DNA from: Promethearchaeota archaeon
GTDB lineage: Archaea > Asgardarchaeota > Lokiarchaeia > Sigyniarchaeales > SOKP01
Length of the DNA: 64,000 nucleotides
Reading direction: 5' to 3'
Assembly: GCA_030599585.1 (NCBI GenBank)
Contig: JAUVNS010000006.1
Location: forward strand, 224,001 to 288,000
Below are positions 1-64,000 of the stretch, one piece after another; position 1 is the first letter of the stretch, and each line of letters begins with the position of its first letter. The translations under genes were made by a program, and so were the position numbers. The notes beneath the pieces are model-generated. The model worked only from the letters and a program-made list of their open reading frames with translations, had not been told where the DNA came from and made no database searches.

Positions 1-286
1 TAATGCTATCACGCTTAGAAAGATCGCACATAAAGATCGCTGCAGACGATCCTTGAGCATAGATAGGTAAAAGAGAGCTAAACTTATCTTCTCCGGCAAA
101 ATCCCAAATTTGTAGCGTTATTTTCATAGTTTCCGTTTCTATGAATTTCATCAAAATTGCCGCTCCTAAAGTCGACTTTTGGTCATGATCAAACTTAGCA
201 GTAATATATCGATTGATCAATGATGACTTACCAACACCTGAATCTCCAAATATACACATTTTGAAGGCTAAATTAAGTTTTTCCAT
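1..286 (-). CDS. Rab/Ras-like small GTPase (3' end runs off the window; not in ORF track)
   Basis: Manual translation from ATG at 286: MEKLNLAFKMCIFGDSGVGKSSLINRY...STLGA...LQIWDFAGEDKF. G1 GDSGVGKS and G3 WDFAG are present. Confidence 0.93.
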   Translation of the reverse strand, partial: MEKLNLAFKMCIFGDSGVGKSSLINRYITAKFDHDQKSTLGAAILMKFIETETMKITLQIWDFAGEDKFSSLLPIYAQGSSAAIFMCDLSKRDSI

Positions 287-451
287 AACCTGAATTCTTT
301 ACTAAAGGATTAAATTAATGAATTTGATTTTTAAAAAGTCTTTCAAACACTTTTCTTATACCATACCACAAGGCAAGTATTATACTTCCTTGTAATCAAT
401 TAAAGTTACATGGGTTAAAAAAATTTACTACTTTAAAATTTAAATTATATT

Positions 452-1129
452 CTAAAGATACGGTTGATCTTTTATTTTTTTACGCGCGCCATATTTCTTA
501 GCTTGTTGATTCCAACCTAAATTTCCCATTTTTGTATAAAGAGTAATAGGTATGAATTTTTTTCCAAAAAGCTCAGTAGCTTCGACTGGAATATCTTTTC
601 CGTCTGCTAAGGCTTGTGCTGCTATATCAAGCCCTTTTATCACATTTCTTACCATCCCTCCACGCTCTTCCAAGGATCGACCACCGATTGCTCCTCCCAT
701 TCCAAGCGATAATGCGCCTTTCCACTCAAATCCCACTTCTCTAGAAAATATTTTACAAATTGATACTGCAGTGTTATTATGCTGAGTTTCTGGAAAACCA
801 CAGTTGATGATTATCGCAAATCCTTGTTTGTCTCGATCTTCTTTTGATTTTCTATGATCAGCTATAAGCTCCAGTGCTTTAATAACTCCCGCAGGTAAAC
901 AATCAACATAGAGAGGAAATGCTAAAATAATCAAACCAGCTTCTTCCACTTTAGTGAGTAGGTTTTTCTGTCCTTCTTCTTTTCTAACGAGTTTGTAAAT
1001 ATATTCTTTACCAACTGTCAAACCATATTGTTCTAATCGTGAAATTAAGTAATCTCCAAGAGAATTAGATGTGCTTGACGCGCTTTTTGGGCTTCCAACT
1101 AGTAATAAAATGTTATTATTATTATTCAT
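452..1129 (-). CDS. Flavodoxin-like NAD(P)H-dependent FMN reductase family protein
   Basis: N-terminal LLLVGSPK..STS phosphate-binding loop, LAFPLYVD and NCGFPE motifs. Overlaps the next gene by 4 nt. Confidence 0.8.
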   Translation of the reverse strand: MNNNNNILLLVGSPKSASSTSNSLGDYLISRLEQYGLTVGKEYIYKLVRKEEGQKNLLTKVEEAGLIILAFPLYVDCLPAGVIKALELIADHRKSKEDRDKQGFAIIINCGFPETQHNNTAVSICKIFSREVGFEWKGALSLGMGGAIGGRSLEERGGMVRNVIKGLDIAAQALADGKDIPVEATELFGKKFIPITLYTKMGNLGWNQQAKKYGARKKIKDQPYL

Positions 1130-1701
1130 AGAATAGCTTCTACCTCTATTATTGCGTTATTAAAATTATCAGTAAAACCTGACAAGTCTTCACCTTTTAA
1201 GGATATTATAGCTCGCTGAAAAGGAGCCCACATATTAATGGCATTTCGAGCAACTAACGTTTTAAATATCTCTTCCTTTTCGGTATCGTGTTTGTCTATA
1301 AGCCCTATACTTAATAAGGACTGTTGTTTTTCGTATCTTTTTGAGTGATGAATCTCTCCATCTACTTTTGTAAAATAAGGTAATACTCGGCCTATTTGAC
1401 GATCTAGGGCTTTTTTTAGAATTGACGAATATCCTCCAAACATAATGGGTGTAAGATAAATTATTAGATCGCTATGAATCATGTCATTTACAATATTTTC
1501 TTCGTAATCTTTAATTACACATTCGCCGGGGGTTTGAACCCAACATCCAAAACAACCAGTACAATAACCAATAACCTTATCTTCAAGACCAATGGAGATT
1601 ACTTCCCAATTTAGATTCGTGAGTTCTTCAACCATTAAATCAAAAATCTTAGTAGATTCGTTATTAGTGGATTTGGTTCCATCTAAAATTAAAGCTTTCA
1701 T
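1126..1701 (-). CDS. Iron-sulfur flavoprotein / flavodoxin family protein
   Basis: CTGCFGCW-x5-EC cluster motif; TPIMFGGYSS..K..DR. Confidence 0.85.
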   Translation of the reverse strand: MKALILDGTKSTNNESTKIFDLMVEELTNLNWEVISIGLEDKVIGYCTGCFGCWVQTPGECVIKDYEENIVNDMIHSDLIIYLTPIMFGGYSSILKKALDRQIGRVLPYFTKVDGEIHHSKRYEKQQSLLSIGLIDKHDTEKEEIFKTLVARNAINMWAPFQRAIISLKGEDLSGFTDNFNNAIIEVEAIL

Positions 1702-1896
1702 TTCAAACTTCTCTATAAGTCATTATTATTTTTTTAAATGTAAATTAATATAAAATTTAATATTTCCCGCTTTAAAAAAAATGAATAGACCAATTTTAAT
1801 AATATCTTGAAGAAGTTAAGCTAAACTCTTAAATTGTAGAAAAAAGTCAATTTTAAAATAAGTAAAATAAAAAAAAAATAAAAAAAGAAATTTTGC

Positions 1897-2718
1897 TTAC
1901 TCTGTACTACCCATGATTTTATTCCACTTTTTGGAAGAGATGAAAAACAACCCTACCACAAGGCTAACAACTGGACCCATGATGAACATGGAGAAAGTTG
2001 GGTCCGCACCTTCAAAGAACATGGAATAGAATGCTAAAGGAAACCCTGCCGAAATTGCCAAGAATAATCCAGCCAAACCGGCAACTCGCACAAACTCTTT
2101 CTTTTTGGCTAGGAAAAGCCCTACTGCTACATATCCAAAAATAAAGGATGCAATCATATTCGTAGGCATAGTGAGCATATATATACTAGCTTCACCATAA
2201 TCAGGTATTCTATTTAACATTCTTGTAGTTGCCGCAATTCCGTTTATGAAATTCAGAATGAATGCCATACCAACGCCCAAACCAAGTATTGCTTTACCCC
2301 AAGATTCTTTCCCATTGTTTCTTACTAGAATGAAGTATACCAATAAATTAGGGAAAAAAATCAGAAACCAAGGACCTGGTACCGCTGCTTTACTTTCCAT
2401 AGCAGGAATATTTGGCCACATGGTGGCAAAAAGGGTTATAACTACGGCGATTACACCTACTGAATGAGCCCAATCCTTTTTCTGGTAAAAGCCCACACCC
2501 GCAACTAACCATAATATCCCTCCCAGAATACCGACACCCGCAAAAGCAGGTATGAAAAAGGGAGCTGTAAGTCTGCACTCTTGAGCGGCGGCGGTTTCGG
2601 CAGCCAAAATAGGTTCTAGAAAGAGAAAGATTAATAAATAGGAAAGAAATACTCCTAAAATCCCCAAAATGATGGAGACAAATCCCATAAATCCACTATA
2701 TCTCATTTTTATTACCAA
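1897..2718 (-). CDS. Multi-pass membrane protein, unknown function
   Basis: About 8 hydrophobic segments in 273 aa. Confidence 0.7.
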   Translation of the reverse strand: MVIKMRYSGFMGFVSIILGILGVFLSYLLIFLFLEPILAAETAAAQECRLTAPFFIPAFAGVGILGGILWLVAGVGFYQKKDWAHSVGVIAVVITLFATMWPNIPAMESKAAVPGPWFLIFFPNLLVYFILVRNNGKESWGKAILGLGVGMAFILNFINGIAATTRMLNRIPDYGEASIYMLTMPTNMIASFIFGYVAVGLFLAKKKEFVRVAGLAGLFLAISAGFPLAFYSMFFEGADPTFSMFIMGPVVSLVVGLFFISSKKWNKIMGSTE

Positions 2719-2923
2719 TCCGTTTTTAATTTTATATTTAATTTTTTTTAAAATAAATTATATTTAAAAATAATATGGATTACAATTATATAAAAGTTTT
2801 CACAAAAGTAGAATTTTGATTTCTAAAATTGGGAATTAAGAAAAGATTGTCTGATTTATGCTTCTTCTTCAAAATATCGATTATTTAAAAAAAGTTGGGA
2901 TATCATATATCTATCTAAAAGCC

Positions 2924-3928
2924 CTATTTTCGTCCTATACCAAACAGATGCCCTTTGTATACAAAAACTTTAGCTTCTTTGGCACCTGCTTTAAGTAATA
3001 CATCTTTAAAACCTTCTTCGGAGTAGAATTCTATATCGGTGTAAATATATTTGACCCATTTAGTGAAAATATTAAGAAACGCATGGTCTATGTCTGGCAC
3101 ATTTGTATAGCTGTGAATTATTACAACTCCATTCTCCTTAACAATCCTAAACGCTTCTGACAGAATAGACTCTTTAGATACATCTTTAAAATTAGTGTTT
3201 CTGAAGTGATAAGGGACAAATACTCCGTCAAAAAAATTATCCGATTCTCTGATGGTATTGCTAAATAAAGAAGTATTTTGAACATTCTCCAAGCCCAATT
3301 TATAAATGTTTTCAAAAGCCTCTTTATTAGATAAGATAAATAAATTCTTAGTTAATGTAGAAAAAATGTTTATACATTTAACATTAATAAAATTACTAAA
3401 CCATATATAAAGCATAGTTCCAAATTTCTTATCTTCTAAATCCGAGAGTACTTTTTCTTCAACTACTTCTTTAATGATCTCTGGTAGAAATTTACTCTGC
3501 TCAGCTTCGATTAACCCAAATTCTATAATATGTTTTAGAATTGTGTTAATGAGAATTTCAGTGTATTGAGTTGCTTCAACTGATTCGACTCTATCTTTTT
3601 TATCGTAATTGAACTTAACTAACCCTTTCTTTTCTAAATTGTCTAAACTATAGTAAAGACTTGAACTAGAGAATATTTTATTTGCTTGGATAAAATTTTT
3701 AAATTTTTTTGCCCCAGCGGGAACATCGTTAAAATTAGTTATTTCCGCTACCTTTTGTTTTTCTCTGGTTAAAAATTGCGAAATTTCGTTATATAAATTA
3801 TGTCGAACTACTGGCTTCGTGTGTTTCATCAATAGTTGTAGCATTACCATATCTACAATGGAGAGGTTCACGATATCCTTAATTGAAAAACTATCAATAG
3901 ACTTTTTTTTCTCGGTTTGATCGGGCAT
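2924..3928 (-). CDS. Winged-HTH protein fused to a degenerate methyltransferase-like domain
   Basis: SSSSLYYSLDNLEKKGLV recognition helix/wing. The C-terminal FDGVF..YHF..LSEAFRIVKENGVVII resembles class I MTase motifs but there is no GxG motif. Confidence 0.6.
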   Translation of the reverse strand: MPDQTEKKKSIDSFSIKDIVNLSIVDMVMLQLLMKHTKPVVRHNLYNEISQFLTREKQKVAEITNFNDVPAGAKKFKNFIQANKIFSSSSLYYSLDNLEKKGLVKFNYDKKDRVESVEATQYTEILINTILKHIIEFGLIEAEQSKFLPEIIKEVVEEKVLSDLEDKKFGTMLYIWFSNFINVKCINIFSTLTKNLFILSNKEAFENIYKLGLENVQNTSLFSNTIRESDNFFDGVFVPYHFRNTNFKDVSKESILSEAFRIVKENGVVIIHSYTNVPDIDHAFLNIFTKWVKYIYTDIEFYSEEGFKDVLLKAGAKEAKVFVYKGHLFGIGRK

Positions 3929-4165
3929 AATCGTTAAATTTCAAGAGCAATATTTTCAATCTCTATTCAACAATTAATTCACTTTTGTTATTAAATTTTA
4001 TTCTTGGGAATCATAAATTCCAAATTTTTTATAGCACCAAAATTCTCTGGAACAACCAACTCAATTTTATGTTAAACCGTTTTAGACGGGTCATATTAAT
4101 AAAATTTAGCGATTATGATAAATATCCTAAATAATTATCATAAAAAAGAAAAGAAAAAAAAACTA

Positions 4166-4633
4166 TTATTTTGAATCTTTCTGATTATCTTTAGCGATTA
4201 TGAGGTTATTTAATATTCTTCTTAAATAATCTTCAAAAGTATCTCTTTCTCCCTCTGTTAGATTGCCGTAAAATACTTCTGTCATTTCTCCAGATATTTT
4301 TTCGTAATCTTCTTTGAATTTTTTACTCTTGTCAGAGAGTTTAACAATAAATTCTCTTCTATCTTTACCAGATTCTCTCGATAAAAAATCCTTTTTTTCA
4401 AGCCGATCTAACATCGTAGTTAATGTAGATTTTGTTAGTTGAGTTTTGATTGAAAGCTCGCGTATAGGTATATTGTCTCGCTGCCAGAGAGTGTAAAGTA
4501 TTCGCCCTCGTCCCGAATTTAATTCGTCAAGACCGTAATCCTTTAGCATTTTATTAAAGATTCTGTTAGTGATTTGGTGAATTTTAGCAATTAAAAATCC
4601 ACTTTCTCGCTGTTCTTGCTTTTCTGGATTCAT
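4166..4633 (-). CDS. MarR family transcriptional regulator
   Basis: KSTLTTMLDRLEKKDFLSR...DRR wHTH signature. Confidence 0.92.
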   Translation of the reverse strand: MNPEKQEQRESGFLIAKIHQITNRIFNKMLKDYGLDELNSGRGRILYTLWQRDNIPIRELSIKTQLTKSTLTTMLDRLEKKDFLSRESGKDRREFIVKLSDKSKKFKEDYEKISGEMTEVFYGNLTEGERDTFEDYLRRILNNLIIAKDNQKDSK

Positions 4634-5100
4634 AACTTAAAGTTTACCTGTTTCAATTTGTAATAATACCTAGCATTCTTAGGAGTCAATCGCAGTAAAG
4701 TATAATCTGAATCTTCGATTCCTTTTGGATAATATTTCGTCCACCAATCTAACCAAATATTTTTCTTTAACTTGATATCGTCGATGAATTCCACTGAGCC
4801 CCCCAACATAAACCCTTGGAAATTATCTGCGTCACAAAAATAAACGCACAATAAAGGATTATTTTTTAAATGCTCAACTTTTGTCGAAGATGTATTGGTT
4901 GATATGTAGATTGTAAAAATATCTTCTTGGTTTTGAAAAAATTCTGAGAATTCTGGAAACTGTTCCTTGTTTCTTAAATTAAACATTGCCCTAGTTATTG
5001 GAAAACCTTCTGAGTCAATTGTTGTAAGATATGCCGCTTTTGATTCTGAGATTAGTTTTAATGCCGATTTTTTAACTTTTTCTACCTCTTCAAGTCCCAT
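4630..5100 (-). CDS. Pyridoxamine 5'-phosphate oxidase-like (general stress protein 26 type) flavin-binding protein
   Basis: LTTIDSEGFPITRAM, STNTSSTKV..LKNNP, YYPKGIEDSDY. Confidence 0.85.
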   Translation of the reverse strand: MGLEEVEKVKKSALKLISESKAAYLTTIDSEGFPITRAMFNLRNKEQFPEFSEFFQNQEDIFTIYISTNTSSTKVEHLKNNPLLCVYFCDADNFQGFMLGGSVEFIDDIKLKKNIWLDWWTKYYPKGIEDSDYTLLRLTPKNARYYYKLKQVNFKL

Positions 5101-5130
5101 TATTCACACGACCTTGTTTTTTATTTATTA

Positions 5131-5478
5131 CTATAGATATTTTCTTATTTCTTCTAAATTGCGCTTCGCATTTGGATCTTTTTCAAGACTATTTTTTAGA
5201 ATATCGCAAATATAATCGTCACAATAAGCACAATTTTCCAACTCTTTTTCAGTACAACACTTTTTAATGTCGCAGTTATCAACCCAACTAAAATGCCTGC
5301 CTTCTTTACAGCACCCATCGCAATAAATCTCCTCAGGTTTGAATTTCATATTATCACTTGACCATTCTTTTGCGATTTTCTTGATTTCTTCTACATCATT
5401 TTTTTGAGTTGCTAAATAAGCTGGACATTCAGCACAATTAATTCCACAATGTGATAAGATTTTGTCTATAATTGTCAC
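5131..5478 (-). CDS. DUF3795-type Cys-rich protein
   Basis: CGINCAECPAY, CDGC, CDIKKCC, NCAYCDDYIC pattern. Confidence 0.85.
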   Translation of the reverse strand: MTIIDKILSHCGINCAECPAYLATQKNDVEEIKKIAKEWSSDNMKFKPEEIYCDGCCKEGRHFSWVDNCDIKKCCTEKELENCAYCDDYICDILKNSLEKDPNAKRNLEEIRKYL

Positions 5479-5630
5479 CTAAGTTTACTTTTAATCGTCT
5501 AACGCTTTTTTAATTAATATTATAAAAAAAATTAGTTCGTCGTCGTACTATCCTATATCGTAATATTTAAACATTTTCATTTTTCAAATATGAAAATCTT
5601 TTTTTACATCTCCTCCTAATAAACTTTAAG

Positions 5631-6041
5631 ATGCCAAAAAATTTCCCTCTGAATCATAAAGGGTTCCATCCGTTTGGAGATTTAATTGGTTTAAAATTTA
5701 CTAAACTCGAAAAGGGATATTCCCAATGCACTTTAGACATTGTTGACAAATTGCTAAATCCTCACAAAGTAGTACATGGGGGAGTATTGTACTCAATGGC
5801 AGATACGGGGATGGGGGCAGCAGCGTATACCACTTTAGCTAAAAACGAACTTTGTGCAACAATTGAAATCAAAATTAATTACTTTAAAGCTACAAGGGCT
5901 GGTGTGCTTACTTGCAATACAAAAGTAATACATCAAGGCAAGAAAATTGTTGCAATGGATTCTGAAATTTTAAACGACGGTCAAATTGTAGCAAAAGCTA
6001 TGGGAACTTATTCTATATTTAAACCGAAAAATAATTCTTAA
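5631..6041 (+). CDS. PaaI family hot-dog thioesterase
   Basis: NPHKVVHGGVLYSMADTGMG; TIEIKINY. Confidence 0.92.
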   Translation: MPKNFPLNHKGFHPFGDLIGLKFTKLEKGYSQCTLDIVDKLLNPHKVVHGGVLYSMADTGMGAAAYTTLAKNELCATIEIKINYFKATRAGVLTCNTKVIHQGKKIVAMDSEILNDGQIVAKAMGTYSIFKPKNNS

Positions 6042-6091
6042 ATCCTACTATTGGACAAAGGTTACATTAAATAAGTTTAATATTGATTATT

Positions 6092-7027
6092 CTATTGTTT
6101 CCTATTGAGAATTACGCCCAAGTTACGGGGGTATACGGATAAGTAGTAGCCTAAGCCGTGTTCTTCAACTTTATTTTTAGTTTCTTCAGGTAAGTTTTCT
6201 ACGGACATTCCTTTCAAGAGTAATCTTGTCTCTTCCTCGCTAAAAGATGGTCCAGGTTCGATCCAATTTATAACTTTCTCGTTTGCAGGGCACACTTTTT
6301 GACAATGAAGGCAACCAACTAAGCAATTATGCCAGGACGGATCAATCCAGTCCGGAAAAGGCACATCAACGGAATGTTCGTTATGAAAAGTTAAACACCG
6401 TTCGGCGCGTAAAAGAAACTCATCTTTAGGAATGGCTCCAGTAGGGCAACTACGGACACATGCAGAACACTCCTTGCAAAGATCCATCATTCGTAATTCT
6501 TGCCAATTGTCTTGTTCGTAAGGAAAATCGGAGTAAAACGTAAACAAACGATGAAAACTACCCATTCCTTGTATATATGTAATATTATTTCTACCGTATT
6601 CAGCTAATCCGACACGTACAGCTAAAGTTTTTTGAGGTAGACGAGCAAATTCTACGCTATAGCCGCTCGGATTTAACAAGTCACTTAAAAACGCCTTTGA
6701 TTCTTTGATTAACGCTCCACCATGTAAATAAGTTGGGGGTACTATCAGAGGTACTTCTTTATTTTTCCAGGTAAAAACGATTTTGTATTGGGGTTGTGGC
6801 ATTGCTATCATAAAAAGAGATTTTACCTCACCAAAATCCGTCTTAGGTTCAAATTCAAAATATTTTTCATACTCTTTGTAGAATGCTGGATCTAAAAGCT
6901 TCTCGTCGTTAAAAGTTTTAACTGCGATTTGTAAATCTGGGATGCGTTTAGCCGTAATGACTTTTCCTTTATATCCTTTTAATTCTAATATTTTGTAAAA
7001 TTTCTCAATAATCGTATTATCACTCAT
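6092..7027 (-). CDS. Epoxyqueuosine reductase (QueG)-like 4Fe-4S double-cluster protein
   Basis: K.LAVRVGLAEYGRNN, CKECSACVRSCPTGAI, CL, GCLHCQKVCPAN. Confidence 0.75.
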   Translation of the reverse strand: MSDNTIIEKFYKILELKGYKGKVITAKRIPDLQIAVKTFNDEKLLDPAFYKEYEKYFEFEPKTDFGEVKSLFMIAMPQPQYKIVFTWKNKEVPLIVPPTYLHGGALIKESKAFLSDLLNPSGYSVEFARLPQKTLAVRVGLAEYGRNNITYIQGMGSFHRLFTFYSDFPYEQDNWQELRMMDLCKECSACVRSCPTGAIPKDEFLLRAERCLTFHNEHSVDVPFPDWIDPSWHNCLVGCLHCQKVCPANEKVINWIEPGPSFSEEETRLLLKGMSVENLPEETKNKVEEHGLGYYLSVYPRNLGVILNRKQ

Positions 7028-7169
7028 CGTCGCTTAGGCTCTATGCAATATTAATTAAATAATACTCGACACTTAATAGTCTTATTTCATTTTTTATTGA
7101 TTTTAGTAATTAAAATATAATTAAAACAATCACTAGCAAATTTGATAGGTTTATTGGGATAATTGATCG

Positions 7170-7214
7170 TTTTACCACTAAATTTAGCTAAAATAAACAT
7201 TTTTGGTGGTAAAA
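7170..7214. promoter_or_regulatory. Inverted repeat in a divergent intergenic region
   Basis: TTTTACCACTAAA (7170-7182) and TTTGGTGGTAAAA (7202-7214), 12 of 13 complementary, between divergent genes starting at 7027 and 7301. Confidence 0.4.
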
Positions 7215-7300
7215 AAGATAGTTTTATTAATAAATAGGGTAGAATGTTTAAATATTAGAATTATATTTAAAATCTTAATACATAAAAGGTGTTAAATTAA

Positions 7301-8026
7301 ATGGCTCTTCCGAATATCGATATATTAAATGGAATTACTGGTCTAGAAATTATTCTTAGTGGCTATATATTAGGCTTTATTCTTATTTTCAAGCATGCAC
7401 GAAAAGCACCAAACAAAAAAGTTAAAAAAAACTTAATATTAAGCGGAATTGGTTTGATCACACTTTTTCAAGCATGGTTTGGCGTTTCAGCAAGTTTTAC
7501 ATTAATGGTGTTAGGATTTGACGCTCTACCGGGCGTCCCAATAAATGTTCAGGTATTTTCATATGCATGGGGACCAACTATAGGAGTTCCCATTTGGGCG
7601 TATATCACATCGAGTTTATTCAAAAAAGGTCGCTACAAAATACCTATTACGGGAATATTCCTAATATTGAGCATTATTTTTGCGGTGTTCGTCTATTTTG
7701 TTCCTGGTTCTACTTCCTGGCATGCATCACCAAGTGGATTACCTGAAACAGGAATCAGAGGCGTAGCTTTGTATACGCTAGGGATTATGTTGATTATAAT
7801 GATGGTATTTCTAGGACCTATCGCTATTATATCGGGTTTAAAAATAGAGGACAAAAGCGCTAAATGGAAGAGATTCATGTTTGGTTTTGGGATAATAATG
7901 GGGTCCCTCTTTGGAATTGTCGATGCGGGAGTTTCAGGTCTTCCCTTAATTGGTTTAGCTATTGTCAAAGCAGGTATTTTTACATCAATTTTTCTAATAT
8001 ATGAAGGAATAGACAAAGGAACATAA
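7301..8026 (+). CDS. Stand-alone 7-TM membrane protein (putative sensor)
   Basis: Seven hydrophobic segments with short loops; first gene of an apparent operon with HAMP proteins. Confidence 0.65.
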   Translation: MALPNIDILNGITGLEIILSGYILGFILIFKHARKAPNKKVKKNLILSGIGLITLFQAWFGVSASFTLMVLGFDALPGVPINVQVFSYAWGPTIGVPIWAYITSSLFKKGRYKIPITGIFLILSIIFAVFVYFVPGSTSWHASPSGLPETGIRGVALYTLGIMLIIMMVFLGPIAIISGLKIEDKSAKWKRFMFGFGIIMGSLFGIVDAGVSGLPLIGLAIVKAGIFTSIFLIYEGIDKGT

Positions 8027-8052
8027 TTTTAACAAATCAGAAATAAAAAGAG

Positions 8053-9789
8053 TTGAGTATAATGGGGATTGAGCAAAGATTAGGTAAAGATAAGTCGTTA
8101 AAAAAACGAATCATGACGACTATGGTCATTAGTATTTTAATACCGTTCATGATTTTAACCTTAGTATTAATATTAATGCTAATATCGAATATAGACGAAT
8201 TTATTGTGGATGGTCACAGTCAACTTGAAGTACTCAAACTACCGATAATCTTATCTTTCTCTCTTATTGCGGTAGGAGTTATTTTTATAGTACTTTTTGG
8301 AGTCATTAGAATCGCTAATAGAATTACATTACCTATTATTGATTTAACTCATTCATTAGAAAATATTACTGAAGGAGATCTGTCTCAAGAAATTATTATT
8401 GATGGCAGGATCAGAGGGAATGAGATTGGTTTGCTCGCCCAATCGTTTCAAAGTTTATTAGTAACAATGCGTTTGGGAAATAAAAGTTATTATCAAGGAG
8501 ATTTAACTGTCGCGTTCGCAAATTATAACGCAGCTTTAGATTTATTTAAATCAACAAAAGATCACCATGGGCAAGGAATGTGTTTGAATAACATTGGAAA
8601 TATCTATAGAAATTGGGGCGATTTAAAAGAAGCAATGGAATCTTACGATAAGGCTATTGAAATTGCTTTAGAACACGACGATATTTCTGGCTTAGGTCCT
8701 CGCTACAATAATAGAGGGCTTCTTTTCCTTTCAGAAGAAAACTGGACAAAAGCAATGAACGATTTTAACAAGGCTCTTGAGATGGATAAGGAAATGGGAG
8801 ATGAAGAAGGAATAGCCTCAAGAAAAAGAAACATAGGTATACTTCACATGCTTAAGAAAGAGTTAGATCTAGCTCAAGAGTTCCTAGATGAGGCAATTCA
8901 GTTAGATAGTAAATGGGAATATAATGTTGGATTAGCGGAAGATGAGTTTCAACTAGGAAGACTTGCTTTATTGAAGAACAATAATGAATTAGCGGAAGAG
9001 CATTTTAAAGATTCTTTAAAATTTGCTGAAGGTCTTGGAAACTATCCACTAATGAAAAATGTTCTTGAAATATTAGTAGATTTGTATGAAAATCAAGGAA
9101 ATACAACGCTCCATCATAAGGCGGAGAACGAGCTTTCAAAATTAACCACTGTACTCGTTCGAAAAAAAGACGTAATATTTGTAATAGATCAATCAGGAAG
9201 CATGCATGAATGGGGAAAAATGGGAGCCGCTCGAACAGGAGCTTTAGGAGTTTTTAACGAAACGATTAACATCGGGGATCGAATAGCTGTTATAGGATTC
9301 CATTCTAAAACATTAGTACATCTAAAATTGACTGAGAAGAAAGGAGCTTTTTCTGACATTACAGATATTTTTAACAATTTGAAAGCTCAACCATATAACA
9401 CTCGCTTATACGATTCTATAGCTCAAGCGATAGAAATGTTAATAGAAGCACCAAGAATTAGGGGTGAAGAATCTCAGGAACGCCTGAAATGGGTCGTTAC
9501 TTTAACAGATGGAGAAGATAACGAAAGTAAAAACTATAATCCAAAAAAAATATCAAAATTAATTCAAACTATCAAACCACCCCTGAATTTTATATTAATT
9601 GGAATTGGCCCCGAACTTAAAAAATATCATCGTAAGATGACTGATATGGTTAATGCCACTCCACGTGGAAAATATATCACCATTTATTCTGTTAAAAATG
9701 TTCAAAAACGAATAGAAAATGCTTTTAAAACAGTTAAGGAAATTATGGCATCATCTGAAATAGAAGGTTTCGTACCGGAGGAAGGATAA
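8053..9789 (+). CDS. 2-TM + HAMP + TPR + von Willebrand A domain protein
   Basis: Two TM helices; HAMP (ITLPIIDL...ITEGDLS...[10 protein letters not shown]); TPRs ([16 protein letters not shown]); v[20 protein letters not shown]. Confidence 0.85.
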
Positions 9790-9791
9790 AA

Positions 9792-10244
9792 ATGTCAATA
9801 CAAAAACAACGCAAATTTGGAATCAGACAACAAATTCTTGTTAGTTTCGTTATTTTATGCATAATTGCTTTGGGGAGTATTGCTATAACTGCAGCAATAT
9901 TCAATAATATGATCGGCGATAATATAGTTGGTGCTACACTTGAAGAACAAGAGCAAATTGTTGAAAACTTACAGACACAGATGGCTATAATATTTGTTTC
10001 GCTATGGGAAATAATCGTAATAAGTCTTTTTATAGGCTTAAAATTATCTGATTCAGTAGTGAAACCAATACATAAGTTGACTAATATAGCACTAAAATTA
10101 TGCACTCACGATCTAAAAACAGTTTCTTTTGAAGAGATAGACACTGATTTTGATGAAGAGATAGAGGTGCAAAATACAGAAATAGGTAATTTAACAGAAG
10201 CTTTTAAAAAGTTAGTGAAAAAAGTTAAAGAGGATATGGAATAG
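9792..10244 (+). CDS. 2-TM + HAMP protein lacking an output domain
   Basis: Two TM helices then VVKPIHKLT...[12 protein letters not shown], followed by the stop codon. Confidence 0.8.
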
Positions 10245-10407
10245 AGACTGTTCCTGCGATACGAGCAATTTTCCATTCTAATTACTCACCTATATAATTA
10301 GATAAAAGTTGTACAATTCCAACAAAACTCTCTAATATTTATTTAAGTGATTAAATCTACTAACATTATGGAATATTAAATTATAATTTATTTTATTGAG
10401 ATATTAA

Positions 10408-12237
10408 ATGTCAATCCAATTAATTAACGTTAAACCACTTTGGAATCGTCGTTTTAAAAGAGCAGTCTATTCTTGCATAATAGCAAATTTAATAGGAGAT
10501 CCTGAGCCTGAAGTAATAGGATGCTCGTTTAGTGCTGAAATGAAGGCGTTTGATTTAACCGGTAAGGAGGTATTCCTCACCGAATTCTCTTCGAACATAA
10601 CATGTTTCGACATCTCTTCGGTTAGTAAAGAGAAAACCATAGAATTAATATCAGGTTCGTTAGATGGAACAGTATATGTAATGGATATAAAAGGAAATCC
10701 CATTTGGGAAGCGGATTTAAAATCCCCTATTCTGTGTATGGAAACAGGTGATATTATAGCGGATTCTAGGAGTGAGGTTATAGTTGGGCTCGAAAATCAA
10801 CGATTAATTGGATTAGATAATGAAGGGAAGGAATTCCTTAAATATGTGGCAAAAGAAACAATACTAGATTGCACTATCGGTTACCTCTCAGATGATTTTT
10901 TAGGGAAAATTTTCGTACTGCTTAAATCGGGAAAGCTTGTTAATGTCGATAACAAAGGTAATTCAGTAGTTGTTTCACAACTTCAAAATAGCCCGACAAG
11001 CATCGATTTTTGTGAATTTTACGGACAACCTACTTTAATCATAGGTGATAGGGCTGGATCAATAAAAATCATTAATTCTGACTTAGAAATCATTGGTGAA
11101 TACAGCTTAGAAGATAAAATTACAAGTATTGACAACATTATCATGCTTTCAGAATATAACAAAGATGTTTTCTTGGTTGTAGCATCAAAAAACACCATTA
11201 CTCTTTTAAGTTTAAGGAAAGGAAATATAATAGAATCCAACAAGAAACTGGTTAAAATTGATGCACAAACACAACCGCCTTCTGTTGTCGAAACAGAACC
11301 TGTAACTGAACCAATAACTGAACAACCAACAAAAAAACAACCTGATCCAGATGTATCCTCTATAACTACCCCCATTGCATCAGATGAGGTGCCCCAAACC
11401 GTCCGTGTGCTTCGAGGAGGCCAAATTGAAGGAGGAGATTACATTTTTAAAGTCAAAGTAATTAACAATAAAATCTATAACATAACTGATGTTGATATTC
11501 ATATACTTTCCTACCCTGAAGAGAGTTTGGTTTTATCGCGCGTCGATGGACACCAAAAAAGTTCTACAGATAGAGCAAAATTCCATAAGATTTCTAAGGG
11601 GGGAGGTTTTGTTAGCCCATCTTTTGTTTTTAAACCAAAAAAGGACTGCTTAAAAGGAAAAATTCACGCAGTCATAAATTTCATTGACGAAGAAGATCGA
11701 ATCAAGACAATAAACGTTGAACCTCACGACATCCGAATTATTTGTGGATTACTGAGACCAAAAAAGGTAACTAGTGAAGAGTTTGACGAGCTTACCAGCG
11801 ATCTTCTTACTTTCAAAAAAGTTGGTCAAGACCTTACAATCTACTACAAACCCGAGCAACTTTACCAGAAATTATTTGTTTTATTAAAAAATAAAAACTT
11901 TGCAATTATTGATTCCGAACAACAAGATTCAAGTGGGGAATTCTTAGGAGTTATAAAAGGTTTTGCAGAAGGAACTTTTAAAAAAAATGCTGTAGGATTG
12001 AAATTATCCATAACAGGGACTACGGGTGAACAATTTTCGACATTAAAAGTAGAAGTTTTTGCAGAAGATAAAGATATGACTCCCTCTATCATCAATGAGT
12101 TTGAAAATGCCGTAAATCCTCAATCTTGTCCAGAATGTGAAGGAAATATACCCATTGATCTTATTAAGCAAATGATGACAGGTTCTATTGCATATTGTGA
12201 AGCTTGTGGCTCACAACTACACGAACTAAGTGAATAA
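10408..12237 (+). CDS. Beta-propeller + Pro/Thr linker + adaptin-appendage-like (Ig + platform) + Zn-ribbon protein
   Basis: Repeated blades (ELISGSLDGTVYVMD.KG, EVIVGLENQRLIGLDNEG, LIIGDRAGSIKII); TEPVTEP linker; FKVKVINN..NITDV Ig sandwich; LRPKKVTSEEF; C-terminal CPEC...CEAC. Confidence 0.6.
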   Translation: MSIQLINVKPLWNRRFKRAVYSCIIANLIGDPEPEVIGCSFSAEMKAFDLTGKEVFLTEFSSNITCFDISSVSKEKTIELISGSLDGTVYVMDIKGNPIWEADLKSPILCMETGDIIADSRSEVIVGLENQRLIGLDNEGKEFLKYVAKETILDCTIGYLSDDFLGKIFVLLKSGKLVNVDNKGNSVVVSQLQNSPTSIDFCEFYGQPTLIIGDRAGSIKIINSDLEIIGEYSLEDKITSIDNIIMLSEYNKDVFLVVASKNTITLLSLRKGNIIESNKKLVKIDAQTQPPSVVETEPVTEPITEQPTKKQPDPDVSSITTPIASDEVPQTVRVLRGGQIEGGDYIFKVKVINNKIYNITDVDIHILSYPEESLVLSRVDGHQKSSTDRAKFHKISKGGGFVSPSFVFKPKKDCLKGKIHAVINFIDEEDRIKTINVEPHDIRIICGLLRPKKVTSEEFDELTSDLLTFKKVGQDLTIYYKPEQLYQKLFVLLKNKNFAIIDSEQQDSSGEFLGVIKGFAEGTFKKNAVGLKLSITGTTGEQFSTLKVEVFAEDKDMTPSIINEFENAVNPQSCPECEGNIPIDLIKQMMTGSIAYCEACGSQLHELSE

Positions 12238-12276
12238 TAAAAAAAATTAATTGAAAGAATTCTTTGTTTTTGGTTT

Positions 12277-13131
12277 TTAAAGGTTAGTCATCTCTAAACT
12301 GATTTCCCACAATCGTTTAGCATATTCTTCGTTATATGATTCTTTAGAAGAAGGTTTTGTTTTCTTTTTAGTGAAATATTTTCCTGTAATTCCCTCTACT
12401 TCTGGTGAAGTGGCTAAGAAAATTGAAGTTTCAGCACCAATTTCAGGGCTTTTAAAGAATTTTTTTGCGAAACCCTTACTGGTTGATGACCGATCTCGAC
12501 CCAAATTAGTATTAATAAGCCCGGGGTGGACAACATTTACGGTTACATTAGAACCTTCTAATTTTCTGCTGAGCTCATAAGATACAAGAGTCATTGCTAA
12601 TTTTGAACTTCCGTACAACCCCATAAACCGTCCTTTCTTGTTTTCTCTTTGTAAATCCTCAAAATCTATCTTCCCCATTCTATGTGCCGCTGAACCTACA
12701 TTAATGATGCGACTTGGTGCTGATTTTTTTAATACACCAAGTAGTAAATTAGTCAGTAAAAAAGGTGCAAGGTGGTTAACGGCAAAATTCATCTCAAAAC
12801 CATCTACAGAATAAACTTTTTTTGATAACATAACTCCAGCGTTATTTATCAGAACATGAAGTTTATCATATTTGCTCCTGAATTCATTTACAAAATTGCG
12901 AATTTCTTTTTGGGAGGATAAATCACACAAAAATAAATCTATATTCTCGTTGCCAGTGATTTCGATTATCTCATTTTGTGCTGATTCACCGCGTTCTTTA
13001 TTGCGACATAACATTACTATTGTGGCGTTCATCTTTGCTAACTCAATAGCGGTAGCTTTGCCAATGCCGGAGTTCGCACCGGTTATTATACATATTTTAT
13101 TTTGCATACTCTTGATTGAAATTAAATACAT
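12277..13131 (-). CDS. Short-chain dehydrogenase/reductase (retinol dehydrogenase-like)
   Basis: TGANSGIG, NNAG, YGSSK catalytic motif, HPG. Confidence 0.95.
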   Translation of the reverse strand: MYLISIKSMQNKICIITGANSGIGKATAIELAKMNATIVMLCRNKERGESAQNEIIEITGNENIDLFLCDLSSQKEIRNFVNEFRSKYDKLHVLINNAGVMLSKKVYSVDGFEMNFAVNHLAPFLLTNLLLGVLKKSAPSRIINVGSAAHRMGKIDFEDLQRENKKGRFMGLYGSSKLAMTLVSYELSRKLEGSNVTVNVVHPGLINTNLGRDRSSTSKGFAKKFFKSPEIGAETSIFLATSPEVEGITGKYFTKKKTKPSSKESYNEEYAKRLWEISLEMTNL

Positions 13132-13242
13132 TTCAATTTTCTTATTATTTCTTATATAGTAAAAATAAAGTTTAGAAATCCTTAAAATTCATATGGTTAT
13201 GTAATATTCCCCATTTAAGTGTATAATTTAAGGTAAAAAATC

Positions 13243-14646
13243 ATGAACATAATAGAAGAACCTTCAAGAAAAACACCTATTATGGCTGAAACCGATGTTA
13301 TAATCGTTGGAGGAGGTCCAGCTGGGCTTTCAGCTTCTATCGCTGCTGCGAGAGAAGGAGCAAACACGATACTTGTTGAACGCTACGGCTGTTTTGGAGG
13401 AGTTATAACACAAACGATGGTTGGAACTATTGCTTGGTATCGATACGCAAAAACTGTTGATGCAGGTGGAATTGGGTTAGAATTCGAAACATTAGCGAAA
13501 GACACGAATGGAAGCATTAATGTATTCGGAAACATAAAGAATAAAGAAATGATTAAAACCATAGAACAGGAGGGGTTGATGGTTAATGGAGTTCCAACAT
13601 ATGAAATCTTAGATACTGAAATGTTTAAATATATAGCAGACAAGCTCGTACAAGATGCAAACATAACACCTATACTCCATTGCTCTGCTGTTGATGCGAT
13701 AATGGAAGATCAAACAATTAAAGGAATTATCACGGAAAGTAAATCGGGGAGACAAGCGATTTTAGCAAAGCGAGTAATAGATGCCACGGGAGATGCCGAT
13801 ATTGCGTATCATTCAGGAGTGCCTTTTCGTAAAAGCCCAAAGAACGAATTAATGGAAGTAACGGTTAATTATGGTTGTAGTGGAATAAATATTGGCAAAT
13901 TTCTTATGTATGTATATTTAAATCCTGGTAGTATAGGAGACTGGGGTGATACTTCTGGAAAGGAAGACAGTTCTTTTAGCACATATTTGGTAGAACCATT
14001 TAACAAGGCCAAAGAAGCTGGTGAGATACCAAAAGATGTTGATATAGAAAGTTTTTGGACCAATTATACAGATGCGGGAGAAATTACATCTTTCAATGGG
14101 ATTCACATGACAGATATAGACCCTACAGATGTATGGGACCTCACGAAAGCAGAAATAGAAGGTAGAAAGCGAGTTATGTGGGCAGTTGAAGCATTAAAGA
14201 AGTATACTCCCGGTTTTAAAAAAGCAAGACTAAGAACGATCGGAGCATCTTTGGGTACCAGAGAATCGAGAAAAATTATAGGTGAATATGAGATCACCGA
14301 AAACGATGTAAGAAATGAGGGGCGTTTCGATGATTCCATTGGGATATGCCCTGAGTTCATAGACGGTTATGGCATAGCGATCATGCCTACATCAGGCCGA
14401 TATTTTCAAGTTCCATATGGGATTATCGTTCCTCAGAAGGTAGAAAACCTACTCGTAGTTGGTCGTTGTGTGGCAGGTGATAAAATATCTCACGCAGCTA
14501 CCCGACAGATGTGTTGTTGTACAGTTACCGGTCAAGGAGCAGGAGTTGCTGCCGCTATTTCGTACAAAGACAATGTATCTTGTCGAGACGTTAGTATTTC
14601 TAAGGTTCAAACAAGTCTTAAGAAACAAGGAGTTAGAATTGAATAA
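13243..14646 (+). CDS. FAD-dependent oxidoreductase
   Basis: GGGPAG dinucleotide-binding motif, IDATGDAD, RESR, NLLVVGRC. Confidence 0.9.
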   Translation: MNIIEEPSRKTPIMAETDVIIVGGGPAGLSASIAAAREGANTILVERYGCFGGVITQTMVGTIAWYRYAKTVDAGGIGLEFETLAKDTNGSINVFGNIKNKEMIKTIEQEGLMVNGVPTYEILDTEMFKYIADKLVQDANITPILHCSAVDAIMEDQTIKGIITESKSGRQAILAKRVIDATGDADIAYHSGVPFRKSPKNELMEVTVNYGCSGINIGKFLMYVYLNPGSIGDWGDTSGKEDSSFSTYLVEPFNKAKEAGEIPKDVDIESFWTNYTDAGEITSFNGIHMTDIDPTDVWDLTKAEIEGRKRVMWAVEALKKYTPGFKKARLRTIGASLGTRESRKIIGEYEITENDVRNEGRFDDSIGICPEFIDGYGIAIMPTSGRYFQVPYGIIVPQKVENLLVVGRCVAGDKISHAATRQMCCCTVTGQGAGVAAAISYKDNVSCRDVSISKVQTSLKKQGVRIE

Positions 14647-14767
14647 GTTTTTATTTTAATTTCTATAGATTTAGATTTCACGATATTCTCTTAGAGCAAA
14701 CTAAAACTATTTAAAATCATATTTTTATACAATGAATATCTTAATATAATTATCTTATTTTACATAA

Positions 14768-15637
14768 TTGTCAAAGAAGTTGACGATCTATAATTTTTCG
14801 GTTATTACGAGTGATGGTTTTCCTTATTATACCTTGGATGTGAAGGAAGCTCCAAACAACACAAAATTAAATTTGCGATTTTTTGATTTTTCGAAAGAAG
14901 AACTAAATCATCAATCTGATTTTGAAGTATCTAATTCTTTTGAATTAAATGCCGGATTAGTTTCAGCATTATTTAAATTCGCACGAGCGATGTCTAAGAA
15001 CATTCATATACTTGAATTTAATTCTGACGAATCACTATACTTTGAAAAAGATAAAACTCAATTTTTAGGAGATGTTTTAATCACATGTCAAACAGAGTCG
15101 TATCTATTTCATAAATCAGTTTACGCAAAAATTAAGTTGATTTACGATTCGCTCATTACGTATAAAATTCCTTTAGAATCTGCTATCGAGATATTACCCG
15201 TTCAAGAGGAAAAAATCTACAATATTTTAACCGATTTTGAAGCAAAAGCCCGGGTTAGTGAACATAAGACTCAATTAAAACGATTAGGAAACGATTTTCT
15301 AAAAGAGATGAAAAATTACGGCTTAAGGGATGTTTGTATTACGTCGTTCGATCTTTCTCCCATAATGATTCTCGGAAAAAAATACACCTCTGACGATATC
15401 CACGAAATTTTAAGAAATATTGGAAACGTTCCAGAAATTCCACCATTAAATTGGGTGTATCGCCAATCAACTCACGCTGGCGAGCAAATATGGGTTTACA
15501 TCTATAAATCGGATGTTGGACCAACTATTGAAGGCTTATTTGAACCCTATCTTTATTTACTTTTTTGCGATCTTAACTCCTACCTTGGAGAAATACCAGA
15601 AGTTCTTGGAAATAAAATTAATAGGATTTTAAGCTAG
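14768..15637 (+). CDS. Hypothetical protein with probable longin/roadblock-like domains
   Basis: FSVITSDGFPYY...LNAGLVSALFKFARAM resembles the longin-like motif in the 1929-aa protein. Confidence 0.5.
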   Translation: MSKKLTIYNFSVITSDGFPYYTLDVKEAPNNTKLNLRFFDFSKEELNHQSDFEVSNSFELNAGLVSALFKFARAMSKNIHILEFNSDESLYFEKDKTQFLGDVLITCQTESYLFHKSVYAKIKLIYDSLITYKIPLESAIEILPVQEEKIYNILTDFEAKARVSEHKTQLKRLGNDFLKEMKNYGLRDVCITSFDLSPIMILGKKYTSDDIHEILRNIGNVPEIPPLNWVYRQSTHAGEQIWVYIYKSDVGPTIEGLFEPYLYLLFCDLNSYLGEIPEVLGNKINRILS

Positions 15638-15705
15638 GCAACAATATCTATAAATGAAGCAAATAAAGAATTTAACCTACATTTTCTGATAGGTTCTTTA
15701 AAAAC

Positions 15706-15945
15706 TTAGAAGATATGACAGATTCCAATTTCTCCGTTATTTAAGTAGCTTTCAAAATTACCGTTTAGCTGTGACTTAAATTCCCTATCACTCTGAGCAA
15801 TGATTTTGCTAAAGGGAGTGTTTTGAATATTTCCTTGCTTATCGTAAATTAAGAATTGATACGAAAATGTAGGGATTGACTCGTATAAATGTGGTACCTT
15901 TATCATGGTGTGAATTCTGTATCCATTGATCTTGAGATCTTCCAT
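15706..15945 (-). CDS. Small hypothetical protein (paralog of 16355-16627)
   Basis: MEDLKINGYRIH..KVP.LYE..YQFLIY is shared with the neighbour. Confidence 0.75.
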   Translation of the reverse strand: MEDLKINGYRIHTMIKVPHLYESIPTFSYQFLIYDKQGNIQNTPFSKIIAQSDREFKSQLNGNFESYLNNGEIGICHIF

Positions 15946-16354
15946 ATTGTTAACCCTGTTATTAGAAAAATAAGTTTTTATTACAATTAATATCTATCAA
16001 AACCTAATTGTAATATTTAAATTGCTCTATTCAATTTTTGAAGTATTGAATTTTGATAGGATTAAAAGCATAAAAATCTCCTTTTCTATCGAATAAAAAC
16101 ATAAAAAAGTCGTAATAGAATTATACATCTGTTATGGTTACCGTAATTTATTATATAAGCACCACTTAAATTCTCAAAATTCATATTCCCTACATCAAAA
16201 TTTCTGAATTCCTTATAATCGTAGAATTAACAATGTTAAAGACTAATAATTCATTTCAGCTGCTTCGTACATCAAAAAGTAAATGTAAATTGCAATTTTT
16301 GAAAGATAGAAATCTAACTTTTACTGTTAATCCAATTTAACATTTATAGAGGAA

Positions 16355-16627
16355 TTAAGTCAAATTTTCTGATAAATTTTTTATCAATTTAGAAATAGGA
16401 TATGCTTCAATTACTCCGTAATTTAAGTAACTTTTAAAATTTTCTTTTAATTTAGATTTAAATTCAGCATCGGTTTTAGCATTGATTCTACTGAATGGGT
16501 AGTTCTGAATTTCACTATTTTTATTGTAAATTAAAAATTGGTATGAATATGTTAGGATTTTCTCGTATAATTGCGGTACCTTTATAGCGATATGAATTCT
16601 ATATCCTTTAATCTTGAAATCTTCCAT
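16355..16627 (-). CDS. Small hypothetical protein (paralog of 15706-15945)
   Basis: MEDFKIKGYRIH..KVP.LYE..YQFLIY. Confidence 0.75.
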   Translation of the reverse strand: MEDFKIKGYRIHIAIKVPQLYEKILTYSYQFLIYNKNSEIQNYPFSRINAKTDAEFKSKLKENFKSYLNYGVIEAYPISKLIKNLSENLT

Positions 16628-17119
16628 TTTTTTAACCCTGTTATTAATAAGATTATAAAATGATTATTAAGTATCAAAATCAAATTGCAATATTTAAATA
16701 GCTATATTCTCTTTTTGAGGTATTGAATTTTTTTAGGGTTAATTGCGATAACAATCCTTTTCTTATCATATAATAAAGTGAAGGGCAACTTAAGAACTAA
16801 ACAATTGCTATGGTAAACAGAATTAATTAACTAAATTCCCGTTTGTTTATCTACTTGCCTAAACATTACATAAAATTTTACGATCTCATTGTAGTCGTGG
16901 AATAGAGAATATTAAAGGTTAAAAATTCATATTTGTTGCCTCAATATTCAAAACTAAAATAATTATTGCTACTTTTGGAAGTTTGAGAGCTACAATTTGC
17001 TGTTAATCCAATTTATCAAGAAGTATACTTCAAAAATTAGATATAGCGATTTATATACCAGCTTCAAAATTATTAATATAGCATAATTTTAACACAATTT
17101 AACACAAGGTAGACTAAAA

Positions 17120-18250
17120 ATGAAAACAAAATACATTGTATTAGGACTTTTTGTTATAGGGATTCTATTTGTTAGTTCAAGTTTTGGATACGGTTTTGAT
17201 GATAATGATGATCCACCTGTAGGAGATGACGATAATGATGGTATTGACGACGAGTACGAGGATGAGAACAAAAGAAACATCGAAGTCTGGATAGGCGAAA
17301 ATGTAATAGAAATAGCTTCAATAAAAAGAACCGAAACGCAAAAAGATATCATCGATCTTAGAGTAGGATTTAATGATTACGGTATTTCCATTCGAGTTTC
17401 CTATGGGACATATATTATACATGCTCCAGAAGAACCAGAAGAACCACAAGAACCTGATAAACCTGATGAACCTGAGGAGCCTATAGAAGAAATAGTTGTT
17501 GCAAACGGAGAAAGTTATGAGGATACAATTGAATATAAAATAACATTCGAAGTATTGTTCCGTGGTCTTATTGAATATGTTGATGTTAACGACAATGGTG
17601 TTTTAGAAGAAGATATTGACGAAATCGTTTCAGATTATGGATTCAATTCATTTCAACCAATTAATTATAGCCTTGAAAGCATTTCAGAAGATAGCAACAA
17701 ACACTACATTTTGATCAACACTACTGACGGAATATTTGCGCTACACATTTTTCTCGTAGAGGAATTCGTGTATATCGATGAAAATCTGATCTCTCCTACT
17801 CAAGCAAAGATCGACATTGAAATTACAAACTATGACTACGTAGATAACAACTCAAAGTTAGCTTTATTTACGAAACTATGGTCTGAGGAGACTTATAATG
17901 AAAGAGAGGAAACTGAAGACGAAGAAGATGGATATGCAACTGACGAGAAAGAAGTATTCGTGGAAAACGATGTGTACTCAGGGTTTTTCAGTTGGAAAGA
18001 AACAGCGTTAGTTGATGGAGTTGAAATGGAGGTACTAGCAAGGAGAGTTACTCACGAGGAAGAAGAACTTCAAAGGTTATATCTATGTTATCCACGAGGT
18101 AACCATATATATCACGATCCTAAAATCGGTATTCTAATCGGATTACCTGTGGACGATTTTACACCAATAGTTATGACTGTGTCTATAATTTCAATAATTG
18201 GAGCAGCTACCATAGTGGGAATAGTACTTAGGAAAAAAAGAATCCTTTAA
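17120..18250 (+). CDS. Secreted, C-terminally membrane-anchored acidic protein
   Basis: Signal peptide; DDDNDGIDD and DVNDNG Ca-binding-like loops; PEE repeats; IYHDPKIG; C-terminal TM plus RKKR. Confidence 0.75.
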   Translation: MKTKYIVLGLFVIGILFVSSSFGYGFDDNDDPPVGDDDNDGIDDEYEDENKRNIEVWIGENVIEIASIKRTETQKDIIDLRVGFNDYGISIRVSYGTYIIHAPEEPEEPQEPDKPDEPEEPIEEIVVANGESYEDTIEYKITFEVLFRGLIEYVDVNDNGVLEEDIDEIVSDYGFNSFQPINYSLESISEDSNKHYILINTTDGIFALHIFLVEEFVYIDENLISPTQAKIDIEITNYDYVDNNSKLALFTKLWSEETYNEREETEDEEDGYATDEKEVFVENDVYSGFFSWKETALVDGVEMEVLARRVTHEEEELQRLYLCYPRGNHIYHDPKIGILIGLPVDDFTPIVMTVSIISIIGAATIVGIVLRKKRIL

Positions 18251-18405
18251 TAAACAAATTAAAAAAAATTTATTATTTTTTTTATCAAATTAAATACACA
18301 AAAAAAGGAAGATAAAACTACTAAAAATTATTAAAGCCAAATATATGTAATGTTTAGTGAAGAGATTTTATTAAATAAAACTTAAAGGAACATTTCTTAA
18401 CGAAA

Positions 18406-19752
18406 ATGAAAAAACGAGCTCTATGGGTTGGATGTTTTCTTTTCACAATATTGCTGTTTAACTTTAGCATCGGTTTTGCAGCTGCTTTAACAAACGATAA
18501 TTCATTTGTTATTAGCAGCGATGACGTTGATAATGATGCTATAGACGACAACTTCGAAGATCTTAATAAAAGAAAAATCGAAGTAGATATTTCAGAAAAC
18601 GAGGCGACAATCCAATCAATCAGACAAGGGACTGAAACGAAAGATCTGATAAGAACAGATATTGTGTATAGCGAATATGGTGTCGAGATTCAAATTGGAT
18701 ACAAATCGAGCATAGAAGCGGATTTTGAAATAACTTTTGGAATAACATTTCGCGAGTTAATTGAGTTTATTGATAATGACTTTAACGGATTGTACGATCC
18801 AGAAGTTGATCAAAGTATCCAAAATTACACTCTGAATGACTTCTTACCAATTTATTACGAAAAGGTAGTTATCCAGGATGAGAGCTTCCTGCATCATCTT
18901 AGAATTCAGACTGTGAGTAGCAACTTTACTTTAAACGTATATTTTGCAGAAGAATTTACTATAGTTGAAAACTCGTTAATAAGTCCTACCCAAGCAAAAA
19001 TCGACATTGAAATAGAAAATTTTAATTATTTAAACGATAGTTCTCAAATTGCATTATATACTAGCTTGGATTCTGAGGCGGATTTTCAAAGACACAATGA
19101 TACTGAAGATGAGGAAAAAGGTTATGCGAAAGCTGAACTTGGAATAGCAACGGTCGTGAATGAATACACAGGATTCTATTCTTGGAACGAAAGCGGAATT
19201 GTTGACGAGGCTTCACAAAACATTCTCGTAAGTGGTATCTTACCTGATGATATTATTGAGAACGGTAATAAGGTGTATCTCAATTACCCTCGCGGAGTAA
19301 TCATATATCATTCTTCTAAAATCGGCATTGAAGGTTTATTGATAACCGAAGAATTCCCTCTGTTAGGCCTCGCTTTATTGTTAATTGCAATAGGTGCTGT
19401 AAGTTCGATAGTAGCATATTCAGTATATCATCGAGAGAAAAGTAAGCCTAAAGGCAAGGCCGAGAGAAGAGATCGAGAGAAAAGTGGTATGTTGAAAACT
19501 CAAAGACAAGAATTTGTCAAGTTATTTGATAGTAAACTAGCCCTTCAAATACTTGAAGAAGAGGACGCTATTAGAAATCTTTACGATAAGGGGGATATCG
19601 AGATAACAGCAATTTCAAATGATTTTTACGAAACTGTCGATAATTTCGGTTTTAAGGGGAATGAAAAAAGCGAATTTATTAAAGAAATGCTCAACTTGCG
19701 CCCATTTGAGAGAGAAGTAATCCTTAGAGAAATGTTGATAAAATCTCAATAA
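18406..19752 (+). CDS. Paralogous secreted acidic protein with TM and ~105-aa cytoplasmic tail
   Basis: Shares LIE(Y/F).D, FxEEF, SPTQAKIDIEI.N, TEDEE.GYA and YPRG..IYH..KIG with the upstream gene. Confidence 0.75.
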   Translation: MKKRALWVGCFLFTILLFNFSIGFAAALTNDNSFVISSDDVDNDAIDDNFEDLNKRKIEVDISENEATIQSIRQGTETKDLIRTDIVYSEYGVEIQIGYKSSIEADFEITFGITFRELIEFIDNDFNGLYDPEVDQSIQNYTLNDFLPIYYEKVVIQDESFLHHLRIQTVSSNFTLNVYFAEEFTIVENSLISPTQAKIDIEIENFNYLNDSSQIALYTSLDSEADFQRHNDTEDEEKGYAKAELGIATVVNEYTGFYSWNESGIVDEASQNILVSGILPDDIIENGNKVYLNYPRGVIIYHSSKIGIEGLLITEEFPLLGLALLLIAIGAVSSIVAYSVYHREKSKPKGKAERRDREKSGMLKTQRQEFVKLFDSKLALQILEEEDAIRNLYDKGDIEITAISNDFYETVDNFGFKGNEKSEFIKEMLNLRPFEREVILREMLIKSQ

Positions 19753-19760
19753 GTAAGGAA

Positions 19761-20450
19761 ATGAATATTCTTAAAATAATGCCGGTTGAAACAACTGAAT
19801 ACGAAACTCTTATTTTAACTTTAGTTCAGGATTATCTCAACCAAAATAAATATTTTAACATGAGGAAGGTAGTTTCTTTTATTAATGCTAAATTGAGGTC
19901 TTATTCAGTTGATCTTAATTACCGAGCGATTGAAGAAATTCTAAGATCTTTAACAAAAAAGAAATTGATTGATGAAGGCACTAGATTTACGAAATTAGAT
20001 GTCTTGAATAACAAGAATAGGAAACAAATATACGATTTCATCTTAAAAAATCCGGGTGTATACTTTAATACAATCGTTCGGGACTTAAAAATTAACAAAC
20101 CAGTCATTGTATGGCACATTAATATGTTAGCTAGGTTTGATTTCATTAAAAGAGAAGAATTTGAGAACCATGAAATCTATTTTGACTCGCGTTTAAGTGG
20201 AATGAATAGAAAATTTAGATATTTCACATCAAAAGAAGAGAGTAAAAAAATTCTTGAATATTTGAAAAAAAATGATTATGGCATAACTAAAACCCATCTT
20301 TCAATAAATTTAGGCATGCACCATAATACTATTACTAAATACCTTACTAAATTTGAGGAATTTAACATAATTTTAAAGAAGAAGATAGCTAAAAGAACAT
20401 TGTATTTCTTGAATGAGGATTTAACAGAGGCTTTAAATCTCAACACTTAA
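19761..20450 (+). CDS. Multi-wHTH transcriptional regulator (archaeal ArsR/MarR-like)
   Basis: RKQIYDFILKNPGVYFNTIVRDL...WHINML, plus a second wHTH (ITKTHLSINLGMHHNTITKYL). Confidence 0.85.
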   Translation: MNILKIMPVETTEYETLILTLVQDYLNQNKYFNMRKVVSFINAKLRSYSVDLNYRAIEEILRSLTKKKLIDEGTRFTKLDVLNNKNRKQIYDFILKNPGVYFNTIVRDLKINKPVIVWHINMLARFDFIKREEFENHEIYFDSRLSGMNRKFRYFTSKEESKKILEYLKKNDYGITKTHLSINLGMHHNTITKYLTKFEEFNIILKKKIAKRTLYFLNEDLTEALNLNT

Positions 20451-20494
20451 CAAGAAACAATTTTTCAGTTTTAGCTTGAATACTCTATTCTCAT

Positions 20495-20569
20495 TTTTAC
20501 ATTAATGTAAAATATTAAATAAAATGTGTGAATATTGAATCACACTGTATAGGTTAATGATCTATACAG
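20495..20569. promoter_or_regulatory. Cluster of three palindromes upstream of 20598
   Basis: TTTTACATTAATGTAAAA (20495-20512); GTGTGA-N8-TCACAC (20526-20545); CTGTATAG-N9-CTATACAG (20545-20569). Confidence 0.5.
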
Positions 20570-20597
20570 ATGCAAATCCAAAACAAATAATTTGTAG

Positions 20598-20921
20598 GTG
20601 GAATGTAAAATGTTGTTTATATCGTATTGGGAATTAAACCCAGATTTTGACCCCTCAGAATTAGCTGAAATTGCGCAAAAATTAATGAGTAAGAAACTAT
20701 ATCCGGTTGAAGGAGTTAAACAATTAGCTTTTTATATTAGTACGTCGGATTTTTGGGGAATTAGTGTAGAAGAGGCTGAAAGTGAAGAACAAATGGCAAA
20801 AGGTTCAAACATATGGAGACTGGCTAAACCAGGCTACATTAAGCTTATGAGAACTACTCCAGCAATGGAAGTTATTCAAATGGTTCCCTTACTAATGAAA
20901 CTAAAAAAACAGCTAGAATAA
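20598..20921 (+). CDS. Small hypothetical protein (DUF3303-like)
   Basis: MLFISYWEL..., WGISVEEAESEE, TTPAM pattern. Confidence 0.55.
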   Translation: MECKMLFISYWELNPDFDPSELAEIAQKLMSKKLYPVEGVKQLAFYISTSDFWGISVEEAESEEQMAKGSNIWRLAKPGYIKLMRTTPAMEVIQMVPLLMKLKKQLE

Positions 20922-21002
20922 CAGAATAATTCTAAATTTTAATTATCTTTTTTTTTTAACTGACAAATTTTATTTATTGACATACATTTTGCCATCTATA
21001 GT

Positions 21003-21893
21003 ATGGTGGAAAGCATGACTAAAGTTGCTGTTATTTCTACAAACGATCGCGTGTATGGAGTAAATAGATCCCTCGAGTTGCTAGGACTAAATCCTGTTAA
21101 AGGCAAAGATGTAATTTTCAAGCCAAATTTCAATACTGCTGATCCTCCTCCTGCTTCAAGCTCAATGGAGACAATAAAACAGCTTATTATAAAGTTAAAA
21201 GAAATGGGTGCGAATTCAATAACTGTAGCTGAACGAAGCGGTCCCGCTAAAACTTCGGATGTTTTTGAAAAAAAGGGCTTGTATGTTTTGGCAAAAGAAT
21301 TGGATTTTACGATCGTTGACTTAACAAGAATACCTCGAGATGGCTATGTCCTCAAAAAAACAGAGGGTAACCATTGGAGAGATGGATTTTTTTTTGCGAA
21401 AATATACGATGAAGCAGAATGTATTGTAGAAACGTGTTGTTTAAAGACTCACATGTATGGTGGACGCTTTACATTATCGCTTAAGAACGCAGTAGGAATA
21501 GTCAAAAAGAAAAATATGTCTGAATTACATTCCTCGGAACATCAGAGAGAAATGATTGCAGAAATAAATTCTGTTTACAAGCCTGACTTAATCGTTATGG
21601 ACGGCGTTATTACTTTTGTAGATCGAGGACCTATGGAAGGAACTCGAGTAGAAGGGAATGTATTCGTTGCGGGCACAGACAAAATTGCAATCGACTCTGT
21701 AGGCGTAGCAATATTGAGAATACTTGGAACTACGCCAGAGGTTACAAAAGGTTCTATTTTCGAACAAGATCAAATTAAAAGAGCCGTCGAATTAGGTATA
21801 GGCGTCTCATCACCCTTAGATATTGAATTTTTAACTGATTCTGAAAAAAGCGAAAAACTCGTTGCTCAAATAAAGGAGAAATTAGCACACTAA
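21003..21893 (+). CDS. DUF362 family protein
   Basis: VIFKPNF, LKTH, TLSLKNAVG, PDLIVMDG, D.IAID. Confidence 0.9.
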   Translation: MVESMTKVAVISTNDRVYGVNRSLELLGLNPVKGKDVIFKPNFNTADPPPASSSMETIKQLIIKLKEMGANSITVAERSGPAKTSDVFEKKGLYVLAKELDFTIVDLTRIPRDGYVLKKTEGNHWRDGFFFAKIYDEAECIVETCCLKTHMYGGRFTLSLKNAVGIVKKKNMSELHSSEHQREMIAEINSVYKPDLIVMDGVITFVDRGPMEGTRVEGNVFVAGTDKIAIDSVGVAILRILGTTPEVTKGSIFEQDQIKRAVELGIGVSSPLDIEFLTDSEKSEKLVAQIKEKLAH

Positions 21894-21945
21894 ACCAGAT
21901 TTCGAATGAAAAACAAATTAAAAAAAAAAAGAAATATTTTTGAAT

Positions 21946-22344
21946 TTAACTTCTTTGTTTCATCCAGCAGTAAATCCCTAGGATTAAATAGATTGCTACA
22001 AGGATAGTAACGACTATTGTATTCGTTAGGGCCATGGCGGGCAAAGATATTAGCGTTAATTCCAAAATATTAATGATTGTTACCATTAATAACCACATCA
22101 CGGATAATTCGTATAATAGTTTTATTTCTTCCCATTCCTTTTTAAAATAAGCCATAAGTGAAGCCAAGCCAAGAACCAAAAGTGTTCCTCCAAACAACCT
22201 AAAGTAAATAGGGTCGTTAAATGGCCACTGAGTTAAACCGTATATATAAATATCGGGAATTACCAAGTATAGAAATGCAAAGAGAAAACCTGCCAATACA
22301 TTCAAAAGCAAGGAAATTTTGGTAAGTTTTTGAATTTCAGTCAT
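21946..22344 (-). CDS. 4-TM membrane protein
   Basis: Four hydrophobic segments; WPFNDP..RLFG. Confidence 0.7.
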   Translation of the reverse strand: MTEIQKLTKISLLLNVLAGFLFAFLYLVIPDIYIYGLTQWPFNDPIYFRLFGGTLLVLGLASLMAYFKKEWEEIKLLYELSVMWLLMVTIINILELTLISLPAMALTNTIVVTILVAIYLILGIYCWMKQRS

Positions 22345-22452
22345 TATATCATACCTCTTCTTGTTAATTTTGAATAATATATTTCGGATTTAACCGTTCA
22401 ATAAATTTACAGAATTGTAGAATCTTCGTGTATATATAAAGATATCTTACTT

Positions 22453-23313
22453 TTATATGCTAAAGAGGATAGAAAAATATTTTTTAACATCTTTTAATTT
22501 AACAAAAAAAGCTGGTACGGTTTCGCTATATTTTTTGTAAGCTCCCTCATATCTTTCCATAAGTTCTTTTTCTTCAACGTATTTGAGATGAATATTTATT
22601 CCAACTAAAAAAATTAAAAAATAGATAACTGAATAAATGGAGAATCTAAAAAATATACTTCCTATGCTAATTAACATTAAACCATGATAGGTTGGGTGAC
22701 GTAATATTGAATAGATTGCGTGATTTTGAAGCGTAGATTCTTCTGGATAAAAAACATAAAGCATTGCCATGTTGTCAATGCCAAAGAAACTCAATGTTTT
22801 AAAAATTACAATAAGTCCTAATCCAACAAATAAAATTGACAGGACTAGTCTGATATAAAGAAAGTAAAAAGGAAAACCCATTATTAGTCCAGAAATAGGA
22901 ATTCCTAAATAATGGCTTAATGTATCATCAATCCCGTATGTAGCAATCAGATCATTGGGGATAAAACTATGAACTATGACAGAAAAAAGCATTGGAATCC
23001 CAATTGCTACAAATTTAAATGCTTTTTGATATGCTTTTTTCCCCGATTTAGATAAGTACTTATCTCGAACCCTCCAAAACTTACGTACTACCGAAAAACC
23101 AATAGATATTATTATTAAAGTCCCAAGTATGGGAGTTAAAGGGGCAATCATCTGTAAAATACCTATACTTCTAAAAATTCGGGGCAAAGAATCTAGAACT
23201 AATTGGAACATTAACGATGTTACAAAAACGATGAAAGCTATTACCGCAAATAATCGTATTTTTCTACCTTGGTAATCCGGTAATTTTGTTCTAAGCTGAT
23301 CTAATCCTTTCAT
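22453..23313 (-). CDS. Isoprenylcysteine carboxyl methyltransferase / PEMT family membrane protein
   Basis: IYSILRHPTY...EEKEL.ERY..AY..Y...VPAF. Confidence 0.85.
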   Translation of the reverse strand: MKGLDQLRTKLPDYQGRKIRLFAVIAFIVFVTSLMFQLVLDSLPRIFRSIGILQMIAPLTPILGTLIIISIGFSVVRKFWRVRDKYLSKSGKKAYQKAFKFVAIGIPMLFSVIVHSFIPNDLIATYGIDDTLSHYLGIPISGLIMGFPFYFLYIRLVLSILFVGLGLIVIFKTLSFFGIDNMAMLYVFYPEESTLQNHAIYSILRHPTYHGLMLISIGSIFFRFSIYSVIYFLIFLVGINIHLKYVEEKELMERYEGAYKKYSETVPAFFVKLKDVKKYFSILFSI

Positions 23314-23501
23314 TCGATGTATTAAGCTCGTTAAACCTATATAAAATTAATATTAATTATCTAGTTATTATGTATTAATATTTTTGCATAGACTTATTTT
23401 TATATATTTGAAACACTAATTATTTATCTATCAAGAGAATACATTTTCAACTAATCTGAATATTTGTTTTTAAATTATATTGATATCTTAGGGGATTAAA
23501 A

Positions 23502-26500
23502 ATGGTAAGGAATAAAAAAAAAAATTATTATATCAAGCAATTGTCTATTCTTTTTGTTGTTTTAATTGTTATTGGAAATATATCAAGTTTTCAATCAAAT
23601 ATCATTGTTCTGGATGATATTAATCAAGAACCGTTTAACAAGCCCACAGAAGATATCTTAGATAAGCAAATAAGCGATGTCCCTGATGATGTAGGTGGAT
23701 ATAAGGTAGATGGTGCATCAAGTTTTACTACAATCCAAAACGCGTCTAGTATAATATCTGATCGCGATTATTTTGCGAACGAAACTTATTTCAACATAAC
23801 GACTCCCGTTGCGTGGAATACTACTTCTAAGCAGTTCGATATCGAATCTTATTCAAAAGAGCAATTTATTAAAGACCCCTATTTTGATCAAAAATACAAC
23901 GGTTCTGGCGATTACTGGGCTCCAGAAGAGGTACAGAGCGGACAAGGTATTTTTACCCAAATTCCTTTAGATATCAACCCATATGCTAAAACTAACATCT
24001 TCAATTTAAAAAAGAGACTTAATCCGGCGTTTGAGAGCGGTGATTACGCATTTTGGACCCGTGAGCTTGATGGTTTAAATCCTGAAAACATAGATATTCA
24101 AAGAGGTAGGATATACCAACAGAAAGATGAGACAATTGAGGACTATAATAATTTTCAGGCTAACCCCGGCTTTTATAAAGATACAAACGCACCTTATGGA
24201 GGAGTTTATGACCCATTATACGATTTTATTGATTTATTTTATGACGAATCTCAAACGAGTCTGAAAATAATTATTGATCCCCATGTTTCTTCTCTCGGGG
24301 GTAATCCCTCAGCAGCGTGGTGGTATTTTGGGGTTATTCCGTATGCTGTTGATTACGCTCAAATTACAATTAGTTGGAATATTGAGGGGGCTTCTACTTT
24401 TGAGGCTGAAGATGAATACGAAATTCGCGCCCGTATTAACAATAAGTATATCAACGGCGTTGATTACATATCAAAATCCGGAGATGTGCCCTTTAACGGG
24501 TCAAAAGATGCGTTAATGGTTTATAACAATACACATTTCGCCGGCCATATTAGTCACTCTACTATCACTAGAACATATAATATTACGGATCTAGTAGATG
24601 GATTAGTAGGAGTAAATAAATTTGATTTTGGTGCGTGGGCTAAAAATCCTAGTCAAGGAGGAGATAACGATCTTATTATCGTAAATTTCGAGTCTGTAGA
24701 GTTAATGTTTAATACCTCAACAAAATACGAAGTCGCTCGCTTAAATTATCGATATAAACTAATAGATAATGATGAATTAGGAGTTAATATATTTAAACTT
24801 AGTAATAACGCTTCTTTTTTCTTATATCTTAAAGATAGGGATACAGATCAAAGTGAATTAATCAGAGTACTTCCTTTTTCAATGGCTCAAATTAGTTCAT
24901 CAGATTTTAGTAAAACTCCATGGATTGATATGGAATTTAGTATTTCTCAAAAGTATCAAGAATTTTTAAAAGCTGATAATTTGGAATTTAAAATTGGAGT
25001 GTACTTTGAAGAAGATTTCAATATGCGTATCGATTACGACCATTATATTGATGACGTATTTTTCAGTATAAATTACAAACAAGCAGTTGATCGTGTGGGT
25101 TTAAAAATTAAAATTGATGGTTCTCCACCTTGGTATAATGTAACCAGCGATACCTACACCGTAGACACATCGAGTTGGATTTCGGGAGATACTCACTCGT
25201 TCCAATTTACTACATTCAATATTAGTTACCTCAACAGATTGTTTTTAAATCTTAAGTCTTTTTTAGATGTTACTTATACGAGTAATTCGTCTAACTTGGC
25301 TCAGGCAAGCTATGCTATTGAAGGTGGGAACGCTAACAAAGGCGTTTGGAATGTCACTTACGATAACACCTACTCCTTTTTTAAATTAATAGAAGCACAT
25401 TCAACAAACCTATTCAATTTATCTCGGTACTCATTATCATACATTGACTTACCTGCGTTTGATTCCAAGGGATCTAACAGCGAAAATTGGGATGTATTCA
25501 GCGCTTTGACACCCAATTTATATAACTATACGCGGAATCTATATCGTTTTAACTACACAGGAAGCAATACTGATCAAAGTGCGACCATAGAGAATGCTTT
25601 TGCAGTTGGAAATTGGAGTATACAAGCTTATCAAGCAAATTATATATCAACCTGTTCCTTTAATAATACTGTCTCTTATTTGACTGATCCTGCCTTTTAC
25701 AAGGACGACACTATACGATTTAATTTCACCTTATTAGAAACAACAATGGGAAATTATAGTTATGAGTTGTATAATTCAACTGGAGATTTAATGAGTAATT
25801 TTCCTAAGTTTAATTCCTCCAATTATAAAAATGTAATTGGGCTATTGAATCTAGCAGAGAAATTTTCAGTTGGATCTTATTATTTAAGATTTAAATGGAA
25901 CGATAGTGCCAGTTTCGCTGGAAGTGCGTTAAGGTATGGTTCAATAATATTATCCTTTTATATTTTTAATAAAACTAAAGCTCAATTCACCCATCTTGTA
26001 AGCGAAGTATCTTCTGGAGAAACAGCAGAATTTGCTTTAAATTACACTACCTATTTAGATTGGGGTATTGAGGATGCAACGATACTTGTATATGAAAATT
26101 CTTCAGGATCCTTAAAATTTTGGGGTGTGGATTGGACTGGTAGCTACCAAGTTGGCGTTATTACGCATTTAGGAAATGGTAATTATTCTATCCCTCTTTT
26201 TACGGTAGGTGCACCGAATGGAACTTATCAACTTTTCTTTCTCTGTCTAAAATCTTTACATGAAGGACAAATTTTAACTAGTAGTCTTAGAGTAATAGCT
26301 GAATACTTAATTGATTTCAACATTACTATGGGAGCTTACATTGATAACTCCGAATGGGTCATATCTTCAGACAATGTTCCATATGTTAACGATACAATAA
26401 ATAGCGTTATTAGAGTTAACCTTACAAAGGAAGCTGATGGTACTCCACTAACGGGAGGTTTGGTTATAGGCACCATAGAAGGAAGTGAAAATTATTTCAC

Positions 26501-29291
26501 TGCTCAAGAAGTTGGTGGTGGTTTATACGATTTAACACTAAATACTACTTATATAGACGCCTCTCAAAAAAGTGGTAGCGTCTATCTAGATAACGAAACG
26601 CTTGAAATAAGGTGTACTTCCAGCGGATACAACATATATCGAGAAAATGTTACGTTCTTTGTTGACAAGATTCCCACCCAAATTTCGCTTCAAAACCCTG
26701 GAGATGTTTTTGCAGGGAGTAGTATAAGTGCTGTGGCAAGCATGCAAAACAACATTGATCCTATAAATCCTAAACCAAATACTTACGGAAATTTAGAATG
26801 TTACATAGTTCAAGGAATTACGGTGAAACTTAACGGTTCGTTAACGCATTTGCTTAGCGGTGTGTATCAAAATGGTTTCTCACTAGCGGGCCTCTCACCT
26901 GGTGAATACAGCTTATATGTAAATGGTACAGCTATCAACTGTTTGAATTCTCAAAGCAATATTGTAAACTTCACAATAATATCCCAAACATCAACCGACT
27001 TAGCAATTTCGGTTCCAACTTCAATACGAATTTTACAACCGTTTCAGATAAGGACGACATTAAGCTACACTATAAATGGAACTACAATTCCGGATCAAAT
27101 TGTAAAACTCAACATTTCAATTAATGATGATGAAGGTTTTATCGTTTCTACCGTTACAAATTCCGAGGGTGTTAGTATATATGAATACATTATTTCCGCG
27201 CAATATGAAACACAAAACTTAACGATTGTAGCAATATATGAAGGTTTAGTAGAAATAGCTGGATCATCAAGCAATATAACAAAAGTTATTCAGGGAAAAA
27301 TACCCATATTTCTACAAATTTTTGATTTCCCTAATGCTCTGAGAGTAGGATATTCTGCAAAATACCAATTAAGGATAAACATAACAGAGGGTGGAGAAAC
27401 TCTACAAAATAGGATAATATTGTTTTCAGCATATTACAACGACGAATTTTCGGCTCCTTTCGTAACAGATCAACTCTACACAGATGAGAATGGACAATGT
27501 GAATTTACAATAACCGAGATCTCCGATGGAAGCAATAATGTAACAGTGTTTTTCGAATACCTCGGATCAACAACAGTTTCGTACAACTTAACATCAAGGT
27601 TAGATACAATTCAACCGAAGTGGACCTCAAATTTTACAGTAGAGCCTTTACCAAGCACTATAAGGTTTGGTCAAAGTATTAGTTTTAATATGAAGTTTTA
27701 TTGTGAAAACAACTCTATTTCTCTAGAAAACCTTCCAACCGTTTTAACTTTTAATTATGCTGGTACTAACGAGATTTATATCAGATGGGTGAATGTGAAC
27801 AATTCTCTTAACTATGTATATCGTGTTGCGAACTTTTTTAGCGGAAATTTAAATTGCTCACTAGTTTTTGAAGGAACGAGTAAGATTGCAGGATTTTCAT
27901 TAAACTTTAACTTATCTATTAATCCTAAGATCATTGTAAACTTAGAATTTGTAGAACCTCCACAATCACAGTATTTATATGGCTCAGAATCGTTTGAAGT
28001 TCGAGTCACAGACGAGTTAGGCACTTTATTAGACGGGTTACTAATTAATTTTCAAGTTATCGACCAAAATAGCAACACAATTTATAACTACACATCTACT
28101 TGCGTAAATGGAATTGCAGTTGCGATTTTAGACTTATCAGTAGGCGATACTTACATCATTCAAGTCCAATATTTTGCTGAAAGTTATTATGAAGGTGATC
28201 TTTTAACATCGTCAGAAATTCGAGTTGTAAATGAATGGGTAATGTTCCTTGATATGCTTCCCACCATTTTAATAGTGGCTGGAATCGTGTTAGCATTTGG
28301 GTTTATAGTACATCGTGGCTTTATTGTTCCAAAACGAAGAAGAAGAATCAAATCGTTAAAAGATTTGTATCAAAAATTATCTGATGCCGAAAATATGCAA
28401 TACGTGTTAATTTTAACCAAGGATGGGGGTATTCCATGCTACAGTAAAAGTTTAGCTGATGTACCAATAGATGAATCTTTAATTTCGGGATTCTTAAGTG
28501 CCATCTCCACCTTTGGCAAGGAGATAGGAGCTAAAATTCAAGATGGAGAGGGAAAGGGAGGTTTGGAAGAATTATCCTATAGACAATTTAAAATTATTAT
28601 CAACGAAGGTAAGTTTGTTAACACTGCGCTCTTACTCTTAAAACGCCCAAGCGACGCTATAAAAGAAAAATTAAGAACTTTTAATGGTATATTCGAAGAT
28701 ATTTATCGGGATCGCTTAGTTAAATTTACAGGGCAAATGTTAGAAGACACACCCATCACTAAGATGATAGAAGAAGTTTTCGAAGCAGATTTATTGTATC
28801 CTCACCAAGTAGTCGAATCAAAAGTAGGAGTTTATTTGAAATCCGCAACACCTACTAAAATAGATAAAAAGGTAGTTATACTTGTTCGAGGTGAAGAATT
28901 TGAATCCAACTTTTACTTGAGGGATCTAATAAATCACCTAAAAACTAAGGGAATAGAGGAGCTAAAATCATTTGAGACGATTCAAAAACTTAAATCAGAT
29001 AAAATTGTGTTTGCCATAAACCCAAGGACTAACTACTTAATCGTGGAATTTCAGAAATATATTAAACACATGGACGCTGACGATAAAAGTGTGTTGTATG
29101 CTATCTTTGATGGCCAAAATGACTGGATGAAAATTACCAAATATTTGAATAAGAGAAACATAGAAATATCAAAACCCGTAGATGATATTCTTGGAAAGTT
29201 AAAAAAACTACATTTAATCGACGATCTTAATCAAATCAGCGAAACTGGGAGCGCGATAGCAACCATTTTGAAACTGATTCCAGACCTTTAA
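23502..29291 (+). CDS. Giant cell-surface protein: glycosylated Ig-like ectodomain, single TM, cytoplasmic longin-like domain and probable wHTH domains
   Basis: N-terminal signal/TM; many N-x-S/T sequons; beta-rich repeats; TM followed by PKRRRR; YVLILTKDGGIPCYS...LISGFLSAISTFGKEI. Confidence 0.75.
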   Translation: MVRNKKKNYYIKQLSILFVVLIVIGNISSFQSNIIVLDDINQEPFNKPTEDILDKQISDVPDDVGGYKVDGASSFTTIQNASSIISDRDYFANETYFNITTPVAWNTTSKQFDIESYSKEQFIKDPYFDQKYNGSGDYWAPEEVQSGQGIFTQIPLDINPYAKTNIFNLKKRLNPAFESGDYAFWTRELDGLNPENIDIQRGRIYQQKDETIEDYNNFQANPGFYKDTNAPYGGVYDPLYDFIDLFYDESQTSLKIIIDPHVSSLGGNPSAAWWYFGVIPYAVDYAQITISWNIEGASTFEAEDEYEIRARINNKYINGVDYISKSGDVPFNGSKDALMVYNNTHFAGHISHSTITRTYNITDLVDGLVGVNKFDFGAWAKNPSQGGDNDLIIVNFESVELMFNTSTKYEVARLNYRYKLIDNDELGVNIFKLSNNASFFLYLKDRDTDQSELIRVLPFSMAQISSSDFSKTPWIDMEFSISQKYQEFLKADNLEFKIGVYFEEDFNMRIDYDHYIDDVFFSINYKQAVDRVGLKIKIDGSPPWYNVTSDTYTVDTSSWISGDTHSFQFTTFNISYLNRLFLNLKSFLDVTYTSNSSNLAQASYAIEGGNANKGVWNVTYDNTYSFFKLIEAHSTNLFNLSRYSLSYIDLPAFDSKGSNSENWDVFSALTPNLYNYTRNLYRFNYTGSNTDQSATIENAFAVGNWSIQAYQANYISTCSFNNTVSYLTDPAFYKDDTIRFNFTLLETTMGNYSYELYNSTGDLMSNFPKFNSSNYKNVIGLLNLAEKFSVGSYYLRFKWNDSASFAGSALRYGSIILSFYIFNKTKAQFTHLVSEVSSGETAEFALNYTTYLDWGIEDATILVYENSSGSLKFWGVDWTGSYQVGVITHLGNGNYSIPLFTVGAPNGTYQLFFLCLKSLHEGQILTSSLRVIAEYLIDFNITMGAYIDNSEWVISSDNVPYVNDTINSVIRVNLTKEADGTPLTGGLVIGTIEGSENYFTAQEVGGGLYDLTLNTTYIDASQKSGSVYLDNETLEIRCTSSGYNIYRENVTFFVDKIPTQISLQNPGDVFAGSSISAVASMQNNIDPINPKPNTYGNLECYIVQGITVKLNGSLTHLLSGVYQNGFSLAGLSPGEYSLYVNGTAINCLNSQSNIVNFTIISQTSTDLAISVPTSIRILQPFQIRTTLSYTINGTTIPDQIVKLNISINDDEGFIVSTVTNSEGVSIYEYIISAQYETQNLTIVAIYEGLVEIAGSSSNITKVIQGKIPIFLQIFDFPNALRVGYSAKYQLRINITEGGETLQNRIILFSAYYNDEFSAPFVTDQLYTDENGQCEFTITEISDGSNNVTVFFEYLGSTTVSYNLTSRLDTIQPKWTSNFTVEPLPSTIRFGQSISFNMKFYCENNSISLENLPTVLTFNYAGTNEIYIRWVNVNNSLNYVYRVANFFSGNLNCSLVFEGTSKIAGFSLNFNLSINPKIIVNLEFVEPPQSQYLYGSESFEVRVTDELGTLLDGLLINFQVIDQNSNTIYNYTSTCVNGIAVAILDLSVGDTYIIQVQYFAESYYEGDLLTSSEIRVVNEWVMFLDMLPTILIVAGIVLAFGFIVHRGFIVPKRRRRIKSLKDLYQKLSDAENMQYVLILTKDGGIPCYSKSLADVPIDESLISGFLSAISTFGKEIGAKIQDGEGKGGLEELSYRQFKIIINEGKFVNTALLLLKRPSDAIKEKLRTFNGIFEDIYRDRLVKFTGQMLEDTPITKMIEEVFEADLLYPHQVVESKVGVYLKSATPTKIDKKVVILVRGEEFESNFYLRDLINHLKTKGIEELKSFETIQKLKSDKIVFAINPRTNYLIVEFQKYIKHMDADDKSVLYAIFDGQNDWMKITKYLNKRNIEISKPVDDILGKLKKLHLIDDLNQISETGSAIATILKLIPDL

Positions 29292-29337
29292 ATGGTTTTT
29301 TTATTTAACATATTCTAGTTTTTTTTTTCTTTTACAT

Positions 29338-30633
29338 TTACATTAAAATTAAAGTGTAAATCATAGTATATCCTAGAATAATGACAAAATGAAGCGTTGC
29401 GAAAAGAGAACCATTTTTAAGTAAACGCCTGTAATTTAGGTTCACCACCTTATTTTTTTTTGCTAACATAAGTGTGAGAAGATCACAAGCTGAACCTTGC
29501 GGTAAGAAGTTACCCGCCATATTAACTCCCCCTATGAAGGCTATAATGATCGGATTGGGAAAAAATCCTTTTCCAACCAATGTTGCAAAAATCGGGAGGA
29601 GGATAATAGTAACAGGCGTTCCTGCAAGAAATGCTGACAAGAGAGTTGAAAGGCCTAAAGTAATAAGAACGGCCAGAAAAATGTTATCGTTTACCACGCT
29701 AACAAGCCCAGCAGATATTAATTCCGATAAGCCAAAAAGCGATAAAGAATTCGAAAGTATAAACAATACCGCAAAGACAATGATGATTTTCCATGCGATT
29801 TCGTTCTTCAAATCAGAGAAATTAGATTTTTTTGAGTGAATAAGCATCAAAATTGCTGCAGACACGATCGCGACAAGTGCGGGAGTAAATCCTAAAATCA
29901 TTAAAGCGAAAGTGGCTAGAATTACGATACTTGTTGTATAAAAATAAAATTTATTTTCTATGACAATTCCAGGGTCGAGCATAGTTAGGAGGATATTTTT
30001 ATTGTATTCCGTTGGTTTTTCCTCCTTTCTTATTATAAACCAATCCATCAAAAATATGGTGGAAATTAACGCAATCAAGTATAATATACCCATATTGGCT
30101 ATAAACTCACCAAAACCCCACCCAAATTCCTCACCAATTATCAAATTTTTTAAACTTGAAACAGGCGTGAGAATAGCGCCAATGTTTATCGTTATGGTCA
30201 TCCCCATCATATAACTCCCAGCAGGAATCTCTAAAATTCGACACGTCCTGAAGATGAGAGGGACTAATATCAACGAAAGGGTTAAATCTTCTACAAAAGC
30301 AACTATTGTTCCTGTAAAAAAGCAAATCATATAAAAAAATAATCTATTATTTCCTTTCGTAATATGAACTAATTTAATCGCAAAATAATCTAAAACACGG
30401 TTATGAGAAGCAAAATAAATTATTATTTGCATTGCGAATATGAAGATCAGAGCGTTAAAATTGATGAAACCAACGATTTCTTCCTCTGAAACGCCGCCTA
30501 ATGTAATCATTGAAACCACAGCAATGGCTCCTATGATTAGAGCAATTGGAAAATAGTCGAACTTTTGTTGAGAAAAAAACGCCATCAAAATGGCAAATAA
30601 AACCAAGATCAACAGTATCGCGGGTAAGTTCAT
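29338..30633 (-). CDS. ArsB/NhaD/SLC13-type ion transporter
   Basis: 11-12 TM in two repeats: NIGAILTPVSSLKN and NMAGNFLPQGSACD. Confidence 0.85.
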   Translation of the reverse strand: MNLPAILLILVLFAILMAFFSQQKFDYFPIALIIGAIAVVSMITLGGVSEEEIVGFINFNALIFIFAMQIIIYFASHNRVLDYFAIKLVHITKGNNRLFFYMICFFTGTIVAFVEDLTLSLILVPLIFRTCRILEIPAGSYMMGMTITINIGAILTPVSSLKNLIIGEEFGWGFGEFIANMGILYLIALISTIFLMDWFIIRKEEKPTEYNKNILLTMLDPGIVIENKFYFYTTSIVILATFALMILGFTPALVAIVSAAILMLIHSKKSNFSDLKNEIAWKIIIVFAVLFILSNSLSLFGLSELISAGLVSVVNDNIFLAVLITLGLSTLLSAFLAGTPVTIILLPIFATLVGKGFFPNPIIIAFIGGVNMAGNFLPQGSACDLLTLMLAKKNKVVNLNYRRLLKNGSLFATLHFVIILGYTMIYTLILM

Positions 30634-30822
30634 TAAATAAAAAAGAATGGTTACTCTATAAAAAATTATCTCTTTTATCGGAGAATGGTAAAAGATTCAT
30701 ATGTTACTAATAATTTTTATGTAGTTATAATATATAAAATTTGAATGACAACAGTTAACATTAAAAATTAAACATAAAATGAGGAGTAGCGTAGAGAGAA
30801 TTAGAATTAAGCCAATGAAATC

Positions 30823-31605
30823 ATGCCAGAACTTCCAGAAGTAGAAACTTTTAAGCGGTACTTAGATAAAACATCCTTAAAGCAATTCATTACAAATATC
30901 AAAGTTACGGATAGTAGGATATTGAATACGGATGAGACTCATTTAAGAGAGACTTTAAAAAGCAAGCGATTCGAATCGTCAACTAGACACGGAAAGTATC
31001 TGCTTGTTTATCTCAAGCCTCGATATCTTGTATTGCATTTTGGCATGAGCGGAGACTTAAAATACTTTAATAAAAATGAGGCTCCCCCTAAATTCAGTAA
31101 AGTGATATTCCAATTTAATAATGGCTTTAATTTAGCCTATATCTCCATAAGAATGTTTGGAAAAGTAGCCATCGCTAATTCTATTGAGGAATTTATTGAA
31201 GATAAAAAATTAGGCCCCGATGCGTATAAAATGACTCTTGAAGAATTTGAAGACGCTGTACAGAGAAGAAGCGCTATCGCTAAAAACGCGCTACTAAATC
31301 AAAGTTTTATAGCAGGTATCGGTAATATTTATTCTGACGAAATCTTGTTCAGAACAAAGATACATCCTAAAACTAATATTAATTTTTTGAGTGAAAGTAA
31401 AATTAAGGAATTGTTTGTTAATATTAAAGAAGTCTTGGAGTATGGAATAAAAAAAAAAGGCGATTTAATTACCTATCCTAATGAGTTTTTAATTCCACAT
31501 CGCAAGAAAGAAGAAAAATGCCCGATATGCAATAGCGATATTACCCGTTTTGAAATTTCAGGACGTCATGGGTTTTTTTGTCCATCTTGTCAAATCCAAT
31601 CATGA
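30823..31605 (+). CDS. mutM: Formamidopyrimidine-DNA glycosylase (Fpg/Nei family)
   Basis: N-terminal PELPEVE, RHGKYL, HFGMSG, H2TH GIGNIYSDEILF, C-terminal CPIC...CPSCQ finger. Confidence 0.93.
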   Translation: MPELPEVETFKRYLDKTSLKQFITNIKVTDSRILNTDETHLRETLKSKRFESSTRHGKYLLVYLKPRYLVLHFGMSGDLKYFNKNEAPPKFSKVIFQFNNGFNLAYISIRMFGKVAIANSIEEFIEDKKLGPDAYKMTLEEFEDAVQRRSAIAKNALLNQSFIAGIGNIYSDEILFRTKIHPKTNINFLSESKIKELFVNIKEVLEYGIKKKGDLITYPNEFLIPHRKKEEKCPICNSDITRFEISGRHGFFCPSCQIQS

Positions 31606-31830
31606 ATATTCTATTTTTTTTTCTATAACAAATGGTTAATTATTTAGAAAAACCATCAGACTAAGAACAAAGTAGTAGAGTTCATAGATTTCAAATATAT
31701 TAAGTGCTTTATAAAATAAAAGCTACTTTCTCCCTTTTTAATATTTTATAACGCTCACGATTATATTTCTATATTTTTTGGTTAATCCTAATAACTTCAA
31801 TTCAAAGTACTATAAAATTTAAGTGATTTT

Positions 31831-32697
31831 ATGAAGTCAAACGGATGGATAATTGAGCTAACTGAGTTTACAGACCCATATTGTACTTGGTGTTGGGCCT
31901 CAGAACCAATTTTAAGAAAAATTAAAGAGCTCTATGGAGATCAGGTAAAAATAACCTTTAAAATGGGAGGTTTAGTAGATGATATAAAAACATTTTCCGA
32001 TCCATCAAATCAAATAGGTGGCGAGACGATGTTTGATCAAATTGCTGACCATTGGGAAGAAGCTTCATCTATCCATGGAATGCCGGTAGAGGCAAACATA
32101 TTTAGGGAACTTAAGGATAAATTCCGATCCACTCACCCGGCTAATATAGCATATAAAGCCGCACAATTACAAGATAAAGAATTAGCGGACAAATTTTTAA
32201 GGAGATTAAGAGAAGCCGCTGCTGCGGAGAGTAAAGAAATCCATCGAACTGAGGTTCAATTAGATTTAGCAAAAGAAGTTGGATTAGATCCAAAGAAATT
32301 TTTGGAAGCAATTGAAAGTGGGCACGCAAATGATAATTTCTTAGAAGAGCTAAAGGAAGTTAGGAGTCAAGGAATAACTGGTTTTCCGACTTTTAAAATT
32401 TCTAATCAAAAAGGGGAAGCAACTTATTTAAATGGCTTCAGAAGTTTTGAAGTGCTGGAATCAGCTTTCAGCAGATTAAGTAATGGAAAAGAGCTTAAAA
32501 AACGAGAAATACCTCTTAATGATGAAAACATCATTAATTTTATCAGAAAATACCGAAAAGTTGCCACTCAAGAAGTTGCAACTCTGTTTGGTATCAGTAA
32601 AAAAAATGCTAATGATTACCTCGTATTATTAGAACATAAAAATCATGTAAAATCCATAAAAGCTGGTAATGATTTTTTTTGGGAAATCATGCCTTAA
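31831..32697 (+). CDS. DsbA/FrnE-like thioredoxin-fold protein (YjbH/SpxH-like)
   Basis: FTDPYCTWCW, GFPTF and a C-terminal wHTH-like tail. Confidence 0.85.
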   Translation: MKSNGWIIELTEFTDPYCTWCWASEPILRKIKELYGDQVKITFKMGGLVDDIKTFSDPSNQIGGETMFDQIADHWEEASSIHGMPVEANIFRELKDKFRSTHPANIAYKAAQLQDKELADKFLRRLREAAAAESKEIHRTEVQLDLAKEVGLDPKKFLEAIESGHANDNFLEELKEVRSQGITGFPTFKISNQKGEATYLNGFRSFEVLESAFSRLSNGKELKKREIPLNDENIINFIRKYRKVATQEVATLFGISKKNANDYLVLLEHKNHVKSIKAGNDFFWEIMP

Positions 32698-32833
32698 TCA
32701 ACCAAAAGGTTTTTGATAATCCACTTCTCATCTGGTATATTTTATTGTAAATTCAGAAAAATCGATTTTTTATAAAAAGTTATATAGATTTGAAGTATAC
32801 ATACATATTATCCATTTGAGGTAATCAAAAACG

Positions 32834-33466
32834 ATGTATGATGCTAATTTTAAAATCTTATTATTTGGTGACGATACTGAAGGGAAAAAGACATTCACAC
32901 AGAAATTTATGATTAACTTATTTTCCGAAGGTCATGAGGATACGATAGGTGTGGATTTCGAAGTGAAAAGTCTTTTAGTAGATGAATATAAGATAAAATT
33001 ACAGATATGGGATATTAGTGGCGAAGGAAGATTTAGATCTTTCCTTCCGACTTACATTAGCCACGCTCGAGGGGGTTTATTTGTTTACGATGTCACTGAG
33101 AAATCTTCTCTTACTAATATTGATTTTTGGCTTGATATTGTTAAGAAAGACCTTACGGAAGAGAAAACTTTTCCAATAATAGCTGTGGGGATTATCCCAG
33201 ACTCAGAAAAGGAAAGACAAATATTTTATGAGGAGGGTTTAAAATTAGCCGAATTCCATAGATTAGATGGTTTTATTGAATGCAACGTAAAATCAGGGGA
33301 GAAAATAGAAAAATTGTTTGGAGCAATCTCAAAATTAATGTTAGAACGCTCTCCTCCTCCAACAGAACCTGCAATCGCTAAATCGTCGCGAAAAGCGAAG
33401 AAGAATGCTTTAATTGCGAAGAAAAAGAGAAAAAAAGAGAAAAAAAATCGAAAATCAAAACAATAA
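32834..33466 (+). CDS. Rab-like small GTPase with degenerate G1/G4 and polybasic tail
   Basis: FKILLFGDDTEGKKT, TIGVDF, LQIWDISGEGRF; G4 replaced by VGIIPD; tail KKKRKKEKKNRKSKQ. Confidence 0.88.
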   Translation: MYDANFKILLFGDDTEGKKTFTQKFMINLFSEGHEDTIGVDFEVKSLLVDEYKIKLQIWDISGEGRFRSFLPTYISHARGGLFVYDVTEKSSLTNIDFWLDIVKKDLTEEKTFPIIAVGIIPDSEKERQIFYEEGLKLAEFHRLDGFIECNVKSGEKIEKLFGAISKLMLERSPPPTEPAIAKSSRKAKKNALIAKKKRKKEKKNRKSKQ

Positions 33467-33529
33467 AGCATTTACCAAAATTATTCAGACATAAAACCTT
33501 ATTCTATATAAAAACCAGATGGATAAAAA

Positions 33530-34012
33530 ATGTCAAAAATATTGATAGTTTACTATTCTCTGACGGGCAATACGCAGTTTATTGCTGAATCCCTAAGGGA
33601 TACAATTGAAGCCGATATTCTTGAATTAAAGCCTATCAAAGAGCTTAAAGCTAATAGTGGTACGAGATTTATGTGGGGCGGATATCAGTCTACAATGAAA
33701 AAAAAACCAAAATTAATGGAGTTTGATATTAATCCCCTCGAATATGACTTTTTAATTCTAGGAACACCGGTGTGGGCGTGGAATATAAGTCCACCTATGC
33801 GCTCATTCTTGTCGAAGTTTGACCTCACCGGTAAAAAAGTAGCACTTTGGATGTGTCACGCAGGAGATGGGGTAAAGGCAATGGAAAGATTTAGGGAAGC
33901 TCTAAAAAATTCCAACATAGTAGAGAGTATTTCTTTTCAGCAACCATTGAAGAAAGAATCCGATGTAAATAAGGAAAAAGCTATCGTTTGGATTAAGGGT
34001 GTTGACAAATAA
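33530..34012 (+). CDS. Flavodoxin
   Basis: YYSLTGNT, LGTPVWAW. Confidence 0.9.
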   Translation: MSKILIVYYSLTGNTQFIAESLRDTIEADILELKPIKELKANSGTRFMWGGYQSTMKKKPKLMEFDINPLEYDFLILGTPVWAWNISPPMRSFLSKFDLTGKKVALWMCHAGDGVKAMERFREALKNSNIVESISFQQPLKKESDVNKEKAIVWIKGVDK

Positions 34013-34093
34013 GGAGCCCGAAAATTGGGTAACTCAGACACAATATAATACACTTGGAAGTGGAGAAAAAAAAAAAAAAAAACTAAAGCAATA

Positions 34094-34933
34094 TTATTCC
34101 TTTAGGTATTTGAATATAACATCTAAGTCGTTTAATCTGTCAATGGGTTTAAAAATAATATCATCTGCTCCTGTCTCTGTTAAAATTTCCTCCTTTTCTT
34201 TTTCTGAAAAGGCAGCGGATATTAAAATTATTGGAATTGAATTGTACTGAATGCTTGATTTTAGCATTTGGCAGAATTTGTCTCCATTTATATTGCTGGT
34301 TTTTAAATTTATGTCAAGTAATATTGCTTCAGGAGTTAAAGTCTTCAGTACGTACAAGGCTTCGTCAGAAGTCTCCAGTGATTTAATATCTACGCCCTTT
34401 GCTTTAAAGAAATGATCAACGGTTCGACGCTCTAATTCATTGTCTTCAATATATAAAAGATCAATTTTTTTTACAAATCTTACTATATTAGGCTCTTCAA
34501 AATGTCGCTTCACAGAAATTTCTAAATCTTCTAGAGCGCTTATTGCATTCAGAATACCCTCTTGGATTTTTTCTTTATCATCAACATAATTATTTAACAT
34601 TAACAATGATACTTTGAGAGGCGAAATCTTTTGTTTTAATTCTTCGTGAAAGCTATTTCCAATTTCGTATCCCTTAATTGCCTTTCTGATTAAATTATCA
34701 AGTTCGATTTCGTCATAACTTTGAGGATCGTCATGTGATTTTTTCTGAAATATAGCAATTAGGTAATCAATACAATAATTCACGCAATTTCTTATGATTT
34801 TCGCTTGGTTGTTTATCTTATATTCTTCCATGAAATCTTTTAATTTGGAGTCAAGATAAGAATCTACATAAGTATACCATTTTATGTCCTTCTTCAATTT
34901 ACCTGATTTCATATTTTCATAATTATCTGTCAT
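34094..34933 (-). CDS. Response regulator with C-terminal receiver domain
   Basis: IEDN, LLDINL (phosphoacceptor Asp), ISA, KP. Confidence 0.88.
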   Translation of the reverse strand: MTDNYENMKSGKLKKDIKWYTYVDSYLDSKLKDFMEEYKINNQAKIIRNCVNYCIDYLIAIFQKKSHDDPQSYDEIELDNLIRKAIKGYEIGNSFHEELKQKISPLKVSLLMLNNYVDDKEKIQEGILNAISALEDLEISVKRHFEEPNIVRFVKKIDLLYIEDNELERRTVDHFFKAKGVDIKSLETSDEALYVLKTLTPEAILLDINLKTSNINGDKFCQMLKSSIQYNSIPIILISAAFSEKEKEEILTETGADDIIFKPIDRLNDLDVIFKYLKE

Positions 34934-34939
34934 TCAACA

Positions 34940-35680
34940 TCACCTTCTTTTTTTTGCTAACGGAATTAAGATTATGAAATTGCTACCCTTCGTCGAATCT
35001 CCATTTATACGATTTTCAACCCAAATGGATCCGCCGTATAATTCTATTAATTTAGCAACTAATGATAGCCCGATTCCCATACCTTTAGAATGCCTGCTTT
35101 TCATATGAGTTTCTTGGAAGATTATCTCTTTTCTAGCGTCATCGATACCTATGCCGTTGTCTTTGAACTCGATCTTTACGCAGTTTTCATAGTGAATATC
35201 AATCACAGAACATAGTACTTCTATATGGACAACTTCATTTTTGTTGTATTTAATAGAATTTATAATTATGTTTTCAAATACTTCACTCAATAGCTCATTT
35301 GCCATAGTGTAAAGGTTTTCGTAGTCAGAGCTAATCCTAATGTCAATATCCTTTTTAGGAAAACTAATACAAGTAAAATTGATCGCATTTTTTAACTCAG
35401 TAAATACTTCCACAGGTGCTAAAGGCATTTCGTATTCTTCTAACTCTGAAAGATTTCTAACATTTCTAATTAACTTCTTACCTCTAGTTAATTGTTTTGC
35501 AATCATTTGAAAATACTCCGAGAGATCCTTCATTTTTATTTCCTCTTTTAGCAGCGATTCACAGAGCTCTATAGAATTACTGATTATCTGGAATAAATTT
35601 GAAATATCGTGTATAAATAACCCTTTAACGCATTTGCTTCTGAAATACGCATCCTGATAAACATTTTCTACATCTTGCAT
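34940..35680 (-). CDS. Histidine kinase (HisKA + HATPase) without sensor domain
   Basis: H-box FIHDISN, N-box NIIINSIKY, DNGIGI, GMGIGL, GSNF. Confidence 0.92.
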   Translation of the reverse strand: MQDVENVYQDAYFRSKCVKGLFIHDISNLFQIISNSIELCESLLKEEIKMKDLSEYFQMIAKQLTRGKKLIRNVRNLSELEEYEMPLAPVEVFTELKNAINFTCISFPKKDIDIRISSDYENLYTMANELLSEVFENIIINSIKYNKNEVVHIEVLCSVIDIHYENCVKIEFKDNGIGIDDARKEIIFQETHMKSRHSKGMGIGLSLVAKLIELYGGSIWVENRINGDSTKGSNFIILIPLAKKRR

Positions 35681-35865
35681 AATTTTTCTACTTTTCTTTT
35701 TGAATTGTGTGTTATTTTAAAGTAGAATAAGGTTCGTTTAATAGTTTTTATTGCGAAACTTAGCACAAAGTTCGAATATTATTCTAAGTAAGGAATAATT
35801 TAAATAGTTTCAAAACCATATTATTATTAATGGATACAACTTGCTCGAGCAAAATGAGATAAATT

Positions 35866-38340
35866 GTGACTGTAATTAATTATCCTCCCGAAGAGTTTTA
35901 TAAGGATATTAAATTTGGAAAGAAAGATTTTGAGCATATTATTCTTTGGATGCTCGCCAATAATGAAATGTCTCAATGGTCTGACTTTAAGCAAGATCCA
36001 CTCAGTTTTAAAGAGTCTACGCTTTCTAAATATTTAAATATGTTACAAAGTAAGGATTTCGTAGAAAAGTTTGTCCGAGGTAAATACAGGATAACAAGAG
36101 AAGGGCGCAAAAGATATCATGAGATATCAAGTACTCTTGGTGTGAAAAAAAAAAAAAACTATCCACCTGATATTATCACTAGAAGAAGAAACTACGAGGA
36201 TTGGATTCTTTGGATGGTATATAATAATAAATTTTGCAGGTGGTCACATTTTCTTGAACCTCCACTATCTATTAATCAATCATCGTTATCAAAAAAGATG
36301 AATCTCTTATTAAATAAAGAATTCGTTGTAAAGAAGAATAGAGAGTATAGTATAACTAATTCAGGTAAACTTCAATATTCTAAAATGCTGCAAACCTACG
36401 ATTTAGATAGACAGTCAATATTAAACGAAGAAAGTAAAAGAATTGACGAGATTACAAGATCGACAATAAAGTTTTTTGATGATTATAATGTAGAGGACGA
36501 AAATATTCAATTCAGGTATCTCACAACCATTTTAAAACTCGATTATGATAGAGTTAAGTCAATGTTAACAAACCAAACGGATTTTGAGAAAATAGTACTT
36601 TACATATCTATTAACCATCCTGATCAATACCCCGATTATATCTCACTTAAAGATTTTGCGGACATATATGAAATTAAACAACCAAAACTGGAGTATTTTG
36701 TTGATGAAATTGTGGAGAGTCACATCTATCCTATCAAATTTTTTACATTGAAACCATCATCAGAGTCTACTTATTATTTTCAAGAAAATGGGAAGGTAGA
36801 ATCGATGTTACGGACTATCACTGAGAACCACATTACAAAATTTACTTATCTAAACAGGTTATTTTCAAGCGCTTTCGACGCCTTCTCTATCGAAAAAGCT
36901 GTTTTAGAAGAAATTTGTGGATATTTTTTTGACACTGCCCTAAGAGATTCGTTAAGAAAATTCTTACCTATCTACATTAATTATCTCGCCTATAAAATTG
37001 AAGCAAAAGTTGAATTGAAAGAAACTTACGATAAATTAGATGCGATTATATGGCAAAATATGATAGACATTTTTCAAACAAGAAGTCATAAAGATTTAGA
37101 ATATCAATTCATGGGTCAAAGCGAAATAAATTATCAGTTAGATACAGTATTATTAGAATTACTTAAACCATATTACAGAGAGAAATTGGAGTCCCATGAT
37201 AAGGTATGTCAACATCTAATAGACAACAAAGAATATAATAAGGCTCTAAAGAGTATAGAAAACACTATAGAGTCAAATAAAAATGATAGGGTTTTAACAA
37301 TCGTTAAAGCGATCGTTCTATGTTATTTAAATAGAGATGAAGATGTGCTGGCATTGTTAAATGGGGAGTTAAAATTACCACATAATAAAGATCGAATCTT
37401 ACCTCTTGCCTATTTCATTACTGTTTTTTCAAGCCTAACTATTGGAGATTTCAACCGCGCGATAAAACTAGCAAATAAAAGTGTAGAAACTTATCCAGAA
37501 CATGCTCTTTCACATGTCACAAGAGGATTAGCGTTTGCATACAACTTCATTTACAAGTTTGAGGACGAAAAAGCAAAGCAAGATTATGGGTTAAACGATA
37601 TTGATAAGGCAATCGCTTTAGAGACCTTCAGCCCTAATAAAGCATTACTATTTATGTTAAAAAGCCGGATATTACTTGAATTAAACAAATATGAAGAATC
37701 AATTGAATTATTAGATAAGGCAATCAGTATTGTACCAACTAAAGTTGAATTATATCTCTCCAAGAGTGCTGTCCTCATGTATTTCAACGAGTATCCAAAA
37801 TTATTGGATTTACTAGATGACATGCTTAGAAAATTTCCAAATATTGAAAAGAATCTTAAAATGAAAAAAGCGTCTGTTTATAAACTGCTAGGAAACCTAG
37901 ACGCAGGGTTCAAAATTGTTGACGGATTACTCGAAAAAAATCCTAATGATAAAGAGTTACGCAATTTCAAAGCTTACTGGTATCAATATCTAAACAAAAA
38001 GGATGAAGCTTTAAATACTATAGAGGAACTTATTGAGTCCGAGCAAGATAACGGGGAATATTACGACTCATACGGTGAAATTTTAATGAATTACGAGGAA
38101 TATGAAAAAGCGGTGGAACAATTTCAAAAAGCAATTGATCTGAGTAGTAGTGGAAGGTTTTTATACCAGACTTACATTAAACTGGGTATCTGCTTTAAAG
38201 AACTCGAGAATTACGAATTAGCAATTGAATATCTAAAGAAAGGAAAAGAGTTTACATATAAGAGTATCAGTGATCATGAAATAAAACAAAAGTGGATAAT
38301 CATAGCAGATATTTTTATAACAGAGATGGAAAGCATCTAA
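35866..38340 (+). CDS. Tandem wHTH + TPR protein
   Basis: Two repeats ILWM..NN...WS.F...PLS...S.LSK; C-terminal TPRs (YYDSYGEIL, TYIKLGIC). Confidence 0.8.
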   Translation: MTVINYPPEEFYKDIKFGKKDFEHIILWMLANNEMSQWSDFKQDPLSFKESTLSKYLNMLQSKDFVEKFVRGKYRITREGRKRYHEISSTLGVKKKKNYPPDIITRRRNYEDWILWMVYNNKFCRWSHFLEPPLSINQSSLSKKMNLLLNKEFVVKKNREYSITNSGKLQYSKMLQTYDLDRQSILNEESKRIDEITRSTIKFFDDYNVEDENIQFRYLTTILKLDYDRVKSMLTNQTDFEKIVLYISINHPDQYPDYISLKDFADIYEIKQPKLEYFVDEIVESHIYPIKFFTLKPSSESTYYFQENGKVESMLRTITENHITKFTYLNRLFSSAFDAFSIEKAVLEEICGYFFDTALRDSLRKFLPIYINYLAYKIEAKVELKETYDKLDAIIWQNMIDIFQTRSHKDLEYQFMGQSEINYQLDTVLLELLKPYYREKLESHDKVCQHLIDNKEYNKALKSIENTIESNKNDRVLTIVKAIVLCYLNRDEDVLALLNGELKLPHNKDRILPLAYFITVFSSLTIGDFNRAIKLANKSVETYPEHALSHVTRGLAFAYNFIYKFEDEKAKQDYGLNDIDKAIALETFSPNKALLFMLKSRILLELNKYEESIELLDKAISIVPTKVELYLSKSAVLMYFNEYPKLLDLLDDMLRKFPNIEKNLKMKKASVYKLLGNLDAGFKIVDGLLEKNPNDKELRNFKAYWYQYLNKKDEALNTIEELIESEQDNGEYYDSYGEILMNYEEYEKAVEQFQKAIDLSSSGRFLYQTYIKLGICFKELENYELAIEYLKKGKEFTYKSISDHEIKQKWIIIADIFITEMESI

Positions 38341-38405
38341 TTCTAAAGTTTTATATAAAGAGACATTTACATATATATACTAAGACATAAATAAAGTTAA
38401 AATAT

Positions 38406-38954
38406 GTGAAGTTCAGTTTGGAAGAAGAATCTGCAAAGAAAAAGCTGAAGATTAAAGTTACCGTTATAGGAGACGGAGGTGTTGGGAAAACTTCCTTAAT
38501 TCAAAAATTCACGCAAGGTATCTTCAAAACTGATTATATTAAAACTATAGGAGCACAACTCACTCATTATGAAACGGAAATTGATGGATATAAGATTGAA
38601 TTAATGTTCTGGGACATAGCAGGGCAAGACAATTTCCATTTTTTACGCCCTTCTTTTTACAGATATAGTAAAGCAGCGATTATTGTGTATAGTCTAGAAG
38701 AAAATAATTTAGGTGAACGCAGTTTTGACCACATAGAATCGTGGTATAAAGATGTCAAACAATATTGCGGAGAGATTCCTGCTGTGGTTTTTGCCAACAA
38801 AGTTGACTTGATTAACGAAAAAAGTCTAGATAAGATAAAGATTCAAAATCTTGTAAAGGAACATAATTTCCTTGGTTATTATATTACCTCTGCCAAAACA
38901 GGGCAGGGACTTGACCAAGCTTTTAACGTTTTAGGTAAAGAAATACTAAGATAA
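38406..38954 (+). CDS. Rab-like small GTPase
   Basis: G1 GDGGVGKT, TIG, G3 WDIAGQ, G4 NKVD and G5 TSAK all intact; no C-terminal tail. Confidence 0.95.
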   Translation: MKFSLEEESAKKKLKIKVTVIGDGGVGKTSLIQKFTQGIFKTDYIKTIGAQLTHYETEIDGYKIELMFWDIAGQDNFHFLRPSFYRYSKAAIIVYSLEENNLGERSFDHIESWYKDVKQYCGEIPAVVFANKVDLINEKSLDKIKIQNLVKEHNFLGYYITSAKTGQGLDQAFNVLGKEILR

Positions 38955-39084
38955 CTAAATCGGCTTTTTCTTATTTTAAAATTTTAGATATCAATTTTAC
39001 CGACGACGTAGATATAAAAAATTACCTCTTTCTTGGATATTTTCAACCAATTTGAACAATTTTTGCTAGCCCCAACTATATTTC

Positions 39085-39186
39085 TACCGGTAAAAATTAG
39101 ATCTTACCAGTAAGTTTCAGTATAATGTTTATATTCAATATTCTACAAAGGTGATTTAACCATTATCAATAATTAAATTGATAATG
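39085..39186. promoter_or_regulatory. Candidate operator sites upstream of the beta-helix gene
   Basis: TACCGGTAA (39085) and TACCAGTAA (39105) lie 20 bp apart; perfect IR CATTATCAAT-N6-ATTGATAATG at 39161-39186. Confidence 0.45.
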
Positions 39187-39212
39187 AAATTTGAGAGAAA
39201 AAAAGAAGGCGA

Positions 39213-40613
39213 ATGAAAATGTCTAAAAAAGTACTAAAAATGAGTTTACTACTGGTAGCACTATCACTATCGATCATCATTCCTATATTCGCAGTATCTG
39301 TAAGCGCGAAGAAAGAAGGATATACCAGCGGTCCTGTATACATCAACGACGCCCTTCCTTGGGCTTCTTGGGAATATTGGAGCGCGCAACCGTGGTTAGA
39401 GGGTTCTGGTACCGAAGAGGCCCCCTATGTGATTAAGGATTTAGTCATTGATGTGAGTGGATCTCAATTTGCCATGATGATTCAAGATTCAAACGCGCAT
39501 TTTAAAATAATGAAAAGCACTTTTAGTAACGGTGGTATTGAAGGAGAAAGAACTGCAGGACTCGTATTAGTTAACACGCAAAACGGTGTAATCTTTAAAA
39601 ACACCTTTGTTAATAACGTTGGAGCGGGAATTGCCGTAATTGGTTGCTTAAACGTCAAGGTTCAAAAGAACCTTTGTAGCGAAAATGGCGTTGGAATTTA
39701 CATTGAATGGGGTATGTATACTTCCATTAAACAAAACGACTGCAACAACAACTTTGATTCGGGGATCGTTATAGCGTCAGCCCATAAAAATATAATAGAG
39801 AAGAATGACTGCTATGGAAACGCTGGAGCTGGTATTTCCTTAATAAATGTGGGTGAACCAGAACATTCTCCCAAGGATAACATCATTTACGCAAATACTA
39901 TTGAAAATAATAACGCAGGGGTTTATTCAGATGACGCAGACATAAATGACATCTTAAGAAACACGATTGCGGGCAACTTCTATGGAATCTTGTTTGGTTC
40001 TGGATCAGAAGGAAATACAGTTTACCATAACAATATTATAGATAATATTGTCCAGAAAGTTGATTTTCAACCGTGGATGAACAATTGGCATCACCCTTAC
40101 ATGAATGAAGGAAATTTCTGGTCAGACTACACAGGAATGGATGAAGATGAGGACGGTATAGGAGATATTCCGCATGGACAGGATGTATATCCGATCATGG
40201 AAAAGAATTCTTGGGAATATCGGACTCCTATTGAGGAAGAGATTTTTAGTGGCCCTTCAAATCGTTTAGGAGCAGATCGCATCGTACGTGCTAACGAAAC
40301 TAGTTACATCTTTTATGGAGTCATGCAATTATTTTCAGAAAGAGTCAATGGAGAAGCTTATCCTCCCTACTCAGTTACAGCATGGTTCTATGGAGTAGAA
40401 GTTGTTCTCGAAGATTCTGTTTGGGAATTTCGAGAGGAAACCAACTACGACGAGCCCGGATTGGTGCAATTGCTATACATGAAAATACCTCCATATTATC
40501 TACTCGAAGCGGGACTTACCTACGGATACCACGAATACTACGTAGAAATAAGCTGGTACAATTCCGGGGAATTGATAGTTTTTGGCTTTACTACTGGTTT
40601 TACCTTAATTTAA
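39213..40613 (+). CDS. Secreted right-handed parallel beta-helix (NosD/CASH-like) protein
   Basis: Signal peptide; GSGTEEAPYVI; N..GI repeats; GNFWSDY.G.D...DGIGD.P. Confidence 0.88.
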   Translation: MKMSKKVLKMSLLLVALSLSIIIPIFAVSVSAKKEGYTSGPVYINDALPWASWEYWSAQPWLEGSGTEEAPYVIKDLVIDVSGSQFAMMIQDSNAHFKIMKSTFSNGGIEGERTAGLVLVNTQNGVIFKNTFVNNVGAGIAVIGCLNVKVQKNLCSENGVGIYIEWGMYTSIKQNDCNNNFDSGIVIASAHKNIIEKNDCYGNAGAGISLINVGEPEHSPKDNIIYANTIENNNAGVYSDDADINDILRNTIAGNFYGILFGSGSEGNTVYHNNIIDNIVQKVDFQPWMNNWHHPYMNEGNFWSDYTGMDEDEDGIGDIPHGQDVYPIMEKNSWEYRTPIEEEIFSGPSNRLGADRIVRANETSYIFYGVMQLFSERVNGEAYPPYSVTAWFYGVEVVLEDSVWEFREETNYDEPGLVQLLYMKIPPYYLLEAGLTYGYHEYYVEISWYNSGELIVFGFTTGFTLI

Positions 40614-40904
40614 TAACGGTCTTTACGACCTATTTTTTTTTTTATTTTTGATTTTGATACTTTAGTGGTAGTTCAAGCGGTATTTTGTGTCAATCTTAAA
40701 ATGAGTTAAACAATGATACTTTTGCTGATTTAAGGTAAAATTAACTACTTAAGAGCACTGATAATTTCAATTAAATGGTTAAAATCCATTCGTAAAGTGA
40801 TAATGGCCCGAGAAACCAATGTTTCATAAAAAATTATAAGATAATGAAATGAAGTCAAAATGAACAGATACGGTATTTAATTTAAGACTATTTAATTTAT
40901 AAGA

Positions 40905-41612
40905 TCAATAACCAACATAGTTTTCAGTTTTTACTTTTCCTTCGGGTATATTGAGCACTGAGGTTAGAATAGTCTTAATTGATTTAACCATAACGGGTGG
41001 CCCAGAAATAAACCAAATTCTGTCTGTTAAATCCAGAACTGATGATGAAATAAATTCAGCGTTAATAAATCCTTTTGGACCGTCCCAACCCTCTTCTGGA
41101 TCAGAGAGAATATGATATATTTTAAAACTATCTACTGAAATATGTTCTAACTCGTCCTTAAACGCTATATTAGTGGAGTCCCTATTACCATAGAGCAATA
41201 TTACATCGACGCGAGAGTGAGAGTCTAAAACCCATTTTATATTTGATCTGGCGGCCGTAATTCCTATTCCTCCACACACAAATACTATTTTTTTCATTTC
41301 TTCAGCTATAGTAAATTGCCCTGAAACTGTTGCTATCTTTACAGCCGTTCCAATTGTTAATTGATTTAATCTAATTTTGAAAGGACTATCACGGATACGA
41401 GTTGTGAATTCAATAAAGGGTTCAGAAGGAGAACTAGAGAACGAAAAATGGTGCATTATGCTCCCTTCAACTTCAGCGGGGATATATACAAAGAAGAACT
41501 GTCCCGGGAGATATTTAAAACCTTCAGGGGGATCAAATCTAAAACTCGTAATTTCAGAAGTTCTTTCGATTTTATCTGTTAATTTAACATTCCATTCCGG
41601 CATTTTTATCAA
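40905..41612 (-). CDS. FAD/NAD(P)-binding oxidoreductase (ferredoxin reductase family)
   Basis: YLPGQF, HFSFSSSP, GGIGIT, SGPP.MV, terminal ENYVGY. Confidence 0.9.
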   Translation of the reverse strand: MIKMPEWNVKLTDKIERTSEITSFRFDPPEGFKYLPGQFFFVYIPAEVEGSIMHHFSFSSSPSEPFIEFTTRIRDSPFKIRLNQLTIGTAVKIATVSGQFTIAEEMKKIVFVCGGIGITAARSNIKWVLDSHSRVDVILLYGNRDSTNIAFKDELEHISVDSFKIYHILSDPEEGWDGPKGFINAEFISSSVLDLTDRIWFISGPPVMVKSIKTILTSVLNIPEGKVKTENYVGY

Positions 41613-41799
41613 ATAGGATTAATTCAATTCAAAAAAAACATTAAAATTACATTTATTATTGATAATTTGTTCTCCGAATATAGTTATATCTCTTCTGATT
41701 CATAAAATCAATCTTTAAAACATGAATCTATTCTCATTATATCCAACTAGTCTCTTCCTTCTTTAAATCAAGACTAAAAAGTTAAAAAAAAAGGATTAA

Positions 41800-42222
41800 C
41801 TATTGTTCTTCAGAGTAGTTTATTTGCCATCCGACTCCAAACGAGTCCTCAAACATCATATACCACGAACCCCAGAATCTTTTTTCAAAAGGCATAATTA
41901 TAGTAAACTTCTTTTTCTGAACTTTTTCGTTTATTTTCTCTATTTCTTCTTTCGAATCCGTATTTATCAATACTTGTACGTTTCCAGAACCGGATTTTTG
42001 CATAGGATTATCAGATAACATTATGTTAGAGCCTCCTATATCAAGCACAGCGTGCATTGTTGAATTCTCATAGTCGAAATCGTCTGGAAAACCGAAGGAA
42101 TCACCACCCATTTCCTTTGAAAACGGCATATGATTCACAACTTTAGCTCCAAATAAATCTTTGTATAACTCTATCGCTTCTTTACCATTTTTAACCATTA
42201 AATATGGATTAATTTTTACCAT
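41800..42222 (-). CDS. VOC/glyoxalase family (PhnB-like) protein
   Basis: INPYL...EAIELY, MHA.L, FWG...DSFGVGW. Confidence 0.9.
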   Translation of the reverse strand: MVKINPYLMVKNGKEAIELYKDLFGAKVVNHMPFSKEMGGDSFGFPDDFDYENSTMHAVLDIGGSNIMLSDNPMQKSGSGNVQVLINTDSKEEIEKINEKVQKKKFTIIMPFEKRFWGSWYMMFEDSFGVGWQINYSEEQ

Positions 42223-42408
42223 TTTTTCACCTTTATCGTGTTAGATTTTAGTATTTGTTAGCAGTTTATTCGAAGTAATAAATCAATTCTCTATAAATTC
42301 TAGATATTGAAATAGATGTCATTCAAATTTATAATTGAAATTAAAAGTAAAATTATAAATAATGGAAAATGGAAAAAATTAATTCTTAAGAAAAACTTCG
42401 TGTGTTTA

Positions 42409-42651
42409 ATGGAAATAAATGTACATGGACATGAACTATGGGGCGCTATTGACGAAGTATTAAGCGCTTTAGAAGAATGCAAAATAAAAAACGAAAGGGG
42501 AATCAATATCATCCATGGGTATAAGCACGGACAAGTTCTAAAGAATTACTTTAGATCGAATAAATTTTTAGGAGAAATGACCCGTGAAGGATTCCGATTA
42601 AAATTGAAAGACACTTCTGATCCTGCTATATCGTCTTTTGTAATTTTATAG
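42409..42651 (+). CDS. Stand-alone Smr domain protein
   Basis: MEINVHG...IIHGYKHGQVLK. The start at 42409 is preferred over 42316 because the domain begins there. Confidence 0.75.
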   Translation: MEINVHGHELWGAIDEVLSALEECKIKNERGINIIHGYKHGQVLKNYFRSNKFLGEMTREGFRLKLKDTSDPAISSFVIL

Positions 42652-42817
42652 TCCCGAATTAATGTTATTGTTATAAATAGAATTGATTTTAATTAAATTA
42701 ATAAATTTAGTTTAGCAATTAGAGCGGTTGTCTTCTACAAGCAAATCTTTTTAAGCAAAAACGTTATTTTATACTCTAACTAATAAGAAATCTAAGAGAA
42801 GAGAGTAAGGAAAAAAA

Positions 42818-43891
42818 ATGACAATTTTAGACCGAACAAAAATTCGACCTGCTATTCTCAAAATCTACGATGATGGGTTTAAAGAAATAATGAAATTTAT
42901 TCTTCAATTTACCGAACTCGAAGAAAATAAGCAATTTAATTTTCTTAAAATCTATAAGAAAGTTCTGGATTTAAACGAACTTTTCTTTAAAAAAAAAGCT
43001 GGAATGGTTGAGCTCCACGATAAATTAACTGCTGAGGAAAGGAATTATGTAACAAGATTATTACGGTATGCAATTGAACATTCAGCAATGCAAGATTTAG
43101 AAAACGATCCCATTCCGAAGGAAATTGAAATCAAACCTATAATGCTTGGTAAAACCCCTGCCGAGTGGATTATACCCTCAGATCCAATCAAAGATCATGT
43201 AATTTTACATTTTCACGGGGGTGGATGGATTCTCGGTTCTCCTCTAACTTGCCGGAAGTTAAACTCTGTTATATCTAATGCTACAAACTTGAGAATTCTT
43301 AGTATTGATTATCGTCTTGCCCCAGAACACCCATTTCCCACTCCATTAGAAGACTGTGTTAACGCTTACAAATGGTTGTTGTCAAATGGATTTAAAAATG
43401 ACCATATAATCATCGCGGGAGAATCTGCTGGAGGAAATTTAACCCTAGCAACTCTTTTAAAATTAAGAGATTTAGGAATTGGTTTACCTGCTGGAGCAAT
43501 TTGTCTATCGCCTGCGACAGACTTTACTTTTGCAGATGATTCCTATTTTAAAAATGCCGAAACCGATCCATCATTGGCAGATGTCGGCTTATTTTGGTGG
43601 TATGTCGCCTATCTTGCTGGAGAGGACCCTCGCAATCCATATATCTCGCCATTGTTTGCAGATTTAAAGGAACTACCTCCAATTTTGATACAAGTAAGCT
43701 CATGTGAAATGCTTTATAGTGATGCTACTCGGTTTGTGGAAAAAGCTAAGAAGGCAGGAACAAACGCAATATTACAAGCATGGGATGAAATGACACATGT
43801 GTTTCAAGGAACAAGATATGAACTTCTTCCGGAAGCTAAAGATGCCATAAGAAAAATAGCTGACTTCACTAACCAACTATTCAAAACCTAA
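42818..43891 (+). CDS. HSL-family alpha/beta hydrolase (esterase/lipase)
   Basis: HGGG, DYRLAPEHPFP, GESAGG, HVF. Confidence 0.93.
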   Translation: MTILDRTKIRPAILKIYDDGFKEIMKFILQFTELEENKQFNFLKIYKKVLDLNELFFKKKAGMVELHDKLTAEERNYVTRLLRYAIEHSAMQDLENDPIPKEIEIKPIMLGKTPAEWIIPSDPIKDHVILHFHGGGWILGSPLTCRKLNSVISNATNLRILSIDYRLAPEHPFPTPLEDCVNAYKWLLSNGFKNDHIIIAGESAGGNLTLATLLKLRDLGIGLPAGAICLSPATDFTFADDSYFKNAETDPSLADVGLFWWYVAYLAGEDPRNPYISPLFADLKELPPILIQVSSCEMLYSDATRFVEKAKKAGTNAILQAWDEMTHVFQGTRYELLPEAKDAIRKIADFTNQLFKT

Positions 43892-43920
43892 ATCTACAAA
43901 CTTTTTGTATATATTTTATA

Positions 43921-44697
43921 TTGAATATTGATTATAATATATTGGTGTATTTTATGAGCCTATGGTATCTTATTTTAATAATTCTAAGTGTAATCATTCT
44001 TTTTCTCATAATCTTTGGTCTACCTCGTAAAAAAAGCACGAGGAGTCCAAATATGGAGGGAATAGATAGTCCGGAGATTGCAAAAGCGTTTGATAAAATG
44101 TCGAACATTTTACCATTTAGGATCTTACGGAAAAAGATTATATCACATATACGTAAATTAAATCCATCCGGAAGGCTTATAGATGCAGGATGTGGCCCAG
44201 GATTTTTAATAGTTCAATTAGCAAAGGAATTTCCTACTTTGGAGCTTATTGGTGTGGACATTTCTAATGAAATACTGGAACGAGCTAAGATTAGAGCAAC
44301 TCATCATGAGAAAAAGATTGAATTTAAGGAAGGTTCTGTTGAAAACCTACCGTTTCCTAATGAATATGCGGATTTTATAATTTCTACTTTTTCACTCCAT
44401 CATTGGATTAATCCCGATAGGGCTTTTCAAGAAATATATAGGGTGTTAAAAAAAGAAGGCATAGCGCTAATATTTGATTTTAGACGAGATTCTCGAAGAT
44501 TCTATTACGGATTCTTAACATTTGTGACTAAAATCGTCGCTCCTAAAGCATTGAAAAATGTTAACGAACCAATAGGGTCTCTAAAATCTTCTTATACTCC
44601 TTTAGAGGTGCAAGAACTCCTCTCCAAAGAGCAGATCAAAGATATTACTATTAAACCTATGCTTGCCTGGATGTTTCTTCAAATTAATAAGCATTAA
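43921..44697 (+). CDS. Class I SAM-dependent methyltransferase with N-terminal TM
   Basis: DAGCGPG, GVD, GSVENLPF, EIYRVLK. Confidence 0.9.
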   Translation: MNIDYNILVYFMSLWYLILIILSVIILFLIIFGLPRKKSTRSPNMEGIDSPEIAKAFDKMSNILPFRILRKKIISHIRKLNPSGRLIDAGCGPGFLIVQLAKEFPTLELIGVDISNEILERAKIRATHHEKKIEFKEGSVENLPFPNEYADFIISTFSLHHWINPDRAFQEIYRVLKKEGIALIFDFRRDSRRFYYGFLTFVTKIVAPKALKNVNEPIGSLKSSYTPLEVQELLSKEQIKDITIKPMLAWMFLQINKH

Positions 44698-44795
44698 AAA
44701 ACTCTTTCTATGGTTTAAAAGAAATTAATTATCTTGGAAAACTCTACTTATAAAATGAAAAACAATCTTCTCAATTTGGATATATTCCTTAAAAC

Positions 44796-45323
44796 CTATT
44801 CTTTTTTAAGATCAATTTTAGGAAGAATTCCATGGCTAATACAATAATACCCGGGACTGCGTTTTTTTGCAATTTCATTAATTTCAAGTAGTTTTTCCAT
44901 AGGAGTGGCACTTTCAATAAATAATTCCATCTGTAAATCATTAATAGGAGGATTATCAGAAAGACCTAAAGCTTTTGATATATCCATGGTAGCAGTACCT
45001 CTGATTTTAAAACTATTTAGTTGGATTCCTTCCATAGTTGCCCATTTAACAAAAGTAGCAGAATAACACGCCAAAAATCCACTAATGTAATATTGAACCG
45101 GATTAGGAGCAGTTCCCCCTCCACCTAAGATGATTGTTTCATCTGTTTGAACAAGAATATCTCCTGCCTTCTCAGTTTTCAATTTAATCTCAAATTGGGG
45201 TCCAACTTGTTCATCTAATCTCCAAGTGCCTTCGATCTCTAATTTTTTGATGCTAGTAGAGGGATCCTTTTTAACGTTTTCTATAGTCTCTTTAAACACA
45301 TCAACATTTAGTCTATTAGTCAT
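44796..45323 (-). CDS. OsmC/Ohr-like protein, copy 1 (second Cys replaced by Ser)
   Basis: DE..ILGGGGTAPNP...LACY; KRSPG. Confidence 0.88.
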   Translation of the reverse strand: MTNRLNVDVFKETIENVKKDPSTSIKKLEIEGTWRLDEQVGPQFEIKLKTEKAGDILVQTDETIILGGGGTAPNPVQYYISGFLACYSATFVKWATMEGIQLNSFKIRGTATMDISKALGLSDNPPINDLQMELFIESATPMEKLLEINEIAKKRSPGYYCISHGILPKIDLKKE

Positions 45324-45597
45324 GTGCGAATCACATATTATCTTTATTATTTTAGATTAAAGTAGATTATATCAATCAATATTTAATTCATTCGATAATA
45401 AATTATTAAAAATCAACAGAGGAGCAAAAAAGAAAAAATGAAATTATCATCCCCAAAACTGACACGAAAATTAATGAACAATATTGTTCTCCTTTTCATT
45501 TATTAATTCTTATTGATGATAATTCTATAAAGAGTTAGAATTATACACTCGATATTTTATCTCCAAATCGGAAAATTATATAAAAGGAGTTAGTAAA

Positions 45598-46047
45598 ATG
45601 AATAAATCAATAGATTTTGGTAAATCAATGGATATCATCTTCATTATTTCTTCTATTGTTTTCAACATCTTAGTAAGCTTTTTATATATTGCGACCAAAT
45701 TTGGCAACATGGAACTCGTGCGGGTCATTGGTATTATTGTCCTTTTTCTAATAATTCCGTTCACTATCACCTTGATAGGATATATTAAAGAAAAGGACGA
45801 AAGAAAGGTTATAATATCTTTAGTAGTCATTCTATTCTATTTCTTTTTGGAAATATTATTAGACTACATCCTCATGATTCCATTCAGAGATATACTAGCA
45901 CTTCATATCCCCTACATTATAGTATTTTACGCTGCTGACTTCAGCATGATAGGCGTGACTTTCGATAAAAACAAGAAAATGGGATTTGTGGTCCTGGTGG
46001 CATTCTTTATATTGCTAGGGTGCTTGATTTATAGGTATGTGGGCTAA
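45598..46047 (+). CDS. Small multi-pass membrane protein
   Basis: About 5 hydrophobic segments. Confidence 0.7.
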   Translation: MNKSIDFGKSMDIIFIISSIVFNILVSFLYIATKFGNMELVRVIGIIVLFLIIPFTITLIGYIKEKDERKVIISLVVILFYFFLEILLDYILMIPFRDILALHIPYIIVFYAADFSMIGVTFDKNKKMGFVVLVAFFILLGCLIYRYVG

Positions 46048-46426
46048 ATTCTCTGAAAAGTAAGATGAGTTTTTCACTTTAAAAGAATTAACTGCAGATC
46101 TCTTTTATCTGTAATTCACAAACCGATTTTATTTCAATTTAGTAAAGAATCTAACTATTTGGAAATGAATTTTCATAACATCTAACCGGAAAATCATTAT
46201 GTAATGCCGCAACGCATCAATTGCAGTAGCTACACGTCGATCTATCCGTTCTCCCTTTTTTAATCTGCTTTACGACAAGTGGCTCTCTAATGATAATATT
46301 AAAACGACAATCTTAACCAAATTTAGTGATCAATTAAATAAAAATTCCATCAATAAAAGGAATTTAATTTTTTATGATTTTAAAGATTCCAAACAAACCT
46401 CTCAATTTGGAGATATTCCTTAAAAC

Positions 46427-46954
46427 CTATTCTTTTTTAATATCAATTATAGGAACAATTCCATGGCTAAGGCAATAATACCCGGGACAGCGTTTTTTTG
46501 CAATTTTATTAATTTCAAGTAGTTTTTCCATAGGAGCGTCACTTTCGACAAATAATTCCATCCGTAAATCATTAATAGGAGGATTATCGGAAAGACCTAA
46601 AGCTGCGGATATATCCATGGTAGCAGTGCCTCTGATTTTAAAACTATTTAGCTGGATTCCTTCCATAGTTGCCCATTTAACAAAAGTAGCAGCATAACAT
46701 GACAATAATCCACCAATGCAATATTGAACAGGATTAGGTGCAGTTCCTCCGCCGCCTAAGATGATTGTTTCATCTGATTGAACAAGAATCTCTCCTGCCG
46801 TCTCAGTTTTAAATTTTGTCTCAAATTGGGGGCCTGTTTGTTCATCTAATCTCCAAGTGCCTTCGATCTCTAATTTTTTGATGCTAGTAGAGGGATTCTT
46901 TTTAACATTTTCAATTGTCTCTTTAAACACATCAACATTTATTCTATTAATCAT
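46427..46954 (-). CDS. OsmC/Ohr-like protein, copy 2
   Basis: DE..ILGGGGTAPNP...LSCY; KRCPG; near-identical to 44796-45323. Confidence 0.9.
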   Translation of the reverse strand: MINRINVDVFKETIENVKKNPSTSIKKLEIEGTWRLDEQTGPQFETKFKTETAGEILVQSDETIILGGGGTAPNPVQYCIGGLLSCYAATFVKWATMEGIQLNSFKIRGTATMDISAALGLSDNPPINDLRMELFVESDAPMEKLLEINKIAKKRCPGYYCLSHGIVPIIDIKKE

Positions 46955-47241
46955 GTGTCAATCACATATTATCTCCATTATTATTCTGACTTTTATAATA
47001 TATAAGTGAGCGAGAATATTTAATTCTAAAAAGGAGAAATGTTTAGATATAAAACTCTTTTATCTAAAACGGTTATATTTTGAAACTATTAAATTTATTT
47101 AAATAATGGACTGATTTGTTGTTCTCCTTGACTGCAAAAAAATCGTTTTTTGGATTTATTGGGTGTTTTGGTTTATTATATTATCAAACGAAGAAAAAAT
47201 AAGGAAAAGTAATTTGTTAATAGAATTTGATACTCTATTTT

Positions 47242-48051
47242 TTACTTCAGAAATTTAAGTATTACTTCGTTAAACTTATCAGGTTCCTCGGTGTGAATCA
47301 TATGAGCATTTGAGTCGAAGTGAACGATTTCGGCATTTGGTATTTTTGCAGCTAATAAATCACCATTGCTAGGTGGAACGAGAATATCTTGTTTACCATG
47401 TATTATTAAAGTAGGTATATTCATCTCTTTTAATTTCCTATATGAGTTATATCGCATCCAAGAACCCATTTGGGCTTTAAAGGTGGTTGGCCCTGTAGGA
47501 ATAATCAGAATATCGTCAATTTTTTTTTCCATAAATTCAGGATCTTCATCCATGAACTTCTTAGTAAATATATGGGGCATAGCCTCTTCTACTAATTTTC
47601 TTGTATGCCCTTTAAATGATAACTTAGTTAAAAATTTCTGTGTTTCCATTGAAGGCATTTCTGCCTTCGATCCTCCGCAACTAGTTGAACAAAGAACAAG
47701 CTTTTTAACTCGCTCGGGAAATTTAAGAGCTAATTCTTGTGCGATCATTCCTCCCATTGAATGACCAAGGATATGAGCTTGATTTATATCTAAAGCATCC
47801 ATCAATCCTAATGCATCAGCAGCCATGCTTTCTATTGAGAGATCTCCAACTAGATCATCACTCCTTCCAACACCTCTATTATCAAAAATAGCCGTCTTTA
47901 AATGTTTTGAGAAGCCATCTATCACAGGGGTATCCCACCAATACACATTTTCAGATAAGCCCTGAATCATTAAGAGAGGAAAACCATCTCCATGAATCTC
48001 GTAATAAAGATTCACACCATCTACATTAACTTTTGGCATATTTAAATCCAC
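47242..48051 (-). CDS. Alpha/beta hydrolase
   Basis: DNRGVGRS, GHSMGG, HGKQD, AH. Confidence 0.92.
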   Translation of the reverse strand: MDLNMPKVNVDGVNLYYEIHGDGFPLLMIQGLSENVYWWDTPVIDGFSKHLKTAIFDNRGVGRSDDLVGDLSIESMAADALGLMDALDINQAHILGHSMGGMIAQELALKFPERVKKLVLCSTSCGGSKAEMPSMETQKFLTKLSFKGHTRKLVEEAMPHIFTKKFMDEDPEFMEKKIDDILIIPTGPTTFKAQMGSWMRYNSYRKLKEMNIPTLIIHGKQDILVPPSNGDLLAAKIPNAEIVHFDSNAHMIHTEEPDKFNEVILKFLK

Positions 48052-48350
48052 TCAAATTTATTGTTATTCATAAATTAAATTTCTTGTTGATGAAAAACTA
48101 GTTCGGATACCTATTTATAAGTTGACATTTATGTGAATTCAAAGAAAAATCTTTTAAATGATGTTTGGAATAATTCTTGCTGCTTCAGTTTCCCTCGTGA
48201 TATTGATTTTAATTTCGTAGATTTAGGCGAGAATTGCAGCAACGACAGCAGCATTATTCTCCAAGTATTTAATACACTTTAATATTAGATTCAACTTATT
48301 CTAAAACAGAGAAAGTAAATTAAAATATCCAATTTAACTTATGATCGTAT

Positions 48351-48674
48351 ATGGAAATAATTGCAATGGGAGAGTTACGCGAGTTTTTTACGATAAATCT
48401 GCCCAAATTCGAGGATCCCGTCATTTTTATTAGTTCTGAATTTATTCCTGGATGTCCTAAGTGCAATAGTAGTACAAGCGTATATTATCTCCAACTTACT
48501 GAAAGAAATTTGATTCCAAGTGAAGGAAATTTGGAAAAAGCCGTAGAACACAAGTTTCCAATCGATATCTATGTCCAATATCAAGTTCTAAAAGGAAAAC
48601 CCAAGCAATTTGTCATAGGCACGAAAAAGTCAAATGGAAACCTTGAGATGGTCCTTCTACGAATTATAAATTAA
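48351..48674 (+). CDS. Hypothetical protein
   Basis: 107-aa ORF with one CPKC; no recognised family. Confidence 0.45.
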   Translation: MEIIAMGELREFFTINLPKFEDPVIFISSEFIPGCPKCNSSTSVYYLQLTERNLIPSEGNLEKAVEHKFPIDIYVQYQVLKGKPKQFVIGTKKSNGNLEMVLLRIIN

Positions 48675-48845
48675 GAATTTTGAAATTATTTTTCCAATTT
48701 CACATTTAAAACTCCGACACAACCTCCGAAAGGCATGAGTATAGTGCTTTTCTAAGATTTGTAATTATGACATTTATGGCAAGAGTTAAATATAGAAATT
48801 ATTAATTGTATATTGGCTCTATTTTTTTTATAAGAGGTGAGCTTC

Positions 48846-49013
48846 GTGAGAGTTAAATTATGTTTTAAATGTAAACAATACATCGCTATCCGTGAGAATG
48901 ATTTTAATAACACTAGAGACTTACAATTGTTTGATAAAGCTCATGCTGGTCATCCCACTCAGATTGTAAACGAAGAAGAAGTCGCTAATTATGAAATGTG
49001 GATTGGAAGTTAA
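48846..49013 (+). CDS. 55-aa CxxC...HxxH zinc-binding microprotein (not in ORF track)
   Basis: GAGGTGA Shine-Dalgarno-like site, then GTG: MRVKLCFKCKQYIAIRENDFNNTRDLQLFDKAHAGHPTQIVNEEEVANYEMWIGS*, followed by a T-tract. Confidence 0.75.
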   Translation: MRVKLCFKCKQYIAIRENDFNNTRDLQLFDKAHAGHPTQIVNEEEVANYEMWIGS

Positions 49014-49103
49014 GTAAAAATAATTTTCTTTTTTTCAATTAAATTTATTAATATACATTCAATAAAAGAGTGTATATTGTATCTACTTCTTAATGTTGGT
49101 TAA

Positions 49104-50297
49104 TTGAACATGACAAATCAAAAATTACCCGAAATTGATATGCTTCGCATTATATCGATTCTAATCGTTGTATTTTTAATTCATATTCCACTTAGCTATG
49201 CTTATTATTTCTACCTTGACTTAGATCAATTTAGCGTGTTTTTAGTTAATAATGTTGGAATATATGTCTCCATGGGCTCTTTCGCGTTTGTCTCTGGATT
49301 CGGTCTATATTTAAGTCCCAACAATAGAAGGATTAATTCAGTCAAGAAATTAACTACTTTCCTAAAGAAGAGATTTATAAGAGTATTTCCACTCTATTGG
49401 ATTGCGATTATTTTATTTCTTTTTTTTGTAGGATATTCGACCATTAACCCGCTTTATTTACTGTTCCATTTTTTAGGAATGCAAATCATAGTTGCTCCCA
49501 ATTTTGGACCTCCAATGCTAACCATATGGTTTATAGGCATAATTGTGATATACTACCTGATTTATGTTGTCCTAAATTCATTAGGTTCAATCAAACGAAT
49601 CATTCCGGCATCTGTCGCCATTCTATTCTTATTTGTGTTTCTTAAAGGCTTTTTTGGGCTGGTTGAATATCGATTTTTCTTATACTATTTTATATTCATT
49701 GCAGGCATAGTTGCTGCTCATATCTACACCTCCCCCCTTTACAATCGATTTAAAGAACGTTTGAGAGAAGTACCTCGAGTAGTCTTACTCCTCGTTCCAT
49801 TATGTACTGCCATTTTAGGTTTAATAACATTTCAATTTTTAACTCAGTTTACCTATTCTACTTTCGTTTCGGAATACGGAAATTATAACCTATACTTAAT
49901 ATTAGAAACAAATCCTGATTTTTTTCAATTAGCAGGGATAATATTTTTGATAAACCTAATAATAATAGCATTCATAATTTTTGCAATTTCATCGCTCAAT
50001 TTTATATTTCGCACCTTTAGATTGATTTTCTCTAAAAGAAAAATTGAATCGATAGTTTCAGTAATCGCTTATTCCACTTTCGGCGTATATCTCTTTCACA
50101 GAGTCTTTCTTGGTATCTTTACCTTCTTAATGACCAATGAATTAAATATAGACATGCGTGAACTGGACAACTACTACTTAGTCTTAATTTTTGTCCCGTT
50201 TATATTTCTATTCTCATACTTAATTCAAAAGGCTTTTGATTGGGTTTGGAAGAGAGCTTCTAAGCACAATGCTAATAATGATCTTCAAACCGTGTAG
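49104..50297 (+). CDS. Acyltransferase family 3 membrane protein
   Basis: IDMLR..I..V...H, F..VSGF, KKRFIRVFPLYW, WFI, YSTFGVYLFH. Confidence 0.92.
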   Translation: MNMTNQKLPEIDMLRIISILIVVFLIHIPLSYAYYFYLDLDQFSVFLVNNVGIYVSMGSFAFVSGFGLYLSPNNRRINSVKKLTTFLKKRFIRVFPLYWIAIILFLFFVGYSTINPLYLLFHFLGMQIIVAPNFGPPMLTIWFIGIIVIYYLIYVVLNSLGSIKRIIPASVAILFLFVFLKGFFGLVEYRFFLYYFIFIAGIVAAHIYTSPLYNRFKERLREVPRVVLLLVPLCTAILGLITFQFLTQFTYSTFVSEYGNYNLYLILETNPDFFQLAGIIFLINLIIIAFIIFAISSLNFIFRTFRLIFSKRKIESIVSVIAYSTFGVYLFHRVFLGIFTFLMTNELNIDMRELDNYYLVLIFVPFIFLFSYLIQKAFDWVWKRASKHNANNDLQTV

Positions 50298-50371
50298 TTT
50301 TAAGTATAGAATAAAAATTTTAATAAAAGAAATTTGTCCTTCTACGGATGAACCTTCGATTTCTAATTGAT

Positions 50372-50884
50372 TTAATCGACTAAACTTTGAATGGTTAGAG
50401 AACAATATCTGACAAAATGAGTAGTCTCTGCAGAATAGACCATTACGCTTATATTGTGAGTGCCTGAGGAAAAACTTGGGGCGAAATGTTGTAACGCTAC
50501 TGAATAATAATCGATAGTTGAACTTCCTTCGTAAGGTCCAACATCCACCTGAGGCTCTAGTAACCGAATCCCATCAACACTAAAGAAGAATGAAATACCT
50601 GCATATTCTGTAGGTTCAGGATAAATCACCGCACTACACATGAATATAATATGAATTGAAGCCGTAGTTGCTAAGTCAAAAGCTATAGACATGTTCGGAA
50701 TGTGTAAATATGCAAATGCTGGATTCACTGTAAAAGAATCTCCGTCGTATTGAGACCAGATATCCTGTGCAGCCAAGCTTGCTTGCATACTATTCTGCGA
50801 ATTCCACGCCATGAATCCAAACCCTAATCCTCCGGCACCTAAGAGTATCCCTATTATCCCTAATATACTGCCACCTTTTCCCAT
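50372..50884 (-). CDS. N-terminally anchored beta-rich hypothetical protein
   Basis: Gly-rich TM, then a beta-sandwich-like segment (SGTHNISV). Confidence 0.65.
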   Translation of the reverse strand: MGKGGSILGIIGILLGAGGLGFGFMAWNSQNSMQASLAAQDIWSQYDGDSFTVNPAFAYLHIPNMSIAFDLATTASIHIIFMCSAVIYPEPTEYAGISFFFSVDGIRLLEPQVDVGPYEGSSTIDYYSVALQHFAPSFSSGTHNISVMVYSAETTHFVRYCSLTIQSLVD

Positions 50885-51063
50885 TGTCTATTACCACTTA
50901 TTTTTTTTATTTTAAGTTGAAGTAAAGAACAAATTCTTTTGCCCATAAATAAATCTTATGATAATGGTTCAATACCAAGGAAACTTATATCTTGTAGGAA
51001 AACTTATTGTAACTTAATTAGATACACCTTAGTTTATAGCTATTAGAATTACTGTAAGAAATA

Positions 51064-51576
51064 TTGAAAGAAATAGCTGAAGATGATTTGGGAGGATATA
51101 AGCAATTGAATAAAATCGAGCTAACTTATTTAACCTGGGATGACATCGAAGATTACTGTAAAAAATTAGCCAATTTGATCAATAATTCTGACTTTAAACC
51201 CGAAATTATTGTAGGAATTCAAAGAGGTGGCAGCATAACTGCAGTTTTCCTCTCTCACTTATTGAATACCGAGAATCTCTGTACAATTGGGATTCGAACT
51301 ACAAAAACAGATGATATTCGCTCTCAACGAATTAAACCAATTGTATACGATTCTTTTTCATTACAACTCATATCCGGAAAAATAGTTTTGCTTACAGATG
51401 ACATTACCGACACGGGAGTAACTTTAATTGAAGCTAAAAAAGAGTTATTAAAGTATGGTTGTAAAGAGGTTAAATCTGCTACAATGATATGCGCTCCGGC
51501 AAGTAATGGTAAAGTAGATTTTTACGCTAAAGAAGTTAAACCATGGGTTGTCTTTCCATGGGAAATAAAAATTTAG
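51064..51576 (+). CDS. Type I phosphoribosyltransferase (xanthine/guanine PRT-like)
   Basis: LTWDDI, GIQRGG, VLLTDDITDTGVT, WVVFPWE. Confidence 0.92.
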   Translation: MKEIAEDDLGGYKQLNKIELTYLTWDDIEDYCKKLANLINNSDFKPEIIVGIQRGGSITAVFLSHLLNTENLCTIGIRTTKTDDIRSQRIKPIVYDSFSLQLISGKIVLLTDDITDTGVTLIEAKKELLKYGCKEVKSATMICAPASNGKVDFYAKEVKPWVVFPWEIKI

Positions 51577-51633
51577 AATGAAAAAGCAAAGACCATGAAA
51601 TTACCGAAGTTAGTTCAGAAAGTTTTTTAAATA

Positions 51634-52743
51634 TTAATTGAATGATACTATTTGATTTTCTCTTGACGAATGATATGCAGATTCTATGATTTCGTGAACA
51701 CGATATCCGATATCTAAACCAGGATAAGGTTCTATTTCTTTGATTATCGATTCCATAAAACTAAGACTTTCAAATAGATACGGTCCAGTATTTAAAGCCA
51801 TTTTAGGATAATTCTTATGCTTTCGATATTCTTCTGTAATCCCTTCTAAATTAAGTCTCTTCTTCTTTCGACCGATTAAATACTCTAACTTTCTAAAGAA
51901 CGGTGTTATATAATTCTCCAAATTTATATATCCATTCTCTAAGAAAATCTCTACGCGTCTCTCATCCATTTTTGCTTTATTCCAAATACTTGTTAAATTC
52001 CCTACAAATCCGTCTTCATATTCAAAGTTTAATGTGGCTACATCTTCAAGCTTTCCTTGGGTCAAAGGGGAGACGTAGCGAATTTTAGCGAATAATTTCG
52101 AAAGAGGTGCCTGATCACCAAATAGATACTCAAGCACGTCAACATCGTGGATGCTATGTTCAAATAAACTCCCTCCATAAGCTAAGGAAGGATCTTTTCT
52201 CCAATCAGATTGGTGTAAACCAGTGCCAATAGGCCAATTTTGAGTATCTCTGAATGTAAATGATAATCTCTTTCCAAACGCTTCTGCATTTTCTTTTATA
52301 ATTTGTTTCATTTTCCAGACTACTGGACAATGCCGGAGTACTAATCCTACCTGTGTAGAGATTCCATACTTTCTCTCTGCTAAAATTAACTCTTTGATAT
52401 CTTCTAAAGAAAAGGCAAGTGGCTTCTCGCAAAAGATATTTTTACCTTTTTCCGCAAGTTTTAAGTAATACTCTTTATGGAATTTAGTCGGAGTTGCGAT
52501 GTAAACTACATCGATAGCTTTATCCTTAACAATGTCATCAGGATTCGTCGTAAAATAGTCAATGACCTTAACATTCTTCAATTTTAGCCTATTCAATTTC
52601 TCTTCGTCTGGATCGGCTACTCCCCGAATTTTTATATGGACATCAGTATCAGAAAGGAGCCTTTCTTCTTCGATTTTTTTTAATGAAAATAAGTGTGTCT
52701 GTCCCATTAGTCCCGTTCCTATTATCCCTACATTTATATTCAA
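51634..52743 (-). CDS. Gfo/Idh/MocA family oxidoreductase
   Basis: GIIGTGLMG, ATPTKFH, CEKPLA, GGSLFEHSIHDVD. Confidence 0.93.
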   Translation of the reverse strand: MNINVGIIGTGLMGQTHLFSLKKIEEERLLSDTDVHIKIRGVADPDEEKLNRLKLKNVKVIDYFTTNPDDIVKDKAIDVVYIATPTKFHKEYYLKLAEKGKNIFCEKPLAFSLEDIKELILAERKYGISTQVGLVLRHCPVVWKMKQIIKENAEAFGKRLSFTFRDTQNWPIGTGLHQSDWRKDPSLAYGGSLFEHSIHDVDVLEYLFGDQAPLSKLFAKIRYVSPLTQGKLEDVATLNFEYEDGFVGNLTSIWNKAKMDERRVEIFLENGYINLENYITPFFRKLEYLIGRKKKRLNLEGITEEYRKHKNYPKMALNTGPYLFESLSFMESIIKEIEPYPGLDIGYRVHEIIESAYHSSRENQIVSFN

Positions 52744-52900
52744 CTTAAACCATCCTTCTCTCTTTAGGAATTTAATTTACTAAAAGTAAAGAGCAATTTT
52801 TTATAAACATTTCAAAAATCTTGTTGATTTTTGACATTTGAGTTTTTTTTTATTATCTCGTGAAATCACTGAGATAAATCCTATTTTTATCATAGACACA

Positions 52901-52936
52901 AAGAAAATAAAAAAAAATAAGAAAATAAAAAAAAAT
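52901..52936 (-). terminator. Duplicated oligo-U terminator downstream of the ncRNA array
   Basis: Perfect 18-nt tandem repeat AAGAAAATAAAAAAAAAT x2 on the + strand, giving two U9 tracts on the minus transcript directly after the last unit. Confidence 0.6.
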
Positions 52937-52937
52937 C

Positions 52938-53150
52938 ATATCCCTGCTAACAATTCTCACATTTGGTTGCGACACTTCAGCGAAGGGTAGCGCCAGACTA
53001 GAAATACCTTTTAGGTCATTCACCGAAGGTTCCATGTCAAATGGGCTAAAATGTATCAGCGAACCGAAGTGAGTTGCGCGCAAACTGGTGATGTATGATA
53101 AGCAATTCTTCAACCACGGCGCAACACCGTAGCATTAAAGCCAAGGATAT
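52938..53150 (-). ncRNA. Retron msr-msd-like ncRNA, distal unit (C)
   Basis: Terminal pairing AUAUCCUUG/CAGGGAUAU; hairpin GCUACGGUG-UUG-CGCCGUGGU; variable hairpin 53004-53056; homologous to the two other units. Confidence 0.8.
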
Positions 53151-53240
53151 TTTTATTGATTACTGATATTGAACGCCTTTACTTATGAATTTATTTATTT
53201 TTTTTTTTATATTCCAATCGCAATTAGAAAAATAGTCGTG

Positions 53241-53426
53241 ATCCCTGCTAACAATTCAAACATTTGGTTGTGACACTTCAGCAGAACGTAGTTAGTGGTA
53301 CATTGAACCGAAGGATACATGTTTAAGGTACCACTACCGTAGTGACGCGAATAGCGCGCAACCTGGTGGTGTATGATGGGCAAAATCTCAACTGTGGCGC
53401 AACACCACAGCATTAAAGCCAAGGAT
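53241..53426 (-). ncRNA. Retron msr-msd-like ncRNA, middle unit (B)
   Basis: Terminal pairing AUCCUUG/CAGGGAU; hairpin GCUGUGGUG-UUG-CGCCACAGU; variable stem TAGTGGTAC/GTACCACTA (53293-53336). Confidence 0.8.
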
Positions 53427-53463
53427 TCTAACTTTAAAATTTTCTTCTTTATTGCCATAAATA

Positions 53464-53683
53464 TTTTAGCGATTATAACCTCTCTGCTAACAATTCTCAC
53501 ATTGGGTTGTGACACTTCAGCAAAGTGGAGAACATGTGCTTCTTAACCGAAGGATACATATAACGAAGCACATGTACATGAAGCGGCGCGAATTGCGCAC
53601 AACCTGGTGTCGTATGATTAGTAATTCCTCAACTACGGCGCAACGCCGGAGCATGAAAGCCAGAGACTATTATAATCCTAAAA
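53464..53683 (-). ncRNA. Retron msr-msd-like ncRNA, RT-proximal unit (A)
   Basis: Terminal pairing UCUCUG/CAGAGA, extended by GATTATAA/TTATAATC and TTTTAG/CTAAAA; hairpin CGGCG-UUG-CGCCG; variable stem ACATGTGCTTC/GAAGCACATGT (53532-53575). Confidence 0.8.
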
Positions 53684-53728
53684 AATTTTTAGTATAAATC
53701 ACCTCTAATCTTAGTATTTTAACTGAGT

Positions 53729-55193
53729 TTATTTTATAATCTTATTCGCTTCATTTATTAATTTTTGATATCTTTCAGAGTTTACACTTCTAACCCAAGA
53801 TGTCATTCCTGCTATCTCATTTTTTTTTTCCTTTGGTATTTCTTTACTTGTTTTTAACAGGATATTAGCATTATGAATTGCTGCTCTATAATTTTTAATC
53901 CATTTACGTGGTAGTCCTAGTTCCGAATTATTTAAAATGATTCCCGTAATTTTTTGTTGATTATTCTTTCTCAAGAAACGAGTTTTGGAATTGTTTATTT
54001 CAAAACCCTCTTCCTTTGTAATTTTATAAATCAGACCGCAGAATCTTCCTAAATTCACTTCCTTTTGGTCTTTCAATGAAAAACTTAAATCGTCAGCATA
54101 TCTCGAATAAGTAAGTCCAAATTTATCTGATAATCCTTTTAATCTTTTATCTAATCTTTGACATATTATATTGGTAATCATAGGGCTTGCAGGTGAACCT
54201 TGTGGTAATATTCTTTTTGTAGTAGCGACATATTTGGTGGTTCCTCTTACTTCAAATTGCCAACCGCTCACAGTAAGTACAGAGCATGGAAAGGAGTGAG
54301 GAAATGTGACCAGAATATCCAAATGAATGAAACATACCCCGAACTCTTTCAAATGTAAGAGTTGGGAAAAAATCTTTTAGGTCCATGTTTAATATTAGAA
54401 AAGGCTGTTTAGGATGAGAGTTAGCTCCAGTTATCACAGACTTACCTTGAATAAATCCATGTGCATATTTTGAGGGAGGAATAATTGATAAAATTTTGTC
54501 AAGAATAATCCTCTGTGAGTTTTTTAATAAAGATTTTGGAGCAGCGATTGACCTCGTCCCTCCAGTTCTTTTAGGAATCTTATATCGATAATAATGATCT
54601 ATGTCTACCACATCTCGGTGATAGGCAAGAAATCTAAGTTGCTTAAAATCGATATCGAGAAATCGATTCAGTTCATGTGCATCCTTTATAGTGGGAAGTT
54701 CGTTTTTCTTTAGCTTTTCTATATCTGTATCAAATCTATAGAGCATTGATGAATAACCCTTCCCAATGAAAACAATTTCTTCTTTTTTTTTCTTTTGCCA
54801 TGCTTCAGATCTTTCTTGTCTTTCTAACTCTTTTTGTCTTTTTCTCTCTTCACGCCGCTTAATTGATTCTAGCCACATTTCCTTAGCGATTTCTTTCCGA
54901 ATCTTATCAATGTCATACGTTCCACCATGTTCTTTCTTAAGATCCATTAGTTTTTTTTTTATTTTGCGTTTACTTGTATACAGCTCCGTAATCTGCGTAA
55001 TTAATTTATCTAAGTTATTCATTAATTTCTGTCTTTTCGTAAAATCCTCATTTGATTCGTTTTCTTGTTGATTATAGGGAGTTGGAAGATTTTTTGGCCA
55101 GAAACCATATTCTTGCATTTTCATAAAGGTAAATTGTTTTTTACCTAGTTGCTGTATTAACCTGCTATAATCACTTTTCGAGCTGTCAGTCAT
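53729..55193 (-). CDS. Retron-type reverse transcriptase (Mx162/type XIII-like), split by a 1-nt frameshift at 54254-54256
   Basis: ORF 54252-55193 has IPKRTGGTRSIAAP, AHGF, GANSH (region X-like) and DLKDFFP. ORF 53729-54352 has LPQGSPASP, YSRYADD and QKITG (region Y VTG-like). Removing one T from GCA ATT T GAA GTA restores a 487-aa frame. Confidence 0.92.
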
Positions 55194-56967
55194 CTACTCT
55201 CATAGCCTCCAATGACGATTCATCGTATCTTCTATTAGGAATAAGTGGTAATTCTAAATATGTAGAAGCATTAATGTATAAAGCTAAAATATGTTTGCAG
55301 GGAGCTGAAATATTTCTTGGACCACGTTTAAATGCTTTGCATCCACAATTAACCTTAACGATTTGTTTATCTTGATCAAGAGTTACCTCGGTATTAAATG
55401 TTTTATCTCGATACTGATATCTTCTACTTGTTGTTTGTGAAGAACTACTCTCAGCGATAGTTTCGAAATTCGCGGTTAATCTTAAATTGAACCTTTTCTC
55501 GGGTTTATTAATCTCATTCAATACATCTCTTTCTAATTGTGTAGTTTCATACAATTCTCTTGGTAATGGGATGTTTAAAAGTTGCCTATAACGGTAAACT
55601 TTACGGTTTAGGTCAAAATATGCCTCTCCTTTTCGAAATAAACTACCAATACTCGCTCTAATCTCTTGATCACTTGCACTTGATAATTCACTTTTAAGAG
55701 TTTCGAGTTCCATAACTCTATTTTTTTTTAATAAATTCCGCACGTTAGGATCTCCCTCTCCAATAAAACCGCCCATGATATTGAATGCTGTTCCTTTAAC
55801 CCAATCGTTAGAAGACCATGAGGTAAATCCAATTGTCATATTTAAGAAGCCTAGATCCGCAACTAAAAAATGAGGCATTCCAAATCCAAATAGTTTTAAT
55901 TTAAAGGATTTTGAGATCGGAATTATCTTTTCAACAATCAACCATCTTCTACGGCCCCAGATTCTCTCTATATGCTTTCTTTTTCCAGTATATATTGTAG
56001 ATAATTCTAATTCCTTTTCCCATGGTTCAAATATTATCTTTACTCGTTTTTTAGGTTCAAAAACCCACTTCATTGCCCTAGGGCTTTTTCTGGCTTTATT
56101 TCGTCTTAAAAATGAACATATATCATATAAATCTACAGGAGTCAGTTCTATTTCAAATCCGTCTAAACTAGCAGCAGCAGATACTTGATTAAAACCCTTT
56201 ATCCACGATTCGGGTAAATCTATTTTCTTTTCCACGTATTCAGGAGTAACCCCTGAATCTACAGTAATTCCTTCAGGATTAATTGACAATTCAACTTCAT
56301 TATACGTTCGAAACCTCTCCATCTCTTTTGCGAGTTTTATAGAGAAATCTACATTAGTAGTCCCTAATTTAGGAGTTCCTTTAATTTCAAACTCATCCAT
56401 TTTCACAGCTAGACATCCATATACTGACTCATCTAAAGAAAATGCTTCAAAGGAAACTTGATCGGGATGAACTGTTATTACAGGATCTAAAACATACCAG
56501 AGAGCCTGATCTCTATTGCGGATATAATGCCAAAATTGGCTCTCAATTTTATTATAATTCTGCCATATTCCCATATCATTAACTTTACTTTTCAAGCTCA
56601 TGATTTTAGAGCGGATTTCTAAGATGTTTTTATCTACATCATCAAGTTGGACTTTTAACGTATCCATATCACCTTGTAATTCCTTCCTCCAAGTTTTTAG
56701 AAAACCTTCTTTATGAATCATCCGTTTTTCAATCTCTTGATTAAACCAGGCAAAAAAATCGCCATAATCTTTTTTCCTAATTCTTGAATCTGATATTACA
56801 ATCTCTCTTAACATTAACATAGCATCTCTAAAAATTAATGGGTGCTTCAATCTTCCTACAAATGATACTTTCTCATCTCTAGTAAGATCGGGACTTAGAC
56901 CGAGAGTTATATAATCCTCAGATTGAAGGCAAACGGATGGACTTGTATACTGATAACTAATTTCCAT
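55186..56967 (-). CDS. SWIM zinc-finger protein (retron-associated, wHTH-SWIM type)
   Basis: C-terminal CGC-x13-CKH SWIM motif; coiled coil followed by LDPVITVHPD..FEAFSLDES.Y. Overlaps the RT start by 8 nt. Confidence 0.85.
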   Translation of the reverse strand: MEISYQYTSPSVCLQSEDYITLGLSPDLTRDEKVSFVGRLKHPLIFRDAMLMLREIVISDSRIRKKDYGDFFAWFNQEIEKRMIHKEGFLKTWRKELQGDMDTLKVQLDDVDKNILEIRSKIMSLKSKVNDMGIWQNYNKIESQFWHYIRNRDQALWYVLDPVITVHPDQVSFEAFSLDESVYGCLAVKMDEFEIKGTPKLGTTNVDFSIKLAKEMERFRTYNEVELSINPEGITVDSGVTPEYVEKKIDLPESWIKGFNQVSAAASLDGFEIELTPVDLYDICSFLRRNKARKSPRAMKWVFEPKKRVKIIFEPWEKELELSTIYTGKRKHIERIWGRRRWLIVEKIIPISKSFKLKLFGFGMPHFLVADLGFLNMTIGFTSWSSNDWVKGTAFNIMGGFIGEGDPNVRNLLKKNRVMELETLKSELSSASDQEIRASIGSLFRKGEAYFDLNRKVYRYRQLLNIPLPRELYETTQLERDVLNEINKPEKRFNLRLTANFETIAESSSSQTTSRRYQYRDKTFNTEVTLDQDKQIVKVNCGCKAFKRGPRNISAPCKHILALYINASTYLELPLIPNRRYDESSLEAMRVDD

Positions 56968-59931
56968 TTATATTACCTCCATTTTTATTTTAGCAAGAGC
57001 GACCAAGGCTCTTTCAGAATCTTTAATTATATTGGATCCTCCGATTTCAAGGAGAATTTCTTCAATAATATCACAGTTTTCTTTATTTCTAAAAACAAAC
57101 TCGGGAATGAGTTGATAAATCTTATCTTTACTTTTGGATTTGAGATTAGGTAAAAATATAAGCGTTTTGATATAATATAAAAAGATTTCACTATTTCCAT
57201 TTCCTAAATCATCTAAAATCCTATCAATCTTTTCCGAGATATATGACTTGATATCATGAGAAGCGTGTTCTAACATTTGGATAATTATGTTTTTAGGTAA
57301 TTTTTCTCCATATATCTCGTCTAACTTGTTTAATGCATAAGTAATTACTTTTTTTTCAGGAGAATCAATAAGAATTGATAACGTTCTATTAAAAGCTTCT
57401 TTAGGTAAACCCTCAAAAACATTAATTGCGATCTCATTAAGGGTGGCTATTTCAGACTCAAACATTAATTGGAGGGTAGTGTACCGCTCCTTTACTTGAT
57501 GAGTATTTCTTCTAACCATCTCTATCAACGTTCTAACCATTTCTGGCGGCCCTATTTCTAATATTTCTAGAATTTCACTATCAGAGGGCAACAATTTTGT
57601 TGAAAGCGCTCTTAGCATATAAAGGATGACCATTGAAGGAATTTTAGCTGAAAAATCAATTTCTATTTCCTTAATAATCATCAGTAAATCATCATAAGCA
57701 ACTGAGAAGATAAGATTCTGCAAATAATCTGAAGTCCATTCCGGAAGTGTGGACTCATGTATCAGTAGATCTATTATTAAATTTAATAATTTAGCGCGTT
57801 CATTCTGTGGTATCTCATTTACTTTGTTGGTTGATTTATTTAACTGATCTAAGATTTCTTCCGGTAATTCAACTTGTTTCTTAAAGAATGAGTAAATCTT
57901 AGCAATTAATGCTTCTACAAATTTAAAATAGTCAATTCCCTTTAATTCTCTTATTCGTTCTATTATAAATTCAAACCAATTCTCTACATTATTAAGTAAA
58001 AGCAAATCTACAACCATCTCAGGAGTGATCTTTCCTTTTGTTCTATCAAAATACGCCCATGCTTGTTCATGCAACGTATTATCAGAACATTCCATAAGAG
58101 CAAACATTAAATTATGATCAAATGTGTCAGCTTTTGTTAGTAAATTTGTTAATTTTTCTCTAAATAGATTTCTTAATCTAACATGCTTTGATAAAGAAAG
58201 TTCTACCATCAGTTTGGGGGGTAATTTTCCTAAAATGTTATCTAGGTCAGAACGAGCATTTATTAAATTAAAGCAGAAATCTAATACGTAATGGACCTCA
58301 CTTTCGGTTGCGATTTCTAAAACATCAGTGAAATATTTGTTCCAGAGTTCTAACTTCTTTTGATAGGTGTCAGCGGCTCTAATAGATTTAAAATCGATAC
58401 TATCAATTCGTGGGGTATCACGATAATAAGAATAATGACGGGATCTAGAGCGGATACGTGGTGCAGTAGTGTAGTATCTTAGAATCTCATTAATACTATC
58501 GGGAATTTGTCGGCCCGAAACTAAATCATAAGGCTTATAATTACTAAAAAAAGTTTTCACTGCTAGAATAAATAAATGCTCATCCCCTCGTGCTAATGAA
58601 TCAAGAGTTCTTCTCACATATCGATGAATATAGTTGTAAAACCCTTGATAACCGCTTGCGAGCATAAAATAGTAGAATTTTGGAGTATCAATGTAGTAAG
58701 CAAGGGTTCCGAGTAGATCAGGAGCTTTGTAGACCTCCGCTTCTTGGATTAGATTCTTAAACATAATGTGATTAAGTCTGAAACCATCACTTATATGGCT
58801 AGGGCTAAATTTTAATGTAGGACCGATTGCTCCCCATTCCTGATCCCCCCACTTTTTTACGTAATCATTATAAGAAGTATTTTTTTCTCGTTTCTCTAAA
58901 TAACGCCCAGCTCTTCCTCTTGGTTTATTACCATGTACAGGGATTAAATCAATTTTAGCAACAATATTTGTAATTTCTTTAATCCTATTTTCTTTTAAAG
59001 TAGAATCAATTGAGTTAAGGTATATTTGAGCACATCTCTTTACACCTTCAGCAAATTTAGGCTCGGACCATCTAAATGTGAAATTAACTATTTTACTTGC
59101 TTCTTCTTTTAAAATGGGATTTTTTATTTTAGCTAACTCTAAGAACAAACCAGATACAACACCCTCACCCCCAATTTCTACTATTTTTTCATATATTGAT
59201 TTTGGAGGTTTTTTTTCAACAAGATTTCTTAGGAATTTCTTTCTATTATAGAGACTTTGATTTGACATCAACTCAACGATTAAGTCTAAAAATACCTCGT
59301 CAGTTTTACTTAATTTTAATATTTCATTAGGATCCTTAGCAACCTTAAATTCTCCATTAAATACATCCCCCCTAATTTTATTTACTTTATCACGATAACT
59401 TAATTCTTTAAAATAAGGGAGAAAGAATTGATTTTCAGGACTCAAATTAATAAAGGAAGCTGCTTCTTTCAACTGTATTTCTCTGTAATATCCATGTCTT
59501 TGACTCTTATATTGTTTATATAAGCCTTTTCGATTTACTAGATACGAACGCCCTTTTACACGGCTTCTAGTACTATAATCATAATGTGATGGAGTGAGTA
59601 ATTTTAAATCTAAAAATGGGGGTAAATGTTCGTGATTTCCTTGAAGAATAGTATATCCAACATAGTTTACGTCCTCACTCAATAAATTATATTCACCAGG
59701 ACTTATTTCTGGCTTTAATTCTTCTTTTAAAGAATCATGATATTTCTCAATATCTTCTTGTGTAATTGTGATTCTACTACCTGAATCAATTTCGTGTGGA
59801 CCAAAAAGTATAGCGAAACTGGGATTCATTTTCTTATCCCAGCCCCAAAGTACTAATTTTCTAGTTGGATTATTTTGTTTTCCCCATCTTCGTCTTATTT
59901 GTTGAACTTTATCTATTACTGAATCATCCAT
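56968..59931 (-). CDS. Large alpha-helical (ARM/HEAT-repeat-like) retron-associated protein
   Basis: Leu-rich helical repeats in the C-terminal half (LMECSDNTLHEQA, LIDSPEKKVITYAL, MLEHASHDIK). Its stop directly abuts the SWIM ATG (TAAATG). Confidence 0.75.
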   Translation of the reverse strand: MDDSVIDKVQQIRRRWGKQNNPTRKLVLWGWDKKMNPSFAILFGPHEIDSGSRITITQEDIEKYHDSLKEELKPEISPGEYNLLSEDVNYVGYTILQGNHEHLPPFLDLKLLTPSHYDYSTRSRVKGRSYLVNRKGLYKQYKSQRHGYYREIQLKEAASFINLSPENQFFLPYFKELSYRDKVNKIRGDVFNGEFKVAKDPNEILKLSKTDEVFLDLIVELMSNQSLYNRKKFLRNLVEKKPPKSIYEKIVEIGGEGVVSGLFLELAKIKNPILKEEASKIVNFTFRWSEPKFAEGVKRCAQIYLNSIDSTLKENRIKEITNIVAKIDLIPVHGNKPRGRAGRYLEKREKNTSYNDYVKKWGDQEWGAIGPTLKFSPSHISDGFRLNHIMFKNLIQEAEVYKAPDLLGTLAYYIDTPKFYYFMLASGYQGFYNYIHRYVRRTLDSLARGDEHLFILAVKTFFSNYKPYDLVSGRQIPDSINEILRYYTTAPRIRSRSRHYSYYRDTPRIDSIDFKSIRAADTYQKKLELWNKYFTDVLEIATESEVHYVLDFCFNLINARSDLDNILGKLPPKLMVELSLSKHVRLRNLFREKLTNLLTKADTFDHNLMFALMECSDNTLHEQAWAYFDRTKGKITPEMVVDLLLLNNVENWFEFIIERIRELKGIDYFKFVEALIAKIYSFFKKQVELPEEILDQLNKSTNKVNEIPQNERAKLLNLIIDLLIHESTLPEWTSDYLQNLIFSVAYDDLLMIIKEIEIDFSAKIPSMVILYMLRALSTKLLPSDSEILEILEIGPPEMVRTLIEMVRRNTHQVKERYTTLQLMFESEIATLNEIAINVFEGLPKEAFNRTLSILIDSPEKKVITYALNKLDEIYGEKLPKNIIIQMLEHASHDIKSYISEKIDRILDDLGNGNSEIFLYYIKTLIFLPNLKSKSKDKIYQLIPEFVFRNKENCDIIEEILLEIGGSNIIKDSERALVALAKIKMEVI

Positions 59932-60039
59932 GATAGTAACTCATTTGGATTTTTATCAATATTTATGTTTTAGATAAAGGTTAATTTAAATTTTACGATG
60001 TAAATGTTTTCTAATTTTTGATAGAATAGAAGTAGGAAG

Positions 60040-60588
60040 TTAAATTCTGACTCTTTTTTCTTGTGAAATGTAATTAAAATTATTTGGCAGCTTGTTCATT
60101 ATAATTTGTAATTCTTCAAAAGAGATAGGATATAATTTATTATTGTCAACTCCAATATCATATTGTTTACCAACGGATTTGAGTTTACCGTGCGAATGAC
60201 CATATAATTGCCACGCATTAAAATGACTTTTATTCCAAACCCGCATAGCATAATGGCAAAGAGTAATTGATTGACCTTCAATTTTAATATCTTTAATACG
60301 AGACATTGAAGCACAATATTGCTCTGCAATTCTTATAACATCACTACTATCATGATTCCCGATAATAAAATGAATTTCAATATTTTTAAATTTTTCAAAA
60401 AAAAAATTGGCTTTTTGCTCGTTAAAGGTCAAATCTCCAAGAATGTATAACACATCCCCAGGAGTAACCTTTTCTTCAAGATTTTTTATTAATACCCTAT
60501 CCATCTCTTGAATATCCTCAAATGGACGACCAGTATATTTGATAATATTTTTATGAGAAAGATGATAGTCAGCTGTAAACCAAATCAA
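60040..60588 (-). CDS. Calcineurin-like metallophosphoesterase
   Basis: FTADYHLSH, LGD, GNHD, CHY, GHSH. Confidence 0.9.
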   Translation of the reverse strand: MIWFTADYHLSHKNIIKYTGRPFEDIQEMDRVLIKNLEEKVTPGDVLYILGDLTFNEQKANFFFEKFKNIEIHFIIGNHDSSDVIRIAEQYCASMSRIKDIKIEGQSITLCHYAMRVWNKSHFNAWQLYGHSHGKLKSVGKQYDIGVDNNKLYPISFEELQIIMNKLPNNFNYISQEKRVRI

Positions 60589-60878
60589 CGATTTTCACGT
60601 TTTTATATAATCTTATTTAAATCTAATATATATCTTTTATTTTTCAGTAATAAATGTTAAGGGTTTTATAACCACTCAATAACAACAAGAGTTAACTTAA
60701 GAATCAAACACTCTTTTAGAAGGAAATACTTAAAGTTGACAATTCAGTAAAAGCATAGATTTAAATAATATCTAGACAAATTTTTAATTTATAATATTGA
60801 CAAAAATTAATTCCAATACTATTTAATTTACAATTAGGTATTGATATCTAAGTATTAGAGTAAATTGAAAATATCACA

Positions 60879-61655
60879 TTGTTTATAGGTGAAAAAGGGA
60901 AGATTATGTTTTGTACAGAATGTGGATATAAGGCAATTAAAGGAGATTCAATTTGTAGATATTGTGGAACTCCTTTGAAAATTTCTACAAAAAAAAACGG
61001 ATATCCAGTTTCATTTACTAATGGTGGAATTACATTTAGCTTTAAAACAAATAGTGCTTATCAATTATTTCAAAAAAGTCAAGAATGTTTAACTAGAAAG
61101 GATTTTAATGGTTCTCTAGAAATTTTAAATAGCGTGTTGAGTAGTGAACCACGAAACCCAACTATACTTTCTCAGATAGGAATAACGTATTTTCTTCTCC
61201 GTAATTTCGACAAAGGAGTGGAGTATTGTAAAAAAGCAATTGAACAGGATTCAACTCAAATTTTACCATTAGAAACTCTCATGGAAGTATACGTAATTGA
61301 AGGAAAACCAGAAAAAGTTCAACATTGCTTTGAAAATTTAAAATCTTTAGGTGCAAAATACGTTTATGTTTTAAATGTAAGAGCGTCCAATTGTTTTAAA
61401 GATCAAAAACCTGAATTAGCCATAAATTGGTGGAAGAAAGCCCTAATTTTTGATCCTTTGAATCAAGAAATTATTTCAAAAGTTAATGCAGTTGCCGAAC
61501 AAGATTTTATGGACAAACATCTTAAAAAATTCGATAACGATTATTCAAAAGCATTAGAATTTTATAAACAAAAGTTAGAAAAGGATCCTAACGATGATTT
61601 CTATAAAAGAATGGTTTTATGGGCTGAGAAACGATCGTTAGGGTTAGAATATTAA
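60879..61655 (+). CDS. Zinc-ribbon + TPR protein
   Basis: FCTECG...ICRYCGTPL, then TPR helices. The true start may be the ATG at 60907. Confidence 0.8.
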   Translation: MFIGEKGKIMFCTECGYKAIKGDSICRYCGTPLKISTKKNGYPVSFTNGGITFSFKTNSAYQLFQKSQECLTRKDFNGSLEILNSVLSSEPRNPTILSQIGITYFLLRNFDKGVEYCKKAIEQDSTQILPLETLMEVYVIEGKPEKVQHCFENLKSLGAKYVYVLNVRASNCFKDQKPELAINWWKKALIFDPLNQEIISKVNAVAEQDFMDKHLKKFDNDYSKALEFYKQKLEKDPNDDFYKRMVLWAEKRSLGLEY

Positions 61656-61703
61656 CATTACTACAAAAAAAAGGTGGTTTTACTAATTAATACCCATAAT
61701 TAT

Positions 61704-64000
61704 ATGGAAAACTTTCTCAAAGCGATGGAACTTGATAGAATGGGAAAATGGGAAGAAGCTCTGGTATATTACGACAAAACTTTAGAATTAAACCCCAATT
61801 TTCCCGATGGGTGGGCAGGTAAAGGTTTATTGCTTGGAAAACTAAAAAGGGATGAAGAAGAGATTGAATGTTTAGAGAAAGCACTAGATATTGACCCAAA
61901 TTCAGCTATGATATGGACAATGAAGGGCGCTGCTTTATTAAAAGTGGGGAGATTTGAAGAATCACTTAAATGTCAACAAAATGCTTTAAATATTGAATCG
62001 AATTCATCTATAGCTTGGCTTGGAAAGGGATTAGCTTTCTTTGAGTTAAAAAAATTCAATGAAGCAATTGAATGTTTCAATAAAACTTTGGAGTTAGAGC
62101 CACATAATAACATGGCTCAAAATAAAAAGATACACGCTATGCAATTGATTGGCAGAACTGAAGATCTTGAAAAAATATATGAGGAGACTTTAGTAAAAGA
62201 TCCTAACTCTATTGAAGCTTTAACTGGAAAAGCTATTTCGCTTGCAAAGCATGGGAATTATGAGGAGGCAATCAATCTTTTTGATAAAGTTATACATATT
62301 GAACCAAATAACATATCCTCCTTAATGAATAAAGGCATAATATTAAACGAATTCAGAAGATTTGATGAATCTTTAGTTATGTTTGAGAAAATTTTGAGTT
62401 TAAGTCCTAAACTTCCAAGAGCATTACTGGGAAAAGCCATGGCACTTGATGGGCTTGGAAAGTTTGAAATGTCATTAAACTTTGTAAATAAAGCTTTAGA
62501 CCTTGATCCAAACGATCGCTTGATTTGGATCCAAAAGGGGATCGCCTTATTAAAAAACAAGAAGCCTAATGAAGCTCTCGATTTGTTTAATAAAGTTTTA
62601 GAAGAACATCCATTAGACGCCTTAAGTTGGCATTATAAAGGGATAACGCTTCGAACTATTAAAAAATTTAATGAGGCAAGTGATTGTTTCACAAAAGCTC
62701 TGGAGATTGATCCTCGATTAGAAATGGCATTAGCGGGAAAAGGTGCTCTAGAGGCAGAACTTGGAAATTTGGAAGAAGCAATTGTGTACTTTGATAAAGC
62801 AATACAAATCAAGCCTCTATCCATCCTTAATTTTCTGAATAAAGCAGATATATTAACTCGATTAAACAGATATGAAGAAGCGGTGACAACCTATGATAGA
62901 GCCTTGAAAATAAACCCAAATCTAGTTGATGCTTTATTTCAAAAAGGAAAATTACAGTATAATCTCAATCAATGGGAAAACGCTCTCGTTTGTTTTGATC
63001 ATTGTTTAAAATTAAGCCCAAATGAGGGAACCTTTTTAGATCATAAATGTGCTACGCTAAACCAGCTAAAAAGATATAAAGAAGCTTTAGAGTTCAGTGA
63101 AAGAGCACTGGAATTAAATCCAATATCTGTAGATGCGTTAATAAGCAAAGCTATTGCATTAGGGGAGTTGGATAGGCAAGAAGAAGCAATTCAGTATTTT
63201 GACAAAGCTATTGAATTGGATCCTAAATCTTTAAATGCTTGGTATAATAAGGGGTCTTTATTAGCAAAGTTGGGAAAATATGAAGAAGGTCAAGAGTGTT
63301 TTAATCAAGCTCTTAAAATAGATCCAAATTATATGCCAGCAAAACATAATATGGGGGTCATGCTTCAAGCCCTTGATAAACCGGATGATTCGTTAAAGTA
63401 TTTTGACGATGTGCTTGATGACAATCCTGAATTTTTTGAGGGCTGGCATAATAAAGCTAACACATTCATGCAACTTGGGAAATTTAAGGAAGCAATAGAG
63501 TGCCTCGACAAAGCTCTAGAGATCGCCCCAGATGAAGCTCAAATCTGGTCAAGCAAAGGTATTGCATACGATAGAATGGGTGATCCAGAAAAAGCTCTTA
63601 TATACCTTAATAAAGCTTTAGATTTAAACCCGAAATCTGCAAATGCTTGGCACAACGCAGGAGCAGTGTTAGAATCTTTGGGGAGAACTAAAGACGCAAC
63701 CGAATGCTACGACAAAGCCTTAGCTATCAACCCTAATTATCAAGACGATCCACAAACTACTTCACTTGAATTTTTAAAACCAAAATACGCTGAAGATATC
63801 CCGGAGTATTACGATCCATCTTTAAATATTCATCCCATTGCCAAAGCCTGGAAATTTAAGGGGTTCAATTTAATTAGAAGTAAAGATTACGAAGAAGCAC
63901 TAAATAGCTTTGAAAAGGCACTAGAAATAAACGATTACTATGATAAGGCATGGGAGGGTAAAGGTATTGTTTTTCAACATTTAAATGAGCTTGAAAATGC
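61704..64000 (+). CDS. Long TPR-repeat protein (>765 aa, runs off the window; not in ORF track)
   Basis: MENFLKAMELDRMGKWEEALVYYDKTLELNPNFPDGWAGKG..., with 34-aa W..KG....L.....EA...FDKAL..P repeats. The reading frame at the window end is consistent with this start. Confidence 0.92.
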   Translation, partial: MENFLKAMELDRMGKWEEALVYYDKTLELNPNFPDGWAGKGLLLGKLKRDEEEIECLEKALDIDPNSAMIWTMKGAALLKVGRFEESLKCQQNALNIESNSSIAWLGKGLAFFELKKFNEAIECFNKTLELEPHNNMAQNKKIHAMQLIGRTEDLEKIYEETLVKDPNSIEALTGKAISLAKHGNYEEAINLFDKVIHIEPNNISSLMNKGIILNEFRRFDESLVMFEKILSLSPKLPRALLGKAMALDGLGKFEMSLNFVNKALDLDPNDRLIWIQKGIALLKNKKPNEALDLFNKVLEEHPLDALSWHYKGITLRTIKKFNEASDCFTKALEIDPRLEMALAGKGALEAELGNLEEAIVYFDKAIQIKPLSILNFLNKADILTRLNRYEEAVTTYDRALKINPNLVDALFQKGKLQYNLNQWENALVCFDHCLKLSPNEGTFLDHKCATLNQLKRYKEALEFSERALELNPISVDALISKAIALGELDRQEEAIQYFDKAIELDPKSLNAWYNKGSLLAKLGKYEEGQECFNQALKIDPNYMPAKHNMGVMLQALDKPDDSLKYFDDVLDDNPEFFEGWHNKANTFMQLGKFKEAIECLDKALEIAPDEAQIWSSKGIAYDRMGDPEKALIYLNKALDLNPKSANAWHNAGAVLESLGRTKDATECYDKALAINPNYQDDPQTTSLEFLKPKYAEDIPEYYDPSLNIHPIAKAWKFKGFNLIRSKDYEEALNSFEKALEINDYYDKAWEGKGIVFQHLNELEN

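Follow-up and report, generated by a model that had tools for sequence, protein, structure and literature searches.

The retron operon and its host genome

The window, by which we mean the whole stretch of 64,000 nucleotides analyzed here, carries on its minus strand a tightly packed operon in the order HEAT/WGR-SWIM-RT, with three ncRNA units directly downstream. The first operon gene (56968..59931, minus strand) encodes a helical-repeat protein of 987 aa, which matches the PADLOC profiles WGR_XIII (2e-15) and HEAT-ARM_XIII (5e-6). It is followed by the gene for a SWIM zinc-finger protein of 593 aa, the type XIII partner (55186..56967, minus strand; PADLOC SWIM_XIII, 3e-169; Pfam SWIM, 5e-5), which is present as a single copy in the source genome (G000; GC content, 32.6%). 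The third gene is that of a retron RT (53729..55193, minus strand; PADLOC RT_XIII), which is spread over two ORFs, 54252-55193 and 53729-54352. The two RT halves matched RT_XIII at 5e-82 (profile positions 15-254) and 1e-63 (profile positions 255-424), NCBIfam retron RT families were matched at about 1e-30, and both the YADD and the LPQG motifs were found in the RT; Pfam and NCBIfam concur on the RT and on the SWIM protein. Type XIII retrons have been described as SWIM/DEDE and WGR/HEAT-ARM proteins together with a clade 10 RT (Mestre et al. 2020, PMC7736814), and, judged by its profile matches and gene order, the operon is of this type XIII layout.

The small-subunit rRNA of G000 is archaeal, with RF01959 (1458 bits) scoring highest within its clan. 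The nearest named relative of the RT, with 63% identity, is encoded in a Promethearchaeota MAG (locus L038), and both observations fit an Asgard archaeon. The gene order of the operon is kept at two loci, L086 and L087, where orthologues of the 987-aa protein (36% identical) occupy the equivalent operon position. When we surveyed the genus (42 genomes), an RT at E<=1e-30 was found in G000 alone, and the full match to SWIM_XIII was likewise confined to G000, with one partial match in G022 and marginal matches in G006 (9e-5) and G003 (5e-4).

Three homologous units follow the RT

Unit A begins 62 nt past the RT stop codon, on the same strand as the RT. Units A, B, and C are mutually homologous and measure 186, 186, and 213 nt, respectively, with a variable stem that is longer in unit C than in A and B. 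All three lie on the minus strand and match the covariance model R1, described below.

Unit A (53481..53666; 208 bits) is bounded by the a1 arm UCUCUG at 53666-53661 and the a2 arm CAGAGA at 53486-53481, with the GG at 53661-53660, a candidate branching G at 53660, an opposing G at 53487, hairpin 1 at about 53652-53632, and a predicted msd template at about 53619-53488. Unit B (53241..53426; 191 bits) has a1 AUCCUUG at 53426-53420, GG at 53420-53419, and a2 CAGGGAU at 53247-53241, and here the candidate branching G is 53419, the opposing G is 53248, and the predicted msd template runs from about 53379 to 53249. For unit C (52938..53150; 183 bits), the corresponding parts are a1 AUAUCCUUG at 53150-53142, GG at 53142-53141, a2 CAGGGAUAU at 52946-52938, a candidate branching G at 53141, an opposing G at 52947, and a predicted msd template at about 53101-52948.

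A sequence-only reading of this DNA had described units that start with UG-G-CUUU, end with UUAG-CAG, and pair at their ends, and we found its letters and coordinates to be correct for all three units. It had also held that the G-U pairs of these stems work on the minus strand only, which agrees with our finding that the U.G wobbles in the stems of B and C become C.A on the plus strand and that the RT is co-directional with the units. Past unit C, two U9-containing tracts (52901..52936, minus strand; direct repeat D5 and sequence) are likely the archaeal oligo-T terminator of the array.

Minimum-free-energy folds contained the terminal stem for units B and C, and it was absent from the fold of unit A, whose stem measures 6 bp. 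On the other hand, each single-unit fold, as well as the DNA fold of unit A, contained a long variable msd stem with a constant C(UUCG)G tip. This tetraloop motif is located at 53545-53559, 53306-53320, and 53021-53035 and is shared by almost every unit of the family (direct repeat D3, alignment A4). RNAalifold runs on three or five units returned unstable consensus folds with competing pairings, for example of UGCUGA with UUAGCA, and for this reason we set the helices by hand and counted their pairs. Rfam includes an msr family; no Rfam family matched the window between positions 50000 and 60000 at E<=1.

The terminal stems covary across the family

We built the covariance model R1 and searched 135 genomes of the same family with it, which revealed complete units (>118 bits) in five genomes besides G000. 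The arrays in these relatives hold one to three units. Where the contig permits a check, four arrays are found directly downstream of an orthologous SWIM-RT or HEAT-SWIM-RT block (L038/L055, L084, L086, and L087), and the one unit found at L088 is located about 3.2 kb downstream of the RT.

For the pair counts, we used a structure-blind MAFFT alignment (A4) of 13 RT-adjacent units, which come from six genomes of one family and are thus kin and non-independent. In this alignment the a1/a2 helix was 84% paired, compared to 36-51% when the 3' arm was slid by 1-3 columns. Both sides had changed in 11 of its 13 pairs, and the observed covariation score was matched by none of 500 shuffles. The inner 6 bp were paired in every one of the 78 cells, with compensatory changes at four of the six positions and with inner stems of the types UCUCUG/CAGAGA, UCCUUG/CAGGGA or CAAGGA, UUCUUG/CAAGAA, and UCCCUG/CAGGGA. 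Together, these findings extend the covariation of a1/a2-like stems, first noticed in the window, to 13 units from six genomes, beyond what slid arms or shuffles produce.

The G that follows a1, the C after it, and the AG that precedes a2 were invariant in all 13 units. Hairpin 1 was 92% paired, with four pairs changed on both sides. In addition, a long-range GGUU/AACC helix, which encloses the template region, showed changes on both sides in 4/4 pairs (14 sequences; alignment A3 columns 68-71 with 185-188; GGUU of unit A at 53593-53590). We also observed that this helix competes in part with a local hairpin, GYGCG-N5-CGCGY, whose G.U pairs are available to RNA only.

Many solitary msd copies end beside the position of the opposing G

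When G000 was searched with the array, we found pieces of units A and B elsewhere in the genome at 95-98% identity, without a1, a2, and the GG. Within the genus, 16 of 36 other genomes had solitary msd pieces of this kind, and across the family the figure was 40 of 135, with no retron ncRNA unit detected in most of these 40 genomes. The copies in G000 are L002 (1499-1657, C20), L003 (1501-1609, C34), L004 (1501-1594, C32), L005 (1501-1575, C16), L006 (1383-1429, C39), L007, and L008, and further pieces are located at C9:328264-328503, C30:13355-13394, and C11:179901-179977. In total, 64 distinct copies from 60 independent sites were collected, and we aligned them to a profile built from the 13 complete units.

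The right ends of the copies are concentrated at one base. Seventeen of the 60 end exactly at model position 183, which is the A of UUAG (that is, ...GAAUUGUUA) and immediately precedes the opposing G; if ends were distributed uniformly, so many at a single position would have a probability of about 3e-22. The base that follows these precise ends is a, t, or c, and in 0/17 is it g. Among the 44 copies that reach position 175, 34 end at 179-183, while 5 of the 60 run a few bases beyond 183 and 16 are without that end. Copies with an end at or before 183 are all devoid of a1, the GG, the opposing G, and a2. One copy that runs past 183, L097, possesses the AG together with an arm resembling a2 and could represent a unit in decay.

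Left ends are more variable. One group of them falls at positions 41-59, immediately past hairpin 1 on its 3' side at (GCU)UAUCAUAC, and another at 135-146, where the variable stem has its base; one copy (L004) extends to two bases after the GG. DNA copied from the RNA, starting beside the opposing G, is expected to have one fixed end and graded truncation at the other, and we infer from the positions of these ends that the solitary copies are RT products.

A one-base frameshift in the RT

The RT ORF is broken by one extra T within GCA-ATT-TGA-A near 54252-54262 (region 54244-54279, minus strand). In five relatives, the RT is a single continuous ORF that reads ...CER(V/I)xIEV... across the break point. 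Recent inactivation, a sequencing error in the T-run, or +1 recoding could each account for the break, and with a one-base frameshift in its RT, the locus is possibly silent now.

A stronger version of this view is that the frameshifted RT marks a dead retron and that the units are relics, with stems that were inherited and prime nothing. The extra T in G000, set against the single ORF of all five relatives, is what such a relic would show, and the solitary copies in G000 differ by 2-5% from their source units, so that none of them is demonstrably very recent. However, both RT halves are otherwise intact and give strong profile scores, and units A, B, and C all possess perfect inner stems and the invariant residues. 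Furthermore, the break falls at AUU-UGA-A, a context open to +1 recoding or to a T-run sequencing error. Weighing these points, we regard relic units as a possibility to be kept in mind but an unlikely one.

The predicted priming site and start of the cDNA

According to Simon et al. 2019 (PMC6868368), the priming G of retrons directly follows the msr arm of the stem, and its context is usually TAGC, with CAGC in Mx162 and Sa163 and GAGC in Mx65. The candidate priming G of the archaeal units is found in UGGC, which fits the NNGC motif. In Retron-Eco7, the branching G at the stem end faces an opposing G that stays uncopied (PMC12673091). The Ec86 locus that we fetched reads ...CCCTTA-G-C ... CTGAC-G-TAAGGG..., the same arrangement as UUG-G-C ... 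UUA-G-CAR in the archaeal units. In Ec86, too, we take the opposing G to be uncopied and the DNA to start opposite the C of CUGAC; no Ec86 msd in printed sequence form was found in the literature searched. Since the archaeal units match both the Eco7 description and the Ec86 letters, their geometry, with a branching G that faces an opposing G, is the canonical one.

The sequence-only reading had instead placed one unpaired, bulged G before a CU/AG pair. In all three window units this pair can form, and its C-G half can form in 13/13 units of the family, but its U-A half forms in 5/13 only. The G of UUAG is better read as an opposing G than as a member of a CU/AG mini-helix, and the mini-helix is not needed.

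The bulged G also underlies an alternative view of initiation, in which the helix is continuous and resumes with C-G and U-A beyond the bulge. Here, the G of UUAG would be copied first, the cDNA would begin 5'-CTAACAATTC, and its first C would be lost on debranching or on insertion of the DNA. That C-G is able to form in every unit and U-A in all three window units is compatible with such a helix, and a one-base loss is conceivable, since an exonuclease trims the DNA 5' end in some retrons (PMC8989520; PMC12673091). On the other hand, U-A is broken in 8/13 units, and C-G is without covariation support because it never varies. None of the 17 precisely ending solitary copies retains the G, the opposing G of Eco7 is uncopied (PMC12673091), and Ec86 has a G at the matching place. 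We therefore find a continuous helix with a copied G improbable.

With an opposing G that stays uncopied, the cDNA most likely starts 5'-TAACAATTC, because the solitary copies end ...UUGUUA and never with the next G. The earlier expectation that cDNA starts near CTAACAATTC on the plus strand was thus right as to the region, with the start itself shifted to one base inside. As for the retron reading of the unit ends as a whole, we found it upheld by the a1/a2 pairing, the invariant unpaired G followed by C, the fit to NNGC, and the neighboring RT with its type XIII partners.

Taken together, we consider it highly probable that each unit is a complete msr-msd RNA of a type XIII retron, which a1/a2 would close and on which the RT would prime from the branching G to make a cDNA that starts 5'-TAACAATTC. 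The units would be transcribed with, or just after, the type XIII operon. Pairing of a1 with a2 would then bring two invariant Gs face to face, namely, the second G of UG-G-C as the putative branching G and the G of UUA-G-CA as the opposing G. The RT is predicted to start DNA synthesis at the 2'-OH of the branching G, where both the branch and the choice between the two Gs are inferred. The first base copied would be the A of UUAG, so that the cDNAs would start at 53488, 53249, and 52948 on the plus strand. From there, the RT would pass the variable stem-loop with its C(UUCG)G tip and mostly stop just 3' of hairpin 1, near (GCU)UAUCAUAC. The msd DNA is predicted to measure about 130-155 nt and the msr about 50 nt; hairpin 1 would form the msr, and the GGUU/AACC helix would enclose the template region. 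Against this interpretation of the sequence, we count the RT frameshift, the position of the ncRNA downstream of the RT, the lack of an Rfam match, the silence of R1 in bacterial loci (see below), the short stem of unit A, and the solitary copies that extend past position 183 (5 of 60) or do not have that end (16 of 60).

Comparison with described retrons

The first retron to be discovered was Mx162, which is of type XIII. No function for type XIII was found in the literature searched. The archaeal locus resembles the type XIII retrons Mx162/Retron-Mxa1, Mx65, Sa163, and Ne144 (PMC7736814) in that its RT belongs to the same PADLOC family and has an N-terminal extension, a SWIM/DEDE partner occurs together with a WGR/HEAT-repeat protein, and the ncRNA has terminal inverted repeats and an NNGC priming G. 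Unlike the bacterial type XIII retrons, it has an archaeal host, its 1-3 diverged ncRNA units form an array that follows the RT, and its a1/a2 arms are short (6-13 bp). The downstream position also sets it apart from described retrons in general, where the ncRNA is usually upstream of the RT.

Retron-Eco7 (Ec78) and Retron-Eco1 (Ec86) are alike in the end of the a1/a2 stem, where a branching G followed by C faces an opposing G. They differ in retron type (I-A and II-A) and in having the ncRNA ahead of the RT, and no solitary msd copies of Ec86 were found among 5,426 genomes. Simon et al. 2019 (PMC6868368) report several duplicated msr-msd repeats for Retron-Nex1 (Ne160), a retron of Nannocystis exedens. 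However, the Ne160 repeats have no RT within a kilobase and are taken as duplicated insertions, whereas the archaeal array directly follows its RT. The archaeal units differ from one another mainly in the msd stem, and the Ne160 duplicates provide a partial precedent for them.

We also searched nine bacterial loci (L039-L047) that were chosen by RT similarity alone, and R1 found no match in them. In four of these loci, no repeat-unit arrays were found downstream of the RT. Loci L039-L043 come from Lachnospiraceae and other Clostridia, and their RTs are 51-56% identical to the archaeal RT over the C-terminal part. The ncRNA of these bacterial relatives, if present, would thus be located elsewhere and be unrelated in sequence.

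Both the stems and the priming G belong to the canonical features of retrons, and we therefore view the locus as a new instance of a known mechanism; its departures from described retrons are the archaeal host, the ncRNA after the RT, and the array of diverged units. No direct report of retrons in Asgard archaea, or of a natural genomic insertion of msDNA, was found in the literature searched. With the alignment, the structure of an archaeal (Asgard-type) retron ncRNA is compared across genomes for the first time, its predicted initiation site is defined to the base, and arrays are described in which up to three different msd payloads share one constant scaffold. The scattered msd copies are likewise unreported in the literature searched and are the most interesting lead of this analysis.

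Origin and sites of the solitary copies

Long copies (58 nt or more) at 95-98% identity each match a unit of their own genome, including its variable stem, in G000, G094, and G154. In G000, L003, L004, and L006 match unit A (95-98%), and L002 and L005 match unit B (96-98%); L106 matches a unit of G094 and L092 a unit of G154. In another species, L022 is 87% identical to unit C over 125 nt. Copies in genomes without a detected unit are 70-90% identical to any known unit, except for short pieces of the conserved 3' segment (<~40 nt). Some copies are old, since they occupy orthologous sites in two or three species (L013/L027 and L028/L036/L072).

Two sites in G000 were compared with G002, a close relative that has 84-93% identity in the flanks. 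At the first site (C34; L109 2102-2210), 109 nt of unit A msd replace 3.66 kb of G002 (L115, C119:3000-9300) between the same flanks, and the missing 3.66 kb corresponds to three surface-glycan genes in G002 (Glyphos_transf, NTP transferase, and MFS). In this alignment with the relative, the C34 site is a deletion with filler DNA. At the second site (C20), the copy is found at a synteny breakpoint within a gene that is continuous in G002. No obvious target duplication was found at either site in the comparison with G002.

In eukaryotes, cDNA or organelle DNA can be captured as filler at break-repair junctions, and LINE copies truncated at the 5' end occur. The archaeal copies resemble both in having one fixed end, at the predicted start of reverse transcription, with variable truncation at the other. 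They differ in that the host is a prokaryote without detected Ku and in that the source would be retron msDNA. We did not find Ku (PF02735) in G000, so classical Ku-dependent joining is without support there. In an Ec86 control, the msd was present once per genome in 48 carrier E. coli genomes, with 0 solitary copies among 5,426 genomes.

That the repeats are instead a MITE-like element with terminal inverted repeats, or an independent sRNA family, which came to be beside the RT by chance and whose scattered copies are other insertions, would fit the presence of related sequence in 40/135 family genomes as against full units in only six, and the restriction of the RT and the full SWIM_XIII match to G000 within the genus (42 genomes), but we find it very hard to credit: complete a1/a2 units are found only in the six retron-bearing genomes, with the four checkable arrays directly behind a type XIII RT and one unit about 3.2 kb downstream; copies ending at or before 183 are without the terminal inverted repeats, start after hairpin 1, and stop one base short of the opposing G; one-sided truncation is expected for cDNA and not for cut-and-paste elements; and the two sites that could be compared with a relative show a deletion or a rearrangement junction and lack an obvious target duplication.

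We favor, with some reserve, an origin of the copies in the msDNA of the units, which would have been repeatedly inserted in the host chromosome. Under such an origin, pieces bounded by the start and stop of reverse transcription would have come to rest at deletion or rearrangement junctions in retron-bearing genomes, and older, diverged copies would persist in species without a detected unit. If the copies are cDNA, retron DNA can join the chromosome in nature, and such entry of retron cDNA into a genome would be recorded here for the first time outside the laboratory, with the copies serving as a fossil map, at nucleotide resolution, of where type XIII DNA synthesis starts and stops. If insertion is indeed what occurred, joining by the SWIM/DEDE partner and ordinary break repair are two candidate routes. 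Such joining would be relevant to retron biology, to genome rearrangement in Asgard archaea, and to the application of retrons as DNA donors in cells.

The copy L002 (C20) was considered as an orphan unit because a1/a2-like 7-mers flank it, and we rejected this since the left 7-mer is native, being present in the insert-less relative G002. Two diverged msd-like copies of G000 (about 69% identity), L008 1455-1617 on C12 and C9:328264-328503, contain either an internal tandem duplication of ACUUUACACCACCAGGUUGCGCGUAACUCG or two adjacent partial copies. Lastly, the partial SWIM_XIII match in G022 (2e-25, profile positions 103-200) belongs to a 424-aa ORF (C116:11425-12661; L050/L099) that has a solitary msd copy (model positions 49-127) at a distance of about 1 kb, and this locus may be a decayed retron.
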